Source of the DNA: a virus
Taxonomy: Duplodnaviria > Heunggongvirae > Uroviricota > Caudoviricetes
Virus record (IMG/VR): IMGVR_UViG_2529293172_000014
Direction: 5' to 3' (one strand)
DNA: 12,342 bases
Shown: piece after piece, positions 1 to 12,342 of the stretch
Numbering within the stretch: position 1 is the first letter of the stretch
How the letters are laid out: the number at the start of each line of letters is the position of its first letter
The notes under the pieces: model-generated
The model's input: only the letters and a program-made list of their open reading frames with translations
Told to the model about the DNA's origin: nothing
Databases searched by the model: none
Position numbers and translations under genes: made by a program

Positions 1-46
1 CAGGTACACCAACGGGCAGTGCCGAGCCTTCCCCCAAACCAACGTT
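1..46 (-). CDS. 5' fragment of a second tail-fibre C-terminal cassette (runs off the window start)
   Basis: Minus-strand frame leaving crossover site 29..54 encodes NVGLGEGSALPVGVP, the same junction peptide that begins the 48..509 cassette. Bases 1-54 are a near-identical direct repeat of 473-526 (4 mismatches before the site's right arm diverges). Partial, no stop in window. Confidence 0.4.
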
Positions 47-54
47 TTTATGCC
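29..54. other. Invertase crossover site (hix/gix/cix-like), copy 1
   Basis: TTCCCCCAAACC-AA-CGTTTTTATGCC: 12+2+12 layout with imperfect dyad AAACC/GGTTT around a central AA, closely resembling the Hin site TTCTTGAAAACC-AA-GGTTTTTGATAA as I recall it. Overlaps the TAA stop (48-50) of cassette 48..509. Confidence 0.65.
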
Positions 55-509
55 GCCCTTACGATATAATTAAAGGCAATATTACGAGGACGGTTTTCAT
101 TAGCTGTTGGCACGACACGAGAGGCGTCGAATCCAAGGTCATCGGTTTTGCCTATAGCAGTTGTGTTATTCGGCATTCTCGCAGATCGTGTTCCTGCATC
201 ATAAAAAGCCCCTCTGATTGCATCAAAAGACATGCCAATCCCGCCATCTGCGAACCCCTCAATATTTCTTATTGCATCCCCCTGTGAAGATAATAATTGT
301 CGCCCGGCATCCACACCACGTCCGTCATCCCAGCCACGAATAAATTCACCGCGTAAATCCGGCAATTTATTAGTAGGGTAAGCCTTTGCCAGATTTGGGT
401 ACTTTTCAGAAGAAAATGCTGCTCCGTTACATTTCAGCCACCCCGTTGGCGGAGTGGCTGAGGGCCACGGAACAGGTACGCCAACAGGCAATGCTGAGCC
501 TTCCCCCAA
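48..509 (-). CDS. Promoterless tail-fibre C-terminal variable cassette (receptor-binding tail-collar domain); the listed start is an internal Leu codon, not a true start
   Basis: Translation contains GWLKCNGAAFSSEKYPNLAKAYP...LPDLRGEFIRGWDDGRG, the phage tail-collar / tail-fibre C-terminal signature seen in Mu S, P1 S and P2 H-type fibres. The frame is open through crossover site 501..526 (TTG at 509, TAA just upstream at 519-521), as expected for a segment expressed only when fused to a constant 5' gene part by inversion. Confidence 0.75.
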   Translation of the reverse strand: MGEGSALPVGVPVPWPSATPPTGWLKCNGAAFSSEKYPNLAKAYPTNKLPDLRGEFIRGWDDGRGVDAGRQLLSSQGDAIRNIEGFADGGIGMSFDAIRGAFYDAGTRSARMPNNTTAIGKTDDLGFDASRVVPTANENRPRNIAFNYIVRAA

Positions 510-526
510 ACCAACGTTTTAGTCTT
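501..526. other. Invertase crossover site (hix/gix/cix-like), copy 2, adjacent to the invertase gene
   Basis: TTCCCCCAAACC-AA-CGTTTTAGTCTT; left arm and centre identical to copy 1, same orientation (direct repeat, offset 472 bp). Sits 55 bp upstream of the invertase ATG, as gixR does relative to gin in Mu. Confidence 0.65.
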
Positions 527-580
527 AATCCCTACCTATACCAACGATGTATTTTTAACTAAACAAAGAGGTTGTTTTTC

Positions 581-1153
581 ATGCAAATTGGCTACATTCG
601 TGTGTCAACAAATGACCAAAACACAGATTTACAAAGAAATGCACTGAACTGCGCAGGATGTGAACTGATTTTTGAAGATAAAATAAGCGGAACAAAGTCA
701 GCCAGACCAGGCTTGAAAAAGCTGCTCAGAACGTTATCAGAAGGAGATACGCTGGTTGTCTGGAAGCTGGATAGGCTTGGCAGAAGTATGAAACACCTTA
801 TCACGCTTATAGAGGAGTTGCGGGAAAAAGGTGTTAATTTCCGTAGTCTGACAGACAGTATTGACACATCAACACCCATGGGGCGTTTCTTTTTTCATGT
901 CATGGGTGCTTTAGCAGAAATGGAACGTGAATTAATTGTTGAGAGAACACTGGCCGGACTGGCAGCTGCACGCGAACAGGGACGCATTGGCGGACGTCGC
1001 CCGAAGTTGACAAAAGAACAACATGAGCAAATAGCGAGGTTGATCGAAAATGGCTACAGCAGGAAACAGTTGGCAATTATTTACGATATCGGTGTATCGA
1101 CGATTTATCGTTATCATCCTGTAGAGAAGCGCCAAACTCAATCTGAGCTGTAA
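581..1153 (+). CDS. cin: Serine DNA invertase, Cin/Gin/Hin/Pin/Min family
   Basis: MQIGYIRVSTNDQNTDLQRNAL... with the catalytic Ser in GYIRVST, conserved VVWKLDRLGRS and MGRFFFHVMGALAEMERELI blocks, and a C-terminal HTH (GYSRKQLAIIYDIGVSTIYRY). ATG at 581 is preceded by AAAGAGG; the TTG at 572 in the ORF track is a less likely start. Symbol cin is chosen from the P1-like context; the gene could equally be a Min-type allele. Confidence 0.9.
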   Translation: MQIGYIRVSTNDQNTDLQRNALNCAGCELIFEDKISGTKSARPGLKKLLRTLSEGDTLVVWKLDRLGRSMKHLITLIEELREKGVNFRSLTDSIDTSTPMGRFFFHVMGALAEMERELIVERTLAGLAAAREQGRIGGRRPKLTKEQHEQIARLIENGYSRKQLAIIYDIGVSTIYRYHPVEKRQTQSEL

Positions 1154-1588
1154 TTCTAATGCCGCGTCGGTGTAATTTATCTTGATAGAATAGGTACATT
1201 TATCGCGCGGCACATCAATTCGATGTATCTAGCGCCTGCTGACCGCTAATGAAAACTGTTCTCGAAATGTTGTCCCTAGTCCGAGACTAGGGTATCACCT
1301 CTGGAAAGCATACGCAGAACCTTTTTTAACCCAGGGTGCCCAGCCTTTTTGCTGCTCGCCTTATTCGCAAAAATTAGCTCACATCCTGCGCTTTCAAGTG
1401 CTTTTCACTGCATAGCTGTGTTTTGTTCATTTGTCTATATGCGTACATAGCCTATTAGCATATTTTCTGCCCACTATCGTTATTTATTGCAAGCTACAGG
1501 TTTTAATTAACAAAACCAGTGTGTGTGGAAATCACAAAGTGCATACCGTTCTCAAATGTTGTTCAACTTACTGTTGTATAGGTAAAAA

Positions 1589-1852
1589 ATGACATTTTAT
1601 GTACATATCGTGATGTTATCCCTTCTTGGTGGGGTGTATTCGTATTTGAGTGGGCTATGTGAAAACCGTTACGAGTCTTCATGCAAGAAATTGCTGGCCG
1701 AATGTATTTCCGCCGTACTTGCTGGCTTTATTGGCATGTATCTCGCGGAATATAAGGACATGAATGAAAGCCTTCAGAGCTGCATGGTTCTTATTTTCAG
1801 CGCCAATAGCAGGCTTATTATTGAAGGTTCCAAAAGTCGGTTGAATAGGTAA
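1589..1852 (+). CDS. Hypothetical small membrane protein (two hydrophobic segments)
   Basis: 87-aa ORF with hydrophobic stretches VHIVMLSLLGGVYSYLSGL and ISAVLAGFIGMYLA. No convincing Shine-Dalgarno sequence; lies in an AT-rich intergenic region ahead of the holin gene. Could be a lysis-associated membrane peptide or a spurious ORF. Confidence 0.3.
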   Translation: MTFYVHIVMLSLLGGVYSYLSGLCENRYESSCKKLLAECISAVLAGFIGMYLAEYKDMNESLQSCMVLIFSANSRLIIEGSKSRLNR

Positions 1853-1900
1853 GTCTCTTATGCAACATAACCGGTTGAGAAGTTACTTTGCATACCATTA

Positions 1901-1920
1901 CCTCCTGACAACGTAGGAGG
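1901..1920 (+). promoter_or_regulatory. Hairpin that can sequester the Shine-Dalgarno sequence of the holin gene
   Basis: CCTCCT (1901-1906), 8-nt loop GACAACGT, AGGAGG (1915-1920). The 3' arm is the AGGAGG ribosome-binding site 6 nt upstream of the GTG start at 1927. Confidence 0.35.
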
Positions 1921-1926
1921 GAACTT

Positions 1927-2256
1927 GTGCTTGACACACAGGAATTAGCTCCAGTTGCTATTGCGCTCCTGCTTTCAGTAATTGGTGGGATAGGCACGTT
2001 CCTGATGGATGTCCGAGACGGTCGCCAGTCTGGCAATTTGTTGGGATTGGTTACGGAGATCTTTGTTGCAGTGACAGCTGGCGCGGTGGCGTACCTATTG
2101 GGGCAACACGAGGGCTGGGAGTTATCAATTACGTACTTAATGGTAACGATAGCCAGCAATAACGGTCATGAGGTGATTTCAGGGATGAAACGAGTGAATA
2201 TCGATAGCATTCTGAATGTTCTTACAAGTTTGGTGAAAAAGGGAGGCGGGAAATGA
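1927..2256 (+). CDS. lydA: Holin-like small membrane protein (LydA-like)
   Basis: 109 aa, GTG start with a strong AGGAGG RBS. Hydrophobic segments LAPVAIALLLSVIGGIGTFL and LLGLVTEIFVAVTAGAVAYLLG, charged C-terminus KKGGGK. Position at the head of the dar operon matches recalled P1 lydA. Not alignment-verified. Confidence 0.6.
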   Translation: MLDTQELAPVAIALLLSVIGGIGTFLMDVRDGRQSGNLLGLVTEIFVAVTAGAVAYLLGQHEGWELSITYLMVTIASNNGHEVISGMKRVNIDSILNVLTSLVKKGGGK

Positions 2257-2696
2257 TTGGCTGGGGTGTATGCGTTCTTGCGTTAGCCTTAGCCGATCGC
2301 TATTTGCTAAAACGCAAGGACATCACGCATTTAGAACTTGGTGATGTGGAAATTAAACCGGGTTTCATCCGGGTGCCGTTCAAATACCGGTCTAAATTCC
2401 CGTTTTTGCGCGGCGCAACGGTCAGATATTGGATCCGCGATGTTCAGAAGCCAACGACAGTGATTGAAGGCGAACAACGTTGTCTGACGTCGGCTGAACA
2501 GGGCGAAAACAGTGAATGGTTGTACATACCCACTGAATATATGGGTAAAGGAGAACGGCTGTGGCATTTCAACGTCATGGTTACGCATGGCGACTCGTTC
2601 ATTAACCCGTTGTATCGGATTTTCCCTGTTACTCAGCAAATCCGCAGAAGTTACGTAATAAATCTCGCACAGGATGTGTCAGATGACGAAAAATAA
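2253..2696 (+). CDS. lydB: Antiholin-like protein (LydB-like), N-terminal hydrophobic anchor
   Basis: 147 aa; ATGA start/stop overlap with the preceding gene, RBS AGGGAGG. N-terminal MIGWGVCVLALALA segment then a soluble domain. Assignment by position and size relative to recalled P1 lydB. Confidence 0.5.
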   Translation: MIGWGVCVLALALADRYLLKRKDITHLELGDVEIKPGFIRVPFKYRSKFPFLRGATVRYWIRDVQKPTTVIEGEQRCLTSAEQGENSEWLYIPTEYMGKGERLWHFNVMVTHGDSFINPLYRIFPVTQQIRRSYVINLAQDVSDDEK

Positions 2697-3285
2697 GTAT
2701 GCAACGGTCGATTTTGACCAGGTTAATGAAAAGGGGCTGAAATCCCTTATCGCGGCGATCAATAAAACCGGTGTTACGGTAATTGAGGTTGACTCCAGCA
2801 ACCGCGCAACAACGAAAGATGGCGTTAAAGTTAAAACCGCAAAGCTGGTTCTTAACGACGGACAAATTCTTGCCATACAGGTAAACGATACTGGCGATAT
2901 ATCGTCTGTGAGGCTGAATGGAAAAGCTATTCCTAACGCTCAGTCGCCGGATATCAAGACGCTTGGTACCGTCATGGGGCAAGCGGCCCGCAAAAACTCC
3001 GCAAAATTCCAGAAATCACTGATCGCCAAAGCGAAACGTGTTGCCAATCCGGTAGACAAGAAACCGGCAGTAAAATCCAACTTTCAGCGCCTGCAAGAGG
3101 CAAAACAGCGGAATGCTCAGGTGGTTGCCGCTTATAAATCAGCGCAGAACTCGGTGTCTTTCAATCAACAGCAGATCACTGATTTGCGGGCGAAGCTGGA
3201 TAAGGAGACAGGCCGACTCAATAACGAAAAGGCCCGAAATGGCGAACTCAAACGCCGTCTTAAGCAACTGAAAGCAGGAAATTAA
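2683..3285 (+). CDS. hdf: Hdf-like head-morphogenesis protein of the Dar system (paralogous to the DarA N-terminal region)
   Basis: Start chosen at the second ATG (2683, MTKNKYATV), which has AGGA 8 nt upstream; the 2674 ATG has no spacing for an RBS. Shares LNDGQILAIQV / KNSAKFQ blocks with the downstream DarA-like protein (LSDGQTISILF / KNSAKFQ). C-terminal K/R-rich coiled-coil-like tail. Confidence 0.55.
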   Translation: MTKNKYATVDFDQVNEKGLKSLIAAINKTGVTVIEVDSSNRATTKDGVKVKTAKLVLNDGQILAIQVNDTGDISSVRLNGKAIPNAQSPDIKTLGTVMGQAARKNSAKFQKSLIAKAKRVANPVDKKPAVKSNFQRLQEAKQRNAQVVAAYKSAQNSVSFNQQQITDLRAKLDKETGRLNNEKARNGELKRRLKQLKAGN

Positions 3286-3286
3286 C

Positions 3287-5206
3287 ATGGAACAGTTCAA
3301 TATCAATAAAGGGGTGACGATCAAGCCTGGGCTTGACGTGCTTCCCCCGCCAGTGACTGATGATGAATATCGCGCATTAATGGCCGGTGAGGACCGCTAT
3401 CTGATGACGGAATCCAACACCCTGGAGGAAATCGAGGCTACGTTCTTCTATGACACGCCGATCCACTGGTGTGCTACGGATTTACTGGAGGCGATTAGTT
3501 CTACTCGTTTGCAGTTACACCGGACCATGCAGGCATTTGTCCGGGCATTGAACCAGAAGCTGAATGGTACCGGAATCTCTGCGGGGAGTGATAAAACGGG
3601 GGATGTGGCCCAGAGCGGCGCGCGCGCGATCGGCGGTGCTGAAATTGGCCGGGCACGTAACGTTAACGGGCTGCCGGTCCTGCCAGCCATTATTCCGCTC
3701 AGTGATGGTCAGACTATCAGCATTCTGTTTCATAGCCCGACAGCGGAAAACCGGATCACCAATAGCGATACGCTGGTTGCTTTCCAGTTCTTACTGAATA
3801 AAAAAGACGTTACTCACACCGTTGCTCCGATGAGTGGACGTGATATGACGCTGGCGCAGGTCACCATGAAACTTGCCAACCTTGCAGAGAAAAACTCGGC
3901 AAAATTTCAGCGTGCGCAGAAGAAGAAAAAAGCCCTTGTTGATGAAATAACCCAACTACAGGCTGACAGTGACCAGAAAGAGGATGCCATGAGCGACCTC
4001 GTGGATCAGGTGGCAGCGGTAGAAGGGCAGAAGGTAGATCTGGAGCAGAAAATTAACGCTGTTGCATCGGAAGCGGATTCTCTTTATGAAGAGAATGAGC
4101 GTTTGCAGACGGAGATTGATCAGCTCAATCGCACTGGTGGGCGCGATACCATTGCTCCTGCGGGGATGACTGGTGGACACTCTCGCGCGATGACGGATCG
4201 CCTTGCCAGTATCAAAAATCGTATGCATATGAACGGGGAAGTGACGCTCAGTAATGGTGCATCAATGAAGCAATTCATTGAGGACGGCGAAGGGTATATC
4301 CAGTTAACCGATTCGGATGGCAGCGTGTACATGATCAAGGCTAAATCCATACAGGGTGTGGACATGGCAGATGCGATCGGCAAGCTGTTTAAAGCCTATA
4401 AAGCGGGTAATGTATCGGAATACCTGGTCCAACCAGAAGAACATAAACCGGAAAACGTCGAACCTGAACCAGCGGAGGATACCGGTAGCTCTTCGCCTGA
4501 ACCAGAAGTCTCTGTAGGTGCATATCGATATGCCCTGCAAATGCGTCCGGCGGCCCCTGGCGCAATACCTGAAGGTAACAAAGCAATTCTGCCGCGCCCT
4601 GATGAAGGTGACCCGTATTATGAATATGCACGCTACGGCATTGCTACTTACGATACCCCGCTTTCTGATCAGCAAATGAGTGAGTACGACCTGAAGTTAT
4701 TGCCTCGCGAGGATTCTTTCGACTTCCTGGCGAAGACACTTACTAATGGTCCGTTTGGCAAATATGCACAAAAAGCTCTGGAGCTGGCCACCAGCTCACC
4801 AGACGAGTTCCGCGTAATGCTGAAAACTCAGTTTCAAAAAACTTTCCCCAATATTGCGTTTCCGGGGGGCGCTGGCACCGAGAAAATGGTGCAGAGCATG
4901 ATCAATGCATTGCAGGCCGAAGTCGGTGAGATTACTCAGCCAGAACCTGCCCCGGCACAGCCTGATGAAACGGTTAGCGAAGCAGATGCAGAGGCTAATA
5001 AAGCCATTGAATATCTCAATAACGTGATGGATATGCAAAGCACTGACATGGCGGAGATCCGTAACGCCCGGGGTAATGTCCGGGAAGCGATTGCAGCCCT
5101 TCAGGCTGCCGGGCGTTTTGAGGAAAACGAAGAGCTGGTTAATGGCGCTGCTCGCCACTTGGCTGATCTGCTGGTAGCAATCCAGAAAGCGGGGGTAGCG
5201 GCATGA
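3287..5206 (+). CDS. darA: DarA-like internal head / antirestriction protein
   Basis: 639 aa; starts 1 nt after the hdf stop with an AGGAA RBS. Central coiled-coil-like region (LVDEITQLQADSDQKED...ENERLQTEIDQL) and an acidic Pro/Glu-rich linker (PEEHKPENVEPEPAEDTGSSSPEPE). Size and operon position match recalled P1 DarA. Confidence 0.65.
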   Translation: MEQFNINKGVTIKPGLDVLPPPVTDDEYRALMAGEDRYLMTESNTLEEIEATFFYDTPIHWCATDLLEAISSTRLQLHRTMQAFVRALNQKLNGTGISAGSDKTGDVAQSGARAIGGAEIGRARNVNGLPVLPAIIPLSDGQTISILFHSPTAENRITNSDTLVAFQFLLNKKDVTHTVAPMSGRDMTLAQVTMKLANLAEKNSAKFQRAQKKKKALVDEITQLQADSDQKEDAMSDLVDQVAAVEGQKVDLEQKINAVASEADSLYEENERLQTEIDQLNRTGGRDTIAPAGMTGGHSRAMTDRLASIKNRMHMNGEVTLSNGASMKQFIEDGEGYIQLTDSDGSVYMIKAKSIQGVDMADAIGKLFKAYKAGNVSEYLVQPEEHKPENVEPEPAEDTGSSSPEPEVSVGAYRYALQMRPAAPGAIPEGNKAILPRPDEGDPYYEYARYGIATYDTPLSDQQMSEYDLKLLPREDSFDFLAKTLTNGPFGKYAQKALELATSSPDEFRVMLKTQFQKTFPNIAFPGGAGTEKMVQSMINALQAEVGEITQPEPAPAQPDETVSEADAEANKAIEYLNNVMDMQSTDMAEIRNARGNVREAIAALQAAGRFEENEELVNGAARHLADLLVAIQKAGVAA

Positions 5207-5568
5207 CACTATCAGCTATTGAGTTAATGGATCTCAGCGATAAGTTGGATGCTTTGATGTCCAAAGCGGCTACCGCGAGTGGCATGGAGTTGCTGGATAT
5301 CAGCGATGAAATTGACCAGATCATGCAACAGATGGGGTACGGTGTGTCCGGTGGCAGTAGTGGCGAGGAAAAACAACCTTCGGTACATGATGGTGTGCCA
5401 AAACTGGTTGCTGATTTCCTGGCTGATAAATTCGTCGATCAGAGCACCGATGCATTTATCGGTACCTTGCAGGATTTGAGTCAATATGTTGGCACATACA
5501 TCGACCTGGACCAGGTTAAACAGCACACGGCGGCATGGATAGCCGCCAACATTAAAGAGGCAGCATAA
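5203..5568 (+). CDS. ddrA: DdrA-like small Dar-operon protein
   Basis: 121 aa; ATGA overlap with darA. Contains an internal tandem repeat IELMDLSDKLDALM / MELLDISDEIDQIM. Confidence 0.55.
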   Translation: MTLSAIELMDLSDKLDALMSKAATASGMELLDISDEIDQIMQQMGYGVSGGSSGEEKQPSVHDGVPKLVADFLADKFVDQSTDAFIGTLQDLSQYVGTYIDLDQVKQHTAAWIAANIKEAA

Positions 5569-5580
5569 GGCGTAACAGGG

Positions 5581-8568
5581 ATGAGCTTAAGCGATCAGGT
5601 GGTAATGGCCACCAGCATAGAAACGCTGATCGAGCTGCTAAAGAACCTGCCCGGTTATGGGCGGGTTTCGTATGTGGTGACAGCGAAGGGAGACGAGGTA
5701 AAAACAGCGTTTGATATCGTCGATGCCTCAGCTCTTTTGGTATCCAATACTCTGGATGGGAAAATTAATCCTGACTATCCCCAGGAACTTCAGCCGCGCG
5801 ACCGGACCCGCGCATCCAGCCTTCTTCAGGTTAACCAGATATCCAAAGATTTGCGGCCTGCTCAGCTTACTGATTCCGGTTTATCCAGCCATGGTGCGCC
5901 GATAATTGGTGAGGACAATGCCGTTGAGTCAGGTAATGGACGGACCATGGGGATCATCAAAGCCTATCAGGACGGCAATGCGGATCGGTATCGTGAGTAC
6001 CTGATTGATCATGCGACCGAATTCGGCATACGACCTGAAAAGGTTGAATCAATGACGGCTCCGGTACTGGTGCGCCGCCGGTTAACCAAGGTTGACCGCG
6101 TTCAGTTTGCCAAGGACTCAAATATTTCTGATCTTCAGGAAATGGCAGCCAGTGAAAAGGCTTTTGTTGATGCCGACAGCATAACACCGGCGATGATGGC
6201 GCTTTTTAACCCGTCAGAAAGCGGAGATCTGCTTAGCCGCAGTAATGACGCGTTTATTCGCGGATTTATGACGCAAGTTGGTGCCACACAGGCGGCTGGC
6301 CTTGTAACTGAAGATGGGCGACCAACACGGCAACTTGTAGACCGTATACAAAACGCGATCTTTGCCAAGGCATATAAGGATGCGCGCCTGGTAAGGATGG
6401 TTGCAGAAGAACCTGATCCGGACATGCGTAATGTTCTGACGGCGCTTAATGCGGCAGCCAATGATTTTGTCCAGATGCAGGCTTTATCAGGAGAAGCGCA
6501 CAAGCAGGCTGTGACAACTATCGTTGATGGTATTGAAACAGCGGATAGCCTCGATAAAAAGGCGCTGGCGGCATTGAAAGATGCGGTAGACCTGGTAAGG
6601 CAATCGAAGGAGTCAGGCCAACATATTAACGATGTTATTGCTCAGGGGGATATGTTCAGCGAAACGGCCCCGGAAGTGAAAGCACTCGCGTTGTTCATCG
6701 TCGCGAATAACCGTAGCGCGAAGCGTATGGCCTCCGCCTTTAAGTTGATGGCTCAACGTATCAATGATGAGTTACAGCACCAGGGCCAGGCGCTGGGGGA
6801 TATGTTTGGCGGTGGTGATGTGTCGTTACAGGATATCCTTCGCCAGGTGTCTCAGGAACTGGAAAACGAAGGCATGCAAGGGATATCCGGCGGTCTTTTC
6901 GAGTCCGTTTCCGGCGGTAGTTACAATGGTGTTGCTCCATATACCAGTTTGCTATTACATCGGGCATCCGGCATCAAAGACATTATTCATCTGATCAGGC
7001 TGCTTTCCCGTACAGATCCCCAGGATGAACAGCTTGTACAAGTGCTTGCGCATTTTGTTCGAATGCCTGTTGCCGACGTGAAAAAATGGTGCCGATTATT
7101 CGGTATCAGCAATTCGTTACTTCGCGGCTTGTTAAATCACGCATCCTCCCTTGGGCGCGATGGCTTTGACGAGATAGCGCAGGCGATAAAAAACGGAGAT
7201 ATGCCACCAGCTATTGACTGGTTTTCCATTCGCCCAACCAGGGTGAAAGCATTCCTTAGCGCGGCGCATTCGGCATCACCATTGGCAGAAATGGTTCAGA
7301 GGTTGTCGCTCATATTCACAGACCATACCGCGTTGGGTGATCTGACTCTGGACGAGATGAAAGAAGCCTCCATTCAGTGGGCCGATCAACAAAATGAGGT
7401 TAACTCTGACTTCTTGCCAGCATTCAGGAAGGCCGTTAGTAAAGCTGATGATGCCCGTGGAATTCTGAGGGCATTTAAGGCATTGCAAAGTCAGGTTAAT
7501 AAACATGTCGGTGATATCGATGGGGTAACGGCGGAAGGCAGGGATATCCTTAAAGAGCACGGCATAACGCCAGAGTTTATTGATGAGATCAGGACTGATA
7601 TGCAGCGTGAGGTCGTATCGTCCCTGCAAATCGTAGCCAGAGCGTTGGCGGATGCTAATCCGAAGAGTGCGGCCATTGTTAACCGTGTTATTGGTGATAT
7701 TGAAGCATCGGAGGGCATGGGGGCGCTGAAACTCTTCCTTTCGCGAGCGTTTAATCCTAACGGCAATATTCTCCCCGGCATTATTGGTGAGGCTAAAAAG
7801 TATGTCAGCGAAGAAGAACTTGAGCATCTTGACCAACTACTTAAGCGATTCTCATATAACCCGCAGACACGCTGGCAAATGAATCAGCAAAGTATGGGTT
7901 CGGTCCACGAGAAAGTGTTATCTGCCATGAACAGTGCGATCGCCAACTCATCCGTATCTGAAGAAAAAGCTCTTGAGTGGGCCGACTCTTTTATCACGGA
8001 AGAAGTGGAAGAAGCCCGCGCTGGACAGAATGGTGGGATAGACCTGCGCAAGGAACTTGCTGATATTTATCGCCTGACCGGCGGTAAAATTTCGACCTTA
8101 TCAAAGGTGGTTCACCACCAGGGAAGGGCATATGCAAATATTAATGGTGTTGTTGCTGTCAATTTGAACGATGAAAATGCAAGTGCACTGTGGCACGAGC
8201 TGGGTCATCATCTTGAGTACAGTAACCTTGGTTTGTTAGAGAAAGCCCGGTCATTCCTGAAGGCCAATGTTGAAGGGGATAAGCCATCTTTCGTTAATAT
8301 CGGTGGGCGTGGCAAGCCTGAATGGTGCTTCAGATCTCGATTGAGTAATATTTATATGGCGAAGGTATACCCGCCAGCCTCAGTAAGTAACACCGGGAAA
8401 ATTCGGCAGAAATCACCGACTATTTCCAAAACGTCAGCAACGGAAGTATTCTCTATGGCTCTTCAGTTGTATCATGACAAAGAGGCCGCTGCCGCATCAC
8501 TGATGAATGGTGACGGATTGCTGGAACTGTTATTAGGTGTGGCAAAGGAGCTAAATAATGCAGATTAA
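5581..8568 (+). CDS. ddrB: DdrB-like large Dar-operon protein; carries an HEXXH motif near the C-terminus
   Basis: 995 aa, uninterrupted ORF in operon with the preceding genes. WHELGHHLEYS at codons 871-877 (nt 8191-8211). Size and position match recalled P1 DdrB. Confidence 0.6.
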   Translation: MSLSDQVVMATSIETLIELLKNLPGYGRVSYVVTAKGDEVKTAFDIVDASALLVSNTLDGKINPDYPQELQPRDRTRASSLLQVNQISKDLRPAQLTDSGLSSHGAPIIGEDNAVESGNGRTMGIIKAYQDGNADRYREYLIDHATEFGIRPEKVESMTAPVLVRRRLTKVDRVQFAKDSNISDLQEMAASEKAFVDADSITPAMMALFNPSESGDLLSRSNDAFIRGFMTQVGATQAAGLVTEDGRPTRQLVDRIQNAIFAKAYKDARLVRMVAEEPDPDMRNVLTALNAAANDFVQMQALSGEAHKQAVTTIVDGIETADSLDKKALAALKDAVDLVRQSKESGQHINDVIAQGDMFSETAPEVKALALFIVANNRSAKRMASAFKLMAQRINDELQHQGQALGDMFGGGDVSLQDILRQVSQELENEGMQGISGGLFESVSGGSYNGVAPYTSLLLHRASGIKDIIHLIRLLSRTDPQDEQLVQVLAHFVRMPVADVKKWCRLFGISNSLLRGLLNHASSLGRDGFDEIAQAIKNGDMPPAIDWFSIRPTRVKAFLSAAHSASPLAEMVQRLSLIFTDHTALGDLTLDEMKEASIQWADQQNEVNSDFLPAFRKAVSKADDARGILRAFKALQSQVNKHVGDIDGVTAEGRDILKEHGITPEFIDEIRTDMQREVVSSLQIVARALADANPKSAAIVNRVIGDIEASEGMGALKLFLSRAFNPNGNILPGIIGEAKKYVSEEELEHLDQLLKRFSYNPQTRWQMNQQSMGSVHEKVLSAMNSAIANSSVSEEKALEWADSFITEEVEEARAGQNGGIDLRKELADIYRLTGGKISTLSKVVHHQGRAYANINGVVAVNLNDENASALWHELGHHLEYSNLGLLEKARSFLKANVEGDKPSFVNIGGRGKPEWCFRSRLSNIYMAKVYPPASVSNTGKIRQKSPTISKTSATEVFSMALQLYHDKEAAAASLMNGDGLLELLLGVAKELNNAD

Positions 8569-8869
8569 AATCGCAGCGCCATTAGGCGGAGATGCCATTA
8601 TCGAATTTGATGATAATGAAGAAGTTTCCGGGCGTTTAAGCATTATCTCCGGTGACATTACCGAGGACATGATCGCTGAAGCCATAGCTGGGGCAAATCC
8701 CAATAGCTATATGGGATTCGTTAACACCCTTGATGCTCCCGCAAGTGATGTTCTCCGAACGCTGCATCTTTACGCTGGCTGGTTTGTTGATTGGCCAGCA
8801 GTAGATGGTGGCGATGAGGACGACGACGACGATGATTTTGGTGATCATGTAGACCAGATCGTATATTGA
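8558..8869 (+). CDS. Small highly acidic protein with a poly-Asp tract
   Basis: 103 aa; AAGGAG RBS 7 nt upstream of the ATG; overlaps the ddrB stop by 11 nt (translational coupling). Roughly 24 Asp/Glu against 3 Lys/Arg; DEDDDDDD tract encoded by GATGAG(GAC)4GATGAT at 8813-8836. Confidence 0.55.
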   Translation: MQIKIAAPLGGDAIIEFDDNEEVSGRLSIISGDITEDMIAEAIAGANPNSYMGFVNTLDAPASDVLRTLHLYAGWFVDWPAVDGGDEDDDDDDFGDHVDQIVY

Positions 8870-8871
8870 AG

Positions 8872-8897
8872 AAATCCCGCCAATTGGCGGGATTTTT
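8872..8897. terminator. Rho-independent, probably bidirectional, terminator between convergent operons
   Basis: Perfect 10-bp stem AAATCCCGCC (8872-8881), loop AATT, GGCGGGATTT (8886-8895), followed by TT on the plus strand. Lies exactly between the stop of 8558..8869 (+) and the stop of 8901..9995 (-). Confidence 0.7.
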
Positions 8898-8900
8898 ACC

Positions 8901-9995
8901 TCACGAGAAACTCTTTTCTGATGTCAGCCAACAGTGCTCGTGCATATCTCTTGGTGGTTTTTCGACAAATGCCTCTTCAGCCACATCCTGCCAGGGGATT
9001 TGTTTAGCCCATTCAGTTATAGCGTTATGGTTTGCCGAGAATAACGGTATTGTATAGGCCTTCAGCCAGTCTAATGTGCTGGAGTTGTGTTTTTGAGCGT
9101 GATGTTTCGCATGGTGTTTGGCGATCACGATCGTAGGCACTACCCATTTACTACCGTCAGTCATTGTGAAGTGCATATTACGGGGAACAGATGACTTTTC
9201 CATCAACTCCCGAATCCCTGGGAATTTCCCCAAGATCAATCGGCGATATTCATCGCTATTGCGCCCACCAAACTCTTTGGCTTTGAATTCAAGATATGCT
9301 TCAGAAACGAGAGGTGAATCCTCTGTGTTTAGAGTTATCGCCGTGAAAAAACCAGCAGGATTGTTTTTACTATGGGCCAACCGGTGATGCGAATCATAAA
9401 AGTACCCTTTCTCGCGTTCCGATGGTTTCGACAGCAACAGCAGGCGCGAGTCATAATTGGTTAAATTGCCAGTTATCACTGCATGAGCGCGATCGCTGAT
9501 TTCCGCCGAGTTAATAACGATGAAAAGATCGTGCGGTCCAGTAAAACCAGCCAGAGACTCTTCGTTATTCAGACAATAGGTTATATAGACGCATCCCCAT
9601 GTTTCACTGATATGCACCAACCCTTTGTCAGGGTGTATTCTGAAATAATTGCCAAGAAAAGTGTGTTTTTGGGTAACTCGCTCCCAATAACGGAACATAT
9701 AGTCAATTATTGTTTTTCGACAATCGTTAATCGCAGGAGAAACAACCACTGTACGGGAACACGAATACAGTATTGTTTGCAGGATGCTAATCACTGCCAC
9801 AATAGAGGTTTCCCCAATACCATGTGGTGTGGTGGCAGTGATTTTGGCTCCGGTGTTCTTTATCGCGTTAATAATTTTTGCTTGATGAGGTGTTAACTCA
9901 ATATCAAGCAACTCTTTTGCTGCCAGTTCCCAATTGTCTTTATACCGTTCTATCAGTGCTAACCAGGCAGATTCATTCTGTATACGATTAATCAC
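8901..9995 (-). CDS. Hypothetical protein (364 aa); degenerate P-loop-like GIGETS segment and a His-rich HAKHHAKHHAQKH motif
   Basis: Long minus-strand ORF; GTG start at 9995 with GAGGTGG RBS; overlaps the upstream gene's stop by 8 nt. No motif I can assign with confidence. The layout (LTPHQ...GIGETS...DLFIVINSAE...ITGN) loosely recalls an ATPase domain, but the Walker lysine is absent. Confidence 0.6.
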   Translation of the reverse strand: MINRIQNESAWLALIERYKDNWELAAKELLDIELTPHQAKIINAIKNTGAKITATTPHGIGETSIVAVISILQTILYSCSRTVVVSPAINDCRKTIIDYMFRYWERVTQKHTFLGNYFRIHPDKGLVHISETWGCVYITYCLNNEESLAGFTGPHDLFIVINSAEISDRAHAVITGNLTNYDSRLLLLSKPSEREKGYFYDSHHRLAHSKNNPAGFFTAITLNTEDSPLVSEAYLEFKAKEFGGRNSDEYRRLILGKFPGIRELMEKSSVPRNMHFTMTDGSKWVVPTIVIAKHHAKHHAQKHNSSTLDWLKAYTIPLFSANHNAITEWAKQIPWQDVAEEAFVEKPPRDMHEHCWLTSEKSFS

Positions 9996-10776
9996 TTTCC
10001 ACCTCTTCCGTGGTGTTTTCTTGCAGTTCTGTTAATGCAGCACGACATAGGTTCCGGGCATTGGCTATAGCCACACTTTTGACTTCATCCGTCATCGTGC
10101 AGGTAATGTACTGATCGAGTTCTTCAGCGCGGATGATGCTTTTGCCAATCAGAAACTGTATTTGCCATAGCAGATCGGCATCCATAATCAGAATTTCTGC
10201 CGGGCCTTCAGGGCCAGCCGGGAAGGAAACATAAGACTGTTTGCCCAGGCCGACAACTCGACAACTTGCTTCAAGAATTGCGCGCTTGAGGTCTGACTTT
10301 ATAACGGAAACAGGTTGATTTTCACCAGTGATTACGCCGTTGACATGGAAAGGCATGTAGCTTGAAATACGCTCTACTTTCCACACGCCAGCAAGCGATC
10401 CTTCATGCAGCACAATGGGGGTAACCGCGAGTTTCATCTCACCATATAACTGCTGGCAGATAGCTGGATTGCTGAATACATCTAAAGGCTCACATTCAAA
10501 CAGCGGCGCAATCTGCATGAGGTCCATCATGGTCATCCCTGGGGTACGAGCAGTAATGAATTTGCGCATACCAGTATCCATTGCGCTCCAGATTGCTACA
10601 CCATGCTTTTTGCTCACTTCTTCAGTAAAGCCAAGGTGGCACATGATGGTTTTTTCGATAGCCAGATCAGAGATAGAAACCTTTTCGCCAGGTACTCCAT
10701 CATTATTGATGGTCACTTCGACACTCTGGCCATTACGTAGGCGGTATTGAATGGTTTTAGTATTTTGTGCTGTCAT
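9988..10776 (-). CDS. Hypothetical protein (about 263 aa from ATG 10776)
   Basis: Long minus-strand ORF, translationally coupled to the downstream 8901..9995 gene. Start placed at MTAQNTK (ATG 10776) because the track's extension to 10896 would overlap the small upstream ORF 10791..10973; starts at 10890/10896 cannot be excluded. No recognisable catalytic motif. Confidence 0.5.
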   Translation of the reverse strand: MTAQNTKTIQYRLRNGQSVEVTINNDGVPGEKVSISDLAIEKTIMCHLGFTEEVSKKHGVAIWSAMDTGMRKFITARTPGMTMMDLMQIAPLFECEPLDVFSNPAICQQLYGEMKLAVTPIVLHEGSLAGVWKVERISSYMPFHVNGVITGENQPVSVIKSDLKRAILEASCRVVGLGKQSYVSFPAGPEGPAEILIMDADLLWQIQFLIGKSIIRAEELDQYITCTMTDEVKSVAIANARNLCRAALTELQENTTEEVESD

Positions 10777-10790
10777 AGTCTTTTCTCTGC

Positions 10791-10973
10791 TTAAAAACTG
10801 ATGTATTGCGTCTTCAGGTGGGTTAGGAATGTTTTCCCACCAGCGAAAGCAATATCTCGTGGTGTTCTGTTCGTTAAAAACGCGTGCCATTGCCAACTTT
10901 GGCGTTTTTTAGCGAGTTCGTGCTTTTGTTGGCGTTTGGACCACCGCTTTTCTTTCAGTCGTTTTTTACTCAT
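10791..10973 (-). CDS. Possible small basic protein (60 aa), tightly packed between ssb and the next gene
   Basis: MSKKRLKEKRWSKRQQKHELAKKRQ...; starts 5 nt after the ssb stop and ends 15 nt before ATG 10776. Weak RBS. Could instead be a non-coding spacer; an 8-bp inverted repeat AAAAACGC...GCGTTTTT (10876-10883 / 10903-10910) lies inside it. Confidence 0.3.
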   Translation of the reverse strand: MSKKRLKEKRWSKRQQKHELAKKRQSWQWHAFLTNRTPRDIAFAGGKTFLTHLKTQYISF

Positions 10974-10978
10974 AAACT

Positions 10979-11467
10979 CTAAAACGGAATATCGTCTTCA
11001 AAGTCCATTGGAGGTTCGTTATTGGCGCTGCTCTGAGGTTTGCCGCCACCGCTGTATTGCTGGTGGTTTTGAGGTTGGTTTGACTGCCCCCAGCCATTTG
11101 AGGACTGTGAATCGTCGCGGCGAGTGCCGATCATTTGCATGGTGCCGCCCTGGCTGACGATAATTTCCGTCGTGTAACGTTCTACACCGGCGTCATCAGT
11201 CCACTTACGGGTTTTAAGTTTCCCTTCGATGTAGACCTGAGAACCTTTTCGTAAATACTCACTCGCAATTTCAGCAAGTTTTCCGAACAAAACGACTTTA
11301 TGCCATTCTGTTTGCTCTTTCTGTTGGCCCGTTTGCTTATCGCGCCATGATTCATTCGTTGCGATGCTGAGTCTTCCGACTGCGCCGCCATTTGGTATAT
11401 ACCTGATCTCCGGGTCTTGCCCCAGGGTACCAATCAGGATGACTTTGTTTACACCGCGTTGTGCCAC
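10979..11467 (-). CDS. ssb: Single-stranded DNA-binding protein
   Basis: [23 protein letters not shown]...[14 protein letters not shown]-fold core, Gly/Gln-rich linker and the C-terminal acidic tail [12 protein letters not shown] start at 11467. Confidence 0.95.
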
Positions 11468-11636
11468 TTTTCTTACCTAATAAAATAAATTAATTAGAGC
11501 AATAATGTATATCTTTGAAACGTGGCTAACAAGTGATTTGCATTATCCTGTGCCTTCTAAAGGGATCGAGTCAGTCGGTATTGGCTGTGAATGAGTGTTT
11601 GTCCTGGAGCGTAAAAAATTCGCTTATGAGGTCTTT
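11468..11636. promoter_or_regulatory. Divergent promoter region between ssb (leftward) and lyz (rightward)
   Basis: 169-bp AT-rich non-coding gap between divergently oriented starts; contains TTGAAA (11515-11520) and CATTAT (11541-11546). No promoter element pinned down with confidence. In P1, lyz is a late gene, so an Lpa-type late promoter is expected here. Confidence 0.3.
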
Positions 11637-12194
11637 ATGAAGGGAAAAACAGCCGCAGGAGGCGGTGCAATTTGCGCTATCGCGGTGATGATTACCATCG
11701 TGATGGGTAATGGCAATGTGCGAACCAACCAGGCGGGGCTTGAGCTGATTGGTAACGCTGAAGGTTGCCGACGTGATCCATACATGTGCCCGGCGGGGGT
11801 ATGGACTGACGGGATCGGTAATACACACGGGGTAACGCCGGGTGTGCGAAAAACCGACCAGCAAATCGCCGCTGATTGGGAAAAGAATATCCTGATCGCT
11901 GAACGCTGTATTAATCAGCACTTCCGGGGCAAAGACATGCCCGATAATGCCTTCAGTGCAATGACAAGCGCGGCATTCAATATGGGATGCAATAGCTTAC
12001 GGACCTACTACAGCAAAGCGCGAGGCATGCGAGTAGAAACGTCCATCCACAAGTGGGCGCAGAAAGGGGAATGGGTGAATATGTGTAACCATCTCCCTGA
12101 TTTCGTGAACAGTAACGGCGTGCCCCTGCGAGGTTTAAAGATTCGCCGTGAAAAAGAACGCCAGCTTTGCCTGACGGGGCTTGTCAATGAATAA
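11637..12194 (+). CDS. lyz: SAR (signal-arrest-release) endolysin, T4-lysozyme-like muramidase (P1 Lyz-type)
   Basis: Start at ATG 11637 (GAGG RBS 6 nt upstream), not the track's 11595. 185 aa beginning MKGKTAAGGGAICAIAVMITIVMGNGN (weakly hydrophobic Gly/Ala-rich SAR segment), then NAEGCRRDPYMCPAGVWTDGIG with Glu42, Cys44, Cys51, Thr57 and Cys13 at the positions I recall for P1 Lyz. Confidence 0.9.
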   Translation: MKGKTAAGGGAICAIAVMITIVMGNGNVRTNQAGLELIGNAEGCRRDPYMCPAGVWTDGIGNTHGVTPGVRKTDQQIAADWEKNILIAERCINQHFRGKDMPDNAFSAMTSAAFNMGCNSLRTYYSKARGMRVETSIHKWAQKGEWVNMCNHLPDFVNSNGVPLRGLKIRREKERQLCLTGLVNE

Positions 12195-12342
12195 ACTCCG
12201 GCAGCTCCGCCGACTTTCGACAATGAAGTTATCGCTGGCGGCGATAGTTTTTGACTCGATTTTCATGGCGGTATATGTGCTCAATGAGACGTGGCCACTG
12301 GAACCGCTATTGTATGCCGGGCTTCGGCTGTGCCTGACATTT
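12187..12342 (+). CDS. 5' part of a membrane-protein gene overlapping the lyz stop (possible lysis accessory or spanin-like); runs off the window
   Basis: ATG at 12187 (inside the lyz terminal codons, ATGA-type coupling) or at 12223 opens a frame encoding MNKLRQLRRLST-MKLSLAAIVFDSIFMAVYVLNETWPLEPLLYAGLRLCLTF, a basic N-terminus followed by a transmembrane-like stretch, with no stop before the window end. Confidence 0.4.
   Translation, partial: MNKLRQLRRLSTMKLSLAAIVFDSIFMAVYVLNETWPLEPLLYAGLRLCLTF

Follow-up and report, generated by a model that had tools for sequence, protein, structure and literature searches.

Features at the start of the window

The window, by which we mean the whole stretch of DNA analysed (12,342 nucleotides of the Caudoviricetes record IMGVR_UViG_2529293172_000014), opens inside a repeated sequence and continues through a tail-fibre cassette and a DNA invertase gene into a set of phage genes. 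The features at its left end are the following.

1..48, minus strand: cassette head, cut by the window edge, encoding ..NVGLGEGSALPVGVP; direct repeat of 473-520
29..54, plus strand: internal mix-type 26-bp crossover site, TTCCCCCAAACC-AA-CGTTTTTATGCC
51..518, minus strand: silent tail-fibre C-terminal cassette (cassette I), 156 codons, stop at 50-48
501..526, plus strand: invertase-proximal mix-type site, TTCCCCCAAACC-AA-CGTTTTAGTCTT, outer half fixed
581..1153, plus strand: serine DNA invertase of the Min type, 190 aa, Ser9, Pfam Resolvase and HTH_7
599..670, plus strand: sequence resembling a recombinational enhancer, in the 5' part of the invertase gene
1285..1461, minus strand: pseudogene of a P1-type cin, truncated to its first 59 codons and with two in-frame stops

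The repeat copy at 1-48, with which the window opens (CAGGTACACC...CCAACGTTTT), recurs in direct orientation at 473-520 with 44 of 48 nucleotides identical (92%) and a spacing of 472 bp. Both copies contain the 20-nt core TTCCCCCAAACCAACGTTTT, whose only two occurrences in the window, 29-48 and 501-520, are on the plus strand. By chance 0.01 matches would be expected, and two copies occurred in none of 200 dinucleotide-preserving shuffles. An assembly artefact was considered as the origin of the direct repeat and rejected, as the junction was found in more than 200 plasmid records. An earlier note, made from the window's letters, had proposed two crossover sites at 29..54 and 501..526. Their common orientation, their distance of 472 bp and their shared core stand, but the identity is limited to the first 20 nt of the 26-bp sites, the last six being TATGCC in one and AGTCTT in the other. 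These six outer bases differ because the outer half of 29-54 is the 3' end of a cassette (518..51), whereas that of 501-526 is fixed sequence on the invertase side. The note also described a common junction peptide followed by divergence at both sites. The peptide, NVGLGEGSALPVGVP, is indeed the minus-strand translation of both repeat copies; the later divergence lies beyond view for the site at 29-54, since 28 nt of its cassette are in the window.

The sites are built of imperfect 12-bp inverted half-sites around an asymmetric 2-bp core (TTCCCCCAAACC-AA-CGTTTT...), and the symmetry of the outer halves of the internal sites is weak. At 29-54 the inner half heads the cut cassette and the outer half is formed by the stop codon and the 3' end of cassette I; a 48-nt head identical to window 1-48 precedes a different cassette (B) in plasmid record L004. 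The two window sites are in direct orientation, and a working system must therefore contain at least three.

The reading frame of cassette I runs from 518 down to 51 and ends in ..RPRNIAFNYIVRAA-stop directly before the second site. It is promoterless, and it has no start of its own because in-frame stops lie directly upstream, on the invertase side. The product matched the Collar domain of Pfam (PF07484, Phage Tail Collar; E = 3e-15) and the C-terminal ends of tail-fibre PHROGs, e.g. positions 477-638 of 673 in phrog_523.

A fossil cassette 3' end (..LTANEN..RN..) was observed downstream of the invertase gene, at 1237..1272 on the plus strand. Inverted repeat I1 (81% over 36 nt) pairs it with 77-112, which belongs to the 3' end of cassette I. 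After the fossil, where the cin stub has its breakpoint, comes a perfect 8-bp palindrome, CCCTAGTC-cga-GACTAGGG.

The product of 581-1153 is a small serine recombinase with an N-terminal resolvase domain (PF00239, E = 2e-51), a C-terminal helix-turn-helix (PF02796, E = 3e-15) and an RVST motif containing Ser9. Its best solved relative is Gin of phage Mu (structures 4m6f and 3uj3, E = 4e-92), and it shares 74% amino acid identity with P1 Cin. Its exact sequence is that of UniRef Q05517_ECOLX, 'DNA-invertase', and was found on at least 1000 contigs. The gene is transcribed away from the invertible region. Within its 5' end lies a stretch, 599-670, in which 58 of 72 nucleotides agree with the annotated P1 enhancer (31678-31749 of the P1 record); the alignment is ungapped and keeps the codon register. 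A putative enhancer is thus present at this position as a sequence. A scan for promoters and terminators over window positions 1-1700 yielded nothing above shuffle expectation near the invertase gene.

The cin pseudogene at 1285-1461 is identical to the 5' end of P1 cin at 158 of 177 positions (blastn to P1) and contains a decayed second copy of the cin enhancer at 1372-1443. This stub shows that the Min module took the place of both the C-segment and the 3' part of an ancestral cin. The genes that follow are of the P1/P7 type, a lydC-like holin, lydA, lydB, hdf/darA-N, darA, ddrA, ddrB and hxr, and after hxr come two unknown ORFs, ssb and lysozyme. From this gene set we conclude that the window derives from a P1-like phage-plasmid.

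The two ORFs between hxr and ssb overlap on the minus strand (8901-9995, 364 aa; 9988-10896, 302 aa). Neither had a match in Pfam or PADLOC; they matched the function-unknown PHROGs phrog_5902 and phrog_2326, and for the first there was also a weak match among the PHROGs of large terminases (E = 4.5e-9). The corresponding position in P1 presumably carries isaA, IS1 and isaB. Some relatives have a gene for a TnpB-family RNA-guided endonuclease between ddrA and ddrB (L004, 14085-15293), which is absent from the window.

The array in near-identical plasmids

Window positions 1-1300 matched 232 plasmid records, 99 of which covered at least 80% of the query; the latter were almost all non-mobilizable E. 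coli plasmids of ~95-100 kb. Of 5426 complete E. coli genomes, 240 have plasmids that match the whole window (coverage at least 80%). The best relatives were p64EVA-6 (L001, 99.6% identical), pMCR_SCKP-LL83 (L002, 99.7%) and p779-3 (L003). Cassette I is 99.6% identical in L001-L004, L008 and L010. A copy of it in the expressed slot of L005 was considered and dropped, because the match was 74% with 48 gaps.

In L001, L002 and L003 an array of ~4.9 kb precedes the invertase gene. It begins at a long gene for a tail fibre, which encodes nine Phage_fiber_2 repeats as well as a Collar domain. Each of the three arrays contains eight copies of the site core and a ninth, more divergent copy inside the long tail-fibre gene; the internal type seen at 29-54 accounts for seven copies. 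The nine sites lie in both orientations (4+5, 7+2 and 4+5, respectively). There is one cassette per site and hence nine per array, laid out as (+)^p(-)^q beside a single constant tail-fibre gene and each about 143-168 codons long. We labelled the cassette types A to I by their variable parts, the window cassette being I. The cassettes are promoterless and encode a tail-collar domain. Each begins with the conserved inner half of a site and closes with a conserved ..RPRNIAFNYIVRAA-stop, from which the following site takes its outer half.

The constant gene ends in a site whose orientation is opposite to that of the window sites. This junction site reads TTCCCCTAAACC-AA-GGTAATCAAGAA, and the constant S gene is translated across it as ..QSVLDYLGLGEGS... 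The gene reads ..QSVLDYLGLGEGSALPVGVP.. at the junction, which places the crossover core at the TT of a Leu codon, and the protein from GLGEGS onwards consequently belongs to the exchangeable cassette. The earlier note had predicted a constant gene and inverted partner sites beyond the window start, and both are found there in plasmids 99.6-99.7% identical to the window. The window itself holds two direct sites and one complete cassette, and its own replicon would, judging by these relatives, have the same left part.

A tail-fibre assembly gene (tfa, PF02413) is present once per array, behind cassette D. D-tfa and E stand tail to tail with no site between them and form a double segment; cassettes to its left point rightwards and those to its right leftwards. 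The tfa gene lies at 6456-7067 in L001, 7966-8577 in L002, 5489-6100 in L003 and 5504-6115 in L010, and flips with the D/E segment. Of the four clean records, L002, L003 and L010 have it antisense to the fibre operon. This single, mostly antisense gene does not account for the folding of the eight tips other than that of D, a point that counts against the reading of the region as a working Min-type array.

The tail-fibre gene, counted as constant part plus fused cassette, varies from 493 to 974 codons among near-identical plasmids (L001 2641-5022, L002 3539-5020, L008 2628-5552, L010 1788-4112). As the cassettes span about 143-168 codons, the difference lies in the constant part, and it presumably results from gain or loss of Phage_fiber_2 repeats or from collapse during assembly.

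For comparison with p15B we used the coordinates of X62121 that are cross-referenced in the P1 GenBank record. Three landmarks were available, the second being a cin remnant that the record notes as the same in p15B.

p15B 6463-6533: matches the cin enhancer of P1
p15B 7147-7408: matches the cin promoter and 5' end of P1
p15B 7728-8294: matches lydA and lydB of P1

A single offset of 5858 fits all three on the window. This agreement shows the window and p15B to be collinear over a stretch that begins at the last site, includes min and reaches the lysis genes. The gene order is also that of p15B: constant S gene, array, outward invertase, cin remnant, lydC, lydA and lydB.

These comparisons bear on the simplest alternative, a two-state C-segment like that of P1 or Mu, with one of its crossover sites duplicated and with no additional cassettes. 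The window by itself, with two sites and one full cassette, would fit such a segment. A precedent also exists in the Escherichia phage SKA5 (L012, 2908-4602), in which a two-state segment beside an invertase contains a cassette 95% identical to cassette I in the variable part. The arrangement there is likewise a leftward cassette followed by an invertase transcribed away. SKA5 has two cassettes, each followed by its own tfa, on a backbone unrelated to the P1-like plasmids, and we take its segment to be like the e14 Pin/P-segment. In the window, by contrast with a two-state segment, the second site heads a further cassette directly with no assembly gene between, which is an array-type junction, and the collinear p15B is the type multi-site system. 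The earlier note had named a single further site with no additional cassettes as the case that would speak against it. We looked for this case in the relatives and found the contrary, every near-identical replicon examined having 7-9 or more sites and cassettes. A duplicated site in a two-state segment is thus highly improbable. We conclude, with a probability of roughly 0.9, that a P1-like (IncY) phage-plasmid carries here a multiple inversion region of the Min type, and that window positions 1-526 are its invertase-proximal end. The presence of a 95% identical cassette in the unrelated phage SKA5 indicates that tips are exchanged between phage families.

Cassette orders, inversion and homologous exchange

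Four records (L001, L002, L003 and L010) were clean enough for cassettes to be ordered. L004, L005, L006 and L009 were left out of the order analysis because they contained many frameshifts and gave no clean cassette clustering. The four clean records held the same nine cassettes in four different orders, given here from the constant gene to the invertase, with + for rightward and - for leftward cassettes.

L001: +A +B +C +D / -E -F -G -H -I
L002: +A +F +B +G +H +C +E / -D -I
L003: +A +G +F +E / -D -B -H -C -I
L010: +F +G +A +E / -D -I -H -B -C

These orders have in common that every rightward cassette stands before every leftward one and that the D-tfa/E segment is intact at the turning point. 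These invariants are exactly what is expected if the sole operation is inversion between oppositely oriented sites. Enumeration of the allowed inversions gave 80,640 states (8! x 2), all of them reachable, and in this model every cassette is able to reach the expressed slot. The four recorded orders are 3-8 allowed inversions from one another. Legal states make up ~4e-4 of the ~1.9e8 signed permutations, so that four legal orders out of four cannot be put down to chance. Isomers are accordingly seen between records, L001, L002, L003 and L010 representing four different legal states. A six-site version of the same model has 240 states. The multiple-inversion system of the Min kind that the earlier note had suspected is thereby corroborated by relatives with nine sites, nine cassettes and differing cassette orders.

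The half-sites behave in the same way. Outer half-sites, being cassette tails, move with their cassettes, and the CACATAA tail of H, for example, always adjoins the head of the next cassette. The two outermost half-sites are fixed: the constant gene keeps TTCTTGATTACC and the invertase side AAGACT... The last site has the outer half AGTCTTAATCCC in every relative, regardless of the cassette that stands there.

The four excluded records have their frameshifts in C and T runs of sites and cassettes, e.g. CCTTCCCAAACC. These are probably homopolymer errors of long-read sequencing. Such frameshifts lead to fragmented 'phage tail protein' and pseudogene annotations.

By the mechanism established for Hin, Gin and Cin, invertase dimers would bind two sites, and a Fis-bound enhancer would assemble the invertasome on supercoiled DNA. 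Cleavage at the 2-bp core, rotation by 180 degrees and religation would follow. Recombination at the central AA of any two opposite sites would invert everything between them. Knowledge of the same three enzymes indicates that only inverted sites give matched cores, and direct sites such as the window pair would for this reason not be deleted; an indirect pointer in this direction is that hundreds of plasmids keep arrays rich in direct sites. Through successive overlapping inversions the cassettes would change their order, and different cassettes would come to stand next to the constant gene. A leftward cassette could be joined to it in one step, while a rightward, non-expressed cassette would need at least two. 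Expression of the late S operon would then yield a fibre with a new tip, and hence particles with different receptor-binding tips. The invertase is probably active at present; by analogy it may be Fis-dependent, and host range may change through inversion.

Inversion is not the only process to have shaped the arrays. In the relatives the cassettes are conserved over the first ~70 codons (~215 nt) and then diverge. Among the plasmids L001-L003 and L010 the cassette heads are mosaic, with PSATPP or PLETPP and with EKYPNLAKV or EMYPKLAKA. The head haplotypes are reassorted against the variable parts; for cassette B the four plasmids show three different heads. Mosaic heads cannot arise by site-specific exchange at the core, and it follows that the ~200-bp heads also undergo homologous exchange or gene conversion with one another. 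Homologous exchange could account for some of the array rearrangements as well.

Two further arrays have an altered content. That of L008 (5041-8933) holds seven cassettes, E being lost, G present twice and a new type, J, added. That of L011 (2304-8608) includes two new types, O and P, and its tfa is split by an inserted ISVsa5.

Taken further, these observations could mean that the array is a relic whose orders arose mainly by RecA-dependent recombination between the ~200-bp cassette heads and not by the invertase. The reassortment of heads, for example the three heads of cassette B, is in favour of this reading, and the loss and duplication in L008 suggest unequal homologous exchange. Against it stand an intact invertase ORF that occurs unchanged on at least 1000 contigs, the retention of the AA core and the conserved half-site at all sites, and that of the enhancer-like element. 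Inversion in p15B Min, moreover, is said to have been shown experimentally by Sandmeier et al. in 1990. Homologous exchange accounts for the mosaic heads but is unneeded for the permutations. We regard a relic array as unlikely and retain inversion by the Min-type invertase as the source of the cassette orders.

Relation to p15B Min and other inversion systems

The system resembles P1 Cin and Mu Gin in its homologous recombinase, its similar sites with an AA core and the enhancer in the 5' end of the recombinase gene. It shares with the P1 C-segment and the Mu G-segment the purpose of switching the tail-fibre C-terminus. The sites resemble cixL and cixR of P1, cixR being TTCTCTTAAACC-AA-GGTATTGGATAA (cix: TTCTCTTAAACC-AA-GGT..). 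P1, however, has two sites and two cassettes, each with a U chaperone gene, whereas here there are many sites and mostly chaperone-less collar tips. P1 cin also points towards its segment, with cixL at the 3' end of the gene, whereas the Min invertase points away from the array.

The shufflon of R64 (Rci) follows the same logic of one constant gene, alternative 3' ends and overlapping inversions, and is an analogy. It uses a tyrosine recombinase, sfx sites and the pilV adhesin as target; here a serine invertase acts on a tail fibre. Because its recombinase is a serine enzyme, the present system falls outside the R64 shufflon family with its Rci and sfx.

The closest likeness is to Min of p15B, which is likewise a serine-invertase system with 26-bp sites on a P1-related IncY replicon. 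Min is the textbook serine-invertase multiple inversion system. It was reportedly described for p15B, from E. coli 15T-, by Iida in 1990 and by Sandmeier et al. in 1990, 1991 and 1992, and the papers are said to give six sites, a region of 3.5 kb and 240 isomers. The 240 states of the six-site model agree with the last of these figures. Compared with six sites in p15B, the nine sites in 4.9 kb of the window's closest relatives amount to three more single cassettes.

Related regions have been pointed out in more recent work. Zhou et al. 2018 (PMC5786510) noted a 5-kb putative invertible C-segment in the mcr-1 phage-plasmid pMCR_SCKP-LL83, 92% of which matches p15B min with 99% identity. Another P1-like plasmid encodes an invertase of the Min type that shares 98.5% identity with p15B Min (Venturini et al. 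2019). Min has been described as a serine-recombinase shufflon that makes variable tail fibres (PMC6109161), and a crossover-site consensus that includes p15B is available (PMC4134206).

The comparison supports the view that the window's system would be p15B Min itself, and thus already known. Three indirect lines point that way: the one offset shared by the landmarks, the 99% reported for L002, and the invertase sequence, which equals Q05517_ECOLX. As a discovery it has little weight, since Min of p15B is known and the region was already noted in pMCR_SCKP-LL83. The nine-site expansion, the modular design of the half-sites and the cin stub are modest additions to known Min. Tentatively, the form with nine sites and nine cassettes, with its 80,640 isomers and single, usually antisense tfa, may be formally undescribed, and it may differ from six-site p15B in chaperone use or in added homologous head-swapping; we consider this possible but doubtful.

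Nine-cassette arrays occur in present-day P1-like phage-plasmids of E. coli and Klebsiella. This suggests that widespread carriers of resistance genes could present up to nine receptor-binding tips, which would be relevant to host range and to transduction of mcr-1 and ESBL genes. The array also leaves its mark on sequence records. It gives rise to many small 'phage tail protein' genes in annotations, and its repeats cause short-read assemblies of P1-like phage-plasmids to break here; the window starts exactly in such a repeat.

Follow-up and report, generated by a model that had tools for sequence, protein, structure and literature searches.

The window (the whole 12,342-nucleotide stretch of viral DNA analyzed here, IMG/VR record IMGVR_UViG_2529293172_000014) is, on sequence grounds, a piece of a P1-like (Punavirus, IncY-type) phage-plasmid carrying a Min-type multiple inversion system, and the short reading frame at its left end, which we call cassette W, is almost certainly a working cassette of that system. 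Overall, we lean toward the view that this is a Min-type module on a P1-like phage-plasmid for which we infer that a single Tfa protein encoded within the array chaperones all of its fiber tips. The Min switch was described in 1990-92 and is already known, so that W is not a new element and carries little weight as a discovery. The chaperone logic of the array (one Tfa for up to nine tips, encoded antisense in half of the arrangements) nevertheless raises a modest question that is open to experiment, and it is relevant to work that swaps the tips of engineered phages and tailocins, which generally presupposes the need for a cognate Tfa. For those reading database records, annotation pipelines label the cassettes as “phage tail protein” genes with invented TTG or GTG starts, and also place the arrays in arbitrary arrangements that can be mistaken for strain differences.

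Cassette W starts in one crossover site and stops in the next

The features of the left end of the window are as follows (L004 and L013 are records of related plasmids, described below).

1..40, minus strand: 5′ end of the neighboring cassette (GLGEGSALPVGVP...), cut at the window edge
29..54, plus strand: internal 26-bp crossover site, TTCCCCCAAACC AA CGTTTTTATGCC; the outer half (43-54) is the last codons of W plus TAA, and the inner half is the start of the next cassette
42..513, no strand assigned: invertible module of 472 bp, from site centre to site centre, which moves as a unit (L004 versus L013)
48..512, minus strand: cassette W fiber-tip segment, 154 codons (coding 512 to 51, TAA 50 to 48), without a start codon of its own
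501..526, plus strand: invertase-proximal 26-bp crossover site, TTCCCCCAAACC AA CGTTTTAGTCTT; the inner half is the first codons of W, and the outer half is fixed flank
581..1153, plus strand: serine DNA invertase of the Min/Pin type, 190 amino acids
1285..1461, minus strand: truncated second invertase gene, N-terminal 59 codons

Read from the crossover site, the minus strand from 512 to 51 encodes 154 amino acids (GLGEGSALPVGV...NIAFNYIVRAA; in translation, GLGEGSALPVGVPVPWPSATPPTGWLKCNGAAF…ENRPRNIAFNYIVRAA) and then reaches TAA at 50 to 48. A preliminary description made from the sequence alone had reported a very compact receptor-binding segment, and W is indeed such a 3′ segment, with neither a start codon nor a promoter. 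We confirmed its open reading frame at 48..509 on the minus strand, the 153 amino acids of which are counted mechanically from an in-frame TTG inside the W frame, whereas the count from the crossover site is 154. Three further observations made at that stage were also borne out: the stop codon of W lies inside the next crossover site (TAA 50 to 48, within the outer half-site 43-54 of site 29-54), the next cassette begins at once (it runs from 40 to 1), and the segment contains a tail-collar domain (Pfam PF07484, E 3e-15, residues 11-58). We rejected the idea that W is a stand-alone small gene because it has no RBS or start and because in-frame fusions exist.

Both sites consist of 12-bp half-sites flanking a central dinucleotide, as do the crossover sites of the Gin/Cin/Pin type (gix-like 26-mers), and they belong to the same family as the published e14/p15B-type 26-bp site GAGAGATAAACGTT GGTTTGGGGGAA (PMC4134206, Table 3). 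They lie in direct orientation, and their 20-mer core occurs twice, against 0.01 occurrences expected by chance. The outer half-site of 29-54 reads GCA TAA plus AAACG, and its inner half-site reads GGT TTG GGG GAA, the first four codons of the neighboring cassette. The repeats flanking W (48 nt each, at 1-48 and 473-520) are 92% identical. The 40 nt of the left neighbor do not reveal its type, since cassettes have conserved 5′ ends that are mosaic from one plasmid to the next. The window holds two direct sites only, its edge cutting the array; plasmids 98-99.7% identical to it carry nine sites and nine cassettes in both orientations.

The intact invertase matches Pfam Resolvase (E 2e-51) and HTH_7 (E 3e-15) and is 82% identical to PinE of e14. 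A shufflon of the R64 type was rejected, since the recombinase of the window is a serine invertase and its sites are gix-like 26-mers. The R64 shufflon (Rci) is alike in having clustered, overlapping invertible segments that exchange the C terminus of an adhesin, but it uses a tyrosine recombinase and other (sfx) sites, acts on a pilus-tip protein, and has no sequence relationship to the system described here.

The array is the known Min switch

Positions 1-1300 of the window are 99.6-99.7% identical to the plasmids p64EVA-6 (L003) and pMCR_SCKP-LL83 (L004), with L004 at 99.7%. The invertible segment of pMCR_SCKP-LL83 has been reported to match p15B min with 92% coverage and 99% identity (PMC5786510), and this published match, the only sequence link to p15B min, supports the assignment to the Min system together with the P1-like backbone and the PinE-like invertase. 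The preliminary description had thus portrayed the cassette correctly but had not recognized it as part of the known Min system of p15B and P1-like plasmids (PMC5786510). The element in the window is matched by 232 plasmid records, and the Min switch is widespread among IncY and P1-like plasmids from E. coli, Klebsiella, and Salmonella.

The Min system of p15B, the subject of work by Sandmeier, Iida, Arber, and co-workers in 1990-1992, reportedly has six crossover sites and 240 isomers, provides alternative 3′ ends for one fiber gene, and is said to have a truncated invertase gene (psi-win) beside min. The window and its relatives resemble it in their P1-related backbone, Pin-like serine invertase, and same-family 26-bp sites, in having several promoterless 3′ fiber segments for one constant 5′ part, and in the truncated invertase beside the active one. 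They differ in that the relatives of the window have nine sites, nine cassettes, and eight modules, against six sites in p15B. The product (number of modules)! × 2 equals the 240 isomers reported for p15B if there are five modules, and with eight modules it comes to 80,640, a figure that is arithmetic and not a measurement.

The two-site switches of Mu (G/Gin), P1 (C/Cin), and e14 (P/Pin) share with the array the invertase family, the type of site, and the position of a crossover site inside the fiber gene at the boundary between its constant and variable parts. Unlike the array, they have two sites and two tips, each tip with its own Tfa/U gene. In the Min array, by contrast, many tips lie head to tail with one Tfa, and the 3′ end of a cassette doubles as a half-site. 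StfE of e14 is of the same tip type as cassette R of the array.

Inversion isomers among related plasmids

For counts of whole arrays, we used six cleanly sequenced relatives (L003, L004, L007, L009, L013, and L014). Records L001, L008, L010, and L011 were left out because of many homopolymer frameshifts (CTTCCC for TTCCCC) and split invertase genes; the frameshifts are probably sequencing noise, since the invertase and other genes are split in these records as well. All of the relatives used have nine sites and nine cassettes of 143-169 residues except for L014, which has seven sites. The nine sites comprise one at the end of the constant part of fiber gene S (outer half GGTAATCAAGAA), seven internal ones, and one beside the invertase. 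Seven of the modules hold a single cassette and measure 439-514 bp each. The eighth measures 1,581 bp; in it, two convergent cassettes accompany the sole tail-fiber assembly gene (X→ tfa→ ←R). The arrangements are given below, arrowheads indicating orientation.

L003: A> B> C> X> tfa> <R <F <G <H <W
L004: A> F> B> G> H> C> R> <tfa <X <W
L013: W> F> R> <tfa <X <B <C <H <G <A
L007: A> G> F> R> <tfa <X <B <H <C <W
L009: J> B'> H> X> tfa> <R <A <F <G <W
L014: W> X> tfa> <R <C <B' <F

The six records gave six different arrangements. L004 and L013 are the 97,393-bp plasmids of two isolates, and their arrays, each 4,924 bp long, contain the same eight modules with 0 mismatches, changed in order and orientation between identical flanks. 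The 472-bp W module lies at opposite ends of the two arrays in opposite orientations, and their hybrid sites reveal reciprocal exchange at the central AA. The identity of the modules, the identical flanks, and the hybrid sites are therefore direct evidence of conservative site-specific inversion. Inversion at the site centers is thus real, as demonstrated in relatives rather than in the window's own source. In L013 and L014, W continues the reading frame of the constant part of S (Sc), and the fusion is annotated as a full-length fiber.

These arrays point to the following mechanism. The W module is a gene fragment with no promoter or start codon of its own, and the serine invertase (581-1153) recombines inverted pairs of 26-bp sites at the central AA/TT; when the module comes to lie behind the constant 5′ part of S, the product is an in-frame fiber ending in the 154 residues of W. 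The isomers found in relatives demonstrate these steps. Each cassette contributes its stop and last codons as the outer half of the next site, and because cassette 3′ ends double as half-sites, the cassettes can be packed head to tail with no spacer or per-cassette chaperone gene. Every tip is most likely served by the one tfa gene, of the TfaE type, that the central module (X-tfa><R) contains, because the collar N terminus and the C-terminal RPRNIAFNYIVRA motif are common to the tips and only the middle insert differs. With the central module oriented as S, tfa would lie downstream and would be cotranscribed from the late promoter upstream of R/S.

Several features of the arrays were noted in passing. 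Most matching plasmids have W beside the invertase; its fusion to the constant fiber part occurs in only about a dozen. The arrangements are far from random, which may reflect rare recombination at the invertase-proximal site, with its distinct outer half CGTTTTAGTCTT, or a common ancestry of the records. The first ~200 nt of the same cassette type differ between plasmids (L003, L004, L007, L009, and L014; for example, L004 6020-6230 versus L003 8526-8320), and cassettes G and W each occur in WPSATPP…EKYPNLAK and WPLETPP…EMYPKLAK versions. Such mosaic 5′ ends indicate that cassettes undergo homologous exchange or gene conversion with one another as well as site-specific inversion. The constant part of S ranges from ~494 to 899 amino acids among near-identical plasmids (L003 2641-5022, L004 3539-5020, L006 3297-5993, and L014 5747-8161) through tandem copies of an ~80-residue motif (…TAQDATTTQKGIVQLSSDTNSTSE…), and part of this variation may be assembly collapse.

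Architecture of the fiber tip and selection on W

From its N to its C terminus, W consists of ~77 collar-forming residues, ~63 residues of variable insert, and 14 conserved residues (RPRNIAFNYIVRAA). In an alignment of 12 cassette sequences, columns 1-77 were almost all invariant, as were 12 of the last 14 residues (RPRNxAFNYIVRA), and the middle 50-90 residues could not be aligned. Residues 6-84 of W and its C-terminal NIAFNYIVR match the tip of T4 gp37 (PDB 2XGF), in the structure of which the C terminus returns to the collar domain. Because the conserved ends match the gp37 collar and its returning C-terminal strand, it is most likely that the two ends of a cassette make up a single collar domain and that its variable middle is the receptor-binding part. 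The likeness to gp37 extends to the N-terminal collar domain and the C-terminal ...NIAFNYIVR strand, both present in W; the differences are that the insert of W is short (~63 residues) and lacks the HxH motifs of the gp37 needle, which cassettes X, C, R, and F have. We considered the short tail fiber of phiTE (9cuy) as a structural reference, since W matches it with an E of 7e-32, but rejected it because the chain is modeled at residues 3-92 only and lacks this domain. An NCBIfam search with cassette W, Tfa, and cassette R found no match.

The HxH motifs, which resemble the iron-binding repeats of the gp37 needle, read HYH in X, HRH in C, and HAH in both R and F (L004 cassettes), and they are missing from W, A, B, G, and H. 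Two structural classes of tip may thus coexist in the array.

The preliminary description had raised the possibility that the cassettes are degenerate remnants. We rejected this reading: in nine loci, W is intact and free of frameshifts and premature stops; it differs from the copy in the Mu-like phage SKA5 by 43 nucleotides but by only 6 amino acids (dS 0.41, dN 0.02, dN/dS 0.05); and L004 and L013 demonstrate inversion isomers. Among array copies of W, dN/dS is 0.13-0.17.

The window has no chaperone gene, and the array has one

As had been proposed, W has no dedicated U-type chaperone gene. A tblastn search in six frames with three Tfa types found no Tfa- or U-like open reading frame either in the cassette module (42-513) or in the whole 12.3-kb window (best E 0.29), and Pfam matches of the ten large open reading frames of the window were to lysis and antirestriction families only, with no Tfa. 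The preliminary description had offered two explanations, that the collar domain folds without a dedicated chaperone or that a shared chaperone lies elsewhere. The second is the better supported, since relatives have one tfa per array, although its service to W is something that we infer, and chaperone-free folding is less favored. The gene was invisible at that stage because it lies beyond the left edge of the window.

In each of the six cleanly sequenced Min-type relatives, there is exactly one Caudo_TAP (TfaE-type) gene, located inside the invertible DNA after cassette X. Its product has 203 amino acids and matches Pfam Caudo_TAP (PF02413) with an E of 3e-30. The gene was found in 116 plasmid records at 118 places; it is single copy in about 114 of the 116 and at least 99% identical in 90 records. 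Only cassette X directly precedes a Caudo_TAP gene in the relatives, in the Mu/P1 manner of a tip followed by its own Tfa.

As North et al. (2019) are cited in PMC9608196, Tfa proteins combine a variable N-domain that binds the fiber tip with a conserved C-domain. The N-domain of the Min Tfa is identical to that of e14 TfaE at 79 of 105 positions. TfaE-type N-domains that are 57-79% identical to that of the Min Tfa follow six tip inserts, namely, those of Min X, e14 StfE (R type), HK106, KP12 (a Klebsiella phage), EtG (an Erwinia phage), and 813R1, and all six are paired with the same collar and C-terminal motif. The HK106 insert is related to that of W (50/83 identity). The TfaE-type N-domain therefore does not covary with the insert, as would be expected if it recognized the conserved collar region, and this supports the idea of one Tfa for nine tips. 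Tfa C-domains are 76-82% identical between Min and e14, SKA5, HK106, KP12, and 813R1 and less so in EtG (41/91). The Tfa N-domain also has distant similarity to T4 gp38 (31% identity), and a PDB sequence search with the Min Tfa found no match.

The closest relatives of W outside arrays have a different partner. In SKA5 and in the P1-like plasmid pF1055-2, W is 90.7% identical at the DNA level and 95-96% identical at the protein level (6-7 of 154 residues differ), and it lies, as in the window, beside a Pin-like invertase. There, however, its TAA overlaps the ATG of a 197-amino-acid Tfa gene of its own, whereas in the window the TAA runs into a crossover site, and the N-domain of that Tfa is identical to that of the Min Tfa at only 30 of 93 positions. 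The fact that W directly precedes its own Tfa gene in SKA5 and pF1055-2 implies that the absence of one in the array is a derived feature. Weighing these comparisons, we put the chance that the single TfaE-type protein of the array is the chaperone of W at even or slightly better.

How W might be folded when tfa points the other way

Because tfa sits in an invertible module, the geometry of the array leaves it antisense to S in one of every two possible arrangements, among them all those that express cassette R. Natural Sc-W arrangements include one with tfa antisense (L013) and one with tfa sense (L014). The motif AAGTTACTT-N3-TAnnnT, derived in this analysis, occurs upstream of the lydA-like holin gene (window 1880-1905, plus strand) and upstream of R/S (L003 2146-2171) and probably marks P1 late promoters; no copy of it was found in the array or its right flank, and none is aimed at tfa from the right. 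A scan for sigma-70 promoters gave 10, compared with 12.0 ± 3.5 in shuffled sequence, and a terminator scan gave numbers at or below the shuffle expectation; both results are uninformative rather than negative. In the antisense arrangements, the fibers may be defective, tfa may be expressed independently of orientation or Tfa supplied in trans, or the tips may be Tfa free.

The bolder proposition, that one TfaE-type gene serves nine collar-type tips, some of which (R at least) are made while tfa is antisense to the fiber operon, is tentative, and we would sooner doubt it than accept it. If it is true, such tips assemble without a cis-encoded Tfa or use an orientation-independent or trans supply, and array-type switches have broken with the one-tip-one-chaperone rule that holds for Mu, P1, P2, and lambda. 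The shared Tfa has to be set against the 30/93 N-domain of the Tfa that accompanies W in SKA5 and pF1055-2, a hint that pairing may be specific to the tip, against the antisense position of tfa in half of the arrangements, including that of L013 with its Sc-W fusion, and against the lack of a late-promoter motif or an above-chance sigma-70 promoter aimed at tfa from the other side.

The same antisense arrangements would be explained if collar-type tips such as W folded and trimerized with no phage Tfa, or with host chaperones only, and tfa were needed by X alone. Cassette R and the others are intact even though half of the arrangements, including every one in which R is expressed, put tfa antisense; L013 carries Sc-W with tfa antisense; and the reduced array of L011 has no detectable tfa. 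L011, however, appears decayed, with broken cassettes, and in every simple two-site system that we examined (e14, SKA5, pF1055-2, HK106, KP12, EtG, and 813R1), a collar-type tip is followed directly by a Tfa gene. Moreover, T4 gp37, which has the same collar and C-terminal motif, requires gp38. We therefore regard Tfa-free folding as unlikely. Still less probable, in our estimation, is that Tfa is available in every arrangement, either because tfa has its own transcription, perhaps from a promoter in the conserved 5′ part of X, or because coresident prophages provide Tfa in trans. The conserved 5′ portions of the cassettes do contain weak sigma-70-like hexamers, and that of X, immediately upstream of tfa, is no exception (L013 9963-9934), but such promoter-like matches are no commoner than in shuffled sequence. 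The 76-82% identity of most of the Tfa C-domains compared above (EtG excepted) would suit a supply in trans, as would the ability of lambda Tfa to replace T4 gp38, but such a supply would hinge on the prophage content of the host.

W could also be a silent passenger, either a reservoir for gene conversion or a tip that has lost its SKA5-type Tfa and would yield defective fibers if expressed. The different, dedicated Tfa of its closest relatives outside arrays, the exchange between cassettes revealed by their mosaic 5′ ends, and the position of W beside the invertase in most records and behind Sc in few would all fit. The dN/dS values of 0.05 against SKA5 and 0.13-0.17 among array copies, the open frame in all nine loci, and the in-frame Sc-W fusions in deposited plasmids argue against such a role, and we give it very little credence. 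A shared array Tfa remains the reading that we prefer for W.

Other genes and remnants in the window

The remaining large open reading frames of the window encode two LydA-type holins, LydB, DarA_N/Hdf, DarA, and DdrB, i.e., P1 lysis and antirestriction functions by Pfam. Downstream of an hxr-like gene, the adjacent minus-strand open reading frames 8901-9995 (364 amino acids) and 9988-10896 (302 amino acids) have no Pfam match. In L010 (15085-16293), L011 (14608-15756), and L012 (5676-6884), a TnpB/IS insertion separates ddrA from the ddrB-like gene; the corresponding place in the window (about 5568-5581) lacks it.

The truncated invertase gene at 1285..1461 is 63% identical to the intact invertase (tblastn E 2e-20); it is a remnant, lies outside the working switch, and resembles psi-win, the invertase remnant reported to adjoin min in p15B. 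Between it and the intact invertase, positions 1237-1272 (plus strand) form an inverted repeat with 77-112 and represent the remnant of a fiber-cassette 3′ end (LTANENCSRNV, compared with PTANENRPRNI in W), which is probably debris of an older inversion system.

Follow-up and report, generated by a model that had tools for sequence, protein, structure and literature searches.

Introduction

In bacteriophage T4, the ribosome-binding sites (RBSs) of genes e (lysozyme), soc, 49, and I-TevI are masked by hairpins that hold a late promoter inside their 5' strand, and this type of control has been proven experimentally (Uzan and Miller, 2010; PMC3014915). Generic leaders that sequester the Shine-Dalgarno (SD) sequence, such as MS2 coat-gene hairpin variants and RNA thermometers, also include the SD in a local stem. 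Such elements belong to the functional mRNA itself and are sensitive to stability or temperature.

Lysis in the model temperate phage P1 is under unusually complex control, which involves three holin-like proteins and an antiholin as well as unlinked operons. The holin LydA is lethal when expressed from a plasmid (PMC9025707). In the present study, a stretch of 12,342 nucleotides of viral DNA (IMG/VR record IMGVR_UViG_2529293172_000014; hereafter the window) was analyzed with emphasis on the start of its lydA gene. The initial annotation of this DNA had drawn attention to a hairpin at the lydA RBS and had overlooked the late promoter LPdar, which is annotated directly upstream of lydA in the P1 darA operon (AJ000741), P1 (AF234172), and P7 (AF503408) records.

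Results

Identity and Gene Order of the Window

Sequence comparison identifies the window as DNA of a P1/P7-like punavirus. Between positions 1400 and 2700, it has 99.3-99.5% identity to Escherichia phages vB_EcoM-813R1 and vB_EcoM-673R5 and approximately 91-92% identity to P1 and SJ46; P7 is 99.3% identical from the late promoter on. The features of the region are listed in Table 1, and Pfam matches support the assignments made from gene order. LydA of the window is 99-100% identical to LydA of P1, P7, and SJ46, and its GTG start is the annotated start in the P1 and P7 records. The protein scores 30.1 bits against Phage_holin_3_3 (PF16083; cut-off 28.4), and lydB lies immediately downstream. 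The lydB ATG overlaps the lydA stop codon (ATGA), so translation of lydB is probably coupled to that of lydA. Because of this overlap, the two genes would probably be silenced together.

Table 1. Features of the window around the lydA ribosome-binding site and in the neighboring genes.
Feature	Position	Strand	Remarks
Invertase gene	572-1153	+	Hin-like annotation in closest relative
lydC (accessory holin gene)	1589-1852	+	Pfam PF16083 match; annotated as lydC in close relatives
LPdar "-22 region" (Lpa box)	1880-1888	+	9-bp inverted repeat AAGTTACTT; transferred annotation, identical in AJ000741, AF234172, and AF503408
LPdar -10 hexamer	1893-1898	+	TACCAT; annotated minus_10_signal in P1 and P7 records
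5' arm of hairpin (anti-SD)	1901-1906	+	CCTCCT; in the discriminator/start-site region of LPdar
Predicted late transcript start	~1905-1907	+	Inferred from annotated box and -10 and from promoter geometry
Loop of hairpin	1907-1914	+	GACAACGT; G1907-U1914 is a possible seventh pair
3' arm of hairpin (lydA SD)	1915-1920	+	AGGAGG; 6 nt before GTG at 1927
Second, weaker hairpin	1924-1942	+	CUUGUG (1924-1929) pairs with CACAGG (1937-1942); holds the GUG start
lydA (holin LydA)	1927-2256	+	109 aa; GTG start; Pfam PF16083
CUCC stretches in early lydA coding sequence	1949-1971	+	CUCC 1949-1952 and CUCCU 1966-1970; can pair with the SD in late RNA at equilibrium
lydB (antiholin gene)	2253-2696	+	Pfam PF16084 (8e-104, 344 bits)
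odaE/hdf	2674-3285	+	
darA	3287-5206	+	
ddrA-like and ddrB-like genes	after darA	+	

Transcripts that enter lydA from upstream could have more than one source. The lydC gene lies 74 nt upstream on the same strand, and a predicted early promoter has been described for it (PMC9025707). It is a likely source of read-through transcripts into lydA, and the terminator scan detected no terminator-like site in the lydC-lydA interval (1853-1926). In the window, the invertase gene points toward lydC and lydA, while cin of P1 and P7 is divergent from lydC. Because the invertase gene is co-directional with the holin genes, transcripts that it produces in the lysogen may read through into them in the lineage of the window. 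No C1 operator was found upstream of lydC in the window with up to three mismatches.

Several other features of the region were recorded. The RBS of P7 lydC (locus L094; start at 34667, minus strand) is the most occluded among 110 annotated P7 genes, with an opening energy of 22.4 kcal/mol, 17.9 of which comes from upstream sequence. The RBS of the lydC allele in the window requires 8.2 kcal/mol, far below the P7 allele. The far end of the window contains ssb, a C1 operator-like site, LPlyz, and lyz. The operator-like site (ATTGCTCTAATTAATTT, 11487-11503, minus strand) is the sole C1 operator match in the window; it adjoins ssb and has one mismatch to the consensus. An exact copy of LPlyz (AAGTGATTTGCATTATCCT) is at 11531-11549 on the plus strand, upstream of lyz. 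Between the dar operon and ssb are two minus-strand open reading frames, 8901-9995 (364 aa) and 9988-10896 (302 aa), neither of which has a Pfam match. P7 has nmpC at this position, and the two reading frames may be lineage-specific cargo.

The Late Promoter and Its Transcript Start

The window is identical to P1 and P7 from position 1877 through the lydA start. The annotated box is a 9-bp repeat that constitutes the Lpa-binding site (PMC10695390), and it is separated from the -10 hexamer by the 4-nt spacer TGCA. The sequence thus has the organization of the P1 Lpa-dependent late promoters, namely a 9-bp repeat (AAGTNACTT) near -22, a 4-nt spacer, a TAnnnT -10 hexamer, and no -35 element. This arrangement of box, 4-nt spacer, and TAnnnT hexamer recurs at six more annotated P7 late promoters; for P7 LPsit, the annotated box is 8 nt and the spacer 5 nt.

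The center of the box is at position 1884, which we take to be -22, and +1 would then fall at about 1906. An ordinary sigma-70 spacing of 7-9 nt past the -10 element corresponds to 1905-1907 in the window, and the usual sigma-70 geometry as a whole allows 1904-1908. Guidolin et al. are said to have mapped the LPdar start in 1989. Because the predicted +1 falls inside or just after the 5' arm of the hairpin, the late mRNA would be without all or nearly all of this arm. The late transcript should therefore lack the hairpin, to the extent that annotation and promoter geometry locate the start site correctly.

The LPdar region also marks a mosaic boundary. Four sequence types occur among loci L001-L093, namely those of P1, P7, and the window and one more. 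Up to approximately position 1877 they are strongly divergent, with different lydC alleles, and all four share one sequence starting exactly at GAGAAGTTACTT, the Lpa box. The promoter and leader are exchanged together with lydA, in the manner of a single module. In locus L086 (IMGVR_UViG_2597489893_000001), which lies 57 nt from the contig end, the sequence 5' of the hairpin is unrelated (GGGGTGTACTAATCAACGGGGAGCAGGTC, then ACCTCCTGAC). It has neither the LPdar box nor the -10, and the breakpoint immediately precedes the 5' arm; a rearrangement or an assembly artefact could account for this.

The Hairpin and Predicted Access to the RBS

Positions 1901-1920 read CCTCCTGACAACGTAGGAGG, in which CCTCCT and AGGAGG enclose an 8-nt loop. 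The claim of the initial annotation that the holin SD is part of a perfect 6-bp stem is borne out by both the sequence and RNAfold, and the stem has seven pairs if G1907-U1914 is counted. It is present in the minimum free energy and centroid structures of every context tried. The isolated hairpin has a predicted energy of -9.1 kcal/mol (1901-1920) or -10.7 kcal/mol (1900-1921).

Access to the SD depends strongly on where the transcript is predicted to start. With a 5' end at 1901 or further upstream, the probability that the SD is unpaired is 0.002-0.007 in nearly all cases (0.024 in one context), and it rises from 0.003 to about 0.33 for 5' ends at 1905-1908. Opening of the region from -15 to +2 requires 12.4 kcal/mol with a 5' end at or upstream of 1901, compared to about 6 kcal/mol with a 5' end at 1905-1908, or about 9 when 35 nt of coding sequence are included. 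Folded as far as the start codon, the RNA reaches -10.7 kcal/mol when it begins at the -10 element and -1.7 kcal/mol when it begins at the predicted start site.

The late RNA is not predicted to be fully open. Once the CUCC stretches have been transcribed, the energy for opening its SD rises from about 2 to 5-8 kcal/mol, and at equilibrium the RNA is still partly closed by SD-CUCC pairing and by the second hairpin around GUG. The second hairpin is predicted in long and late RNAs alike. The probability that the start codon is unpaired is ≤0.2 in every context, and <0.05 for all 5' ends at or after 1904. Together with the GUG start, the second hairpin suggests that lydA initiation is intrinsically modest. 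Because the SD of the late RNA can pair with CUCC and GUG is located in a hairpin, the predicted difference in initiation between long and late RNA is also modest, with an estimate of 3-6 kcal/mol, or roughly 4- to 17-fold.

Other readings of the hairpin region were considered and rejected. The hairpin does not resemble an intrinsic (Rho-independent) terminator; it is followed by GAACUUGUG, which has no U-tract, and the terminator scan was silent. Read on the minus strand, the 5' arm gives a mirror SD (AGGAGG) with an ATG 7 nt further on, and the corresponding open reading frame has merely 11 codons. Rfam 15 covariance models gave no match at E ≤ 1 on either strand of positions 1500-2400.

Conservation and Diverged lydA Loci

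The P1-like set consisted of 141 sequences (85 viral or genomic loci and 56 metagenome contigs), in which the lydA 5' untranslated region is invariant save for three single substitutions. A1900C in L057 makes the stem longer, C1901A in L216 removes the outer pair and weakens it, and A1922T in L075 is neutral. The lydA start is ATG instead of GTG in L014. This invariance of promoter and leader extends over no fewer than four different lydC contexts upstream. Because the 5' untranslated region is invariant across the 141 sequences, covariation is uninformative within the P1 clade. Conservation of both arms, which the initial annotation had named as a check on the stem, is thus perfect in P1-like genomes, but the surroundings are conserved likewise and the nearest diverged relatives lack the 5' arm.

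Diverged lydA-lydB-hdf-darA loci were collected from phages, plasmids, genomes, and viral contigs and provided 39 distinct leaders. The closest of these relatives, Cronobacter phage JK004 and Salmonella Newport plasmid pCFSAN001636 (LydA identity 72-74%), have no local SD hairpin; a P1-like box and the -10 hexamer TAACAT are present in both. Loci L145 and L226 have the P1-type box ATGTAACTT, the spacer TCAA, and a -10 of TAAAAT or TACACT. Directly after the -10, a 9-bp arm (CGGACCTTG) pairs with the SD-containing sequence CGAGGTCCG. The fold is -15.4 (L145) or -18.5 kcal/mol (L226) with the -10 region, compared to -1.4 kcal/mol without it. Both loci have an invertase gene directly upstream on the same strand and no lydC.

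In a Pantoea/Enterobacter-type clade (L096-L129, including L097), the -10 region TACCCTC itself forms a helix with GGGGGTA, a sequence covering the SD. A conserved hairpin lies inside this helix, and the fold energy is -15 to -19 kcal/mol vs. -4 to -7 kcal/mol without the -10 region, and L136 and L139 behave similarly to this clade. The -10 and start assignments in the non-P1 clades are our own and place TAnnnT 3 nt past a conserved ACAGACT-like motif.

The L096-L129 leaders have further features of their own. About 20-40 nt 5' of lydA, right after the putative -10, is the hairpin CACCTG-N5-CAGGTG, in which the stem is invariant and the loop varies (ACAAC, ATTAC, and ATAAC). A strong intrinsic terminator is located just upstream of the promoter. 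In L013 and L096, the hairpin shares CCTGACAAC with the P1 hairpin, and the SD (GGGGGG) is 5-6 nt further downstream. Leaders L005, L007-L009, L011-L013, and L096-L163 contain A(C/T)A(G/A/T)ACT followed after 3 nt by TAnnnT, with the forms TACCCT, TACTCT, TATTCT, TACCAT, and TAAGTT among the diverged lydA leaders. Late promoters for an Lpa of different specificity may be marked by this combination. In D6, the -10 rather than the activator box may lie within the palindrome ACTAAGTTAGT.

Comparison with Chance Expectation

The pattern CCTCCT-N3-12-AGGAGG occurs once in the window and in none of 200 shuffles. Comparison of the fold energy with shuffled controls, another check named in the initial annotation, favors the hairpin locally (61-nt fold, z = -2.4; 5 of 200 shuffles fold equally well) but not over 141 nt, where z is only -1.0. 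The lydA RBS is by far the most occluded among six window genes tested. Among 110 annotated P7 genes, it ranks 10th in opening energy and 8th in the contribution of upstream sequence. The hairpin is real and belongs to the upper tail of such structures, and it is not an extreme outlier.

Long-range RBS occlusion was rejected as evidence. Most clades exceed the 90th percentile of P7 genes in this respect, yet shuffling indicates that the signal is largely compositional. When the sequence upstream of the start site was dinucleotide-shuffled, occlusion was 9.4 ± 2.2 kcal/mol compared to 11.6 kcal/mol observed, and 30 of the 200 shuffles reached the observed value (7 of 200 with the P7 upstream context). 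A pyrimidine-rich upstream region beside a G-rich SD explains much of the long-range signal.

A stricter, more local test was based on the 13 nt that a late transcript is predicted to lack (the -10 hexamer and discriminator), which were replaced by 600 TAnnnT-type 13-mers from the P7 genome. The result was significant for the window (p = 0.027), L145 (p = 0.002), L097 (p = 0.012), L136 (p = 0.027), and L139 (p = 0.030). The test was individually non-significant for 10 of the 15 clade representatives, and the D6 type, L130-L135, L131, and L141-L143 were among the non-significant results. Fisher combination across the 15 representatives, which are not fully independent clades, gave p of approximately 0.001. 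Because a leader of about 20 nt puts almost any arm 5' of the SD near the start site, the proximity of the arm to the start site carries little weight.

Other P7 Late Promoters

A related arrangement is present at P7 LPsit (L094, AF503408, approximately 49426-49480, minus strand), which contains the 11-bp inverted repeat CTCGTAGAATC...GATTCTACGAG. The -10 hexamer TAGAAT is overlapped by the segment CUCGUAGAAUC, and the pairing partner of this segment, GAUUCUACGAG, extends into the tubA SD. Opening of this RBS requires 15.4 kcal/mol in read-through RNA vs. 3.9 kcal/mol in late RNA, and none of 200 shuffles reached the observed value. LPpac has a weaker, non-significant masking effect. Promoter-dependent RBS masking was not found at P7 LPlyz, LPpro, LPmat, LPs, or LP23.

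LPsit is like LPdar in that the 5' arm overlaps the -10 of a late promoter, the 3' arm reaches the SD of the first gene, and RBS occlusion is predicted for read-through RNA specifically. It differs in serving a tail-tube/baseplate operon (tubA/sit), in its 11-bp stem, in its stronger statistical signal, and in its location outside the window. P1-like plasmid prophages may embed anti-RBS sequences in Lpa-dependent late promoters generally, with LPdar, LPsit, possibly LPpac, and the divergent lydA clades as examples; we advance this tentatively and consider it rather doubtful. If it were true, the choice of promoter would decide whether a message is translatable, and lethal or late genes would be shielded from read-through in the lysogen and in the early phase without terminators.

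Discussion

We propose that the hairpin is a promoter-embedded mask of the lydA RBS that acts on read-through transcripts and is released on LPdar transcripts, and we consider the chances of this to be about even. Transcripts entering from upstream, from the lydC early promoter or, in the lineage of the window, from the co-directional invertase gene, would carry both arms. They would fold the SD into a stem of about -10 kcal/mol and allow only poor translation of the lethal holin and of lydB, whose translation is probably coupled to it. In the late phase, RNA polymerase with Lpa would start LPdar transcripts at approximately 1905-1907, without the 5' arm. The resulting 20-nt leader is predicted to be almost unstructured, and LydA would be made only at this stage. 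The hairpin was established directly, as were its location with respect to the annotated promoter and the difference in predicted energy. Recurrence of the same architecture with unrelated sequence in L145/L226, the L097 clade, and LPsit strengthens the case for a mask. Where exactly the late transcript starts, whether read-through occurs, and how translation is affected are matters of inference.

The hairpin could also have no selected function, if a complement of AGGAGG arose by chance 8 nt upstream of it and has been conserved only as part of a nearly clonal LPdar-lydA module. This explanation has an appreciable probability, although it falls well short of an even chance. Positions 1877-1960 are wholly invariant in P1-like genomes, so conservation of the arms says nothing specific about pairing, and the nearest diverged relatives are without the hairpin. 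Shuffled upstream sequence occludes the RBS almost equally (30 of 200), lydA is only 8th to 10th among the 110 P7 genes, and the 141-nt fold has a z of only -1.0. Chance alone accounts less well for the exact pattern, which occurred in 0 of 200 shuffles, and for the local 13-mer test (p = 0.027 for the window and about 0.001 combined across clades). It also leaves aside the independent, non-homologous hairpins with the same layout in L145/L226 and LPsit, and the gene in question is a lethal holin downstream of other transcription units.

The initial annotation suggested a brake on holin translation that would help to set the time of lysis, which assumes that the hairpin is part of the late lydA mRNA. 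Its view that a hairpin occludes the SD of the holin gene stands, but a start at approximately 1905-1907, as predicted, would remove the 5' arm from the late mRNA, and we consider a constant brake of this type improbable. Holin dosage sets lysis timing, the hairpin is stable, and the GUG start and second hairpin are features of weak initiation that would suit a brake; the SD of the late RNA can also still pair with downstream CUCC (probability unpaired about 0.33). However, the brake would require a start at or upstream of 1901, at most 3 nt past the -10 element at 1893-1898. Such a start fits neither sigma-70-type geometry nor the annotated "-22" name of the box, and from a start at 1905-1908 the local fold is just -1.7 kcal/mol. 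A mask for read-through is more likely than a timer on the late mRNA. SD pairing might instead be a by-product of another role of the inverted repeat, such as a DNA-level site at the LPdar +1 (an operator, or a site affecting promoter clearance) or a 5'-terminal stem-loop that stabilizes the dar mRNA. In the L097/L013 clade, CACCTG-N5-CAGGTG occupies the same place after the -10 with the SD outside the hairpin, and the occurrence of CCTGACAAC in the L013, L096, and P1 hairpins hints at an ancestral post-promoter hairpin. Nevertheless, the predicted P1 start would cut the 5' arm, so that no 5'-terminal hairpin could form, other P7 late promoters have no common element after the -10, and we know of no protein that binds this inverted repeat. 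We give such a role little credence.

A functional mask would explain why a holin gene located directly downstream of early or constitutive genes (lydC and the invertase gene) in a plasmid prophage does not kill the host. It would also extend the principle of T4 gene e to a temperate phage with a different late-transcription system. Clones of lydA or of the dar operon that include the 26 nt upstream of the SD should then differ greatly in expression from clones that lack them. If the mask is not functional, the structure is an ordinary chance hairpin.

The promoter in the window is identical in sequence to the annotated LPdar of the P1 darA operon, which has no -35 element. The accessible P1 papers that were searched mention neither a mapped LPdar start nor the hairpin, nor that the LPdar start region is complementary to the lydA SD. 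The stability of the stem is in the range known to reduce initiation. Compared to the MS2 variants and RNA thermometers, the lydA locus has the SD in a similar local stem, but the main mRNA is predicted to lack the 5' arm.

The closest likeness is to the masks of the T4 e type. On long transcripts initiated upstream, the SD is in a helix in both systems, and in the window this helix is stable (6-7 bp, -9.1 to -10.7 kcal/mol). The T4 late promoter is placed so that its transcripts lose the 5' strand, and the annotated -10 of LPdar predicts the like for P1. Gene e, like lydA, is a lysis gene for which premature expression would be harmful. The promoters differ, with Lpa/sigma-70 and a -22 box in P1 and gp55 with TATAAATA in T4. 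The P1 stem is shorter than those of T4 (6-7 bp, about -10 kcal/mol), and there is no sequence homology. P1-type phages are temperate, and long transcripts would likely come from prophage or early transcription (lydC, invertase) rather than from strong early promoters as in T4. The estimated effect on lydA is 4- to 17-fold, which is below the 100-fold effect that has been reported for lysozyme of T4. The promoter and the genes are already known, as is the T4 principle, and the lydA mask is probably a further case of the T4-type design.

Follow-up and report, generated by a model that had tools for sequence, protein, structure and literature searches.

Four genes almost certainly belonging to the phage P1 Dar operon, carried by a P1-like plasmid prophage in Escherichia coli

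Introduction

In phage P1, the proteins of the Dar (defence against restriction) operon travel with the virion. All four of the proteins considered here, Hdf, DarA, DdrA and DdrB, are present in CsCl-purified P1 particles (LC-MS/MS; PMC9024508). During loading of the procapsid, DarA and Hdf come first and are required for the packaging of all other Dar proteins (PMC12810830). In the mature head, 55 pairs of DarA and Hdf lie on the inner capsid wall at the penton-hexon junctions, with a positively charged face towards the packaged DNA, and cryo-EM of particles in three states (full, partly emptied, empty) showed that DarA-Hdf is lost after ejection (PMC12810830). Protection acts in cis only, on the DNA of the same virion, and is directed at type I and BREX systems (PMC12707154). 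Loss of Dar results in clear restriction sensitivity (PMC12707154; PMC12810830). DdrA is listed as an antagonist of EcoA restriction (PMC9024508 Table 1), and the domain architecture of DdrB has been described and interpreted in PMC5512222. Later P1 papers on the roles of individual Dar proteins are not fully consistent about DdrB.

Here we analyse a stretch of viral DNA of 12,342 nucleotides, hereafter the window. An earlier note on this DNA had proposed that it contains a Dar-type operon, hdf-darA-ddrA-ddrB. Comparison with P1 indicates that these genes are almost certainly a segment of the P1 Dar operon, carried by a P1-like plasmid prophage that is common in E. coli; no feature of the sequence speaks against this. 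The segment is part of an already known and well-studied counter-defence operon, and there is nothing new in it.

Results

Identity and layout of the operon

Each of the four ORFs was aligned by BLASTP with its P1 counterpart, using proteins translated from AF234172. Hdf (203/203 aa), DarA (639/639 aa), DdrA (121/121 aa) and DdrB (995/995 aa) all aligned over their full length, without gaps and at near-identity, which bears out the proposed assignment to the P1 proteins. Because of this near-identity, the functions established in P1 were transferred to the window. The features of the operon are as follows, with the identity to P1 or other basis in brackets.

1880..1898, + strand: LPdar, late promoter of P1 with -22 box and -10, from which the whole operon is driven (P1 annotation and sequence identity)
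1927..2256, + strand: lydA, holin, first gene of the operon (100% amino acid and nucleotide identity to P1 LydA)
2253..2696, + strand: lydB, antiholin, LydA antagonist (98.6% to P1 LydB, 147/147 aa)
2674..3285 (alternative start 2683), + strand: hdf, DarA paralogue, internal head protein (98.5% to P1 Hdf)
3287..5206, + strand: darA, internal head protein, 639 aa (98.0% to P1 DarA)
5203..5568, + strand: ddrA, small virion protein, 121 aa (95.9% to P1 DdrA)
5581..8568, + strand: ddrB, virion protein, 995 aa (98.2% to P1 DdrB)
8558..8869, + strand: hxr, last gene of the operon, 103 aa (97.1% to P1 Hxr)

The order and sizes of the four genes (about 200, 639, 121 and 995 aa) were the same in the ORF list as previously described, with all genes on the + strand. 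The bounds of 2683-8568 that had been given for the operon hold for these four genes, but not for the transcription unit, which is wider and spans about 1880-8869, from LPdar through lydA, lydB, hdf, darA, ddrA and ddrB to hxr. LPdar is annotated in P1, at 2107-2125 of the P1 locus used for the comparison, and across the promoter, starting at 1869, window and P1 have the same sequence. The activity of LPdar in P1 depends on the late activator Lpa.

Tight translational coupling, as suggested before, can be read directly from the junctions, which consist of overlapping or abutting ORFs. The overlap is 4 nt between lydA and lydB, 23 nt between lydB and hdf (14 nt if hdf starts at 2683), 4 nt between darA and ddrA, which share ATGA, and 11 nt between ddrB and hxr. 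The stop of hdf and the ATG of darA are 1 nt apart, and ddrA is separated from ddrB by a gap of 12 nt. Sigma-70-like promoters were depleted within the transcription unit, with two found versus 10.2 expected. Terminator-like hairpins were not above chance (11 found versus 7.9 expected), and neither tRNAs nor, at gathering score, any Rfam family turned up in the window.

Two starts are available for hdf. The first in-frame ATG, at 2674, yields a protein of 203 aa and is used by the P1 record and by PDB entry 9ukm. The second in-frame ATG, at 2683, yields the 200 aa of the earlier note and is used by P7 (odaE), RefSeq/PGAP and the PHROG model. Either start is defensible, because AGGA lies 8 nt before 2683.

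Domains and sequence variation of the operon proteins

All Pfam matches of the operon proteins were over the gathering scores. Hdf matched Pfam DarA_N (E = 1.5e-21) and phrog_1620, 'Hdf-like antirestriction' (E = 4e-80), while DarA matched DarA_N at residues 66-204 (E = 3.8e-42) and DarA_C at residues 411-472. The proposed paralogy of Hdf and DarA is confirmed both by their common DarA_N domain and by a direct BLASTP match of 31% over 90 aa (E = 8e-4). In addition, the two proteins match the chains of PDB 9ukm end to end, Hdf with chain H (E = 9.5e-122) and DarA, over its full length, with chain I. PDB 9vz0, likewise solved in situ, was matched as well. That all four proteins are virion components, as had been claimed, agrees with the detection of their P1 orthologues in purified virions (LC-MS/MS, PMC9024508) and with the position of DarA-Hdf at the inner capsid surface (cryo-EM, PMC12810830). 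The system is also less obscure than the description of its biochemistry as still poorly understood would suggest, since the structure that DarA-Hdf adopts inside the P1 head was solved by cryo-EM in 2026 (PMC12810830; PDB 9ukm, 9vz0).

Compared with P1, darA had a pN/pS of 0.24. Residues 1-69 of DarA, which are missing from the P1 density map, contained a single difference from P1, M10V. In a set of 71 different darA alleles, taken from 80 IMG/VR loci, DarA_N (residues 70-204) was the most constrained part of DarA, with 12 nonsynonymous versus 39 synonymous changes (p = 0.001), and the remainder of the protein was more relaxed.

Ten of the 13 DarA substitutions relative to P1 fell within residues 239-343, in the alpha-helix and penton-binding domains. 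For this interval, which was picked post hoc, we counted 10 nonsynonymous and 4 synonymous differences; the corresponding counts outside it were 4 and 13 (Fisher p = 0.012). An adaptive hotspot at residues 239-343 was rejected, however, as the interval was not distinct across the 71 darA alleles of the 80 IMG/VR loci (p = 0.14).

DdrA matched phrog_1855, 'DdrA-like anti-restriction protein' (E = 1e-57). At its N-terminus, DdrB has a ParB/sulfiredoxin-like domain (Pfam ddrB-ParB, residues 36-167, E = 2e-39), which belongs to a family with a conserved active-site arginine (PMC5512222). Its C-terminus carries an intact zincin-type metallopeptidase motif, HELGH (HEXXH), at residue 872. Hxr matched phrog_2292, a family of unknown function, and is annotated in the P1 record as a possible Xre-like repressor. 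PADLOC, NCBIfam and Pfam searches of DdrA, DdrB, Hxr, orf364 and orf302 gave the ddrB-ParB domain of DdrB as the only match, leaving DdrA without a Pfam family and Hxr without a Pfam, NCBIfam or PADLOC match.

Distribution and variants among related elements

The 5.9-kb operon is 100% identical to that of NZ_CP039843.1, a plasmid of E. coli O55:H7 USDA5905. In total, the operon was present in 489 of the 5,426 complete E. coli genomes (about 9%), and 509 of its 522 places were on plasmids. All operon ORFs were intact across 80 IMG/VR loci, and hdf was intact in all 81 related loci. Most of the RefSeq copies of the operon genes are labelled 'hypothetical protein'.

The ORF list confirmed that darB and ulx are absent from the window. 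Their putative presence in this element was judged from a proxy plasmid, NZ_CP026725.1 (IncY), with which the whole window is collinear at 99.5% identity. In NZ_CP026725.1, darB and ulx (99% to P1) come after lyz-pro-prt, outside the window and about 3 kb from its right end. The DarB protein of this plasmid, a methyltransferase-helicase of 2,255 aa, carries the annotation N-6 DNA methylase.

Two variants of the operon recurred among the related loci, an in-frame deletion in ddrB and a TnpB insertion. The deletion, in 8 of the 81 related loci, covers DdrB residues 13-447; the ParB-like domain is lost, whereas the ORF remains open and the metallopeptidase end is kept. This natural short allele encodes 562 aa (e.g., IMG/VR UViG_2802429224_000004), versus 995 aa for the long allele. 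The TnpB element was inserted exactly at the ddrA/ddrB junction in at least nine other related loci. The window carries neither the TnpB insertion nor the ddrB deletion.

Discussion

If what has been shown in P1 applies to the near-identical genes of the window, the operon would be transcribed late from LPdar, jointly with lydA and lydB, the genes for lysis. Once DarA and Hdf have been loaded, DdrA and DdrB would enter the procapsid together with DarB and Ulx, which are encoded separately. The prohead protease Pro would cut about 70 residues off the N-terminus of DarA, and a pro gene is present in the proxy plasmid NZ_CP026725.1. On infection, the Dar proteins would exit the head with the DNA, and only that DNA would be protected from type I restriction. 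In P1 this protection has two branches, with DarA/DdrA acting against EcoA-type enzymes and DarB/Ulx/DdrB acting against EcoB and EcoK. We infer that the incoming DNA is coated or otherwise acted on, rather than that the restriction enzyme is inhibited globally. DdrB may process itself through its C-terminal metallopeptidase and deliver its ParB-like domain.

An alternative explanation is that protection is enzymatic and does not involve shielding. Modification of the DNA, or an attack on the host system, would then be the work of the injected ParB-like domain of DdrB, whose fold is of the nuclease, NTPase or kinase type, and of the DarB methyltransferase-helicase, and DarA, Hdf and DdrA would serve as packaging adaptors only. 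The ddrB-ParB domain with the active-site arginine of its family, the zincin peptidase motif and the methylase annotation of DarB in the proxy plasmid are all consistent with enzymatic activity. We nevertheless consider this explanation unlikely. Protection in cis only, as found for P1 (PMC12707154), is difficult to reconcile with an enzyme that diffuses freely and puts the host system out of action. Moreover, since 8 of the 81 related loci delete the ParB-like domain and keep the ORF open, this domain is dispensable for persistence of the element. The deletion, together with the TnpB insertions at the ddrA/ddrB junction, could also be read to mean that the N-terminal ParB-like domain of DdrB lies outside the core system and is an effector module that can be detached, but this seems very doubtful to us.

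It is also rather improbable that the module is primarily a device for capsid assembly or stabilisation, in which DarA and Hdf, as accessory scaffold or cement proteins, determine whether heads are T=13 or T=7 and neutralise DNA charge, with antirestriction as a secondary role via the cargo. Several observations on P1 point in this direction: DarA-Hdf is found at every penton-hexon junction by cryo-EM, empty heads without DarA-Hdf rupture more often, and when darA or hdf is deleted, the share of normal heads falls to about 15%, from about 80%, and most heads are small (PMC12810830). The constraint on DarA_N, the hexon-binding part of DarA, across the 80 loci fits a structural role as well. In contrast, hdf, darA, ddrA and ddrB are all non-essential for plaque formation by P1 (PMC10695390), and it is restriction sensitivity that results from their loss (PMC12707154; PMC12810830). 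Because the two roles are not mutually exclusive, the choice between capsid and antirestriction is a matter of emphasis and not of a different identity.

Finally, that the operon is a decaying, non-functional remnant in a cryptic plasmid prophage is scarcely credible: in related elements the operon does show deletions as well as insertions of IS or TnpB, and most of its genes bear 'hypothetical protein' labels in RefSeq, but these labels reflect an annotation gap rather than decay, and the window itself is free of the TnpB insertion and the ddrB deletion, has full-length ORFs with no frameshift or stop and a promoter identical to that of P1, and differs from P1 mainly at synonymous sites.

With the locus read as part of the P1 Dar operon, its practical value lies in annotation, as the RefSeq copies labelled 'hypothetical protein' can now be named with confidence. 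As a discovery it matters little, given that the P1 operon has been studied by genetics in 1987 and 2017, by virion proteomics in 2022 and by in-situ structure determination in 2026. On the question of how injected Dar proteins block type I restriction, the only handle offered by the window is the set of natural DdrB deletion alleles in its relatives. If full-length DdrB targets a defence other than type I (e.g., BREX), the long and short DdrB alleles would provide a ready comparison for finding this target.

Comparison with P1, P7 and T4

P1 (AF234172 / NC_005856) has the same gene order and overlaps as the window and an identical LPdar, with protein identities of 95.9-100% over full-length, ungapped alignments. 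Relative to P1, the Hdf, DarA, DdrA and DdrB proteins of the window have 3, 13, 5 and 18 amino acid substitutions, respectively. The differences from P1 are mostly synonymous, with pN/pS values of 0.10-0.24 that indicate purifying selection. The doubtful antisense ORF iddB of P1 has ATA in the window in place of its ATG.

The flanks of the operon in the window are mosaic. The lydC/cin flank is only about 82% identical to P1, and the window carries a different, inverted invertase. On the 3' side of hxr, P1 has isaB-IS1, whereas the window has an ORF of 364 aa (orf364).

The oda/dar region of P7 (odaE-darA-odaC-'prt'-odaA; AF503408) is the same operon under older names. Its ORF lengths of 200, 639, 121, 995 and 101 aa match those in the window, with odaE starting at the second ATG. 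The interval between the operon and ssb contains the porin gene nmpC in P7, but orf364 and orf302 in the window.

The internal proteins IPI, IPII and IPIII of phage T4 have a strategy in common with Dar, in that a targeting signal takes them into the head, from which they are released along with the DNA to act against restriction by the host (PMC9024508; PMC12810830). A sequence relationship between the T4 internal proteins and Dar was neither found nor expected. IPI* of T4 inhibits a type IV enzyme directly. Dar, in contrast, acts in cis and against type I systems, and it also shapes the capsid.

Identity and extent of the dar operon

Window positions 1285-8867 and 9987-12342 aligned with phage P1 (AF234172) at 96.7% and 96.5%, respectively, and the IncY plasmid NZ_CP026725.1 was collinear with the window at 99.5%. 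These alignments indicate that the whole window is part of a P1-like plasmid prophage. The earlier note had read the interval 2683-8568 as a Dar-type antirestriction operon, hdf-darA-ddrA-ddrB. Annotated P1 genes were translated and compared with the window ORFs, and four consecutive ORFs on the plus strand matched the sizes proposed.

Features of the operon, with protein identity to P1 (full length without gaps, except Hxr)
about 1880: late promoter LPdar, with a -22 box and a -10, ahead of lydA
1927-2256: lydA, preceding the hdf run; LydA, 100%
2253-2696: lydB, preceding hdf with a 23-nt overlap; LydB, 98.6%
2674-3285, plus strand: hdf, 203-aa ORF; Hdf, 98.5%
3287-5206, plus strand: darA, 639-aa ORF; DarA, 98.0%
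5203-5568, plus strand: ddrA, 121-aa ORF; DdrA, 95.9%
5581-8568, plus strand: ddrB, 995-aa ORF; DdrB, 98.2%
8558-8869: hxr, following ddrB with an 11-nt overlap; Hxr, 97.1%, one gap (103 vs 102 aa)

The assignment to the P1 Dar system was borne out by the orthology of the four proteins, by the operon architecture and promoter (the LPdar sequence is identical in the window and P1), and by the domain signatures. The genes are as tightly coupled as had been described: 1 nt separates the hdf stop from the darA ATG, darA and ddrA overlap by 4 nt in a shared ATGA, and the ddrA-ddrB gap is 12 nt. The proposed interval needs to be widened: starting at LPdar (about 1880) and ending with hxr (8869), the functional unit also takes in the lysis genes. 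Inside this unit, sigma-70-like promoter matches were depleted (2 seen versus 10.2 expected), which fits a single long late transcript. The hdf start at 2683 is the second in-frame ATG, with AGGA 8 nt before it. RefSeq, the PHROG model and the record of P7 begin hdf there; in the P1 record and in the PDB entry it begins at 2674.

The genes darB and ulx lie outside the window, as had been noted. Past the position of the window's right end, the proxy plasmid NZ_CP026725.1 carries lyz, pro, prt, a 2,255-aa 'N-6 DNA methylase' with 99% identity to P1 DarB and a 146-aa ORF with 99% identity to P1 Ulx. Via this proxy only, we infer that the source element probably carries darB and ulx.

Domains and function

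The proposed paralogy of Hdf and DarA was confirmed, because DarA_N is present in both; direct BLASTP gave 31% over 90 aa (E 8e-4). DarA_C is present in DarA, a ddrB-ParB domain occupies DdrB residues 36-167, and the HELGH zincin motif is intact at DdrB residue 872. The PHROG families matched are named 'Hdf-like antirestriction' and 'DdrA-like anti-restriction protein', and in PDB 9ukm/9vz0 DarA matched chain I and Hdf matched chain H, both end to end.

The biochemistry of the system had been considered poorly understood, but an in-situ structure has since become available, and the system is better characterised than that. In CsCl-purified P1 virions, LC-MS/MS found Hdf, DarA, DdrA and DdrB among the head proteins (PMC9024508). 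Cryo-EM of P1 located 55 DarA-Hdf pairs on the inner capsid surface at penton-hexon junctions, where they bind the capsid via helical domains and touch DNA with a positively charged face; the pairs are absent from particles after complete DNA ejection, and DarA residues 1-69 are absent from the density, consistent with cleavage by the prohead protease (PMC12810830). With either darA or hdf deleted, the P1 head takes up none of the other Dar proteins, and the share of heads of normal size, about 80% otherwise, falls to about 15% (PMC12810830). Protection acts in cis only, on DNA from the virion that carried the proteins, and its targets are several type I systems as well as BREX (PMC12707154); DNA shielding as the protective step has been inferred in the literature. 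DdrB has been described as a phage 'polyvalent protein': its N-terminal domain is ParB/sulfiredoxin-like, and the metallopeptidase at its C-terminus is proposed to act in its processing (PMC5512222). Published accounts of this protein do not fully agree. None of the four genes is needed for plaques on a permissive host, i.e., they are non-essential (PMC10695390). Given the near-identity of the proteins, the P1 mechanism would carry over to the operon in the window.

Selection and distribution

Relative to P1, pN/pS was 0.10 for hdf, 0.24 for darA, 0.12 for ddrA and 0.15 for ddrB; therefore, all four genes are under purifying selection. All ORFs were intact among the copies of these genes recovered as full-length ungapped matches in 80 IMG/VR loci found by DarA. 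Across 71 distinct darA alleles, DarA_N (residues 70-204) had 12 nonsynonymous changes against 39 synonymous ones (p = 0.001), a robust indication of strong constraint on this domain and weaker constraint in the rest of DarA. Residues 239-343, an interval picked post hoc after data inspection, contain 10 of the 13 DarA differences from P1 (nonsynonymous excess, p = 0.012); as a distinct interval it was rejected across the 71 alleles (p = 0.14).

The 5.9 kb operon segment showed 100.0% identity with the E. coli O55:H7 USDA5905 plasmid NZ_CP039843.1. Of 5,426 complete E. coli genomes, 489 contained the segment; plasmids accounted for 509 of its 522 places. Hence, the element that bears the operon is very common. 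Most RefSeq copies (e.g., NZ_CP026725.1, NZ_CP039843.1) give every one of hdf, darA, ddrA, ddrB and hxr as 'hypothetical protein', and DarA is named in just a few recent records. These labels reflect an annotation gap, although a solved structure exists for these genes.

Variation in and next to ddrB

Two structural variants were seen among 81 related loci. In at least nine, the junction of the ddrA stop and ddrB is the exact site of a 1,335-bp insertion (e.g., locus L052, 6321-7655; insertion point at window 5564/5565), which encodes on the opposite strand a 402-aa TnpB with OrfB_IS605 and Cas12f1-like TNB domains; this insertion is absent from the window at that junction. In eight loci, DdrB residues 13-447 are cleanly deleted in frame (e.g., locus L026, 6795-8483; equivalent to window 5618-6921). 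The resulting 562-aa protein lacks the ParB-like domain and keeps the HELGH peptidase end, with 98% identity in the retained part. The window encodes the full-length form.

An antisense ORF, iddB, is annotated within P1 ddrB. At the corresponding position (6135-6533, minus strand) its ATG is replaced by ATA and the frame is open only from a TTG at 6503 (122 aa), a weak hint that iddB may not be a real gene.

Mosaic flanks

Identity to P1 is about 82% across 1285-1868 (cin remnant and lydC; 67% for the LydC protein) and rises to about 100% exactly at 1869, the start of LPdar. A full-length serine invertase (581-1138, plus strand), 74% identical to P1 Cin and opposite in orientation to P1 cin, adjoins a truncated cin remnant (1285-1461, minus strand; codons 1-59, 83% identical) that spans the P1 position of the Cin recombinational enhancer. 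Together they look like a module-swap scar. The left end (1-520) holds a tail-fibre cassette with a minus-strand ORF at 48-509. Blocks 1-100 and 303-520 have four further copies in the collinear plasmid (84-94% identity; locus L002, 10558-13918), which encodes six short 'phage tail protein' ORFs in a row. This arrangement suggests a multiple-inversion tail-fibre shuffling region, presumably like p15B Min, rather than the simple C segment of P1.

On the other side, the hxr-ssb interval (8868-9986 and 9988-10896) is a variable cargo slot, which holds isaB-IS1-isaA in P1 and the porin gene nmpC in P7.

Features right of hxr
8901-9995, minus strand: orf364, 364 aa, not in P1
9988-10896: orf302, IsaA homologue, 94% identical

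No match to orf364 was found in Pfam, PADLOC or NCBIfam; it matched phrog_5902 (unknown function) and showed weak terminase-large-subunit-like similarity (E 4.5e-9). Because orf364 and the IsaA homologue overlap by 8 nt, a minus-strand operon ssb-isaA-orf364 is suggested.

Comparison with known systems

The dar operon segment is widespread and already known in detail. P7 has the same operon, with genes named odaE, darA, odaC, 'prt' and odaA. The internal proteins of T4 follow a similar strategy of packaging and injection, but are unrelated to the Dar proteins.

Follow-up and report, generated by a model that had tools for sequence, protein, structure and literature searches.

Bacteriophage P1, a classic transducing phage, is helped to evade type I restriction by six proteins carried inside its capsid, of which DdrB is one. 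DdrB was identified as a head protein through 39 unique peptides in purified virions, and its sole experimentally assigned role is that it 'aids DarB addition to capsid'. Incorporation of the Dar proteins begins with Hdf and DarA, which are followed by DdrA, DdrB, DarB and Ulx. The ddrB gene is non-essential, and the sensitivity of ddrB mutants to EcoB and EcoK has been attributed to DarB and Ulx not being packaged. Protection acts in cis, that is, Dar shields the DNA with which it was packaged and not that of a co-infecting Dar- phage. A prohead protease, Pro, trims both DarA and the major capsid protein.

That DdrB may itself be a peptidase has been on record for some time. The P1 RefSeq record has listed it as a 'possible metallopeptidase' since 2004, the JL22 record gives 'putative metallopeptidase', and Iyer, Burroughs, Anand, de Souza and Aravind (2017, J Bacteriol; PMC5512222) named a zincin-like metallopeptidase (MPTase) domain at the C-terminus of P1 DdrB, next to the ddrB-ParB domain. 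These authors unified the domain class with lethal factor by HHpred, noted an acidic residue three positions past HExxH in a phage-type clade, and placed the ArdC-type and DdrB domains in one broad 'polyvalent MPTase' assemblage. What we describe below is the same domain of the same protein and does not differ substantively from their description: the HELGH peptidase domain of DdrB is real but already known, and finding it again adds little. What is added here is a residue set (E879, Y930 and E955), a loop insertion in the P1 clade, and counted evidence from the synteny of DarA_N, MPTase and giant-protein genes together with gene fusions. These refinements sharpen the catalytic residue set and point to an affinity with lethal factor and MtfA rather than with M78 or SprT peptidases. 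Our literature searches returned no biochemical report or experimental test of DdrB peptidase activity.

The ddrB gene and its HELGH motif

The window, a stretch of 12,342 nucleotides, is P1-like phage DNA in which the ddrB ORF shows 98-99% nucleotide identity to P1, P7, SJ46, JL22 and related phages. All features discussed here lie on the plus strand. The darA operon runs in the order lydA, lydB, hdf, darA, ddrA, ddrB, hxr. By Pfam and the P1 annotation, hdf (2674-3285) encodes a DarA_N protein and darA (3287-5206) a protein with both DarA_N and DarA_C, while ddrA (5203-5568), named from the same annotation, lies upstream of ddrB. The ddrB ORF as listed and translated (5581-8568; 2,988 nt, 995 aa) encodes the head-internal protein, and its stop overlaps by 11 nt with hxr (8558-8869), annotated as an 'Xre homologue'. 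The N-terminal ddrB-ParB domain of DdrB (aa 36-167; 5686-6081) is readily recognized by Pfam (PF18763, E 2.1e-39). The C-terminal metallopeptidase module spans aa 771-995 (7891-8565), with the core common to distant homologues at about aa 785-965. The 225 residues of the module show four differences from reference P1 DdrB, and all conserved catalytic positions are the same in both.

The preliminary description of this DNA had placed a HELGH motif at 8191-8211, in the C-terminal region of DdrB, and in-frame translation confirms it: these nucleotides (tgg cac gag ctg ggt cat cat) encode W871-H872-E873-L874-G875-H876-H877. The span is right for W871 to H877, but the 11-mer WHELGHHLEYS quoted with it continues to 8223; HExxH proper occupies 8194-8208. 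The motif occurs once in the 995 residues. From the composition of DdrB (21 His, 63 Glu) we expect 0.028 chance occurrences per protein, and 2.8% of DdrB shuffles contain one, so that the earlier estimate of about 0.1 was too high. Even the lower figure is not by itself decisive against chance; judged on the aligned sequences, it is conservation that settles the motif as genuine.

To recover homologues, a word-indexed search was insufficient, returning just six close relatives, and an exhaustive search of representative proteins was needed. With aa 761-995 as the query, phmmer gave 340 matches at E<=1e-3 among 1.84 billion representative proteins, and residues were counted in an alignment of the 150 matches listed out of these 340, plus the close relatives. 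Among these, in homologues that are about 25-40% identical, H872, E873 and H876 are each present in 156/156 sequences and E879 in 156/157, the single exception being an Asp. Lack of conservation of the motif among DdrB homologues had been named beforehand as grounds for abandoning the peptidase assignment, and the opposite was found. The reading that HExxH arose by chance in so long a protein, outside any peptidase domain, might be argued from the shortness of the motif, from the failure of curated HMMs to recognize the region and from a negative Foldseek search of the PDB; it is excluded because H872, E873 and H876 are conserved throughout the aligned homologues (156/156 among the matches listed), and we regard its probability as negligible.

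The downstream glutamates that had been singled out as possible active-site residues fared less well. Their offsets of 13 and 24 hold when counted from L874, but become 15 and 26 from H872 and 11 and 22 from H876, and the residues concerned, E887 and E898, are poorly conserved (33/148 and 53/150, respectively, among the listed matches and close relatives). A different set emerges from A1, for which 41 diverse domains were globally aligned and curated (mean column identity 28%). Exactly six of its columns are invariant (H872, E873, H876, E879, Y925 and E955), and G835, R849, E914, G927, Y930 and S958 are conserved at 90% or more.

Predicted fold and nearest relatives

AlphaFold2, run with A1 on aa 771-995, produced a confident model (pLDDT 91.2, pTM 0.89). 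In fragment numbering it has a helix at 52-62, a sheet of strands 72-75, 81-83 and 87-90, a long helix at 94-111 that carries HExxHxxE, and further helices including 186-192, which starts directly after E955. The sheet, assigned by DSSP on the model (aa 842-845, 851-853 and 857-860; 8104-8160), lies in the region of a conserved R849-A-x-A852 (R849 in 135/152 and A852 in 134/152 of the listed matches and close relatives). The metallopeptidase-like fold that the preliminary description had left to structure prediction is therefore present in the model, whose helix, three-stranded sheet, HExxH helix and further helix match the zincin core described in the literature (Iyer et al., 2017; PMC5512222). 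We conclude that aa ~771-995 very probably form a real and intact zincin, which would be expected to bind zinc and to be catalytically active. A full-length model of DdrB, built on a 9-sequence alignment, is too poor (pLDDT 59, pTM 0.39) for inferences about inter-domain contacts or cleavage sites.

Sequence profiles say little about the family to which this zincin belongs. When the whole of DdrB and its C-terminal part were searched against Pfam, ddrB-ParB alone was significant and no peptidase family was found; the same two queries gave no match in NCBIfam, and a PHROGs scan returned the self-family and PHROGs with no assigned function, with no peptidase family among them. Phmmer of DdrB against PDB sequences gave nothing relevant, and the A1 profile had no match there below E 0.5, its sole matches being a designed repeat protein and, at about 0.5-0.7, HExxH helices from FtsH/YME1. 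The lethal factor family ATLF (PF07737) falls far short of its 27.4-bit cut-off against DdrB (E 0.24; 11.5 bits), with the best of the 41 A1 members at E 0.024. Searched individually against Pfam at E<=1, the 41 members give scattered sub-threshold zincin matches (Zincin_1, ATLF, Reprolysin, M66, M91 and M10) and none to Peptidase_M78, SprT-like or MPTase-PolyVal.

The resemblance to ImmA/IrrE (M78), SprT and ArdC-type peptidases proposed earlier was thus not borne out by the HMM comparison suggested for it, in which the M78, SprT-like and ArdC-type profiles gave no matches, and in structural terms these families stand below others. The closest structural neighbors of the model are lethal factor, PPEP and MtfA; after them rank ERAP1 (5.5), Wss1 (5.2), M32 carboxypeptidases, IrrE/PprI (4.9), CapP (4.7) and Spartan (4.4). 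A Foldseek search of the PDB was negative. On the evidence of the model, the domain would be of the gluzincin type, with lethal factor and PPEP (M34) and MtfA (M90) as its nearest structural relatives. Both the invariant motif and the link that Iyer et al. had drawn independently by HHpred fit the lethal factor-like affinity.

Members of the lethal factor/MtfA group have, besides HExxH, a catalytic Tyr and a metal-binding Glu, arranged as Y-x6-E on a later helix (PMC6356308). In E. coli MtfA the corresponding elements read HEVAHKLD and Y-AASDPA-E-CFAVLSEYF, and HExxHxx[D/E] is common to MtfA and the DdrB family. Alignment with a single MtfA sequence by hhalign covered the HExxH helix alone, and against 79 enterobacterial MtfA sequences, a shallow profile of members at least 80% identical, the probability was 4.5% and not significant. 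Allowed to extend, this latter alignment, to be read as a hint of residue correspondence only, places HELGH on HEVAH and TEVFSM on the MtfA segment AECFAV, so that E955 falls on the Glu of 'PAECFAV'. MtfA (Mlc titration factor A) is a cytoplasmic, non-phage bacterial regulator and aminopeptidase with hhalign probabilities of 2-5% against DdrB, and lethal factor and the Pro-Pro endopeptidases are about 12-15% identical to the DdrB domain. Lethal factor, moreover, is a secreted toxin with six residues between Tyr and Glu, whereas DdrB is phage capsid cargo with a spacing of 4-6 in the family and 24 in P1.

Other HExxH peptidases are further removed. The C-terminal metalloprotease of ArdC (MPTase-PolyVal, PF18818) is likewise an HExxH zincin in an antirestriction protein that moves with DNA, but PF18818 gave no match in DdrB or in 40 homologues, and ArdC-N was found neither in DdrB nor in full-length homologues, with ParB instead in the phage-type architecture. 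In SprT and Wss1 (WLM) HExxH is soon followed by a His that serves as third ligand, whereas no such His is conserved in the DdrB family. Compared with ImmA/IrrE, DdrB lacks both an M78 HMM match and a detectable HTH partner. An ImmA/ImmR-like pairing of DdrB with Hxr was considered and rejected, as neither an M78 nor an HTH signal was found.

Putative active-site residues

The conserved residues can be assigned putative roles by comparison with known gluzincins. In the active-site helix motif H872-E873-L-G-H876-H877-L-E879 (HExxHxxE; 8194-8217; AlphaFold2 helix 94-111), H872 and H876 would be zinc ligands and E873 the general base, and E879, by analogy, would be a second-shell carboxylate and the counterpart of the Asp in HExxHxxD. 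Further along, Y925-M-A-K-V-Y930 (8353-8370) corresponds to a family consensus of Y-[VI]-G-K-[VI]-Y, with Y925 found in 138/142 and Y930 in 134/139 of the listed matches and close relatives, and Y930 is a candidate for the catalytic Tyr. The third zinc ligand is likely E955, which is invariant in alignments A1 and A2 and stands at the N-terminus of a helix (186-192 of the fragment) in T-E955-V-F-S-M (8440-8457), part of a 'Y...TEVFSM' element that resembles the Y-x6-E of lethal factor and MtfA. E879 and E914 are alternative candidates for this ligand. E914 (8320-8322) sits in a loop or hairpin that is non-helical in the model; it is found in 132/140 of the listed matches and close relatives and is invariant in the full-length homologues.

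The family pattern can be written as HE-x-x-H-x-x-E ... Y-[VI]-G-K-[VI]-Y-x(4-6)-[ST]-E-V-x-S-M. Among the homologues listed, the gap between Tyr and Glu is most often five residues (73/145), with four in 21/145 and six in 6/145. In the P1 clade the spacing is Y-x24-E, against the modal five elsewhere among the homologues listed, because of an insertion of about 19-22 residues in this loop (aa 931-952; 8371-8436). The inserted segment is also the block of lowest confidence in the AlphaFold2 model (pLDDT 64).

A peptidase within the Dar system

The genomic surroundings of the domain tie it to capsid cargo. We examined the context of seven distant homologues, of which six contigs were informative. 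A DarA_N protein is encoded immediately or nearly immediately upstream of the peptidase gene in five of the six, and a very large polyvalent protein is encoded downstream. On two contigs (L085 and L091) this giant protein combines an Eco57I-type methylase with SNF2 and Helicase_C and is therefore DarB-like, and on another (L086) it carries LPD1. The result is a recurrent cassette of a DarA_N protein, a peptidase protein and a giant DarB-like protein. As expected of a polyvalent-protein MPTase, the domain is fused to ddrB-ParB in P1, and its homologues are fused to or adjoin InPase, ddrB-ParB, DarA_N, LPD1 and methylase-SNF2 modules. Separate neighboring genes on L091 encode a 629-aa peptidase protein and a 1,493-aa InPase/ddrB-ParB protein, whereas in P1 DdrB the ParB and peptidase domains share one polypeptide. 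From this synteny and these fusions it follows that the peptidase is an old and integral part of Dar-type capsid-cargo cassettes.

We propose that the DdrB peptidase would perform limited proteolysis inside the Dar assembly. Its substrates would be DdrB itself and/or co-packaged Dar cargo, for example DarB or Ulx, cleavage would take place during packaging or on ejection, and host restriction enzymes would not be degraded by it. This functional reading, taken by itself, is tentative and in our judgment falls slightly short of even odds; the whole explanation, an intact gluzincin with the residue roles listed above and limited proteolysis within Dar, we put at a probability of roughly 0.55. A related suggestion has been made, in which the MPTase is predicted to autoprocess DdrB to its reported 76-kDa form before packaging (Iyer et al., 2017; PMC5512222). 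Pro is an alternative agent for such processing. The supplementary data of Gonzales et al. (2022) include no peptide map for DdrB.

Several other functions have to be weighed against limited proteolysis within Dar. The preliminary description favored proteolytic attack on a host defense component, for example a subunit of a type I restriction-modification system, by the injected protein. The peptidase module that this presupposes is real, but a freely diffusing host-directed protease is excluded because Dar protects only co-packaged DNA. Against host-directed attack in general, the ddrB phenotype is accounted for by lost packaging of DarB and Ulx, and the genes found beside the domain encode DarA_N and DarB-like cargo and no identifiable host-targeting module; we consider such attack unlikely. 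A variant compatible with protection in cis is that ParB loads DdrB onto the ejected P1 DNA, where the tethered peptidase, in the manner of Wss1 or Spartan, would cut type I restriction complexes, or further defense proteins that track along DNA, only when these engage that molecule. If true, this would reconcile proteolytic antirestriction with the strictly cis action of Dar and would provide a phage counterpart to DNA-dependent proteases of the Wss1/Spartan type and to ClpXP-mediated restriction alleviation, but we hold it to be a long shot.

Alternatively, the domain may be a structural module or adaptor that recruits DarB and Ulx into the procapsid, with a structural zinc site and proteolysis irrelevant. 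Aiding DarB addition is, after all, the only role found for DdrB by experiment, ordered incorporation of the Dar proteins needs binding alone, and ddrB is non-essential. An invariant general-base Glu is typical of active enzymes, and pseudo-peptidases usually lose the catalytic Glu. In the DdrB family neither E873 nor any of the putative ligands varies, even among homologues that have diverged widely (156/156 among the matches listed), which argues against a purely structural site and makes the adaptor improbable, to about the same degree as host-directed attack. Far less credible still is an anti-repressor protease of the ImmA/IrrE (M78) type that cuts the adjacent Xre-like Hxr: the 41 members lack any Peptidase_M78 match, IrrE comes far behind lethal factor, PPEP and MtfA in the structural ranking, a Pfam search of Hxr gave no HTH match even at E<=1, and hxr is absent from most of the homologous cassettes examined, a giant polyvalent protein standing there instead.

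A conserved cargo peptidase that appears to be active is, for experiment, the most tractable handle on the mechanism of Dar, and its putative catalytic Glu, E873, offers a way to part the scaffolding role of DdrB from a catalytic one. The setting of the domain varies among its relatives: many distant homologues are about 600-630 aa long with the peptidase mid-protein, and in Vibrio phages of the Ackermannviridae the domain lies at the end of a 1,207-aa protein.

Homologues of the DdrB peptidase domain in other phages

Dar-like cassettes are present in uncultured phages, in records L091 (metagenome contig Ga0675941_001578, 5346-17890), L085, L086 and L088, all of which hold distant homologues of the DdrB peptidase domain. 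The gene row in L091 runs from two DarA_N proteins through a small ORF to a 629-aa metallopeptidase (MPTase) protein, a 1,493-aa protein combining InPase and ddrB-ParB domains and, at its end, a methylase-SNF2 (DarB-like) protein of more than 2,184 aa. The MPTase and ParB parts are encoded by separate genes in this cassette, whereas P1 DdrB joins them in one polypeptide, and the DarB-like gene closes the row, while darB of P1 sits elsewhere in the genome.

The DdrB-type peptidase domain also forms the C-terminus of a 1,207-aa hypothetical protein of Vibrio phage VAP7 (Ackermannviridae; 4073-7696 of its record), in the rest of which Pfam recognises no domain. Proteins of this type, with the peptidase domain at the C-terminus, occur in about 70 Vibrio phage records.

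Features within ddrB

Specific to the P1 clade is an insertion of about 19-22 residues (aa 931-952, window 8371-8436), which follows the conserved Tyr and precedes the Glu proposed as a zinc ligand. Ser, Thr, Lys and Pro are abundant in its sequence, PPASVSNTGKIRQKSPTISKTS, and the stretch has the lowest confidence in the AlphaFold2 model of aa 771-995; the insertion might have a regulatory or auto-inhibitory function as a loop. At residue 883 (8227-8229) the protein has Leu, in contrast to the Pro of P1 and most homologues, which belongs to an S-N-P consensus just past the motif (HExxHxxE-Y-S-N). Within the C-terminal 225 residues, four positions differ from P1 DdrB, position 883 among them.

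ORF calling alone also placed a 122-aa antisense ORF within ddrB (6135-6503, minus strand). It is the counterpart of P1 'iddB', which is annotated as of unknown function and listed as non-essential in CRISPRi data.

The left end of the window

The left end is divergent from P1: within nt 1-2000 of the window, alignment to P1 was limited to nt 1285-2000, at about 84% identity. It carries a tail-collar ORF (48-509, minus strand) and a resolvase/invertase ORF with Resolvase and HTH_7 domains (572-1153); the latter lies on the plus strand and differs in this from cin of P1 when the locus is oriented equivalently. The top-scoring matches were phages carrying annotated Hin1/Hin2 invertases. These findings point to a tail-fibre inversion module other than that of P1.

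hxr and the isaB/isaA region

The hxr gene (8558-8869) shares 11 nt with the stop end of ddrB. In P1, Hxr is annotated as 'possible repressor; homolog of Xre'; in Pfam at E≤1 it had zero matches to any family, HTH families included, and its sole match, a marginal one, was a small ORF located after a distant ddrB homologue.

Further downstream, nt 8870-10900 lack the IS1 that reference P1 has between isaB and isaA. P1 covers 70% of this region, split into two aligned pieces, while the alignment to phage vB_EcoM-813R1 spans 100%. The region holds two minus-strand ORFs of 364 aa (8901-9995) and 302 aa (9988-10896), neither of which had a match in a Pfam scan, and which may represent an uninterrupted version of the isaB/isaA region.

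Follow-up and report, generated by a model that had tools for sequence, protein, structure and literature searches.

Hxr of a P1-like phage-plasmid: a small protein with a polyanionic tail, translationally coupled to DdrB and a candidate partner of the Dar antirestriction proteins

The hxr gene at the end of the dar operon

The DNA analysed in this study, a stretch of 12,342 nucleotides which is referred to in its entirety as the window, belongs to a P1-like phage-plasmid, and the open reading frame at positions 8558–8869 of its plus strand, running from ATG to TGA (stop included) and specifying 103 aa, corresponds to the P1 gene hxr. The deduced product matches the profile of PHROG 2292 across aa 1–103 (E 3.2e-60) and exhibits 98% amino acid identity to Hxr of phage P1 (NC_005856; P1_gp021, YP_006490), which likewise sits after ddrB with an overlap of 11 nt. 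This full-length similarity, in combination with a position overlapping the ddrB stop, assigns the protein to the P1 Hxr family (PHROG 2292). The version in the window carries six Asp residues after an Asp-Glu pair and is 103 aa long, whereas the P1 reference has five and is 102 aa long; the remaining changes are N56D and A81V.

When the core of hxr was compared to seven diverged homologues, pN was found to be 0.19–0.47 as against a pS of 0.57–0.85, with dN/dS values of 0.2–0.4 in the pairs for which dS was estimable. The gene is under purifying selection and is a real gene; a chance open reading frame is ruled out because pN is far below pS, the PHROG 2292 match extends from end to end and the product is nearly identical to P1 Hxr. 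It was found in 479 of 5,426 complete E. coli genomes (approximately 9%), on P1-like phage-plasmids. Intact Hxr is represented by 848 member sequences forming one 90%-identity cluster, while frameshifted or truncated copies (database entries P0005, P0006, P0008 and P0009) account for one to three sequences each. When 1.84 billion representatives were scanned exhaustively with HMMER, this small family was all that was recovered, and a scan of genome contigs yielded three loci only, all of them near-identical. P0022 (an SprB/DUF11 adhesin), P0024 and P0026 from the exhaustive scan were rejected as homologues, their scores being summed from weak matches to internal repeats. In a CRISPRi screen on a non-restricting host, hxr was reported to be non-essential for plaque formation (PMC10695390).

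hxr is the last cistron of the operon lydA-lydB-hdf-darA-ddrA-ddrB-hxr, the order of which is as in P1. The start of this darA operon is marked by LPdar, a P1 late promoter (-22 box and -10 element) present at positions 1880–1898 of the plus strand, where all 19 nt agree with LPdar as annotated in NC_005856. No other exact match to a P1 late promoter was found upstream of hxr on the same strand, and no sigma-70-like site was found in the region 8300–9100; judging from these promoter matches, hxr is transcribed late, from LPdar. Directly after the stop codon, an intrinsic-terminator-like hairpin (8870–8897, plus strand), which consists of a 12-bp GC-rich stem, a 4-nt loop and a U-run, forms a strong closure of the operon and separates hxr from a convergent minus-strand gene at 8901–9995. 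Its predicted RNA fold has a dG of -19.3 kcal/mol and a z-score of -5.6, and none of 200 shuffled sequences folded as well.

The upstream gene, ddrB (5581–8568, plus strand; stop codon TAA at 8566–8568), is annotated as such in P1 and encodes a protein of 995 aa that matches Pfam PF18763 (E 2e-39). Its N-terminal DdrB-type ParB domain and C-terminal metallopeptidase region follow the domain interpretation given in PMC5512222; the HExxH motif of the latter is HELGH at aa 872, and the charge profile reveals a basic patch at aa 901–950. The start of hxr overlaps the end of ddrB by 11 nt (8558–8568, plus strand), and its Shine-Dalgarno sequence, AAGGAG (8545–8550, plus strand), is located 7 nt upstream of the ATG, within the codons for a conserved Lys-Glu pair at the C-terminus of DdrB (..KEL..). 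As the hxr ribosome binding site is contained in the final codons of ddrB and the hxr start overlaps the ddrB stop, ribosomes finishing DdrB can re-initiate on hxr. AAGGAG or a one-base variant (CAGGAG, ACGGAG or AAGGAA) is present 7 nt before the hxr start in all 12 loci compared. Wherever a lineage has upstream context, even at an identity of just 30%, the two genes overlap by 11–17 nt. Both the overlap and the Shine-Dalgarno sequence in the "KEL" codons recur in homologues of 30–46% identity from Cronobacter phage JK004, Citrobacter, Leclercia, E. coli plasmids and metagenomes. These observations bear out two claims of the initial annotation, which had been made from the sequence alone, namely that the gene is translationally coupled to ddrB and that it lies at the end of an antirestriction operon; the same annotation did not identify the gene as hxr, which is already catalogued in P1.

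In tblastn searches, Hxr matched 20 phage records and the C-terminal part of DdrB matched 20 at full length (coverage of at least 80%), the accessions being the same. All loci with context share the gene order hdf-darA-ddrA-ddrB-hxr. Both in its location in the dar operon and in its joint inheritance with the remaining components, Hxr thus has the attributes of a Dar component. A metagenomic contig (L003) carries an hxr-like gene preceded by only approximately 60 nt of the ddrB 3' end; it was discounted as a stand-alone hxr since the retained ddrB remnant identifies it as a truncated copy of the same arrangement.

Predicted fold and acidic tract of Hxr

Hxr contains 18 Asp and 6 Glu residues (24 acidic) against one Lys and two Arg (three basic), along with two His, resulting in a computed pI of 4.05 and a charge of approximately -21 at pH 7. 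It is the most acidic product in the window, tied with DdrA.

Based on AlphaFold2 modelling, Hxr is predicted to comprise a compact alpha/beta domain of approximately 80 aa and a disordered acidic tail of approximately 20 aa. The modelled core (aa 1–82; 8558–8803, plus strand) has the topology beta-beta-beta-alpha-long conserved loop-alpha-beta, with block-mean pLDDT values mostly of 82–89 (69 at residues 21–30), and its conserved residues include P8, G32, N49/S50, G53, V55, N56, V65-L66-R67, W75 and W79-P80. The same topology is seen again in the structure model of a homologue, P0015, in both halves of what is a tandem duplication; P0015 was also modelled for pseudo-dimer packing of its two copies, and the resulting pTM of 0.47 is too low to judge dimerisation. 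No relatives of the core were detected in Pfam (E<=10), NCBIfam or PADLOC scans or by structure comparison, and the family profile run against all PDB sequences gave a best E of 1.2, which is noise. The model has no fold match to known secretion or assembly chaperones. Paralogy with DdrA was considered and dismissed (hhalign probability 0.5%).

The predicted disordered, polyanionic C-terminal tail (aa 83–103, DGGDEDDDDDDFGDHVDQIVY; 8804–8866, plus strand) has block-mean pLDDT values of 45–52 and ends in two hydrophobic residues followed by Tyr. Beyond the WP motif, the last 23 residues of the protein (aa 81–103) include 11 acidic and no basic ones, and approximately half of the net negative charge of Hxr resides in the disordered tail. 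In all 11 diverged family members the tail is retained at 21–25 aa with 8–11 acidic and 0–1 basic residues, so that homologues devoid of acidic character, which the initial annotation had named as grounds for refuting its reading, were not encountered among them. What is conserved across lineages is the charge and a C-terminal [IV]-[IV]-[NYH] ending; the tail sequence is otherwise not conserved.

Within the tail, an acidic codon tract at 8813–8836 (plus strand), composed of GAT GAG (8813–8818), (GAC)4 (8819–8830) and (GAT)2 (8831–8836), encodes the run DEDDDDDD (aa 86–93) and constitutes a length-polymorphic trinucleotide repeat. It is the only place in the 12.3-kb window with a run of two or more GAC units. 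The residue counts and the (GAC)4 origin of the run had been reported at the outset and were reproduced here, and the suggestion that the repeat may vary in length in frame was substantiated by a comparison of 83 near-identical hxr copies, among which seven tract alleles were distinguished, each in frame. In P1 proper the Asp run ranges from D4 to D8. In most alleles Asp-Glu is followed by D4, D5, D6 or D8, while two depart from this pattern, one specifying an all-Asp run of eight and the other containing an Asn interruption; at the codon level the alleles include (GAC)2-4(GAT)2 and (GAC)3GAT(GAC)2(GAT)2. Three 900-nt flanking haplotypes, each made up of identical sequences, were found with two tract alleles apiece. 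The tract therefore displays the repeat-number polymorphism that characterises a simple-sequence contingency locus, and slippage at (GAC)n would alter the length of the Hxr tail in frame. A role as an on/off expression switch was rejected: the unit is a trinucleotide, 83 of 83 alleles are in frame and only two to four GAC units occur. The tail may tolerate such changes in length because its charge, rather than its sequence, is what matters.

Candidate roles of Hxr

Since 2004, hxr has been annotated in NC_005856 as a "possible repressor; homolog of Xre", a label that implies an Xre-type helix-turn-helix transcriptional repressor and that many records of phages and plasmids have taken over. Its sole support is the note in NC_005856 of 28% identity over approximately 58 aa to an Xre phage repressor. 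Hxr yields no helix-turn-helix family in Pfam at E<=10 and no NCBIfam match, its family profile matches no helix-turn-helix protein among PDB sequences, and hhalign gives a probability of only 0.2% when Hxr is aligned with a true XRE regulator encoded by a related plasmid. Moreover, the predicted fold, with four beta-strands and only two helices, contrasts with the all-helical, five-helix Xre fold, a net charge of -21 at a pI of 4.05 is incompatible with DNA binding, and the gene is the last one of a late structural/antirestriction operon. RefSeq now names the protein "hypothetical protein", and we consider the repressor label to be effectively refuted; it looks wrong. It is scarcely more credible that hxr is a functionless, dispensable hitch-hiker maintained by its overlap with the 3' end of ddrB, as might be supposed from its dispensability for plaque formation and from the few frameshifted or truncated copies that are known. 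Just 11–17 nt are shared with ddrB, whereas pN falls far short of pS across all 300 nt of hxr; homologues with as little as 30% identity retain the protein length, the core motifs and the charge of the tail; and the intact form dominates the databases to the extent given above.

The initial annotation had proposed that Hxr has the charge profile of an Ocr- or ArdA-like DNA mimic or of an acidic chaperone, and the former reading in its strict form was not sustained: Hxr has no Pfam match at E<=10, although Pfam holds both families, and its predicted structure has no fold match to Ocr or ArdA. Small acidic DNA mimics exist with many unrelated folds, and Hxr may consequently have such a function despite the missing fold match. 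In this scenario Hxr would act as a free-standing and probably oligomeric DNA mimic whose carboxylates are displayed in the manner of a DNA backbone. Without involvement of DdrB it would titrate type I restriction enzymes, or a different defence protein that binds DNA, either after capsid ejection or late in infection. A charge of approximately -21 over 103 aa, the conservation of this acidity in all homologues and the location of the gene in an antirestriction operon speak for it. However, approximately half of the charge is borne by a disordered tail and not by a rigid DNA-shaped surface, strict coupling to ddrB is left unexplained by an independent inhibitor, and transcription appears to be late only. 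De novo synthesis would accordingly supply a DNA mimic when incoming DNA is past protecting, and only a packaged one would be in time; Hxr was not detected in the virion proteome. A free-standing mimic is therefore regarded as unlikely. We attach rather less credence still to Hxr as a regulator of the DdrB zinc metallopeptidase, with the acidic tail and its conserved hydrophobic C-terminus occupying the HExxH cleft as a pseudo-substrate or carboxylate zinc ligand so that DdrB would remain latent until assembly and its processing would be controlled. The HELGH motif is situated approximately 120 residues before the hxr junction, the coupling of the two genes is conserved, and processing of DdrB has been reported and is predicted to be performed by the peptidase domain (PMC5512222). 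In addition, large proteins of Vibrio Ackermannviridae that match the peptidase part of DdrB are followed by a gene of 87–90 aa at a 3-nt gap or a 4-nt overlap. Against this, the regulator reading is reached purely by inference, the His of the P1 Hxr tail is not conserved in distant homologues, and the small Vibrio proteins are neither acidic nor acidic-tailed and give an hhalign probability of 0.4% with Hxr. In spite of the best BFVD TM-score (0.42–0.46), which one of them obtained, the small Vibrio phage proteins were thus not accepted as relatives of Hxr and are a positional lead only.

The explanation that we favour, albeit tentatively, is that Hxr is an accessory protein of the Dar module, a partner of DdrB or of other Dar proteins that is made in step with DdrB and whose acidic tail may shield or mimic nucleic acid. 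The core would dock on DdrB or else on a different component of Dar or of the capsid, while the polyanionic tail would serve as a nucleic acid-like electrostatic shield or competitor, its candidate targets being the ParB-type domain of DdrB, the basic patch after the DdrB HExxH motif and the very basic Hdf (net charges of the candidate basic partners in the operon: +21 for Hdf, and +6 to +7 per 40 aa in DdrB aa 901–950). Hxr may in this manner keep its partner soluble, DNA-free and loadable into the procapsid, as do small acidic chaperones encoded beside injected effectors; alternatively, it may travel along with the partner. The dispensability of hxr in the CRISPRi screen fits an accessory role. 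Two observations speak against the partner reading: contig L003 keeps no more than approximately 60 nt of ddrB ahead of its hxr-like gene, and the structure comparison yielded no similarity to known secretion or assembly chaperones. Hxr is absent from the 27 P1 virion proteins identified by LC-MS/MS at a two-peptide cutoff (PMC9024508), which argues weakly against stoichiometric packaging and would suit a chaperone that does not leave with the virion. LC-MS/MS of this kind puts Hxr at a disadvantage, given that its three Lys/Arg residues yield one convenient tryptic peptide where two are required. The knockouts scored for antirestriction in the same study were those of pmg and upf genes, and hxr is absent from its text and supplement.

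A bolder version of the partner hypothesis, which we regard as unlikely, casts Hxr as a seventh component of P1 Dar, i.e. a new fold with a tail mimicking nucleic acid, made in step with DdrB and either packaged in the capsid itself or required for the loading of DdrB and DarB, that would aid protection against type I or other DNA-sensing defences and whose tail length would be tuned by (GAC)n. More broadly, metallopeptidase-bearing virion effectors in unrelated phages (P1-like and Vibrio Ackermannviridae) might each possess a small coupled partner. P1 Dar, the textbook example of an antirestriction system delivered by the capsid, is at present credited with six components; hxr lies in the dar operon. 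If Hxr is a true chaperone or DNA-mimicking partner of a packaged effector, it would add a mechanistic piece on how phages load and deploy injected anti-defence proteins, as well as a new fold among acidic nucleic acid mimics. The correction of a misleading "repressor" label is a small but real gain in annotation.

Comparison with known systems

T7 Ocr (gp0.3) and ArdA resemble Hxr in being small, very acidic, encoded by mobile elements and associated with antirestriction, and the charge density of Hxr is probably of the same order as theirs. Ocr is, however, a rigid helical dimer mimicking bent B-DNA and the product of the first gene expressed on DNA entry, whereas Hxr is modelled as an alpha/beta domain with a disordered tail and is encoded by a late, operon-internal gene; ArdA, in turn, is an elongated three-domain dimer to which Hxr has no Pfam or structural match. 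A parallel to the tail is offered by the ssDNA-binding proteins E. coli SSB, T7 gp2.5 and T4 gp32 and by HMGB1 with its D/E-rich, DNA-mimicking tail, in which, as in Hxr, a disordered Asp/Glu run with a hydrophobic end is appended to a folded domain. Acidic tails of this type compete against DNA in binding to basic surfaces and also recruit partners. The Hxr tail was nonetheless rejected as a mimic of the SSB C-terminal tail, as its [IV][IV][N/Y/H] ending is unlike the D-I-P-F motif of SSB.

With regard to the proposed partner role, dedicated effector chaperones such as those of class I in type III secretion are, like Hxr, acidic proteins of approximately 100 aa that are encoded beside a large cargo delivered into another cell and are dispensable for growth. 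Hxr differs from the class I chaperones in that no fold similarity to them was detected and in that its gene is downstream of, and translationally coupled to, that of the presumed cargo. Within the operon itself the other small acidic protein is DdrA, which PMC9024508 places among the virion proteins as one counteracting EcoA restriction. Although DdrA is non-homologous to Hxr and is devoid of a poly-Asp tail, it is similarly small and acidic (121 aa, pI 4.09) and follows a large Dar protein, DarA, with an overlap of 4 nt.

Genomic setting and expression of hxr

The window represents the darA region (12.3 kb) of a P1-like phage-plasmid (Punavirus) and shares 100% identity over the target ORF with the E. 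coli 1303 plasmid NZ_CP009168, while P1, P7, SJ46 and RCS47 are 97–99% identical to it. Matches to Pfam and PHROG families, read alongside the annotation of P1, give the gene order as a cin-type invertase gene (572–1153), lydC (1589–1852), lydA (1927–2256), lydB (2253–2696), hdf (2674–3285; product net charge +21, pI 10.3), darA (3287–5206), ddrA (5203–5568), ddrB (5581–8568) and hxr, the target ORF (8558–8869, plus strand; P1_gp021). These are followed on the minus strand by two overlapping genes without assigned function, encoding 364 aa (8901–9995; PHROG 5902) and 302 aa (9988–10896; PHROG 2326), and by ssb (10979–11467), and finally by the endolysin gene lyz (11595–12194). The P1 late promoters LPdar (1880–1898) and LPlyz (11531–11549, upstream of the endolysin gene) are conserved exactly.

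The initial annotation described a small, extremely acidic protein with a poly-Asp tract, translationally coupled to ddrB at the end of an operon, and every element of this description is correct. Hxr comprises 103 aa, with 18 Asp and 6 Glu against 1 Lys and 2 Arg (computed pI 4.05 and charge about −21), and its DEDDDDDD run at residues 86–93 is encoded by GAT GAG (GAC)4 (GAT)2 at 8813–8836. The hxr start codon, an ATG at 8558, falls 11 nt within ddrB (stop codon 8566–8568) and is preceded by the Shine-Dalgarno sequence AAGGAG at a distance of 7 nt, while a GC-rich 12-bp hairpin with a U-run (8870–8897; ΔG −19.3 kcal/mol, z −5.6) directly follows the stop codon. Upstream of hxr on the same strand, LPdar alone matches a late-promoter box exactly, and no site of sigma-70 type was found in the stretch scanned (8300–9100); together with the terminator, this identifies hxr as the last cistron of a late operon of roughly 7 kb.

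Between the hxr terminator and ssb there appears to be a site for variable cargo. The two genes of this slot yielded no matches in Pfam, NCBIfam or PADLOC, although the 364-aa protein matches a terminase-large-subunit PHROG weakly (E 4.5e-9); the same slot holds isaB-IS1-isaA in P1, the porin gene ompD in a Klebsiella plasmid (PMC5786510) and a porin-family gene in the metagenomic P1-like contig L091. An antisense ORF within ddrB (6135–6503, minus strand) corresponds to P1 iddB, annotated as ‘unknown protein function’.

Family extent and linkage to ddrB

Sequence comparisons indicate that hxr is a genuine gene, and the possibility that it is a functionless ORF appears very remote. The PHROG 2292 match spans the full length of Hxr, and comparison of the window gene with seven diverged homologues gave pN values (0.19–0.47) far below pS (0.57–0.85), with dN/dS of 0.2–0.4 where estimable. 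Intact hxr accounts for 848 members of a single 90%-identity cluster, against one to three members for each frameshifted form, and the gene is present in 479 of 5,426 complete E. coli genomes, nearly always plasmid-borne, and in 504 PLSDB plasmids of Escherichia, Salmonella, Klebsiella, Citrobacter, Shigella, Leclercia and Enterobacter. The rare frameshifted or truncated database alleles (P0005, P0006, P0008 and P0009), among which P0005 is frameshifted just ahead of the acidic tract so that the tract is read in another frame, may reflect faulty sequencing or, in a few isolates, genuine tail loss.

When the family profile was run exhaustively with HMMER against 1.84 billion representative proteins, 18 matches were returned, comprising P1-like copies, their fragments and approximately seven diverged lineages (P0017–P0023; 96–100 aa, 30–42% identity), as well as one tandem duplication of 184 aa (P0015); three large proteins with marginal scores were rejected as repeat artefacts. 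At every locus with upstream sequence, which covers Cronobacter phage JK004, plasmids of Citrobacter, Leclercia and E. coli, and metagenomic contigs, the hxr-like gene lies directly 3′ of a ddrB homologue, overlaps it by 11–17 nt and has its Shine-Dalgarno sequence within the conserved ‘KEL’ codons of the DdrB C-terminus. In the phage collection, Hxr matched 20 records, and the accessions are identical to those of the 20 records with a full-length (at least 80% coverage) DdrB C-terminal part. Coupling of hxr translation to ddrB is thus of ancient origin and conserved throughout the family, and no accident of the window.

The sole apparent exception, L003 (Logan contig SRR4294974_505), carries at 1962–2326 an hxr-like gene (63% identity, D7 run, TTG start) still preceded by the last ~60 nt of ddrB, with a dinI gene further upstream on the opposite strand; it is either a natural copy with a truncated ddrB or an assembly chimera. 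In L091 the tandem-duplicated gene (8001–8555; P0015) still overlaps ddrB, and its first copy bears only the short acidic linker WDDEEDLIV while the second retains the poly-Asp tail.

Protein anatomy and variation of the acidic tail

An AlphaFold2 model built from a 12-sequence alignment predicts a confident core at residues 1–82 (block-mean pLDDT mostly 82–89, falling to 69 at residues 21–30) of β-β-β-α-long loop-α-β topology, followed by a tail (residues ~83–103) with block-mean pLDDT of 45–52. Both halves of P0015 are predicted to adopt the core topology, their mutual orientation being uncertain (pTM 0.47). Conservation is highest at P8, G32, N49/S50, G53, V55-N56, V65-L66-R67, W75 and W79-P80. 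Every lineage possesses, beyond the W-x-[VI]-x-W-P motif, a tail of 21–25 aa with 8–11 acidic and 0–1 basic residues, its sequence unconserved save for an ending of two hydrophobic residues and then Asn, Tyr or His, and a homopolymeric Asp run occurs in the P1-proper lineage only. The core of the window protein is also acidic (13 acidic versus 3 basic residues).

The suggestion that the GAC repeat could vary in frame by slippage was borne out among 83 near-identical copies from the window, P1, and IMG/VR and genome loci. The alleles were (GAC)3(GAT)2 in 37 copies, (GAC)4(GAT)2 in 18, (GAC)2(GAT)2 in 11, the all-Asp GAT GAT (GAC)3 (GAT)3 in ten and (GAC)3 GAT (GAC)2 (GAT)2 in three, with two minor alleles in two copies each. 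Most encode Asp-Glu followed by four, five, six or eight Asp, one is an all-Asp run of eight and one minor allele is Asn-interrupted; all retain the reading frame. Two different alleles were found within each of three haplotypes whose 900-nt flanks are identical, a sign that the tract has changed recently and repeatedly. Since the unit is a trinucleotide present in only two to four copies, this variation amounts to adjustment or drift in the length of a tail that tolerates it, and not to on/off phase variation.

The GenBank label of P1_gp021, “possible repressor; homolog of Xre”, is based on 28% identity over about 58 residues, and the current RefSeq name is “hypothetical protein”. That Hxr is such a repressor is scarcely credible: no Pfam family, HTH or other, matched at E ≤ 10, the NCBIfam search was empty, a search of all PDB sequences with the family profile reached a best E of 1.2 and hit no HTH protein, an hhalign comparison with a bona fide XRE regulator encoded by a related plasmid gave a probability of 0.2%, and the predicted fold is mixed α/β with a charge of −21. 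DdrA, the other small acidic Dar protein, was likewise rejected as a paralogue (hhalign probability 0.5%), and PADLOC holds no entry for Hxr.

Possible roles of Hxr

We tentatively regard Hxr as a partner protein produced in step with DdrB, given its late expression, the strict and ancient coupling to ddrB, the conserved predicted core and a tail selected for charge and not sequence. DdrB is described as having a ParB-type domain at its N-terminus and a zincin-like peptidase at its C-terminus, and its processing has been reported (PMC5512222); in the window its HExxH motif lies at aa 872, followed by a basic patch at aa 901–950. In this view, DdrB or another protein of the Dar system or capsid would provide a docking site for the Hxr core. 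The polyanionic tail, resembling nucleic acid, would shield basic or DNA-binding surfaces or compete for them (candidates being the ParB-type domain, the basic patch and Hdf), so that the partner might be kept DNA-free and procapsid-loadable, or be escorted into the next cell. Hdf (net +21) and Hxr (net −21) are the most basic and most acidic operon products per residue, which may be coincidence or a hint of electrostatic pairing.

The charge of Hxr would suit a free-standing DNA mimic inhibiting restriction enzymes, as initially proposed, yet this reasonable but unsupported analogy seems unlikely to apply: it is at odds with late expression and leaves the coupling to ddrB unexplained. Moreover, LC-MS/MS of purified P1 virions identified 27 proteins, Hxr not included, a weak test as two tryptic peptides were required (PMC9024508) and only one of convenient size is expected from a protein with three Lys/Arg residues. 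Regulation of the DdrB metallopeptidase is a quite improbable role, suggested by positional analogy with small genes tightly 3′ of DdrB-peptidase-like genes in Vibrio Ackermannviridae phages, but the small Vibrio proteins are not acidic and show no detectable homology to Hxr (hhalign 0.4%). These genes (L096, 5849–6121; L097, 3199–3462; L098, 3046–3309; L099, 3067–3330) encode 87–90 aa and are separated by a 3-nt gap from, or overlap by 4 nt, genes for large proteins with 26–29% identity to the DdrB metallopeptidase part; the VAP7 small protein, misannotated ‘tetraspanin-15’, gave the top BFVD TM-score to the Hxr model (0.42/0.46). Genome-wide CRISPRi screening of P1 scored hxr as non-essential (PMC10695390).

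As P1 hxr (PHROG 2292), the ORF has been catalogued before. The present analysis adds that its repressor label is untenable, that hxr is an obligate, translationally coupled ddrB companion across all detectable relatives, that its hallmark is a predicted disordered acidic tail on a core without fold relatives, and that the Asp run of the P1 lineage is length-polymorphic. Should Hxr turn out to be a seventh component of the Dar system, described as having six, or to chaperone an effector delivered from the capsid, its significance would be greater.

Follow-up and report, generated by a model that had tools for sequence, protein, structure and literature searches.

The large terminase subunits (TerLs) are among the most conserved proteins of phages, serve as hallmark genes, and are targets of bacterial innate immunity. 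Some factors of PICI and SaPI elements bind the small terminase and interfere with packaging; they are not known to derive from TerL. A literature search found no inactive terminase paralogs or decoys. In phage P1, the name of isaA, "IS1 insertion-associated gene A", refers only to the neighbouring IS1 element of the reference genome, and both isaA and isaB were non-essential when probed by CRISPRi (PMC10695390). The slot between hxr and isaA has already been listed as variable region RD-2 or region 2, and the variability and low GC content of this isaA-IS1-isaB locus have been reported (PMC6906374, PMC9603915). In their accessible portions, the two papers give gene content only, and the 364-aa occupant of the slot is not identified there as a terminase paralog.

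The window is the whole 12,342-nucleotide stretch of viral DNA analysed here (IMG/VR record IMGVR_UViG_2529293172_000014), and it matches p1303_95, a P1-like phage-plasmid of Escherichia coli 1303, at 100% identity. Directly downstream of ssb, the minus strand contains three open reading frames, at 10791-10973 (60 aa), 9988-10896 (302 aa from a TTG start) and 8901-9995 (364 aa from a GTG start). The initial annotation described them as co-oriented and tightly coupled, which is the case; the 8-nt overlap that it placed at 9988-9995, GTGATTAA, joins the stop codon of the middle frame to the start of the 364-aa frame. Its impression that the block is more AT-rich than the dar operon also holds, modestly, with GC contents of 0.450 and 0.499, respectively, compared to 0.480 for the whole window. 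The minimum of 0.431 is in the N-terminal domain of the 364-aa gene. The initial annotation had matched none of the three frames to a named P1 gene or a known function. This has to be corrected for two of them: the middle frame is isaA, with 95% amino acid identity to P1 isaA (P1_gp017) and the same position after ssb, and the 364-aa protein, here called dTerL, is homologous to PacB. The features of the locus are listed in Table 1.

Table 1. Features of the ssb-isaA-dTerL region. Coordinates are positions in the window.
Feature	Coordinates	Strand	Evidence
dTerL	8901..9995	-	ORF; BLASTP against PacB; AF2/Foldseek; phrog_5902, E 1e-186
dTerL N-domain, aa 1-271	9183..9995	-	TerL ATPase fold; motif alignments
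dTerL C-domain, aa 272-364 plus stop	8901..9182	-	phrog_17928 match
isaA, P1_gp017 ortholog, 262 aa	9988..10776	-	phrog_2326
Putative 60-aa very basic ORF in the ssb-isaA spacer	10791..10973	-	open frame
ssb, first gene of the operon	10979..11467	-	97.5% aa identity to P1 Ssb
C1 repressor operator (Ossb / Op21 equivalent) ATTGCTCTAATTAATTT, upstream of ssb	11487..11503	-	sequence inspection
Hairpin AAATCCCGCC-AATT-GGCGGGATTT, probable bidirectional terminator	8872..8895		sequence inspection

The dTerL protein has the N-terminal ASCE P-loop ATPase fold of TerLs, as found by both structure prediction and sequence comparison. BLASTP aligns it to residues 11-289 of PacB with 34% identity over 284 aa (E 2e-50), and its N-terminal ATPase domain is 34-38% identical to, and homologous along its full length with, those of PacB and the PacB-type TerLs of D6-like phage-plasmids. 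The AF2 model of dTerL has a pLDDT of 83.8 overall and above 90 across residues 10-260. When the model was compared with the PDB using Foldseek, the top 30 matches were all TerLs, including Sf6 gp2 (8e-10), HK97, the ATPase domain of P74-26 (TM 0.67), and T4 gp17. The initial annotation had proposed such searches for IsaA as well, for which the fold search gave no informative match. In some records (MH422554), the dTerL gene is wrongly labelled "terminase large subunit"; in others, including the PGAP annotation of the identical plasmid, its product is called a hypothetical protein. Profile scans of all three ORFs against Pfam, NCBIfam, and PADLOC returned no match above threshold.

The position of the dTerL gene differs from that of a genuine TerL gene. 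It is located in the early ssb operon, beside neither a small terminase gene such as pacA nor a portal gene, and it is optional rather than core. The phages that carry dTerL, and the D6-like contigs, have an intact pacA-pacB pair elsewhere, and the D6-like loci hold a real TerL in addition to dTerL. Because pacB is retained in dTerL-bearing phages, dTerL is an extra copy.

The residues required for catalysis have been replaced in dTerL. The Walker A motif reads GIGET, compared to GTGKS in PacB, and the column of the invariant lysine, which is K in 100% of 70 TerLs, is occupied by E, R, H, or Q across the four dTerL subfamilies. The Walker B motif is IVINS instead of YIIDE, so that the Asp-Glu pair is substituted (VINS versus IDEA), and every dTerL has S or A at the position of the catalytic glutamate. 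According to the motif alignments, the arginine finger is also lost. Only 21 of the 67 highly conserved columns of the TerL ATPase are kept. dTerL shares the Q-motif, FYDSHH, (E/D)SP, and GGR...G.FP lid/linker motifs with PacB-type TerLs. The lid subdomain (residues 186-262) is the best-kept part of the protein, with 45-51% identity to PacB and the D6 TerL, whereas the nucleotide-binding core is 20-36% identical to them.

At its C-terminal end, dTerL is about 130 residues shorter than PacB. The RNase H-like nuclease domain of approximately 200 aa is gone, and an unrelated domain of approximately 93 aa is present instead. This C-domain belongs to phrog_17928, whose profile matches residues 272-361 with an E value of 8.7e-15, covering the whole domain of approximately 95 residues, and it contains the invariant D-G-S-x-W and Trp positions of the family. 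Free-standing homologs of about 100 aa were found in 18 unrelated viral contigs, and the C-domain of dTerL aligns with them end to end (MxDGSxW ... WA ... W ... W). What sets the copy in dTerL apart from the standalone proteins is its fusion to a catalytically dead TerL ATPase domain and an added His-rich helix, HHAKHHAQKH, found only in the fused form. The standalone genes belong to unrelated temperate phages, where most of them neighbour genes for repressors, Erf proteins, and methyltransferases in early regions and are not part of packaging modules; in one phage, the gene is located between those of TerL and the portal. The possibility that the C-domain is an internally deleted nuclease domain was ruled out, since its hhalign probability against the TerL profile is 0.2% and a standalone family exists. 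No match to the C-domain was found in the PDB in searches with single sequences and family profiles. Together, these features very probably identify the 364-aa ORF as a catalytically dead paralog of PacB fused to a small phage domain.

The two domains of dTerL differ in their variability. The N-domain is only 62% identical in nucleotides (dS 1.35) between D6-like backbones that are themselves 97-100% identical, whereas the C-domain is 97% identical between the same backbones. Over P1-like and D6-like copies, 60 of the 105 C-domain columns are invariant. Comparison of these alleles indicates that divergent versions of the TerL-like domain are exchanged, as a cassette, between backbones that are otherwise nearly identical.

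The initial annotation recommended a comparison across P1-like phage-plasmids and regarded the block as the best candidate for accessory cargo, unless both proteins proved homologous to core P1 genes that every P1-like genome carries there. In the comparison, the hxr-isaA slot is a variable hotspot whose contents differ between P1-like elements: it is occupied by the 364-aa gene, by isaB and IS1, by a HipA-family toxin, by IS elements, by another ORF, or by nothing. Contrary to that exception, the dTerL gene is not universal: it is present in 119 of 337 isaA-bearing plasmids, about a third, and is missing from the other 218. Reference P1 lacks dTerL and has IS1 and the unrelated isaB in its place. 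The idea that isaB is a remnant of the 364-aa gene was ruled out, with no match at the DNA level and a BLASTP E value of 0.05. Where dTerL is present, its gene directly follows isaA in four of four P1-like loci and 16 of 17 D6-like loci; the remaining D6-like locus (L022) is too short upstream to show isaA.

The conserved element of the variable region is isaA, not dTerL. The middle ORF matches phrog_2326 with an E value of 5e-149, and isaA, a conserved accessory gene, is under strong purifying selection and confined to P1-like and D6-like elements. The initial annotation was right about the presence of this gene but not about its length of 263 aa: translation from the conserved ATG at 10776 gives 262 aa, and PGAP places isaA at 9988-10776 in the identical plasmid. 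The 320-aa IsaA annotated in P1 begins at an upstream GTG. The corresponding extension is stopped here by a TAA at 10909-10911, and also in MH422554. Since the extension is broken in two genomes, the conserved IsaA is 262-264 aa long, and the start of isaA in reference P1 appears to be over-extended. Neither single-sequence nor family-profile searches of the PDB matched IsaA. A candidate distant homolog (P0020, 38% identity) was rejected because it is a frameshift-riddled assembly of isaA on a 1.7-kb contig.

Expression signals place the block in the distal part of an operon. The operator upstream of ssb matches the position of the annotated C1 operator Ossb in P1 and P7. Inside the block, a sigma-70 scan detected no minus-strand promoter, and a consensus scan for terminators gave no minus-strand hit from ssb to dTerL. 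The hairpin downstream of dTerL is positioned between the convergent stop codons of hxr and dTerL, has T-rich tracts on both strands, and is probably a bidirectional terminator at the end of the ssb-isaA-dTerL unit. An Rfam scan of 8500-11700 yielded two sub-threshold matches only, of which the weak Trp_leader match at 8800-8900 probably reflects this hairpin. On these signals, the block is predicted to form the distal end of the early, C1-controlled ssb operon and to be co-transcribed with ssb. The C1 operator before ssb, the lack of an internal minus-strand terminator, and the hairpin after dTerL imply that dTerL would be expressed early. A strong Shine-Dalgarno sequence (GAGGTG) is located 5 nt upstream of the dTerL GTG. 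In relatives, the dTerL start also overlaps isaA or closely follows it, and both the coupling and the ribosome-binding site are conserved.

The 60-aa ORF fills the 202-nt spacer between ssb and isaA. Frames of at least 55 codons arose in 19 of 5000 shuffles, which makes a spacer-filling ORF improbable by chance. No stop codon interrupts the frame in the window or in any of the ten alleles that were readable among the 11 P1-like alleles examined. The product was rightly called basic, with a pI of 11.5 and a net charge of +12.8. Its dN/dS of 0.25-0.93 corresponds to weak selection. It has no family match, is not annotated by PGAP, and is absent from D6-like loci; PADLOC gave one weak sub-threshold match (mREase_IV, E 0.0087), and the Pfam match was also below threshold.

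From its sequence, dTerL looks like an undescribed terminase mimic. It is a duplicated PacB-type TerL that has kept its ATPase fold, lost its catalytic motifs and nuclease, and gained the phrog_17928 domain. As dTerL should be incapable of ATP hydrolysis or DNA cutting, it would act by binding. Its most likely mode of action is that, early in the lytic cycle, it would take up a surface with which a partner (PacA/TerS, the TerL ring, or the portal) contacts the genuine large subunit. It may thereby modulate or poison DNA packaging, affecting either the timing of the phage itself or the packaging of a related rival element. Partner specificity would be determined by the exchangeable, divergent N-domain, and the constant function would come from the conserved C-domain, possibly with the help of IsaA. 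Like the PICI and SaPI factors, dTerL would be a protein without enzymatic activity that blocks or redirects packaging by binding terminase components. Reference P1 packages normally without dTerL, indicating that dTerL is dispensable. Points counted for the mimic mechanism are the predicted early expression, the exchange of the N-domain as a specificity cassette, the retention of the lid, an interface, and the one standalone C-domain gene between TerL and portal genes; those counted against it are the relaxed dN/dS of 0.3-0.5, a frameshifted copy, the frequent loss of the gene, and the location of C-domain genes mostly outside packaging modules. The packaging-mimic mechanism is the leading proposal, but it is tentative and more likely wrong than right. 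The explanation as a whole, which blends the identity and anatomy of dTerL with this mechanism, could equally well be right or wrong. A sharper version is more doubtful still: dTerL may be a weaponised terminase mimic, in which a dead TerL domain with allele-specific surfaces, joined to a constant effector or anchor and produced early, poisons competing P1/D6-type motors or blinds TerL-sensing immunity of the host.

A related explanation, which we consider unlikely, is that dTerL is an anti-defence decoy that is produced early and binds TerL-sensing STAND NTPases of the Avs1-3 type unproductively before PacB appears; the diversity of the N-domain would then result from an arms race with Avs sensors. 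The recognition of terminase by Avs systems is documented, and the early, C1-controlled placement of dTerL and the mosaic-cassette pattern of its alleles are consistent with such a role. So is its genomic neighbourhood: the dar anti-restriction operon adjoins the dTerL gene, the same operon in many relatives, though not in the window, contains a gene of the DUF2829 family, to which the Thoeris inhibitor Tad2 belongs, and the same slot of another plasmid holds the HipA-family toxin. However, Avs is activated by a TerL-shaped protein, so that a mimic could set off the response rather than block it. Recognition by Avs3 depends in part on the ATPase active site and nuclease domain of TerL, and dTerL has neither. 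The anti-Avs proteins on record comprise a ligase and an Smf-like protein and no TerL mimic. Neither dTerL nor IsaA matches the defence systems catalogued in PADLOC, which does not cover anti-defence genes, or the anti-defence families Tad2/DUF2829 and Dar, and Pfam contains no match for either.

It is less probable again that IsaA and dTerL act with SSB, and in D6-like elements also with dUTPase, in early replication or recombination, with dTerL as a non-catalytic scaffold or DNA-binding factor of P-loop fold that has no link to packaging. The fold matches that support such a role in DNA metabolism are below reliable thresholds, the acidic IsaA (pI 5.0) would be unusual as a nucleic-acid binder, and the retention and diversification of the terminase fold in particular would be left unexplained.

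The selection acting on dTerL bears on whether it has a present role at all. Its length of 364-366 aa and its reading frame are maintained in four subfamilies that are only about 50% identical, with dN/dS of 0.17-0.36 between deeply diverged copies and 0.31-0.42 between close alleles. The conserved length and the dN/dS values argue that dTerL is not a pseudogene, and the comparison indicates that it is under purifying selection and kept in two phage-plasmid lineages, P1-like and D6-like. Its constraint is relaxed relative to isaA and to ssb (dN/dS 0.06-0.13), with omega of 0.31-0.57, and the copy in phage 813R1 is frameshifted. These values, the loss of all catalytic motifs, the free variation at the Walker A lysine position, and the frequent absence of the gene or its replacement by IS elements could suggest a duplicated terminase drifting to deletion in a recombination hotspot, but this is very unlikely given the intact frame and low dN/dS at depth, the invariant C-domain columns, the conserved ribosome-binding site and isaA coupling, and a domain fusion followed by long conservation, which is not the pattern of a decaying gene.

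A selectively kept TerL paralog without ATPase or nuclease activity would, if true, be a clear pseudo-enzyme derivative of the packaging motor, all the more so as it is joined to a widespread small phage domain and diversified as a cassette. It would offer a concrete way into the question of how packaging is regulated or contested by P1-type phage-plasmids, or how they escape TerL sensing, and it gives phrog_17928 its first structural context. If dTerL is indeed a weaponised mimic, it would be the first described example of a phage turning a pseudo-enzymatic duplicate of its terminase to use in conflict, an arms race whose traces would be preserved in the mosaic N-domain cassettes.

The window is part of a P1-like (Punavirus) phage-plasmid, and its segment 8870-10980 is 100% identical to p1303_95, the 94,959 bp IncY plasmid of E. 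coli 1303. With the cin and holin genes at the left end, the arrangement ahead of the minus-strand block is confirmed as the cin-lyd-dar order usual for P1. A gene for a Cin-type recombinase and two of the holin family (lydC/lydA region) are positioned at 581-1153 and 1613-2256. The initial annotation described three ORFs and an 8-nt overlap at 9988-9995 in the block; both are real, and the overlap reads GTGATTAA. The AT-richness relative to the dar operon, previously judged by eye, is borne out by computed GC contents of 0.450 for the block and 0.499 for the operon. The middle ORF exists, but not with the proposed 263 aa; the conserved ATG at 10776 gives 262 aa. The gene for the 364-aa protein, here called dTerL, has a Shine-Dalgarno sequence GAGGTG 5 nt ahead of its GTG start.

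Organization of genes and ORFs in the window
Feature	Position	Strand
cin, lyd holin genes, hdf		plus
darA	3287-5206	plus
ddrA	between darA and ddrB	plus
ddrB	5581-8568	plus
hxr	8558-8869	plus
364-aa ORF (dTerL)	8901-9995	minus
302-aa maximal ORF (contains isaA)	9988-10896	minus
60-aa ORF	10791-10973	minus
ssb	10979-11467	minus
lyz	after ssb	plus

Searches of Pfam, NCBIfam, PADLOC, and PDB sequences with dTerL gave no match. In PHROGs, the protein matches phrog_5902, of unknown function, and weakly phrog_2, the terminase large subunit (TerL). The sole results from a search of 5.8 billion proteins were a cluster at 96%, a relative at 53%, and, at 26%, a genuine TerL that adjoins portal and capsid genes. 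In a profile search, more than 1,000 ordinary TerLs of about 470-485 aa align with the query over its first 60-70%. The AF2 model of dTerL has a pLDDT of 83.8, with values above 90 across residues 10-260, and its top Foldseek matches in the PDB are exclusively TerLs (Sf6 gp2, HK97, P74-26, D6E, and T4 gp17). In a direct BLASTP comparison with PacB, the TerL of P1, 284 residues align at 34% identity (E 2e-50); the alignment spans PacB residues 11-289, which form the complete ATPase domain. The protein had been considered to lack a match to any known function or P1 gene, which no longer holds. Since pacB is still intact in dTerL-carrying phages, dTerL is an additional paralog.

The comparison of catalytic positions used the columns with 85% or higher conservation in a set of 70 TerLs. 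Within the ATPase domain, dTerL retains 21 of 67 such columns. The Walker A lysine, invariant in the 70 TerLs, is replaced by Glu, the Walker B Asp-Glu pair by Asn-Ser (or by Ile-Asn under one alternative alignment), the NPT motif by KPS, and the conserved arginine at the arginine-finger position by Ile. The protein ends about 130 residues before the end of PacB, and the nuclease domain is missing. The lid/linker subdomain (residues 186-262) has 45-51% identity to true TerLs, whereas the nucleotide-binding core has 20-36%. dTerL is a catalytically dead terminase paralog, a pseudo-enzyme derived from TerL.

In the C-terminal domain of dTerL (residues ~272-364), conservation is strong: 60 of 105 columns do not vary across the P1-like and D6-like lineages. 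Profile comparison shows no resemblance of this domain to the TerL nuclease domain, and Pfam and PDB searches gave no match; the domain matches phrog_17928. The domain occurs as a free-standing protein, mostly of ~100 aa, in 18 unrelated viral contigs. These proteins align end-to-end with the C-terminal domain, and the D-G-S-x-W and Trp positions are invariant. Thus, dTerL is a dead TerL ATPase domain fused to a small phage domain of unknown function. Among the aligned sequences, the His-rich helix HHAKHHAQKH is present in the fused form only. The standalone genes neighbor those for CI-like repressors, Erf annealing protein, and DNA methyltransferases. In one unrelated phage (contig L090, 4927-5241), the gene is flanked by the portal gene and by that of a 419-aa TerL, which is the sole packaging-module context observed for the domain apart from the dTerL fusion.

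IMG/VR searches identified a second lineage of dTerL in phage D6-like contigs of 48-92 kb, organized as cre-like recombinase ... dut - DUF2829 - isaA - dTerL - phd/doc. IsaA and dTerL from these contigs are 47% and 52% identical to the window proteins, and the dTerL start overlaps the isaA stop or comes shortly after it. dTerL is present in 17 D6-like loci; the remainder, including reference D6, carry isaA without dTerL, mirroring the polymorphism of P1-like elements. The D6-like contigs also hold a genuine TerS-TerL pair, with a 502-aa TerL that contains GTGKS and LDEASG, is 56% identical to PacB, and has 35-38% identity to dTerL. There are four subfamilies of dTerL (P1-type, D6-A, D6-B1, and D6-B2), each of 364-366 aa, among which the Walker A lysine position is occupied by E, R, H, or Q and the catalytic Glu position by S or A.

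For dTerL, the dN/dS values of 0.31-0.42 (close P1-type alleles) and 0.17-0.36 (deep divergence) exceed the 0.05-0.14 of isaA and the 0.06-0.13 of ssb; these ratios indicate constraint that is real but relaxed. One allele, from phage vB_EcoM-813R1, has a frameshift near the dTerL 3' end, caused by a 1-bp indel. The ddrB annotation of that genome is likewise broken up, into CDSs at 107-2383 and at 2380-3069, pointing either to real decay or to errors in sequencing. Between two D6-like loci (L010 and L023), nucleotide identity is 97-100% in the C-terminal domain and in the flanks, but just 62% in the ~800 bp that encode the TerL-like domain (dS 1.35, omega 0.30). On this pattern, the backbone stays constant, and the pseudo-ATPase domain behaves like a divergent cassette that is exchanged within it.

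P1 matches the window by blastn at 8401-8867 (hxr) and 9987-11700 (isaA, ssb, and lyz). The latter match identifies the 262-aa protein as P1 IsaA (95% identity), although the initial annotation could name no P1 gene for the block. P1 IsaA is annotated with 320 aa (NC_005856, 5080-6042; compare window 10777-10944), which is merely the longest GTG ORF. In the window, TAA at 10909-10911 ends the longer frame, as TAG does in MH422554, and the gene called by PGAP is 9988-10776; the reference P1 start is therefore probably over-called. The longest lyz ORF (11595-12194) starts at GTG 11595 and encodes 199 aa, whereas PGAP and P1 start at ATG 11637 (185 aa); the extension overlaps the divergent ssb/lyz promoter region.

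The 60-aa ORF product is very basic (pI 11.5). The window and all ten P1-like alleles with a readable frame, of 11 examined, keep the frame open, and only 19 of 5000 shuffles fill the spacer as completely. The ATG follows the ssb stop codon without a gap in P1, so translational coupling would be possible. Evidence against coding is that the ORF has a dN/dS of 0.25-0.93, is not called by PGAP, and gave no homologs outside P1-like elements. The chances that it is coding are about even.

The 17-nt sequence ATTGCTCTAATTAATTT at 11487-11503 (minus strand), upstream of ssb, is positioned where P1 and P7 have the annotated operator Ossb/Op21 of the C1 repressor, which would imply repression of the entire minus-strand block in the prophage state. 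A scan from ssb to the end of dTerL found no minus-strand terminator or sigma-70 promoter. A hairpin at 8872-8895, with a perfect 10-bp stem (AAATCCCGCC/GGCGGGATTT) and loop AATT, separates the convergent hxr and dTerL stop codons. It is flanked by T-runs on both strands, was missed by the consensus terminator scan, and is a probable bidirectional terminator. The arrangement is consistent with a single early C1-repressed transcript of ssb, the 60-aa ORF, isaA, and dTerL.

The content of the hxr-isaA slot differs among P1-like elements, in agreement with the proposed variable hotspot; the variability and low GC of the locus are already reported as RD-2 or 'region 2' (PMC6906374, PMC9603915). 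By blastn, P1 has isaB plus IS1 in place of the entire dTerL gene. A relationship of isaB to dTerL was rejected (BLASTP E 0.05). P7 contains nmpC and is entirely missing isaA, SJ46 has nothing in the slot, and Ro157c2YLVW has a 95-aa ORF. In pIPCEC31_2, the HipA-family toxin gene yjjJ (2000-3304) occupies exactly the dTerL position; other elements hold IS1, ISVsa5, or a plus-strand 242-aa ORF. isaA and dTerL occur together in three phage records (813R1, MH422554, and MH445380) and in 119 of 337 isaA-carrying PLSDB plasmids. isaA and isaB of P1 score as non-essential by CRISPRi (PMC10695390).

Many relatives carry a gene of DUF2829, the family of the Thoeris inhibitor Tad2, which is absent from the window. 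In P1-like elements (L008, L009, L044, and L048) it lies between the 60-aa ORF and isaA and is annotated with 225 aa; in nearly all D6-like loci examined (L010-L042) it is directly upstream of isaA and encodes 146 aa. D6-like and more distant ~90-kb elements contain a ~340-aa putative recombinase ORF, Cre-like by eye, a short way upstream of isaA (L010 4594-5622, L028 10942-11970, and L095 682-1707). It is followed by conserved ORFs of 112-114 and 158-174 aa; in L094, a 114-aa ORF homolog is immediately adjacent to the relative of isaA.

We tentatively prefer a model in which dTerL may work through binding, the most plausible form being mimicry of the terminase. dTerL would engage a partner of the real large subunit, namely the small subunit PacA, the TerL ring, or the portal, and packaging would be modulated or poisoned. 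A decoy for TerL-sensing immunity is a less probable function; it is favored by the adjoining dar operon, the DUF2829/Tad2-family genes sharing the operon in relatives, and the HipA-family toxin in the same slot. An accessory role in DNA metabolism with SSB is somewhat less likely still, and a decaying remnant is improbable.

The variability of the locus and isaA were known already, and neither a terminase mimic nor a catalytically dead paralog of PacB was found described in the searchable literature. Databases label the dTerL gene 'hypothetical' or, misleadingly, 'terminase large subunit'. Its anatomy is that of a selectively maintained, non-catalytic TerL-fold protein that is coupled to isaA, optional, and equipped with a cassette-like N-terminal domain.

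Follow-up and report, generated by a model that had tools for sequence, protein, structure and literature searches.

The gene at positions 11637-12194 of the DNA analysed here (a single stretch of 12,342 nucleotides, hereafter the window) can be assigned with very high confidence to lyz of a P1-like phage-plasmid, which encodes the prototype class I SAR (signal-arrest-release) endolysin with the cysteine-switch mechanism of P1 Lyz. The predicted product matches the crystallised P1 endolysin Lyz (PDB 1XJT) at 185 of 185 residues (E 1.8e-128), so chance is not an issue for its identification, and it is identical over residues 29-185 to PDB 1XJU, the other crystallised form of the P1 lysozyme. 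We take 1XJT to be the active full-length enzyme and 1XJU to be the secreted, inactive form that lacks the SAR segment. Identity to the annotated P1 Lyz (gp17; YP_006484) is likewise 100%, and the P1 annotation (NC_005856) names the gene lyz. Family models agree with this assignment: Pfam PF00959 (Phage_lysozyme) matches residues 40-174 with 80.3 bits against a 22.3-bit gathering cut-off (E 2e-22), and phrog_7 (endolysin) matches at E 7e-69. An earlier reading of the DNA made without database searches (the sequence-only reading) had proposed a SAR endolysin of the P1 Lyz type. That proposal is borne out, since the protein is P1 Lyz at all 185 residues; the alignment to P1 Lyz that it called for gives identity at every residue, and the cysteines and catalytic residues occupy positions equivalent to those of P1 Lyz in the alignments. 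The protein is therefore already known, and its mechanism was established about twenty years ago with the very same polypeptide. Lyz is the SAR endolysin of P1, and LydD is its pinholin (PMC9025707).

The lyz reading frame runs from the ATG at 11637 to the end of a TAA codon at 12194 (558 nt, or 185 codons and a stop). A mechanically generated list of open reading frames starts it at an in-frame GTG at 11595, and inspection of the sequence upstream of that codon revealed no Shine-Dalgarno motif; the ATG is favoured over the GTG because a GAGG lies 5 nt before it. Over 943 nt around the gene, identity to the reference P1 genome is 98.7%. Within the gene there are 5 nucleotide differences from reference P1 lyz, each of them a synonymous change in the third base of its codon, which indicates that the forward frame is under selection and rules out the open reading frames antisense to it. 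Two such frames overlie lyz on the minus strand (11571-11921 and 12008-12223) and were rejected on this basis. Compared with P1, the region shares all 185 Lyz residues, the late promoter LPlyz, the C1 operator, the divergent ssb and the overlapping lydD and lydE; it differs in the 5 synonymous changes, one extra A in the 5' leader and three upstream substitutions, of which one falls in the -10 box of the predicted sigma-70 promoter Plyz.

Residues 5-26 of Lyz (TAAGGGAICAIAVMITIVMGNG) form a segment of transmembrane length that is weakly hydrophobic and preceded by basic residues (Lys2 and Lys4), as is characteristic of SAR endolysins. Among all 19-residue stretches of Lyz, those beginning at residues 5-6 score highest on the Kyte-Doolittle scale (mean about 2.1), and 12 of the segment's 22 residues are Ala (5), Gly (5) or Thr (2), in line with the Gly/Ala-rich N-terminal segment recognised in the sequence-only reading. 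Features of a class I (P1 Lyz-type) enzyme are also present: a cysteine in the SAR segment (Cys13), a cysteine at the catalytic-triad position (Cys51) and a nearby partner (Cys44). The sequence-only reading had placed Cys13, Glu42, Cys44, Cys51 and Thr57, as well as the gene itself, correctly. Seven cysteines occur in the protein, at positions 13, 44, 51, 91, 118, 150 and 178; the last four had escaped that reading.

Conservation of these features was assessed among relatives of Lyz in a large protein collection, which holds 646 at E <= 1e-5. The conservation set comprised 119 sequences, namely the Lyz query and 118 full-length cluster representatives with 50-99% identity. Mean column identity in the alignment is only 45%, and Glu42, Cys44 and Cys51 are nevertheless invariant in all 119 sequences, while Cys13 and Thr57 are each retained in 118. 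Gly, Ala, Ser and Thr together make up on average 45% of the stretch that aligns with residues 5-26 in the 119 homologues. Persistence of invariant cysteines and of a SAR-like N-terminus despite this level of divergence argues that they are selected features of the family and not accidents. Cys91, Cys118, Cys150 and Cys178 (codons at 11907, 11988, 12084 and 12168) are invariant in 119/119, as strictly as Cys44 and Cys51. They presumably form structural periplasmic disulfides. There is a slim chance that they take part in further regulated thiol-disulfide steps, in which case the three-cysteine model would understate the complexity of the Lyz switch.

A motif scan of the whole protein found a single E-X8-[D/C]-X5-T motif, EGCRRDPYMCPAGVWT, at residues 42-57, which corresponds to the published definition of the triad as Glu-X8-Asp/Cys-X5-Thr (PMC3556154, PMC8228626). 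T4 lysozyme (gene e, NC_000866) was used to fix the register. BLASTP aligns Lyz residues 35-94 with T4 residues 4-69 without gaps over the catalytic stretch at an E value of 0.067, which is not significant alone, and pairs Glu42 with Glu11, Cys51 with Asp20 and Thr57 with Thr26. The same register was obtained with hhalign from a profile of the 119 Lyz homologues, again at an E value that is not significant alone (0.49). These pairwise alignments serve for register only and are backed by coordinates on a shared model: T4 lysozyme and Lyz both match PF00959 above cut-off, and on the profile Lyz residue 40 corresponds to position 2 and T4 residue 11 to position 4, so that both catalytic glutamates lie on position 4. 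The comparison with T4 lysozyme that the sequence-only reading had suggested thus places Glu42 and Thr57 opposite Glu11 and Thr26 in both alignments and on the Pfam model. Its description of the three cysteines as flanking Glu42 needs amendment; the positions stand and the wording does not, as Cys51 is a member of the triad and Cys13 lies 29 residues before Glu42, in the membrane segment. Asp is replaced by Cys in the P1 Lyz triad (PMC8228626), and the triad Cys is kept in a disulfide until activation (PMC3556154); Cys51 is thus the second catalytic residue and the sequestered one, not merely a flanking residue (PMC3556154, PMC8228626). Likeness between the two lysozymes resides in PF00959 and in the E-X8-D/C-X5-T triad in the same register, whereas identity is only about 23% over 66 residues, and T4 lysozyme is a soluble, cytoplasmic enzyme without a SAR segment that has Asp20 where Lyz has Cys51 and depends on a holin for release.

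Table 1. Features of lyz and of other parts of the window, with positions counted from the first nucleotide of the window.
Feature	Position	Strand	Remarks
lyz CDS	11637..12194	+	185 aa + stop; SAR endolysin, T4-type (GH24) lysozyme
lyz Shine-Dalgarno GAGG	11628..11631	+	5 nt 5' of ATG 11637
SAR (signal-arrest-release) segment, codons 5-26	11649..11714	+	weakly hydrophobic, Gly/Ala/Thr-rich, hydropathy peak
Cys13 codon TGC	11673..11675	+	free thiol inside SAR segment; Cys in 118/119, Tyr in one
Glu42 codon GAA	11760..11762	+	catalytic glutamate; equivalent to T4 lysozyme Glu11; invariant 119/119
Cys44 codon TGC	11766..11768	+	pivot cysteine of disulfide exchange; invariant 119/119
Cys51 codon TGC	11787..11789	+	catalytic-triad residue at T4 Asp20 position; in disulfide in inactive form (PMC3556154, PMC8228626); invariant 119/119
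Thr57 codon ACT	11805..11807	+	equivalent to T4 lysozyme Thr26; Thr in 118/119, Ser in 1
Late promoter LPlyz, -22 box AAGTGATTT, -10 TATCCT	11531..11549	+	base-for-base identical to annotated P1 LPlyz
C1 repressor operator Ossb (former Op21), ATTGCTCTAATTAATTT	11487..11503	-	ssb-lyz intergenic; identical to annotated P1 operator
ssb	10979..11467	-	divergent from lyz
lydD, pinholin gene	12187..12342	+	starts 8 nt inside lyz end; first 52 of 84 codons, window ends
lydE, GTG start	12291..12342	+	overlaps lydD, cut by window end; position mapped from P1 annotation
lydC-like holin, 87 aa	1589..1852	+	Pfam PF16083, 1.2e-9; 62.8% identity to P1 LydC
lydA holin, 109 aa	1927..2256	+	109/109 identical to P1 LydA; PF16083; downstream of LPdar 1880..1898
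lydB, LydA antagonist (antiholin)	2253..2696	+	PF16084, 8e-104; 98.6% identity to P1 LydB
Serine invertase gene, intact	581..1153	+	only 69% nucleotide identity to P1 cin; orientation relative to lydC opposite to P1 cin
Decayed P1-type cin remnant, first ~60 codons	~1285..1461	-	MLIGYVRI*TNEQNTAMQ*KALESAGCELIF..., in-frame stops; adjoins invertase
ORF, 364 aa	8901..9995	-	phrog_5902 (unknown function), E 1e-186

On the model established in published work on the same protein, Lyz would be synthesised at a late stage of infection and exported through the host Sec system. The weakly hydrophobic N-terminal segment would remain uncleaved and anchor the inactive enzyme in the inner membrane, leaving the lysozyme domain on the periplasmic side and triad residue Cys51 locked in a disulfide. 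The partner of Cys51 in the inactive form is reportedly Cys44, in a Cys44-Cys51 bond described by Xu et al. 2005 (Science 307:113). Depolarisation of the membrane by the pinholin LydD or the holins LydA and LydC, or slow spontaneous release, would let the SAR segment exit the bilayer; Cys13, once out of the membrane, would be free to attack the Cys51 disulfide. A Cys13-Cys44 bond, again as reported by Xu et al. 2005, forms on activation and liberates Cys51. The enzyme would then refold, and the Glu42/Cys51/Thr57 site would cleave peptidoglycan and bring about lysis. Substitution of either cysteine, as C13S or C51S, has reportedly been found to abolish activation of P1 Lyz. Several sources describe the activation of Lyz through topological, conformational and disulfide changes (PMC9025707, PMC9239132, bioRxiv 10.64898/2026.09.09.750462), and the SAR domain is a target of the Dsb system (PMC9239132). 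Lyz is described as exported by Sec, released without proteolysis and controlled through disulfides (bioRxiv 10.64898/2026.09.09.750462). Sec dependence, the lack of signal-peptidase cleavage and release on depolarisation are credited to Xu et al. 2004 (cited in PMC9025707 and bioRxiv 10.64898/2026.09.09.750462).

Three other readings of the gene were weighed, and between them they carry very little of the probability. An enzyme of class II (phage 21 R type) or of the Lyz103 "disulfide-caged" type would be activated by conformational repositioning of the Glu or by opening of a Glu-caging disulfide, without a catalytic Cys. Such an enzyme would share the fold family and the N-terminal SAR architecture; R21 (3HDE) and RrrD (4ZPU) are detectable relatives of Lyz (E ~1e-7), and Cys44 lies two residues from Glu42. 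This reading is nonetheless highly improbable, as the position of T4 Asp20 holds Cys and not Asp, the SAR segment contains a cysteine whereas class II enzymes have none there (bioRxiv 10.64898/2026.09.09.750462), and P1 Lyz, to which the protein is identical, is the prototype of class I.

Processing of the N-terminus on export, as in a secreted endolysin with a cleavable signal peptide that is controlled by membrane energisation alone (phage fOg44 Lys44 type), is more improbable still. A hydrophobic N-terminal segment following Lys2 and Lys4 would suit a signal peptide, but Gly, Ala and Thr make up about 55% of it, a composition seen typically in SAR domains rather than in signal-peptide H-regions (PMC7692668), and non-proteolytic release has been reported for the same sequence (bioRxiv 10.64898/2026.09.09.750462). 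Full-length 1XJT, moreover, keeps residues 1-185, and retention of Cys13 in 118 of the 119 homologues would serve no purpose in a segment destined for removal. The probability is close to nil that translation starts at an internal Met or Val and yields a soluble lysozyme that stays in the cytoplasm and depends on a holin, like T4 e or lambda R, with no SAR segment in the protein. In-frame ATG and GTG codons do occur at 11685-11718, but none of the internal starts is preceded by a Shine-Dalgarno motif, in contrast to the GAGG 5 nt before ATG 11637; homologues conserve the N-terminal segment together with its Cys13, the sole substitution in it relative to P1 is synonymous, and the crystallised protein begins at the Met of ATG 11637. 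The class I cysteine-switch enzyme of P1 is thus the reading that we retain.

Related SAR endolysins provide points of comparison for class I Lyz. Lyz103 of Erwinia phage ERA103, the subject of a report by Kuty et al. 2010 on "disulfide caging", is said to be a SAR endolysin held inactive by a periplasmic disulfide that the SAR-domain Cys resolves. Its disulfide reportedly cages the catalytic Glu and its triad keeps Asp, whereas Cys is the triad residue in Lyz of the P1 type. Phage 21 R (R21; PDB 3HDE, 3HDF) and E. coli DLP12 RrrD (4ZPU), both of class II, have the GH24 fold family in common with Lyz (E ~1e-7). Like Lyz, they carry a SAR domain at the N-terminus, are exported by Sec, are tethered to the membrane and work with a pinholin (PMC9239132, bioRxiv 10.64898/2026.09.09.750462), and they are unlike it in having Asp in the triad, a SAR domain without cysteine and conformational activation without disulfide exchange (PMC3556154, bioRxiv 10.64898/2026.09.09.750462).

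As read from the DNA, lyz is intact and is equipped with the P1 late promoter, a ribosome-binding site and every sequence element of the switch. A box similar to the -22 box of LPlyz occurs at LPdar (1880-1898). A generic sigma-70 scan of the plus strand upstream of lyz found no promoter, which fits late-promoter control and is not evidence against expression. The -10 hexamer of a predicted sigma-70 promoter, Plyz (11469-11474), reads TATCTT in P1 and TTTCTT here, with LPlyz unchanged; this change overlaps, on the opposite strand, the -10 of the predicted P1ssb promoter. [quoted passage not shown] As far as it can be read, LydD is identical to P1 LydD at 52 of 52 residues and matches phrog_21930 (holin; E 1.7e-34), and LydD has been shown experimentally to be a pinholin that works with Lyz (PMC9025707). 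Removal of lydE has no effect on lysis (PMC9025707). In NZ_CP026725.1, a plasmid 99.3% identical to the window, the sequence beyond this point carries pro and prt, as in P1.

The other lysis genes lie near the opposite end of the window. Within the lysis set it is the accessory holin, expressed early, that diverges: the LydC-like protein has 62.8% identity to its P1 counterpart against 94-100% elsewhere. It is 87 aa long here and 93 aa in P1; identity to P1 reaches 100% for LydA, Lyz and the portion of LydD inside the window, and 94-99% for neighbouring genes. Five terminator-like matches to a hairpin followed by a T-run, two of them overlapping, lie on the minus strand at 11857-12246, antisense to lyz and lydD, where 0.9 +/- 1.0 would be expected from shuffled sequences. 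These hairpins, which are consensus matches, might stop read-through from the convergent prt-pro late operon, which in P1 reads towards this region.

Across 1285-8867 and 9987-12342 the window has 96.5-96.7% identity to P1 and the same gene order (lydC-lydA-lydB-hdf-darA-ddrA-ddrB-hxr-...-isaA-ssb-lyz-lydD), with protein identities of 94-100% except for LydC (63%). The statement in the sequence-only reading that Lyz anchors the whole window to the P1 family is upheld by this collinearity. At the corresponding places P1 has nothing equivalent to segments 1-1284 and 8868-9986, and the element is therefore not P1 proper. The plasmids that match over the full length, at 99.3-99.5%, come from E. 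coli, are non-mobilizable and measure about 93-98 kb; one of them is typed IncY. At a threshold of at least 95% identity, lyz itself occurs in 502 plasmid records (458 Escherichia, 33 Salmonella, 8 Klebsiella, 2 Shigella and 1 Cronobacter) and 19 phage records. Judged by these comparisons, the window belongs to a Punavirus-like, P1-like (IncY) phage-plasmid or plasmid prophage that is distinct from P1 itself.

The two segments that depart from P1 have contents of their own. Positions 1-520 contain a 48-nt repeat in two direct copies, each ending in the 22-nt site CCTTCCCCCAAACCAACGTTTT (27-48 and 499-520). Each copy sits at the 5' end of a short minus-strand cassette for a tail-fibre C-terminus, such as 48-509 with its Collar domain. 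In a 99.3% identical plasmid, NZ_CP026725.1, the site is found 7 times against 0 expected by chance: six copies share one orientation and sit at an array of six tail-protein cassettes, and the seventh is reversed and falls within the long tail-fibre gene. This arrangement has the look of an inversion system with several cassettes, unlike the single C segment of P1, and it resembles the Min system of plasmid p15B. Segment 8868-9986 shows no similarity to the isaB and IS1 stretch found at the same position in P1. The 364-aa frame at 8901-9995 bears a weak resemblance to phrog_2, a terminase large subunit (4.5e-9), and returned no match in Pfam or PADLOC; one GenBank record names the protein "terminase large subunit".

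The gene described here is shared by hundreds of sequenced Enterobacteriaceae plasmids and opens no new question. The invariance of its cysteines across the family is a confirmation of the published model rather than a discovery. Its significance is one of annotation only: the element is identified as a P1-like phage-plasmid, and its lyz-lydD-lydE late lysis operon is marked.
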